In this document: one piece after another, positions 1-11,347 of the stretch
How the letters are laid out: every line of letters begins with the position of its first letter
How positions within the stretch are numbered: the stretch's first letter is position 1
Assembly (NCBI GenBank): GCA_040380025.1
Contig: JBEIJY010000042.1
Span: 1-11,347, forward strand
Length of the DNA: 11,347 bases
Direction of reading: 5' to 3'
DNA from: Bdellovibrionales bacterium
GTDB taxonomy: Bacteria > Bdellovibrionota > UBA1018 > CAIMNF01
Program-made: the position numbers and the translations under genes
Notes under the pieces: generated by a model
Database searches by the model: none
What the model saw: the letters and a program-made list of their open reading frames with translations, nothing else
Told to the model about the DNA's origin: nothing

Positions 1-181
1 GTGTTCCTGTTCTGTATGGTGTTTCGGGCATGGGGATGGGTAACATAAAGGTTTTGCCGACTCTCGCGAGCCAGGATGGCGAAAGCGAGGCCGGAGGACC
101 CGGCTCGGAGGCAAAACCTTTTTGTTTCCCAGCCCCTTTCCCAAACCACGGTACTGGGTCAAGAACACGCAAAGGGGGCAG
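1..181. repeat. Nested palindromic intergenic repeat, copy 1 (left end cut by window edge)
   Basis: Right arm 113-181 (aaaacctttttgtttcccagcccctttcccaaaccacggtac...caaagggggcag) matches 4537-4605 with 3 substitutions. Left arm 1-55 aligns to 4424-4478. Core 56-112 is shared with copies 2 and 3. Confidence 0.93.
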
Positions 182-198
182 ATCGCCAGTCACACCGG

Positions 199-227
199 TT
201 GCAAGCATCCCTTGAGTTCGATAACGT
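199..227 (+). promoter_or_regulatory. Putative sigma70 promoter of the thiolase gene (TTGCAA-N17-TAACGT), likely leaderless transcript
   Basis: TTGCAA at 199-204, 17-nt spacer, TAACGT at 222-227. ATG follows 7 nt later at 235 with no Shine-Dalgarno. Confidence 0.55.
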
Positions 228-234
228 CGAAACC

Positions 235-1416
235 ATGAGTAATGACGTCGTGGTGGCAGGATTTGCAAGGACTCCGTTTGGCAGTTTTCAGGGAGCGTTG
301 GCCTCTGTGCCCGCCCCGAAGCTCGGGGCGCACGCGATTCGCGAGGCGCTCGCGCGTGCCGGAGTGCGGCCGGATCAAGTGTCCGAGGTGATTTTCGGCA
401 ATGTTCTGACCGGAGGAGTCGGGCAGGCCCCGGCCCGTCAGGCCATGATTCATGCGGGCATTCCCGACTCGGTGCCGGCCCTGACGATCAACAAGGTTTG
501 TGGAAGCGGCATGAAAGCGATCATGCTCGGGGTTCAGTCGATCCGCACGGGCGAGAGCGAAATCGTCGTCGCGGGCGGGCAGGAGAGCATGTCGAACGCG
601 CCGTACCTGATGCCCGCCGCGCGGAACGGGTTCCGGATGGGGAACGCCCAGGTCATCGATGGCATGATCCACGACGGCCTTTGGGATCCGTACCAGAACC
701 GCCACATGGGGAACTTCGGTGAACTCTGCGCACGCGAGATCCACTTTACCCGCGAGGAGCAGGATGAGTTCGCGGCCGAAAGCTTCCGTCGCGCCATCGC
801 TGCACAGAACGAGAATTGCTTCGCATCCGAGATCGCGTCTTTTTCGGTGCCCGGCCAAAAAGGCGCCGCCGTCGTCATCGAGCACGACGAGGGTCCGTCG
901 AAAGTGAAATTCGACCGGATTCCGACCCTGAAGCCGGTGTTTGATCCGGCGGGAACGATCACCGCCGCAAACGCATCGACGATCAATGACGGAGCGGCGG
1001 CGCTGGTTCTTGCGCCCGCCGATCGCGTGGCGGCTCTGGGCTTGAAGCCCCTGGCACGAATCGTTTCGCAGGCAACCCATGCGCAGGAGCCCGCCTGGTT
1101 CACCACCGCGCCCGCGGGTGCCATGAAGAAAGCGCTCGAGAAGGCATCCTGGAGCGTGAAGGACGTGGACCTGTTCGAAGTGAACGAGGCGTTCGCCGTG
1201 GTGGCGATGGCCGCACAAAAAGAACTCGGAATCCCCCGCGAGAAATTGAATGTCTGGGGCGGGGCGATCAGCATCGGTCACCCGATCGGCGCATCCGGCG
1301 CCCGCATTGTGATGACGCTGATTTCTGCCCTTCGGGCCCGCGGAAAAAAACGGGGCCTTGCCGGAATCTGCATCGGCGGGGGCGAGGCCACCGCGATCGC
1401 GGTGGAGATCCTCTGA
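235..1416 (+). CDS. atoB: Acetyl-CoA C-acetyltransferase (thiolase), 393 aa
   Basis: Starts MSNDVVVAGFARTPFG. Contains the active-site motifs INKVCGSG, NEAF, GHPIGASG and CIGGG. The ORF-track extension from 76 runs through the repeat and is not thiolase-like. Confidence 0.95.
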   Translation: MSNDVVVAGFARTPFGSFQGALASVPAPKLGAHAIREALARAGVRPDQVSEVIFGNVLTGGVGQAPARQAMIHAGIPDSVPALTINKVCGSGMKAIMLGVQSIRTGESEIVVAGGQESMSNAPYLMPAARNGFRMGNAQVIDGMIHDGLWDPYQNRHMGNFGELCAREIHFTREEQDEFAAESFRRAIAAQNENCFASEIASFSVPGQKGAAVVIEHDEGPSKVKFDRIPTLKPVFDPAGTITAANASTINDGAAALVLAPADRVAALGLKPLARIVSQATHAQEPAWFTTAPAGAMKKALEKASWSVKDVDLFEVNEAFAVVAMAAQKELGIPREKLNVWGGAISIGHPIGASGARIVMTLISALRARGKKRGLAGICIGGGEATAIAVEIL

Positions 1417-2984
1417 ACATCAGATTCGGAATCGCGGTTTCGTTTTTGGTTTTGATTGTGCCGTTTGCGCTGGTTGCGCCCTCTGCTTCGGTCGAGGCAA
1501 AAACCCTGCACATGCACCTCGTCGATGCGCCGGCCGTGTTCGACTGGAACGGCGCTGTTGCGAATCCAGAGGCTCCGGTCGTACACCTGATCGGAGAAAG
1601 CTTGTACCGATTCCGGCCCGGCACCGGCAAACCCGTTCCGGCACTCGCCGAGTCCGTTCAAAAATCAAAAGACCTTCGGAAGTACACCTTCACCCTGCGA
1701 AAAGACGCGCGCTGGTCGGACGGGCGTCCGGTGGTCGCGCAAGATTTCGTCGATTCATGGATTCGCCTGCTCTCACCCCAGTCCGCATCATTGTACGCGT
1801 ATTACCTGTTCGACATCGAAGGTGCGCGTGAGTTTCACACGAAGCCCGGAGGCAACCCCTCGATGGTGGGAATTTCGGCCGAAGGGGAGCGCACTCTGGT
1901 GGTCAGGTTGCGGGAGCCGGTTCCGGATTGGGAACAGGTTCCCACGTTCTGGCCCACGTTTCCCGTCCGGAAGGACCTGATCGAGAAACTCGGGGAGCGG
2001 GCGTTCCGTCCCGGAGTTCTGCATTCGAGCGGCCCGTTCGTGCTCGAGAGCTTCGAGCCAGGGAAGAAGCTCGTTCTGCTGAAAAATCGGTTTTACTCGC
2101 GTGCAAAGACCAATCTCGACCGGATCGAGATCGATTTCGATCAGGATCTAGAGCGGGCGTATTCCCGCTACCGATCCGGTTTTTATCCGTTCTTGCAGTT
2201 TTTTCCCTGCGACAAGGTCGCGGGTCATGCAAAAAAAGGCGATCTCCTCCAGCCACCCCTGCATCGGAGCCATCTGCTGATCGCGAATGCAAAGAAGTAT
2301 CCGATGACGATCCGGGATTTTCGTGCGGCGATCATGATGGCGGTCAATCCGGTCGAGCTGAATCGCGGCTGTGAGGGGCGGTTTTCGCGCGCGAGCGGAA
2401 TGATCCCGCCGCCGCTTCCGGGAGCGACCGAAGAGGTGGTCGCGAAACCCGATCCGACCGAGGCCGCCCGGAGGCTCGAGCGATCGGGTGTGGTGGTCTC
2501 AACCAAGCTGAGGCTCCGGATCCTGACGCGATCGGGAGAGTCGTTCGAGAGCTTCGGCCGGAAGATCGAGGAGCAGCTCCGGAAGACGCTCGGTGTCGAG
2601 GTCGAGCTTCTGGCATTGAGTCCGGGAGAGTTCGGCGGCTTTGCCGGTTTGAGTGATTATGATCTGATTCTGTCATACTGGAACGCGAAGATCCCGAGTG
2701 CGCGGGATTTTTTGTTCCCCCACAGCGGGCAGGCAAAGAACAGCAGACTCCGGTTTGACAGCGCCATTTATGACGAGCTGGTCGACCGGCTCCGGATCAC
2801 CGGCGGAGGGAAGGCGGAGGCCGCAACGATCCGGAAGGCGCAGGAGGAATATGTGCGGAACGAGTTTGTGATCCTTCCTCTTGCGAACGAGAAGGCCACG
2901 GTCCTTCGGAGCCGGAAGATCCGCAATCTTTCGTTCCATTTCATGGGGTTTCCGCTCCTGGACGACGTGATCCTCGAGGACTGA
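1413..2984 (+). CDS. Peptide/nickel ABC transporter substrate-binding protein (SBP family 5, OppA/DppA-like)
   Basis: Family-5 signatures PALAES...YTFTLRKDARWSDGRPVVAQDFVDSW and SGPFVL, with an N-terminal signal peptide. First canonical start is TTG at 1446. An in-frame CTG at 1413 gives a complete signal peptide (see findings). Confidence 0.88.
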   Translation: MNIRFGIAVSFLVLIVPFALVAPSASVEAKTLHMHLVDAPAVFDWNGAVANPEAPVVHLIGESLYRFRPGTGKPVPALAESVQKSKDLRKYTFTLRKDARWSDGRPVVAQDFVDSWIRLLSPQSASLYAYYLFDIEGAREFHTKPGGNPSMVGISAEGERTLVVRLREPVPDWEQVPTFWPTFPVRKDLIEKLGERAFRPGVLHSSGPFVLESFEPGKKLVLLKNRFYSRAKTNLDRIEIDFDQDLERAYSRYRSGFYPFLQFFPCDKVAGHAKKGDLLQPPLHRSHLLIANAKKYPMTIRDFRAAIMMAVNPVELNRGCEGRFSRASGMIPPPLPGATEEVVAKPDPTEAARRLERSGVVVSTKLRLRILTRSGESFESFGRKIEEQLRKTLGVEVELLALSPGEFGGFAGLSDYDLILSYWNAKIPSARDFLFPHSGQAKNSRLRFDSAIYDELVDRLRITGGGKAEAATIRKAQEEYVRNEFVILPLANEKATVLRSRKIRNLSFHFMGFPLLDDVILED

Positions 2985-3024
2985 CCCGGTTTACAAACCC
3001 CCGCGACTGTGTGAGCGTATCGCC

Positions 3025-3741
3025 ATGAAACACGGCATGAACAAGGTGGTTTCGGGGCCCGACGAAGCGGTCCACGATATTTTTGACGGGGCGGTCCTGA
3101 CCATGGGCGGGTTCGGACTCTGCGGGATTCCCGAGAACAGCATCGCGGCGCTGGTCCGCAAGGGCGTGCGGAATCTGACCTGCGTCTCGAACAATGCCGG
3201 AGTCGACGGCTTCGGCATCGGGCTCATGCTCGAAAAGAAACAAGTGAAGAAAATGATCTCGAGCTATGTCGGCGAGAACAAGCTGTTCGAACAGCTGGTG
3301 CTTTCGAGCGAACTGGAGCTCGAATTCGCGCCGCAGGGAACGCTCGCCGAACGTCTGCGTGCGGGCGGGGCTGGAATTCCGGCGTTTTATACCCCGACCG
3401 GAGCGGGCACGCTGATCGCCGAAGGCAAGGAAGAGCGGGATTTCGGCGGAAGAAAATACATTCTCGAGAAAGGCATCGTCGGGGATTTCGGCATCGTGAA
3501 GGCCTGGAAGGGCGATGCGATGGGGAATCTGGTTTTTCGCAAGACCTCGCGCAATTTCAATCCGCTTTGCGCGATGGCCGGGAAGATCACGATCGTCGAG
3601 GTCGAGGAGCTCGTGCCCGTGGGGGCGATCGATCCGGACCAGGTGCACTTGCCGGGTGTGTACGTGCACCGGATTTTCCAGGGTCGGAACTACGAAAAAC
3701 GGATCGAGCGCCGCGTGCTTTCGTCGGGAGGTGCATCATGA
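3025..3741 (+). CDS. scoA: 3-oxoacid (succinyl-CoA:acetoacetate) CoA-transferase subunit A
   Basis: Motifs [43 protein letters not shown] and RNFNP. Alternative start ATG at 3037 (MNKV). Confidence 0.93.
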
Positions 3742-4394
3742 GTCTGAGTCGCGAACAGATCGCCATGCGGATCGCGCAAGAGCTTCGGGACGGGTACTAT
3801 GTGAATCTCGGCATCGGGATTCCCACCCTGGTCGCGAATTACATTCCGAAGGGCATCGAGGTGGTGCTCCAGAGCGAGAACGGGATTCTCGGGCTCGGAC
3901 CGTATCCGACCGAGGCGCAGGTGGATCCCGATTTGATCAATGCCGGAAAAGAAACTGTCACGGTGATTCCCGGAGCCGCGTTTTTTTCGAGTGCGGATTC
4001 GTTTGCGATGATCCGGGCCGGAAAAATCGATCTTACGGTGCTTGGCGCGATGGAGGTCGATCAGAACGGCGATCTTGCGAATTGGATGATCCCGGGAAAA
4101 CTCGTGAAGGGCATGGGCGGGGCGATGGATCTCGTGGCCGGCGCGAAGCGTGTGGTCGTGGCGATGCAGCATGTTTCGAAGGACGGAAAAAGCAAGGTGC
4201 TGAAGAAGTGTCAGCTTCCGCTCACCGGGCAAAAGTGCGTGAACCGGATTGTCTCGGAGCTCGCGGTGATCGACGTGACCCCGCAGGGCCTGCGGCTTGT
4301 GGAGCGCGCGCCCGGCGTGAGCGTCGAGCAGATCGTGAAATCGACCGAGGCGGAGCTGCTCATCGAGGGCGAAATTCCCGAGATGAAGCTTTGA
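3738..4394 (+). CDS. scoB: 3-oxoacid CoA-transferase subunit B, 218 aa
   Basis: Motifs [16 protein letters not shown] (catalytic Glu) and [13 protein letters not shown] overlap with the subunit A stop at 3738-3741. Confidence 0.94.
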
Positions 4395-4406
4395 TTGCAA
4401 ATTACC

Positions 4407-4609
4407 CAAACTGCCCCCTTTGAGTGTTCCTGATCAGTACGGTGTTTCGGGAAAGGGGCTGGGAAACAAAAAGGTTTTTTCCTCCGAGCCGGATCCTCCG
4501 GCCTCGCTCTCGCCATCGTGGCTCGCGAGAGTCGGCAAAACCTTTTTGTTTCCCAGCCCCTTTCCCAAACCACGGTACCGGGTCAAGCACACTCAAAGGG
4601 GGCAGTTTG
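4407..4609. repeat. Nested palindromic intergenic repeat, copy 2 (complete, 203 bp), between convergent genes
   Basis: Perfect 21-bp outer inverted repeat caaactgccccctttgagtgt (4407-4427 / 4589-4609), an imperfect middle stem, a perfect 30-bp inner inverted repeat gggaaaggggctgggaaacaaaaaggtttt (4449-4478 / 4537-4566), and a 58-nt core at 4479-4536. Confidence 0.96.
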
Positions 4610-4621
4610 CAGTTCGTATCC

Positions 4622-5566
4622 TCAAAGCGGCCAACGGTGTTGCACCGAGAGCGCGACACTCCGGCTCAGGCTCACATTCTGTGCCGGACCCATCAGGGTT
4701 TGGTCAGTGTAAGCGAGTCCGAGCGACCATTCATCACTGAGCATGTATCCCGCCTGAATCGAGGTATTCCAAGCGAGTTGAGGCTCCGAGACCGATCGAA
4801 TGTCGCCCGTGGTTTCCATGCTTCCCTCGAACACCGGCGACAGGCTCGCTCCGAACCGGAAGCTTCCGCCGCCCGGACTCCAGCCCGCACCCACTAGGGC
4901 GGTTCCCCCGAAGGAGGGCACGACCTCGAGATTCGCTCCGGCCTCGGTCACCACCGAGCGGGGGAGCGAGCGGTGCGCCTCGAAGGTCAGAATGAAATCA
5001 AAATCCGAGATCGCCTTCACGAAGACCATTCCGGCACCGATGGTCGTGAAACCCCGTCCCCGGGAATCAATCTGAAACGGCTCGATCGAATCGTAGGTGG
5101 AGGGTCCCGTGGGAAGGGTCACCTGCAAAAACGCAAAGCCCTTCGGACGGAAGCGGGAGTAGGTGTAGTCGGGCATCACCTCATAGGCGAAATCGAAAAG
5201 TACGTCTCCGGGGCCGGAGGCCGTGGTGTAGATCTCGGGAGTATCGATCGCGCGCGAGACGATCGGAATGCTCGCACCGATCTGTCCGCGGTCGAAAATG
5301 CGATAGGCGCCGGAGACATTGAGCACGCTCAGGGACTCATCGTCATCGGCCGCCCGGAAAACAGGAAGCCCCGTTGCGGGCGCATCACCGATGATCATCC
5401 CTCGCGAAACGCTTGCCTGGATCTGGGCCCGATCATCTCCGGTGATCAGGTTCGGAATTGCAGAGCCTCCGCCGCAACAGGGCGCGGCCCGGGCCGGTAA
5501 ACCATCGAAAAAACAAACAAGAAGAAATGCGAGGGCAAAAAAGACCCTAAATCTTGACGGGCACAA
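4622..5566 (-). CDS. Secreted hypothetical protein, putative outer-membrane beta-barrel/transporter with N-terminal CCGGG motif
   Basis: Signal peptide ending ARA followed by APCCGGG. Alternating amphipathic beta segments, a 'GPGD' segment and 'LPTG'. C-terminus SVALSVQHRWPL resembles a barrel beta-signal. Overlaps the upstream gene by 20 nt. Confidence 0.7.
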   Translation of the reverse strand: MCPSRFRVFFALAFLLVCFFDGLPARAAPCCGGGSAIPNLITGDDRAQIQASVSRGMIIGDAPATGLPVFRAADDDESLSVLNVSGAYRIFDRGQIGASIPIVSRAIDTPEIYTTASGPGDVLFDFAYEVMPDYTYSRFRPKGFAFLQVTLPTGPSTYDSIEPFQIDSRGRGFTTIGAGMVFVKAISDFDFILTFEAHRSLPRSVVTEAGANLEVVPSFGGTALVGAGWSPGGGSFRFGASLSPVFEGSMETTGDIRSVSEPQLAWNTSIQAGYMLSDEWSLGLAYTDQTLMGPAQNVSLSRSVALSVQHRWPL

Positions 5567-6068
5567 CTGCTTCTTCCACGACGGTACTGCCGTCCTTCAG
5601 CTGGACGTGGACCTCCCAAGGCCCCGGCATCACGAAAAAAACGTTCTTCGATTCGTACTGTCCGGGAAGTGCCGCTCCGTTCGCATCGGTCTTCGGAGTC
5701 AGGGTTACGGGCGAAGAACCGTGATTCATGCTTTTCATCCAAAGCAGAAGGAAAGGGATCTTAGGGGGTGTTGCGAAGGGACCGACGGGCGAGCCTCCGG
5801 TTTTTTTCCAGAACTTGAGCCCGACCGAGAGCAACTGATTCGCCCGGAGCGAGGATTTCCATTCGAGGCTCGCGCAAAATCCGGCTTTCGGGAAGTCGAT
5901 GGGGCAGGCGCCGGCATCGGCTTCGTTCTCTTCGGTTTCAAACTCCTCCGATGCCAGAACCTCTTCGGCGTTTTCGTGATGAAGAATGGGCGATGCGCCG
6001 CAAGCCGTCTGGAACAAAAATGCGATCATGATCAGGAAAAGGGGGGATTTTTGGTGCAAGAGGTTCAT
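5547..6068 (-). CDS. Lipoprotein with YtkA/FixH-like Ig-fold domain
   Basis: Lipobox-like FQTA-C, Met/His motif WMKSMNHGSSP, and the YtkA-type C-terminal pattern GQY...FVMPGPWEVHV. ATGA-coupled to the upstream redoxin. Confidence 0.72.
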   Translation of the reverse strand: MNLLHQKSPLFLIMIAFLFQTACGASPILHHENAEEVLASEEFETEENEADAGACPIDFPKAGFCASLEWKSSLRANQLLSVGLKFWKKTGGSPVGPFATPPKIPFLLLWMKSMNHGSSPVTLTPKTDANGAALPGQYESKNVFFVMPGPWEVHVQLKDGSTVVEEAVVPVKI

Positions 6069-6625
6069 GGGGTTTCCTTTCGTTTGATGATGCAGCCGAG
6101 TGTCCGGACCACCGAAGGATCGGGTTTTCGTCCTTCTTTGAGCGCGATCAGCGCGTCTTTCAGGTGGTGCCGTTCGGCCTTGGTTGCGGTGTGGCTGTCG
6201 TCCACCCCGCCTTGAAACACGATTTCTCCCCGCGGATCGAGCACAAACGCGTGGGGGGTTTTGTAGGCGCCGAGCTCATCGGCGAGTTTGGAGCCCGGAT
6301 CCCGCAAAACCGGGAAGGGGAGTTTTGCTGACTGAAAATGTGCTCGCACCAAAGATTCCGGTTCGTCGCCGTTTGAGTGAATCCCGAGGAACTGGAACCC
6401 CTGCCCCGAGAACTCGCGATACAGGTTCGCAAGCACGGGCTCGTGGCTCGCCGAGCACGGGCACTTGGCCGAAAGAAAGAGCAATACGGTACCCCGTTTG
6501 GCCGCCGAAGGTTTGATCGACACCCCTTCGCCGAGCGCGCCCTTGCCCGAAAACAAAGAGGGCACGGCAAAGGCTGTTCCGGCATGGACAAATGCAAAAA
6601 GAAGAAGAATCCGGGTCGCACTCAT
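6065..6625 (-). CDS. Secreted thioredoxin-fold redoxin (AhpC/TSA-like family), 186 aa
   Basis: Signal peptide (AFA), FLSAKCPCS active-site region, FLGIHSN, FPVLRD, TPHAFV, GGVDD and C-terminal GCII. ATG at 6625 is preferred over GTG at 6634. Confidence 0.85.
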   Translation of the reverse strand: MSATRILLLFAFVHAGTAFAVPSLFSGKGALGEGVSIKPSAAKRGTVLLFLSAKCPCSASHEPVLANLYREFSGQGFQFLGIHSNGDEPESLVRAHFQSAKLPFPVLRDPGSKLADELGAYKTPHAFVLDPRGEIVFQGGVDDSHTATKAERHHLKDALIALKEGRKPDPSVVRTLGCIIKRKETP

Positions 6626-6636
6626 GGAGAGCACCT

Positions 6637-6678
6637 GTGTTAACAGGTTTGACTGAATAAGTCAACTGATCGAGTCAG
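6637..6678 (-). promoter_or_regulatory. Putative promoter of the redoxin operon overlapped by a palindromic operator
   Basis: Minus strand reads TTGACT (6665-6660), N17, then TAACAC (6642-6637) preceded by TGn. Palindrome TTGACT-gaata-AGTCAA at 6649-6665, with a second degenerate site at 6662-6678. Confidence 0.55.
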
Positions 6679-6692
6679 CAAACAGAGCCAAT

Positions 6693-6885
6693 TGCCCCCT
6701 TTGATTGTGCTTGATTCAGGAGCGGGATGGGGAGAGGGGGTTGGAATCATTCTATTTTTGCCGACTCTCGCGAGCGCGTGACGCGCGAAAGCGAGGCCGC
6801 ACGACGCGGCTCGGAGGTAAAAATAGAATGATTCCAACCCCCTCTCCCCATCCCGCTCATTAAAAAAGCACAATCAAAGGGGGCA
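6693..6885. repeat. Nested palindromic intergenic repeat, copy 3 (complete, divergent arm type)
   Basis: Perfect 20-bp outer inverted repeat tgccccctttgattgtgctt (6693-6712 / 6866-6885), 7-nt unpaired spacers, a perfect 40-bp inner inverted repeat (6720-6759 / 6819-6858), and a 59-nt core at 6760-6818 homologous to the copy 1 core. Confidence 0.96.
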
Positions 6886-6895
6886 GTTTATCGTT

Positions 6896-8257
6896 TCAAA
6901 ATCCGAACACTTCTAAAACTTTAAGGTGAATCGCAAGCAAGGCGAGGCATCCCGCGCTCAGGGGCGCGATCAAAAAGAACAGCTCTTTCTCGCTCAGCCG
7001 GTCTTGCAGTAGGGTTTTCATGGCAATGATCGATTGGAACGCAAGCTGGACGCCGATGGCGCTTCCTGCTCCGAGCGCGACAAAATTCACGGGGTCCACC
7101 ACTTTCGAGAGCAGCAGATTCGCCATGGTCGAGGTGCCCACGAACACGCTTCCGAGCCAGCCAAGCAGGGGTGCCCCGTGGTCGAGGAGTGGCGCCGGAA
7201 TCGCGCGGGTCAGGAGCTCAAGCCCTCCGTTCGCGCGAAGCTGTTGCACGAGGAAGGTCATGCAAAACAGGACCGCAAGCGTGCGGCGCGAGCGCTCCAG
7301 GGTGTCGCGAAAGAGCGTTTTCCAGCCAAGGGCGGGATGCGCGAGCCGGATCATCGCCCCGAATGCCAAAAACACGAGGCCCGGGTTGAACACGCGGATG
7401 CGCGTTCCCGGAATCGTCTCGTCCATGAAGATCTGCTTTCCGATCCACATGCACACCAAGAGGAGCCCATAGATCGCGATTCCCTTCCGTTCGGGGCGGT
7501 TCTTCCGCCAGCCTTCTCCGAAAAAAATCCGGGCGCTCCAGATGCCGTACCCGAAGGTGAAGAACGCAGGCCCGAGCGTTGCCAGTTCCGGGCCGTGGTG
7601 TGCAAAGGGAATTCCCGTCCCCGCATAAACGAGACTAAGCGAGAGCGTCCAGAGCACCTCGCGAAGGCCTGGTTTTTTATCGATGAGCACCAGAGCCAGG
7701 AGAGGCGAGGCGAACACGAAGGGGCTCATGGCGTAGAACACGCCCAGAGTCGGATCGGCGTCGGGGAACCCGAGGCGGGTCGGGGTTCCGAGTGCCCCGA
7801 AGGGAATCCCGATGATGAAGCAAGTGATCGGAAGAAGCGCGCACAGGCGCGGTTCGAACTGAAGCGCGATCAGGATCGGCGCAATCACTAAAAGAGGCGT
7901 CCCGAATCCGCTCGAGCCTTCCACAAGAAGAGTCAGCGGAAACGCCACGAGCACTCCCTGAATCGAGCGGCGCGAGGAGATCCCGCGGATCAGCCGGGCA
8001 AGCGAGTCCACGATGCCGGACTTGCGGGCGGCCTCCAAAAAAAAGAAGGCACCGACGAGAATGAGTCCGATCTCGGTCATCATCTCGAGGGTTTTTTGAA
8101 GGGCGAGATTCCAGACCTCCTGGGAAGCATGAAACACCGTCTGGGTCAGGACGGTCCCCGTCAAGAGCGATAAAAACGCCGAATAGGTGAGGGGGAGCCG
8201 AAGCCCGGCAAAGCAGAGGAAGAGGACGGCAAAAGGGATGAGCGCTGAGAAAGACAT
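6896..8257 (-). CDS. L-lactate/glycolate permease family (LctP/LldP-like) transporter, 453 aa
   Basis: Highly hydrophobic multi-pass membrane protein with LldP-type motifs EGSSGFGTP, PFGALGTP and GWLGSVFVGTSTMANLL. Shorter and more divergent than typical LldP. Confidence 0.8.
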   Translation of the reverse strand: MSFSALIPFAVLFLCFAGLRLPLTYSAFLSLLTGTVLTQTVFHASQEVWNLALQKTLEMMTEIGLILVGAFFFLEAARKSGIVDSLARLIRGISSRRSIQGVLVAFPLTLLVEGSSGFGTPLLVIAPILIALQFEPRLCALLPITCFIIGIPFGALGTPTRLGFPDADPTLGVFYAMSPFVFASPLLALVLIDKKPGLREVLWTLSLSLVYAGTGIPFAHHGPELATLGPAFFTFGYGIWSARIFFGEGWRKNRPERKGIAIYGLLLVCMWIGKQIFMDETIPGTRIRVFNPGLVFLAFGAMIRLAHPALGWKTLFRDTLERSRRTLAVLFCMTFLVQQLRANGGLELLTRAIPAPLLDHGAPLLGWLGSVFVGTSTMANLLLSKVVDPVNFVALGAGSAIGVQLAFQSIIAMKTLLQDRLSEKELFFLIAPLSAGCLALLAIHLKVLEVFGF

Positions 8258-8379
8258 CGGGGTTCTCGATTCGGTTCTAAGATGATTGGCAACAAACTAT
8301 GTTGAATTGACCTTGGTTTCAATCGGGATCATGGGGAAGAGCAGGGAATGGGCGGGCGCTCCCACTCCATTCCCCGCCC

Positions 8380-8408
8380 TTCCCAAGAGCATCCTCCTTG
8401 CGTACTAT
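8380..8408 (+). promoter_or_regulatory. Putative sigma70 promoter (TTCCCA-N17-TACTAT) directly abutting the GTG start, likely leaderless
   Basis: TTCCCA at 8380-8385, TACTAT at 8403-8408, and GTG at 8415 after a 6-nt gap. Confidence 0.5.
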
Positions 8409-8414
8409 CAGGGG

Positions 8415-9806
8415 GTGAGCGCATCTTTTCTTGAGCGATTAAAAGCAGAATTGGGCCCTGAGTCGGTTTCGACCGATCCAAACGACCTCAAAACCTTCGG
8501 ACGCGACTGGACCAAGTCCGTCGAGCCGGCCCCCCTTGCGGTGTGCTTTCCGCGCTCCACCGGGGAGGTCTCGCGGGTCATGGCCCTTTGCTCGTCCCAC
8601 CAGATCGCCGTCGTTCCCTCGGGCGGGCGCACGGGGCTTGCCGGCGGTGCGGTTGCGGCGCGGGGCGAGCTCGTGGTTTCGCTCTCAAAAATGCGCGCGA
8701 TGGGCGAGGTGGATCCCCTTGCGCTCACCGTGACGGTCGAGGCCGGAGCCGTGACCGAGGCCGTGCACGAGCACTGCAAGCCGCACGGGCTCACCTGGCC
8801 GGTTGATTTTGCCTCGAAGGGCTCCTCGACCGTGGGCGGAAATCTCGCCACCAACGCGGGCGGGGTGCGGGTGATTCGCTACGGGCTCACCCGGCAGTGG
8901 GTTCTCGGACTCACGGTGGTGCTCATGAATGGCGAGATCCTGAACCTGAACGGCTCGCTCGAAAAGAACAACACCGGCGTTGATCTCCGGCAGGTCTTCA
9001 TCGGGAGCGAGGGGATCTTGGGGATCATCACGGACGCAACGCTGAAACTCGCGCCTCTTCCCGCCGAGAGCGATGTATTTTTATTCGCGCTTCGGGATCT
9101 CTCGCAGGTTTTTGAGCTGTTCCGCGAGGTCCGGCAAAATCCCCTGATCGTGAACGCCTACGAGTGTTTCTCGGATTCCTGTCTGCAGGCGGTGCTCTCG
9201 CACCTCGGGCTTGCGAAGCCCTTCGAGAAGGCGCACGAGCAGTACGTCTTGCTCGAGGTCGAACGGCCCGCCGGAGGCGAGGGGCTTTCGGAGGAATGGC
9301 TCTCGTCGCTGTTCGAGCGTGGTGTGGTCGAGGACGCGGTCCTTGCCCAGAGTCCGGCCGAGGCCCGAAACCTATGGTCCATGCGCGAGGGGATCTCGGA
9401 GTCGCTCGCAAGCATGGGGCTCTTGCACAAGCACGACATCTCGCTTCCGATTCATCGGCTCAAGGAATTCATCGAGACCTGGTCGCGCGAGATGGCCCAG
9501 AATTACCCGGGGCTTTCGCCTTATCTTTTCGGGCACATCGGCGACGGGAACCTGCATGTGAATCTGCTGAAGCCCGAATCGATGGATGGGTCCGAGTTCA
9601 AGACTCTTTGTGCGAAAGCCGACTCCGCGATGTTCGGCTGGATCCGAAAATTCGAGGGATCCGTCTCGGCCGAGCACGGGATCGGGCTCCTGAAGCGTCA
9701 CCTGTTGCACTACTCGCGTTCGGACACCGAGATCGCGCTCATGCGGCAGATGAAGGCGGTGTTTGATCCGGCGGGGTTGTTGAATCCCGGGAAGGTCCTC
9801 CCCTAA
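8415..9806 (+). CDS. FAD-linked D-2-hydroxyacid dehydrogenase (VAO/PCMH family; D-2-hydroxyglutarate/D-lactate dehydrogenase-like), 463 aa
   Basis: Motifs GGRTGLAGGA, PVDFAS.GSS.VGGNLATNAGG..VIRYG, GSEGILGIIT, FGHIGDGNLH, SAEHGIG and DPAGLLNPGK. The GTG at 8415 fits the family N-terminus, whereas 8286-8414 looks non-coding. Confidence 0.9.
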   Translation: MSASFLERLKAELGPESVSTDPNDLKTFGRDWTKSVEPAPLAVCFPRSTGEVSRVMALCSSHQIAVVPSGGRTGLAGGAVAARGELVVSLSKMRAMGEVDPLALTVTVEAGAVTEAVHEHCKPHGLTWPVDFASKGSSTVGGNLATNAGGVRVIRYGLTRQWVLGLTVVLMNGEILNLNGSLEKNNTGVDLRQVFIGSEGILGIITDATLKLAPLPAESDVFLFALRDLSQVFELFREVRQNPLIVNAYECFSDSCLQAVLSHLGLAKPFEKAHEQYVLLEVERPAGGEGLSEEWLSSLFERGVVEDAVLAQSPAEARNLWSMREGISESLASMGLLHKHDISLPIHRLKEFIETWSREMAQNYPGLSPYLFGHIGDGNLHVNLLKPESMDGSEFKTLCAKADSAMFGWIRKFEGSVSAEHGIGLLKRHLLHYSRSDTEIALMRQMKAVFDPAGLLNPGKVLP

Positions 9807-9857
9807 CTGCCCCCTTTGATCGCGCTCGTTAGAAAATCACAATGAACGGGGGCAGTT
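9805..9857. repeat. Collapsed (ends-only) member of the palindromic repeat family between convergent stop codons; possible terminator role
   Basis: Perfect 10-bp inverted repeat aactgccccc/gggggcagtt. Both halves align to the ends of copy 3 (tgccccctttgat... and ...cacaat.aa.gggggca). Inner arms and core are absent. Confidence 0.85.
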
Positions 9858-11347
9858 CAGAGGGTCTTCAGGAACTCGATCAAATCCCGTTTTTGTTCAT
9901 CCGTATACCGCTCGCTCCCGTCGCGATTCGTGAAGATCCGCTCGTAGTGCCCGGCGTTCGACATCCCCGGGCGGCGGGCATCGTACAGGTGGTCGTCCTT
10001 GTCGATCACCTTCGACCAGTGGTCGGGGGTGGCGTCTCCGAGCGGGTACCCGACACAGTTCGAGTCGAAGTCGCGCTCGCGATCAAGCACTTCGCCCGAA
10101 CGATACGTCATCGGGCGCGCGGCTGGCGGGGTCATCAGGGCGCAAAGATTCGGAATCGAGTTGTTATGAAAATACGGAAACCGTGCCCAGATCCCCTCGA
10201 GCGGCGGCGCCACATAGCCCTTTTGTTCTTCGATCACGATTCCGAATCGCTTCGAGAACTCGAGCGGATTCAGCGCAACGGCGAGCGCCCGCATTCCGAA
10301 TCGCCGGCCCGAATCGGTGCCGACGTCATAGGTCCGGGTCTTCTCGAAATAGCGCACGCGGACCGTCTCGATCAGCGGGCGATCGGGCACCTCCATCGAC
10401 CAGGCCTTCTCGTAGGTGCCGTGGCAGTGGTTGCAGTTCGTATTGAAGATCGCCTCGCCCCGCTTTGCCCGCTCCACCGAAATCAACGAGGCATCGAGAT
10501 ACGCGCTCCACTTCGGAGCCTCGGTCGCAAACACCGCCGTGGTCAGCTCCTCGACGATCGATGACTGCGTCTGGAGCCACTCCACGAGTTCGGGCAAATC
10601 GACGCCGCGGCCGATCTCGTTCCACAAAAAATTCGTAAAGATCGGATTCCCCGAGATCACGCTCGCATCCGAGAGAAACCTTGTTTTGTATTTTACATTC
10701 CACCACACGGCGGGCTTGCTGTCGGGAATGAGATCATCCAACAGCGTCGCCCGCGGCTCGGACTCGAACCTGCGATCGCGTTCGGCCCATGGGGTGGGCG
10801 CCCGGCGGGCGAGCGAGAGCGCCACCTGCGCAAGCGAGGTGTCGAGGCCCAAGGTCTCGGGGCGCTTCAGTCCGATCGAACCCATGCGGGCGCGCGAGTC
10901 GGCGTACATGGTTTTCTCGGCGCGGGTCGCGCCGGTCAGGAGCGCGAAAACCCCGGGATGGATTTTTTGAAGAGCCGATTGCCCGTGGATGAAAAACAAG
11001 TTCGCGCGCGGGAACCGATTCGTGAGTCCCAGAATCGGTCTTCCGAACAGTTGCGAAGAGTGGCAGGCGGCACAGCTCAGGGTGAACCCCGGCGCGCCGT
11101 TCCGGTTCAGGATCGAAACCCCCATCGGGTACTTCGGCCGGAGCCCGTCCCGAAACGGAATCTCTCCCTCATTGGCCGGATACTCATGGAGCCCGAGCCA
11201 TTTCCAGAAGCCCCGAAAGTCCTCAAAATCAGGACTGATCGACAAAACCCCGCGCAGGAACCGGAACAAAAGATCGCCGGGCTTGGCATCGAGGGCCTTC
11301 AAGGCCGGGCGGGCCGGAATCAAGAGGCCCGTTCCCTCGATCGGGTA
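9857..11347 (-). CDS. Dihaem c-type cytochrome of the RoxA (rubber oxygenase)/MauG/bCcP superfamily; 5' end lies outside the window
   Basis: Two CxxCH motifs (CAACH at 11060-11074 and CNHCH at 10421-10435). Also YVAPPLEGIWARFPYFHNNSIPNL and C-terminal YDARRPGMSNAGH...LIEFLKTL, typical of RoxA-like proteins. The frame is open to position 11347. Confidence 0.85.
   Translation of the reverse strand, partial: YPIEGTGLLIPARPALKALDAKPGDLLFRFLRGVLSISPDFEDFRGFWKWLGLHEYPANEGEIPFRDGLRPKYPMGVSILNRNGAPGFTLSCAACHSSQLFGRPILGLTNRFPRANLFFIHGQSALQKIHPGVFALLTGATRAEKTMYADSRARMGSIGLKRPETLGLDTSLAQVALSLARRAPTPWAERDRRFESEPRATLLDDLIPDSKPAVWWNVKYKTRFLSDASVISGNPIFTNFLWNEIGRGVDLPELVEWLQTQSSIVEELTTAVFATEAPKWSAYLDASLISVERAKRGEAIFNTNCNHCHGTYEKAWSMEVPDRPLIETVRVRYFEKTRTYDVGTDSGRRFGMRALAVALNPLEFSKRFGIVIEEQKGYVAPPLEGIWARFPYFHNNSIPNLCALMTPPAARPMTYRSGEVLDRERDFDSNCVGYPLGDATPDHWSKVIDKDDHLYDARRPGMSNAGHYERIFTNRDGSERYTDEQKRDLIEFLKTL

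Follow-up and report, generated by a model that had tools for sequence, protein, structure and literature searches.

The question raised by this locus is how the centre of a repeated hairpin element came to lie inverted with respect to its own arms. The window analysed here is one whole contig of 11,347 nt, so that its start and end are contig ends, and it carries copies 1 to 4 of an element of about 200 bp which is palindromic throughout and consists of a terminal repeat, an asymmetric spacer, an inner repeat and a core (Table 1). An Rfam scan of the window returned sub-threshold matches to miRNA precursors only, which are due to the long hairpins.

Table 1. Positions of the hairpin elements, their parts and the adjoining genes in the window.
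Feature	Position	Strand	Remarks
Copy 1, palindromic element (probable MITE)	1..185		truncated by contig start; bases 1-55 are an error-rich end
Copy 1 core, basal stem and two hairpins (loops AGGAT, AGGAC)	56..112	+	orientation shared by the C12 contig start
Copy 1 right arm, right-type spacer and IS-type end	113..185		134-185 also in an exact run X1 contig
Copy 2, complete 203-bp element between convergent genes	4407..4609		no target duplication, 3/9 bases match
Copy 2 left terminal repeat	4407..4428	+	of the type found at the ends of the IS1-like insertion sequence
Copy 2 left-type asymmetric spacer	4429..4448	+	orientation marker
Copy 2 left inner inverted repeat, perfect 30 bp	4449..4478	+	putative switch zone
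Copy 2 core, reversed relative to its own arms	4480..4536	-	4T/5T junction asymmetry turned along with the core
Copy 2 right inner inverted repeat, perfect 30 bp with 4449..4478	4537..4566	-	
Copy 2 right-type spacer and right terminal repeat	4567..4609	-	
Copy 3, complete element of another subfamily	6688..6890		core 6760-6818 on +, majority orientation; loops without GGA
Copy 4, coreless derivative of 57 bp (two ends only) between convergent genes	9803..9859		
Thiolase gene, downstream of copy 1	235..1416	+	context
CoA-transferase subunit B gene, stop just before copy 2	3738..4394	+	context
ORF without Pfam match, ending just after copy 2	4622..5566	-	context

The core of copy 1 (56-112) is the reverse complement of 4480-4536 in copy 2, with three substitutions in the first 56 nt (at 74, 83 and 99) and a fourth at the last base; the preliminary description gave the three substitutions in 56 nt correctly and began the copy 2 core one T too early, at 4479. 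When copy 2 was aligned with the five other complete copies of its subfamily, the scores with the arms swapped (96-116) exceeded those with the arms in the same order (86-94), by 18-28 with four copies and by 2 with one, and the swap call was concordant along 14/14 graph edges (seven of the 55 elements, whose arms matched poorly, were set aside in this test). Relative to its arms, the core of copy 2 is thus oriented opposite to that of copy 1 and of the five other complete subfamily copies. Since the swapped-arm score was higher against all five, inversion of the whole element does not explain copy 2, as had been claimed beforehand. The left arm of copy 1, at the contig end, is unreliable sequence: it differs from copy 2 at 8 of 55 nt and from the start of contig C12 at 11 of the first 46 nt. 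The gene order, with degP divergent from the thiolase gene in 3/3 relatives, identifies C12 as the true left side of copy 1. On C12 the core of copy 1 points the same way and the outer spacer is of the left type, but two of the inner marker bases belong to the right type.

An assembly artefact confined to the orientation of copy 2, with true flips elsewhere, is distinctly unlikely, although several observations would fit it. Contig ends fall within cores in 36 of 106 cases, contig ends lying inside elements carry sequence errors, and the left and right arms are unrelated to each other in 4 of 55 elements. Exact contigs of sequencing run X1, possibly the source run, cover 134-4438 and 4580-6722 only and stop short of the copy 2 core, as do the contigs of this run at every core (contigs only were compared); runs X2-X4 contain scattered pieces of the window. 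The right flank of copy 2 has no conserved gene order in three stretches from relatives, and a target duplication is absent. Against an artefact, the contig overlaps of 141 bp point to a long word length in the assembler, no 59-mer across copy 2 occurs a second time in the assembly, and the depth is about 34 on both sides. Moreover, a mis-join through the core predicts left arm, forward core and right arm, not a reversed core.

The strongest case for inversion in place comes from an orthologous locus in the related genomes G010 (L249) and G013 (L236), where both flanks and both arms are common and the core is inverted. The perfect repeat beside the core measures only 6-9 bp at this locus, and assembly error therefore cannot explain the phenomenon. 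Among the eight orthologous sites with both flanks, counted after exclusion of a spurious match (L098, minus strand) and of pairs within tandem arrays, six had the same and two the reversed orientation. L249/L236 is counted as the sole clean case because the arms of the other reversed pair, L098/L244, are unrelated, so that whole-element inversion or replacement is possible there. L242/L221 is a second candidate for an in-place flip and rests on one arm and one flank. A flip of this kind, with the element staying at an orthologous site, is independent of its propagation.

Core orientation is mostly inherited within subfamilies and not randomised, and reversed cores are a minority of copies. 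A tree of 28 copies required four orientation changes (shuffled mean 7.9), and the orientation split within seven groups totalled 53:6, a tally in which the majority was defined after the fact and related copies were counted. The roughly equal numbers of both isomers predicted earlier were not found. The inner 30 nt of the arms match at an identity of 0.90 within a copy as against 0.53 between copies (48 copies), and conservation between copies is 0.86 for the core vs 0.40-0.60 for the arms. Core sequence types are mixed across arm subfamilies, and the inner-arm sequences of flipped copies differ widely.

The genome that carries the window, G000, contains 80 matches to the core motif (a false match at C5-80977 was removed from its counts) and 40 elements with paired ends, most of 199-204 bp; the elements are intergenic. 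Like MITEs, the element is short, non-coding and multicopy and is bounded by terminal inverted repeats. These agree with the ends of an IS1-like insertion sequence (its left ends at contigs C5, C23 and C40 and right ends at C46, C38 and C20 start like the element), and the element is therefore likely a MITE moved by the transposase of that sequence. The multicopy insertion sequence of G000 is broken across contigs. Two further transposase genes (C5, C12) are each flanked by two whole hairpin elements. In G002, G010 and G013 the ends of several copies of the insertion sequence equal those of the genome's own MITEs and differ from those in G000, i.e. both kinds of ends change together. A 9-bp target duplication matching at 7/9 or more positions was seen in 8/40 paired elements, three of them exact (shuffled mean 0.48, p = 5e-5; the register of 9 bp, offset 2, was picked after a scan of 54 combinations), and one of the exact duplications corresponds to an empty site with a single similar sequence in three relatives. 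Copies 2 and 3 (3/9 and 1/9 bases) and most other copies have none. Among the elements of G002, G010 and G013, 1/24 reached 7/9 (p = 0.12, not significant), and none of 21 paired insertion sequence copies in relatives, which look old, had a duplication with one mismatch or fewer (best 7/9). In known prokaryotic MITEs (Correia/CREE, QMITE2, ERIC, RUP) target duplications fade with age, QMITE2 being about 190 bp long with 7-9 bp repeats (excerpts of PMC10969869).

Unlike IS1, the partner transposase is encoded by a single ORF (about 307 aa), probably has Asn at the third catalytic position, as judged from the alignment, and scores 37.5 and 41.7 bits with the NCBIfam IS1 model, below its cut-off of 100; it is therefore filed as IS1-like only. 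IS1 ends begin with GG. The zinc-finger residues C50 and C53 and the acidic residues D134 and D213 are invariant in 99 sequences, whereas the helix position that would supply the third acidic residue is N259 in 98/99 and E246 is found in 87/99; 485 representatives of the family were retrieved at E 1e-30 or better. In the structure model (pLDDT 93) the protein is a DDE-fold enzyme with putative transposase activity, its top fold matches being DDE transposases and integrases (best ISCth4, Z 13.8, rmsd 8.0, 252 aligned). The IS256 and DDE_Tnp_1 families were found in 0/4 genomes each. Zinc-finger cysteines, a predicted helical region and an RNase H/DDE-type fold are shared with the IS1 family, as is the 9-bp length of the target duplications at some of the hairpin elements (excerpts of PMC12428005), of which IS1595 is a neighbour (excerpts of PMC8101967). 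The partner's ends start with CAAACTG as opposed to GG in Merlin (PMC12428005 and PMC8101967, in part).

The core itself, two hairpins on a basal stem (57-59 nt), is an older module which occurs also without the ends of the insertion sequence. Such ends were present at 0/19 copies in genome G054 and are also missing from cores behind tRNA genes, so the insertion sequence does not explain the whole history of the core. The branched hairpin is more stable than shuffled sequences (z of -15 and -19), and when the core structure was tested on the same sequences from which it had been drawn, 94.8% of cells were paired, 16/24 pairs had double changes and 0/500 shuffles did as well. Loops, such as AGGAT, AGGAC, GTGAC and ACGAC, are mostly of 5 nt and often lack GGA. 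The core model matched within the genus only among 151 genomes of the phylum at E 1e-5, and in 18 of 116 genomes of the order. The arrangement resembles TwoAYGGAY (RF01731) in its two hairpins on a common basal stem, loops ending in GAY, a long extended stem and strongly variable copy number, and CsrA binding has been proposed for that RNA (10.64898/2026.09.22.753630, PMC4333381 and PMC2864571, all in part). The supplements of 10.64898/2026.09.22.753630 may hold related variants. We rejected identity with TwoAYGGAY: the RF01731 model matched neither the window nor the elements, its one sub-threshold genomic match lay elsewhere, away from the listed elements, and AYGGAY does not occur in both loops. 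Unlike TwoAYGGAY, the core was found in one Bdellovibrionota order and is bounded here by insertion sequence ends.

The reading we consider probable is a MITE with IS1-like ends whose core now and then flips in place through a replication template switch between the inner inverted repeats. The IS1-like transposase would mobilise the element; a fork paused at the hairpin would copy the core from the other strand and return, leaving it inverted; the same switching would overwrite one arm with the other, so that arms match within a copy and diverge between copies; and a flipped copy would hand on its orientation at the next transposition. Template switching between inverted repeats, initially named as one alternative, fits best the in-place flip at L249/L236 and the matched arms within copies. 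It is reported to invert hairpin loops in place and to perfect stems by copying of the arms (Ripley model; PMC8794818 and 10.1101/2021.11.26.470150, in part). The inversions of rRNA loops described there span 4-8 nt, whereas here the inverted segment is a branched core of 57-59 nt, turned more than once in a bacterial element of many copies. The footprint of recombination or conversion would be similar to that of template switching, and a crossover between the inner repeats or gene conversion in the same MITE is an unlikely competitor. Given the symmetry of the inner arms, a donor core could be taken up in either orientation; the mixing of core types across arm subfamilies and the 30-bp perfect repeat of copy 2 would suit this, and the 4/55 elements with unrelated arms could be real recombinants, although they may be mis-joins. 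At L249/L236, however, the exchange points lie inside 6-9 bp of repeat, and both cores are the same local variant and not a foreign one. Repeats of 6-9 bp are short for RecA-type recombination.

Readings in which an enzyme turns the core fare worse. A recombinase or transposase cutting near the foot of the core and toggling the strand of the GGA loops is highly improbable: a point 5-6 bp outside the core is compatible with the breakpoint windows both at copy 2 and at L249/L236, the core structure is conserved with compensatory changes and CsrA is encoded in 17/17 genomes of the genus, but the inner arms of flipped copies vary widely, unlike a recombinase site, flips are few (four changes in 28 copies), and many loops lack GGA. 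Core strand also bears no relation to neighbouring gene ends (25 sense, 34 antisense, p = 0.30), and a serine resolvase match, absent in G000, G002 and G010, occurs once in G013. The small invertible switch proposed at the outset is thus disfavoured. An independent, so far undescribed structured module specific to the order that copied its arms from its flanks (tRNA tails, insertion sequence ends), hijacked an IS1-like D-D-N transposase and serves as a slow switch moving two CsrA-type GGA hairpins between convergent transcripts is very unlikely. Propagation by way of a hairpin that an HUH nickase resolves, flip and flop arising as in parvovirus ends, was likewise put forward and is extremely improbable. 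The stable branched hairpin speaks for it, as do the two Y1-like genes of the genome, both with an element immediately after them, whereas both Y1-like proteins lack the HUH motif and the catalytic Tyr (the genes were rejected as mobilisers), no core lies near their orthologues in G002, G010 and G013, and the element adjoining one of the genes has an exact 9-bp target duplication. HUH enzymes are not known to leave target duplications. The ends belong, moreover, to a DDE-fold insertion sequence, and the isomers are far from the near equality of flip and flop that characterises parvovirus ends. A Y2 transposase search matched 0/4 genomes but is uninformative, its control being silent likewise. 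A GIY-YIG gene beside one element in G000 was discarded as a partner, the family being present in 17/17 genomes and the gene in G002 having none of the listed elements close by.

REPINs are long extragenic hairpins enriched between convergent genes which bracket RAYT (Y1 HUH) transposase genes. Enrichment between convergent genes and bracketing of transposase genes recur here; unlike in REPIN/RAYT systems and parvovirus ends, the transposase encoded between the repeats is of DDE fold, target duplications occur, no intact HUH protein was found and the isomers are unequal. Short, non-coding, intergenic sequences with insertion sequence-type terminal inverted repeats and a stable stem-loop are common to prokaryotic MITEs, but this element is palindromic over its full length with nested repeats, and its most conserved part, the centre, inverts relative to the arms; for the Correia element inversion is mentioned, though not of a core within fixed arms (excerpts of PMC10969869). 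The literature searched, mostly openly accessible papers, contained no account of the element or of core inversion inside a bacterial MITE.

An exotic reading of this locus thereby gives way to a testable one, and an apparently undescribed MITE is linked to an IS1-like transposase family. In practical terms, about one in three contig breaks in the genome is due to these hairpins. With their marked arms, the dozens of copies spread over several genomes constitute a natural record of core inversions and arm overwriting, and genome sequences could thus serve to measure how often template switching happens at bacterial hairpins and how long its tracts are.

The window spans contig C42 in full, one of 53 contigs in the 2.35-Mb assembly of the source genome (G000), and combines metabolic genes with four copies of a palindromic repeat, read as a MITE, in which a terminal repeat, an asymmetric spacer of left or right type and an inner repeat enclose a core of about 57 nt. 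The core motif was matched 80 times in G000, where element length from paired ends was mostly 199-204 bp, and outside it the core pattern was matched exactly in 26 stretches, every one in Bdellovibrionales MAGs. By simple gene calls, convergent genes flank elements more often than expected: 17 of 44 elements lie in such gaps, which make up 104 of 1011 gaps. By simple gene calls, two elements (C12:40883-41083 and 41569-41769) lie in frame within a long ORF, adding peptide stretches; the ORF looks like MnmC, a tRNA-modification enzyme. Two longer cores on C40 (near 2460-2550 and 12700-12790) carry additional hairpins between the usual two. The window also contains a short imperfect hairpin 5' of an FAD-oxidase gene (8331-8390; weak Rfam miRNA-like match) that is not of the repeat family, and a RoxA-like cytochrome c protein (9857-11347, minus strand) that runs on into contig C48 (141-bp overlap).

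Table. Coordinates of the repeat copies and of the transposase-related genes and loci
Feature	Location	Strand	Description
Copy 1	window 1-185		repeat family member, truncated by contig start
Copy 2	window 4407-4609		repeat family member
Copy 3	window 6688-6890		repeat family member
Copy 4	window 9803-9859		repeat family member, 57 bp, without core
Y1_Tnp-like gene	L001:1336-1938	+	intact, similar upstream sequence in both
Y1_Tnp-like gene	G000:C25:18392-18895	-	intact, similar upstream sequence in both
Transposase gene	C5:100088-101011		intact, between two whole hairpin elements
Transposase gene	C12:43978-44901		intact, between two whole hairpin elements
Bracketed transposase locus L136	G000:C5:99901-101245		complete hairpin elements replace simple ends
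Bracketed transposase locus L137	G000:C12:43756-45072		complete hairpin elements replace simple ends

The preliminary description held that the core is inverted relative to its own arms between copies 1 and 2, and this was borne out. Core 1 and positions 4480-4536 are reverse complements with three substitutions in 56 nt and another at the last base. Compared with the five other complete copies of its subfamily, copy 2 gave 86-94 as written and 96-116 with its arms swapped, and 14/14 edges of the comparison graph were in agreement; read core-forward, it holds a right-type arm in the left position. The 4T/5T asymmetry of the core junctions moved together with the core, which places the exchange within the perfect inner repeat (4449-4478 and 4537-4566). 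Over bases 1-46, copy 1 shows 11 differences to the beginning of contig C12, which is, judged by gene order in genomes G002, G010 and G013, the true left side of this copy; its first 55 bases are regarded as unreliable, and the overlap of C47 and C39 shows a like decay at contig ends (6 differences in 120). The orientation of the copy 1 core is corroborated by C12, where the left arm is left-type in its outer part and right-type at two inner markers.

There is a real risk that the flip of copy 2 is an assembly artefact. Of 106 contig ends, 36 fall inside cores; among 55 elements, four carry arms unrelated to each other; and the exact contigs of sequencing run X1, possibly the source of the assembly, end at 4438 and restart at 4580. 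Against an artefact stand the 141-bp contig overlaps, which point to long assembly words, and the 59-mers spanning copy 2, all of which are unique. Core inversion as a phenomenon is secured at other loci. In G002 (eight contigs) L074 is swapped relative to L069, L261 and L268, and L266 relative to five clear siblings. L249 of G010 and L236 of G013 are one locus, with flanks and left and right arms identical in kind and the core inverted; the perfect repeat beside the core is only 6-9 bp there, insufficient to mislead an assembler, so assembly error is no explanation at this site. Among eight orthologous sites with both flanks, orientation was the same at six and reversed at two, the second of which has unrelated arms and was left out of the clean cases. 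In G000, unrelated left and right arms were seen in four elements (C1 near 133328 and 189155; C4, C15, C22); on C1 one left flank occurs twice, which suggests either wrongly joined sequence or inversion through the core.

Parvovirus ends yield equal isomers, and a ratio of about 50:50 had been expected here as well; within groups we counted 53:6 (6:1, 7:1, 13:1, 3:1, 6:1, 3:0 and 15:1). Two groups deviate singly from 50:50 (13:1, p 0.002; 15:1, p 0.0005), and the pooled p of 2e-10 is overstated, as the majority was defined afterwards and the copies are related. Four of 20 copies examined in genome G054 were unscorable or homogenised. A tree of 28 G000 copies, with arms placed in type order, requires four orientation changes against a shuffled mean of 7.9; one clade holds seven flipped copies with one unflipped copy nested, markers being weak in two of the seven and in the lone copy C20+5577. 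Flips are rare and inherited, and possible at an unmoved site.

Propagation by an HUH nickase through a rolling hairpin, as proposed earlier, was not supported. G000 has one Y1_Tnp match and a paralogue, with an element directly after each, and neither protein has an HUH motif or a catalytic Tyr. Of the 16 other genomes in the genus, 12 carry orthologues; some of these retain motif and Tyr, and many are likewise without HUH. Among 21 loci of this family a core lay nearby only at G000 C25, among the matches listed. The element there is flanked by an exact 9-bp duplication and thus looks like an ordinary insertion; HUH transposition is not known to leave a target duplication. The enrichment in convergent gaps also makes the adjacency of gene and element less surprising. 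The Y1_Tnp-like genes have possibly been domesticated for another job.

The two inner arms of one copy were 0.90 identical, whereas inner arms of different copies reached 0.53 and their cores 0.86 (48 copies); arms are fully overwritten on both sides in some copies and hybrid in others. Template switching perfects inverted repeats, and its interstrand route inverts the centre in place, according to the available text of PMC8794818 and 10.1101/2021.11.26.470150. Here it would invert the core in place and would also overwrite one arm from the other, leaving matched arms, so that one process could account for both arm matching and flips. At L249/L236 we infer from the short exchange zone that template switching fits better than homologous recombination. 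MITEs that form hairpins are already known, as is template switching that inverts a centre (PMC10969869, in the portion available), and a literature search returned no description of the present element or of a core inverting inside fixed MITE arms.

Direct repeats of 9 bp (at least 7/9 bases matching) flank 8 of 40 paired elements, three of them exactly, against a shuffled mean of 0.48 (p 5e-5), the register being selected among 54 combinations. For IS1, target duplications of 8-9 bp are given in the available part of PMC12428005. One element with an exact duplication has an empty site with a single similar sequence in three relatives. Following unpaired ends in G000 led to a multicopy IS split at contig ends (three left and three right ends) and to the two intact transposase genes, in both of which the stop codon falls within the element end (terminal repeat). 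The bracketed genes of L136 and L137 resemble RAYT genes, which are flanked by REPINs, but here the enzyme fold is DDE. Among family models NCBIfam IS1 scored best (37.5 and 41.7 bits, below the cut-off of 100), and the structural model (pLDDT 93) is matched by integrases and DDE transposases, most closely by ISCth4 (Z 13.8). All 99 sequences compared have D134 and D213, and N259 or E246 may be the third catalytic position; in 98/99 sequences of the family (L136:1592-2512, minus strand, alignment A3) Asn stands at the helix site where a third catalytic Glu would be expected. At a threshold of E 0.001 the family counts 2005 representatives. Ten of the 17 genomes in the genus encode the IS1-like transposase, among them all four rich in elements, and in G002, G010 and G013 several IS copies have ends equal to those of the genome's own MITEs and different from the G000 ends; no core lay within 300 nt of the relatives' transposase loci (0/27 examined). 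As evidence against, target duplications were absent from copies 2 and 3, found in 1/24 of the relatives' elements and, as near-exact repeats, in 0/21 of their paired IS copies. IS1 makes adjacent deletions, and these together with age could be the reason. IS copies occupy orthologous sites in different species, often right after a stop codon (L164 in G010 and L170 in G002; L148 and L157; L158 and L165), which argues that many are old and vertically inherited.

The core folds into a basal stem that bears two hairpins; 16 of the 24 base pairs show compensatory changes, counted in the same sequences from which the structure was drawn. A model of the core matched 18 genomes among 116 from the order and, in a 151-genome phylum sample, none outside the genus. 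In shape it is similar to TwoAYGGAY as presented in the available text of 10.64898/2026.09.22.753630, PMC4333381 and PMC2864571; comparison with Rfam RF01731 (TwoAYGGAY) gave no match. CsrA is present in 17/17 genomes, GGA is absent from many core loops, and core strand bore no relation to the ends of adjacent genes (25 sense, 34 antisense). As to the role of the core, our best guess, in which confidence is low, is that it forms a single-stranded structure which is recognised as DNA. Single cores just 3' of tRNA-Pro or tRNA-Ser genes had the same orientation at 5/5 loci examined (L007, L008, L009, L014, L077), and at L009 and L077 the far arm terminates with the tRNA 3' end repeated in inverted orientation. 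G054 has at least 30 core copies with long arms, and an IS-type end was found in 0/19 checked; its loci L191-L210, of another family, show longer nested arms and two conserved asymmetric spacer motifs. Because it occurs behind tRNAs and in G054 without IS-type ends, the core probably predates the MITE, having come to lie between IS ends by capture in the present lineage.

Follow-up and report, generated by a model that had tools for sequence, protein, structure and literature searches.

Hairpin-forming repeats with a conserved Y-shaped core in an uncultured Bdellovibrionales bacterium, probably MITEs mobilized by a resident IS1-like transposase

Introduction

A stretch of 11,347 nucleotides from a Bdellovibrionales bacterium (hereafter the window, which is the whole of contig C42) carries several palindromic intergenic repeats, and it raises the question of what these repeats are and what moves them. 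An earlier note, made from the letters of the window, had placed four copies of about 200 bp there, described them as an outer inverted repeat, a spacer, an inner inverted repeat and a conserved core, and proposed a high-copy non-autonomous family mobilized in trans, with REP/RAYT and MITE/DDE systems as leads. We confirmed that the repeats are genuine copies of an abundant 200-base non-coding mobile element in this uncultured, predatory-type bacterium.

Results and Discussion

Repeat elements in the window

The window has four elements, all where the earlier note had placed them: three hairpins of ~200 bp that carry the core, and a relic that lacks it. Element coordinates include two variable terminal bases per end, and the start of copy 1 is lost at the contig start.

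1–185, plus strand: copy 1, truncated on the left by the contig start; its right terminal repeat runs to 183, followed by two variable bases
57–111, plus strand: core of copy 1, Y-shaped, conserved, type A; two hairpins, NGGAY-like loops and a GA/GAAA internal loop
4407–4609, minus strand: copy 2, full length; 199 bp from AACTG to CAGTT
4409–4430, plus strand: left terminal inverted repeat of copy 2, ~22 bp, of the same family as the resident IS1-like element ends
4481–4535, minus strand: core of copy 2
4586–4607, minus strand: right terminal inverted repeat of copy 2
6688–6890, plus strand: copy 3, full length; other arm subfamily, type B core
6761–6817, plus strand: type B core of copy 3; its loops, GTGA and ACGAC, lack GGA
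9803–9859, no strand assigned: copy 4, coreless end-to-end relic consisting of two ends only

Copy 1 lies ~50 nt upstream of a thiolase start, copy 2 separates the convergent CoA-transferase B gene and an unknown gene, and copy 3 lies ~6 nt past the stop codon of the lactate permease gene lctP. The termini of copy 4 supply parts of the stop codons of an FAD oxidase gene (9804–9806) and a cytochrome c gene (9857–9859). The gene context described earlier, with copies 2 and 4 between convergent genes and copy 3 just past the lctP 3' end, was reproduced. Copies 2 and 3 each fold as one long hairpin (z = -15.9 and -19.5, respectively; 0 of 200 shuffles as good in either case). When pairing was measured by layer on the 47 self-paired copies out of 52 with both flanks, it reached ~0.9 in the inner arm (positions 1–35 from the core), 0.60–0.66 in the middle and ~0.8 in the outer repeat. 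The layered architecture holds across these 47 of 52 flanked copies and fails for copy 4, which has two ends without inner repeat or core; the conserved core measures 55–57 nt from anchor to anchor. A hairpin at window positions 8331–8386 was considered as a fifth copy and rejected, as it gave no arm-profile match.

Family size and distribution

The genome of 2.35 Mb contains ~110 element pieces, 90 of them with core, a count in which 40 pieces lie at contig ends and may include doubles; this supports the prediction of high copy number. Element length was 195–202 bp in 35 of 36 full copies (typically about 197–199 bp), and no called gene contained any of 74 elements. Copies were enriched between convergent genes (17 of 45 copies versus 287 of 1899 gaps, p = 1.7e-4, with gene calls made in this analysis). 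The repeats also fragment assemblies, a core being no more than 260 nt away from 36 of 106 contig ends.

A covariance model, run under strict filters, matched 4 of 150 genomes of the phylum, all of the same genus. Neither the element in phages nor the core pattern in viral contigs gave a match. In Rfam, nothing in the window exceeded the gathering score, the sub-threshold hits being miRNA hairpins, and five related loci returned tRNAs only. The family had not been recognized earlier as a named one, and we likewise found no named family in Rfam or the literature searched; Bdellovibrio is absent from the main text of one MITE catalogue (PMC11602168), whose supplementary lists may include the family.

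Element ends and target-site duplications

The element ends, nnAACTGCCCC, match those of an IS in the same genome whose transposase is IS1-like and divergent; the first two bases are variable (CA is commonest) and TG is present at positions 6–7. We found a 9-bp target duplication (at least 8/9 match) in 6 of 36 full copies against 0.03 expected, all in one register, and four of the 36 were perfect (9/9). Of these 36 copies, 27 lack it (<7/9); every window copy is among those without it, with scores of 3/9, 1/9 and 3/9 (copy 2, 3/9; copy 3, 1/9). In the related genome G002, one of three tested copies scored 8/9, and among IS loci with readable ends and flanks the duplication was seen in 1 of 18. 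A possible 11–13-bp duplication register was noted in four copies.

Over 22 nt, MITE ends in G002 show no difference from IS ends of G010 and G013 (L040, L042, L055), and they differ from those of the genome studied here (G000), so MITE ends track the local IS. Within G000, MITE ends match the conventional third IS described below at only ~17 of 22 positions by our count. The elements are short, non-coding, multi-copy and intergenic, with IS-shared terminal inverted repeats and target duplication, features that identify them as MITEs. An integron attC reading, considered on the basis of the AAC/GTT ends, was dropped because duplications and IS ends account for the termini and the flanking genes are housekeeping genes.

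The candidate transposase

Searching for a transposase gene with the same ends, as had been suggested, led to an IS1-like gene with two intact copies (C5:100088-101011 and C12:43978-44901), both with nnAACTGCCC ends and each flanked by whole mini-elements. A third, collapsed IS has nnAACTGCCC at both ends. The statement that there is no target duplication and no transposase is thus correct for the window and incorrect for the genome, where both are present. The 307-aa protein has a zinc finger, an HTH, an RNase H fold and the triad D134-D213-N259. Instead of D-D-E, the third residue is Asn; N259 is invariant in 40 of 40 aligned sequences and aligns with the IS1 Glu, and alignment to an IS1-family protein placed D, D, N over D, D, E (probability 92.5). 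The best fold match was the ISCth4 transposase (Z 13.1, rmsd 7.4, 246 aligned; Foldseek E 1.4e-5). Scores against the curated IS1 model were 37.5 and 41.7 bits versus a cut-off of 100, and all 30 sampled relatives matched this model, each under the cut-off. The transposase had no match in Pfam, plasmids or PDB sequences, and DDE_Tnp_IS1595 was matched weakly (E 8e-4) by 1 of 30 relatives. Since the third catalytic residue is Asn and the score falls far below the IS1 cut-off, we infer the transposase activity.

The transposase has homologues in 16 of 41 genomes, and their ends are of the same type. The repeat, itself uncatalogued, is linked in this way to a large IS1-like transposase family that lacks annotation and has Asn in the catalytic triad: it comprises 4030 proteins at E up to 0.001, and its best 120 have no Pfam domain listed. 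The protein and its IS resemble both the IS1 family (NF033558) and IS1595 in the zinc finger, HTH, RNase H-fold core and RRT/FSK-like C-terminal motif, and in having a single ORF, ~22–24-bp ends with TG at 6–7 and a 9-bp duplication. The consensus of IS1 ends starts with GG and has TG at positions 6–7, and some IS1595 groups have a D-D-N triad. Unlike IS1 members, the protein found here is below every curated cut-off and has Asn as third residue, and its first two end bases are variable, not GG. The IS1595 family carries the domain DDE_Tnp_IS1595 and usually makes an 8-bp duplication (PMC8101967), whereas here there is no Pfam match and the duplication is 9 bp. ISAba3, of the IS1 family, has 24-bp ends and an 8-bp duplication (PMC6382973).

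The resident IS1-like transposase is most likely the mover of the elements. Several features were observed, namely ends in common, 9-bp duplications in some copies, a fixed length, a preference for the 3' ends of genes and turnover from one species to another, and we consider it probable that the family consists of MITEs with a predicted mobilization in trans by the 307-aa protein. Copy number and the matching transposase both support the non-autonomous family proposed earlier.

The alternative lead is that the elements are REPINs mobilized by a RAYT, an HUH/Y1 enzyme, and some resemblance speaks for it. REPINs share with our elements a whole-element hairpin, conserved length, compensatory changes and clustering beside the enzyme gene, and RAYT genes are likewise flanked by repeats with their own ends stripped (PMC3116915). 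G000 also has one Y1-fold gene, and a coreless element lies just downstream of it. However, this gene has RIHLL for HLH and lacks the catalytic Tyr, in G002, G010 and G013 it keeps its syntenic place with no element beside it, and no core match was found within ~1.5 kb of any of 20 Y1 loci. The 9-bp duplications and IS-type ends indicate an enzyme of the DDE fold and not of the HUH/Y1 type, and the elements exist side by side with conventional mobile IS copies. The REPIN/RAYT reading is therefore largely refuted and, in our judgment, very improbable; of the two original leads, MITE/DDE survived through shared ends and 9-bp duplications, and REP/RAYT did not, given the degenerate Y1.

Comparison of sites across relatives

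At the FAD-oxidase/cytochrome junction, where G000 has copy 4, an entire IS is present in G002, and G010 and G013 have solo IS ends. The site upstream of the CoA-transferase A gene has a whole copy in G002, half-deleted copies in G010 and G013, and none in G000 and four other genomes; this copy is ancestral, so copies are lost freely. Comparison of orthologous loci for empty sites, also proposed earlier, gave a mixed outcome, as the CoA-transferase A site varies and the copy 4 site is occupied in four genomes. No clean empty-versus-filled pair was found in relatives for a window site, and the genes neighboring copies 2 and 3 differ there. At strain level no empty site was seen either: the contigs compared had no joint of that kind (X1 is possibly the source itself, and coverage of the elements is scant in the three remaining runs).

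Divergent arms and a conserved core

Arms are only ~51% identical between copies yet ~90% self-paired, and between nearest sister copies 45 of 96 differences are doubly compensated, bearing in mind that pairwise comparisons of copies are not independent. MITEs that fold as long hairpins with compensatory changes are a known kind, and compensated arm changes could also arise by selection for pairing. The core of 55–57 nt is Y-shaped, conserved and decoupled from the arms: identity in the core is uncorrelated with that in the arms (rho -0.01), and pairs with identical cores (n = 66) have a mean arm identity of 51%. Core pairing was 95.6% of cells, with covariation of 0.448 versus 0.141 when shuffled. 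Although the outer arms of copies 1 and 2 point in the same direction, their cores are in opposite orientation, and the core of copy 2 is also flipped relative to five sister copies; the flip and a few chimeric copies, including those at C1:133327 and C22:16954, are known from a single short-read assembly. Rare terminal-repeat variants were present at both ends in 5 of 43 (p = 0.02) and 2 of 30 (p = 0.13) cases; as they are seldom on both ends, arm copying does not reach the tips.

Mismatches on the core strand were more often G-T than A-C in G000 (38 versus 20, with positions 1–2 removed and shared contexts collapsed) and G002 (19 versus 6); the unfiltered ratio, 60 versus 22, is inflated by shared core-adjacent mismatches. 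No strand bias was seen in G041 (6 versus 8), and two smaller sets were uninformative (5 versus 3 and 8 versus 4). G041 has a related core on ~330-bp covarying hairpins without these ends. The core also occurs on single hairpins behind tRNA genes, where the arms are different yet self-paired, and from these two settings it follows that the core is independent of this IS. Decayed G000 copies likewise retain the core without IS ends, and two copies have an extra core-like insert nested inside the core.

These observations, the missing target duplication in most copies and the G-T excess in G000 and G002 would fit a core-plus-stem that is the true mobile unit, moved or regenerated through its own single-strand mechanism, and that captured IS ends later, the IS transposase moving only some copies. 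We regard this as unlikely: no candidate enzyme was found, the Y1 protein being degenerate and a small GIY-YIG gene having an element next to it in just 1 of 4 orthologues; in G000 and in G002 both length and ends are fixed, and G041 has no strand bias.

Somewhat less likely still is that copies are kept mainly as 3'-end RNA devices (a terminator, a stabilizer or a CsrA-binding pair of GGA hairpins), with selection on the transcript. The G-T bias and the convergent and 3'-end bias are compatible with such a role. Most core loops contain AGGA(T/C), which we take to be a CsrA-type motif, and all 5 genomes tested for CsrA have it. However, neither loop of the expanded type B core has GGA, core orientation in tandem contexts is not tied to transcription (12 sense versus 10 antisense), a terminator scan gave no site in any window copy, and copies are lost freely at the CoA-transferase A site.

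Comparison with known systems

The closest parallels to the MITE interpretation are MITEAba12, with a target duplication in 36 of 90 copies and ISAba12 as IS parent (PMC6382973), and Chunjie of Geobacter, of 178–235 bp with 21-bp ends and 9-bp repeats (PMC3184786, PMC10969869). As described in these sources, both are like the present family in being non-coding, ~200 bp long and intergenic, with a stable fold, terminal repeats common with a resident IS and a 9-bp duplication in a minority of copies; for Chunjie the comparison is by description, not sequence identity. In contrast to both accounts, here the center is more conserved than arms or ends, the arms diverge to ~50% yet stay paired, and the core flips and shuffles. 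bcr1 of the Bacillus cereus group, SPRITE and ERIC show compensatory changes or a convergent 3'-end bias, but their hosts are unrelated and a Y-shaped core is not among the features described in the available text (PMC3184786). Ssn nuclease target motifs (SRM) are also oriented hairpin repeats acting as ssDNA (PMC11893778). A link to Ssn was rejected, as none of 74 elements fits the SRM pattern and the GIY-YIG gene is not consistently flanked.

A proposed mechanism

The transposase would bind the ~22-bp ends, cut two bases outside AACTG and insert with a 9-bp stagger. Because the element ends supply stops, insertions that hit a stop codon or lie close to one would persist, and the duplication may be lost in most copies via inter-copy recombination or adjacent deletion. 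The inserted 200-bp palindrome could fold back while single-stranded, and arm-to-arm copying or recombination from near the tip might then rewrite ~35 bp of both arms together, swap cores between copies and occasionally flip the core.

The core is perhaps an older structured module carried by the MITE; our best guess is a putative folded ssDNA site for a protein, favoring copies that keep it. A stronger and unlikely version is that the Y core is a protein-recognized ssDNA module that directs fold-back resynthesis of the stem, giving palindromes that correct themselves and flip-flop in the manner of hairpin telomeres, and is needed for D-D-N hairpin transposition. The family offers a test case for why many bacterial MITEs keep a conserved folded core and paired, fast-changing arms though a DDE enzyme should need the ends only, and with candidate enzyme and substrate both identified it can be tested in the laboratory. 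If the stronger version were true, transposase genes bracketed by whole elements would be immobilized helpers in a system that resembles REPIN/RAYT and uses an enzyme of the DDE fold, and its tip module would recruit differing end systems in the Bdellovibrionota.

Census, anatomy and placement of the elements

All four copies of the ~200-bp hairpin element claimed by the earlier note proved to be real in the window, which spans all 11,347 bp of contig C42; the assembly (genome G000) totals 2.35 Mb in 53 contigs. Copy 2 (4407-4609) and copy 3 (6688-6890) each fold as one long hairpin (z-scores of -15.9 and -19.5, respectively). Copy 1 is truncated where the contig begins, and of copy 4 (9803-9859) just the two ends are left. 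A core BLAST of G000 gave 92 merged matches, and a core-plus-arm profile detected 110 pieces (90 core-bearing, 40 at contig ends) with no matches in a reversed-genome control for the arm-profile census. This count of ~110 pieces genome-wide agrees with the high copy number proposed earlier. The exact core pattern occurred at 58 loci in 9 assemblies; the titles of eight name Bdellovibrionota groups and that of the ninth "Proteobacteria", which, together with the phylum of the nearest transposase clusters (below), makes a Bdellovibrionota host most likely. An Rfam search of the window returned sub-threshold hairpin matches only, and no description of the element family was found in the literature listings and excerpts searched.

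Length was 195-202 bp in 35 of the 36 copies with both ends recognisable, and inner arms were self-paired in 47/52 copies with both flanks. Within a copy, the 35 nt adjoining the core were ~0.9 paired, the middle section 0.60-0.66 and the outer repeat ~0.8. Between copies, the core was the most alike (identity 0.88), followed by the outer repeat (0.58), inner arm (0.51) and middle section (0.37), with random 30-mers at 0.33. Every coreless copy inspected was unique, and these look like in-place deletions.

Convergent genes, as called by us, flanked 17 of the 45 copies that could be fully placed, compared with 287 of 1899 gaps (p = 1.7e-4), and many elements were ≤20 nt from a stop codon. A bias to gene 3' ends is common to these elements and SPRITE, as far as excerpts of the literature describe the latter. 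A terminator scan of the window copies found no terminator. CsrA was present in 5/5 genomes tested, as would suit elements acting as a CsrA RNA sponge; however, core orientation in G000 was independent of transcription direction and the expanding subfamily has no GGA, both of which argue against such a role.

Three other features of the window were observed: a purine/pyrimidine hairpin without arm-profile match, in the gap from which lctP and the FAD oxidase gene diverge (8331-8386); two minus-strand ORFs of 314 and 173 aa without Pfam hit, adjoined by a redoxin gene (4622-6068); and a cytochrome c gene, convergent with the FAD oxidase gene, whose product gave a hit to a RoxA-like domain (PF21419, E 8.8e-15; 9857-11347).

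Target duplications

The earlier note saw no target-site duplication, which holds for the window copies but not genome-wide. A 9-bp direct repeat with at most one mismatch flanked 6 of 36 copies in G000, compared with 0.03 expected from mismatched pairs; it was perfect in 4/36, matched at 7 or more positions in 9/36, and begins two bases outside AACTG/CAGTT. Among 25 length/offset settings tried, a clear excess was found in three (7 at offset 3, 9 at offset 2 and 11 at offset 1), which represent one single register. Flanks of the remaining 27 copies looked random. In the portions of two reports considered, duplications of IS elements are documented as lost via recombination or adjacent deletion (PMC11708052), and MITEAba12 has them in only 36/90 copies (PMC6382973). 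At one locus of another genome (L047, G024:C17), the gap between tandem IS copies was exactly the 9-bp duplicated target.

An IS1-like transposase and its links to the elements

A mobiliser of the HUH/Y1 (RAYT) type, suggested earlier, was rejected: the only Y1 gene of G000 has neither the HUH motif nor the Tyr, and in three relatives it lies in synteny with no element beside it. This catalytically degenerate Y1/IS200-fold gene (C13:34583-35185) keeps its place in four genomes, flanked by a tgt-like and an mltA-like gene (as we read the sequence), and possibly encodes a domesticated DNA-binding protein. A link to Ssn was likewise dropped, its motif matching 0/74 elements.

No transposase is visible in the window, as noted before, but by listing unpaired element ends in G000 we located two intact 307-aa transposase genes, 63.6% identical to each other and flanked by units with the same ends. 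The gene on C5 (within locus C5:99903-101243) is flanked by two complete core-bearing elements and that on C12 (within locus C12:43758-45070) by two coreless units. Both lack IS ends of their own, the gene/element junction falls at the identical codon, and the final codons and stop are supplied by the terminal repeat of the right unit. Such a repeat-derived C-terminus occurred in 1 of 120 homologues among the matches listed, the C5 protein itself, and among 30 loci examined only the two of G000 had the gene bracketed by mini-elements. Of a collapsed third IS, three ends of each side were recovered. Fragments of this conventional IS share 89-91% identity with the C5 protein, and the bracketed arrangement may therefore have arisen twice.

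In 16 of the 41 genomes searched, homologues were carried by ordinary ISs whose ends read nnAACTG(C/G/A)CC. The family comprised 2041 clusters at 50% identity (E up to 0.001), the nearest being commonest in Bdellovibrionota, and had no Pfam match among the best 120 listed. The predicted structure (pLDDT 80.9) best matched the ISCth4 transposase. IS1 was the nearest family in NCBIfam and ESM Atlas, with a score below cut-off, and in a profile alignment to an IS1-family protein, D134, D213 and N259 aligned with its D, D and E residues, Asn being invariant at the position of the IS1 catalytic Glu (alignment A1); we therefore call the enzyme IS1-like rather than an IS1 member.

Comparison across genomes further linked ISs and elements. 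Genome G002 had 38 core matches; many of the 30 elements examined there shared length and layout with those of G000 and differed in end sequences, which matched IS ends of G010 and G013 at all of 22 nt. At the junction occupied by copy 4, G002 carries a whole IS of the same family, and G010 and G013 a single IS end; in G000 and G002 the terminus of the element or IS supplies the cytochrome stop codon, in the same register. Upstream of a CoA-transferase A gene, G002 has a whole element, of which G010 and G013 keep about half; G000 and four further genomes have none there. Elements come and go between genomes. Speaking against these links, just 1 of the 18 IS loci whose flanks could be read had a duplication, and no strain-level empty site was found in the contigs compared. 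Shared IS ends, 9-bp duplications and the matching predicted transposase agree with the earlier proposal of a non-autonomous family mobilised in trans and point to a DDE-fold enzyme; the elements are probably a MITE of this IS1-like D-D-N family with a conserved, flippable Y-shaped core.

The Y-shaped core and arm behaviour

The core is a three-way junction with a GA/GNNA internal loop and a pair of small hairpins, in most of which the loop is NGGAY. Its 13 named pairs were 95.6% paired over 54 sequences, with double-sided changes at 8 pairs; the covariation score was reached by 0/500 shuffles, a significance inflated by the relatedness of the sequences. Core and arm identity were uncorrelated. 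Nearest sister copies differed at 96 inner-arm positions in total, 45 of which, frequently lying in blocks, carried compensating changes on the two arms, and rare variants at element tips were seldom common to both ends. The core of copy 2 is inverted relative to five sisters having the same outer arms, and inversion is also visible inside the window between copies 1 and 2. Core-strand mismatches were more often G-T than A-C in G000 and G002, with no such excess in G041. A plain MITE does not explain core conservation, arm compensation and core inversion. Excerpts of the literature describe hairpin MITEs, and compensatory changes in bcr1 and REPINs, which these share with the G000 elements.

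In the mechanism that we propose, arm-to-arm copying and recombination would begin at the hairpin tip, acting on a MITE that had captured an older structured module, the core. Selection may also keep the arms paired. It is rather unlikely that the core is a protein-recognised single-stranded-DNA module that directs stem resynthesis and is needed for D-D-N transposition as a hairpin.

Two G000 copies (C1:133327 and C22:16954) have left and right arms from different subfamilies and are either recombinants through the core or misassemblies. Two cores on C40 (near 2482-2541 and 12727-12784) are enlarged by ~57 nt, the first hairpin of each apparently housing a further core-type module.

Related cores outside the element family

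In G041, a related core caps ~330-bp hairpins without IS-type ends (L098-L149), whose arms are paired over up to ~150 nt. Related cores also cap single hairpins behind tRNA genes.

Long hairpins downstream of tRNA genes in G000
C1:102085, tRNA-Gln, Y-shaped tip, strand opposite to tRNA
C26:3376, tRNA-Arg, Y-shaped tip, strand opposite to tRNA
C29:181, tRNA-Pro, Y-shaped tip, strand opposite to tRNA
C5:23139, tRNA-Leu

The tips of the Gln, Arg and Pro hairpins have similar loops. Single cores were also found beside the same tRNA type across genomes (L077 in G002 and L008 in G016; L006 in G011 and L007 in G007), with arms that differ between genomes yet are self-paired.
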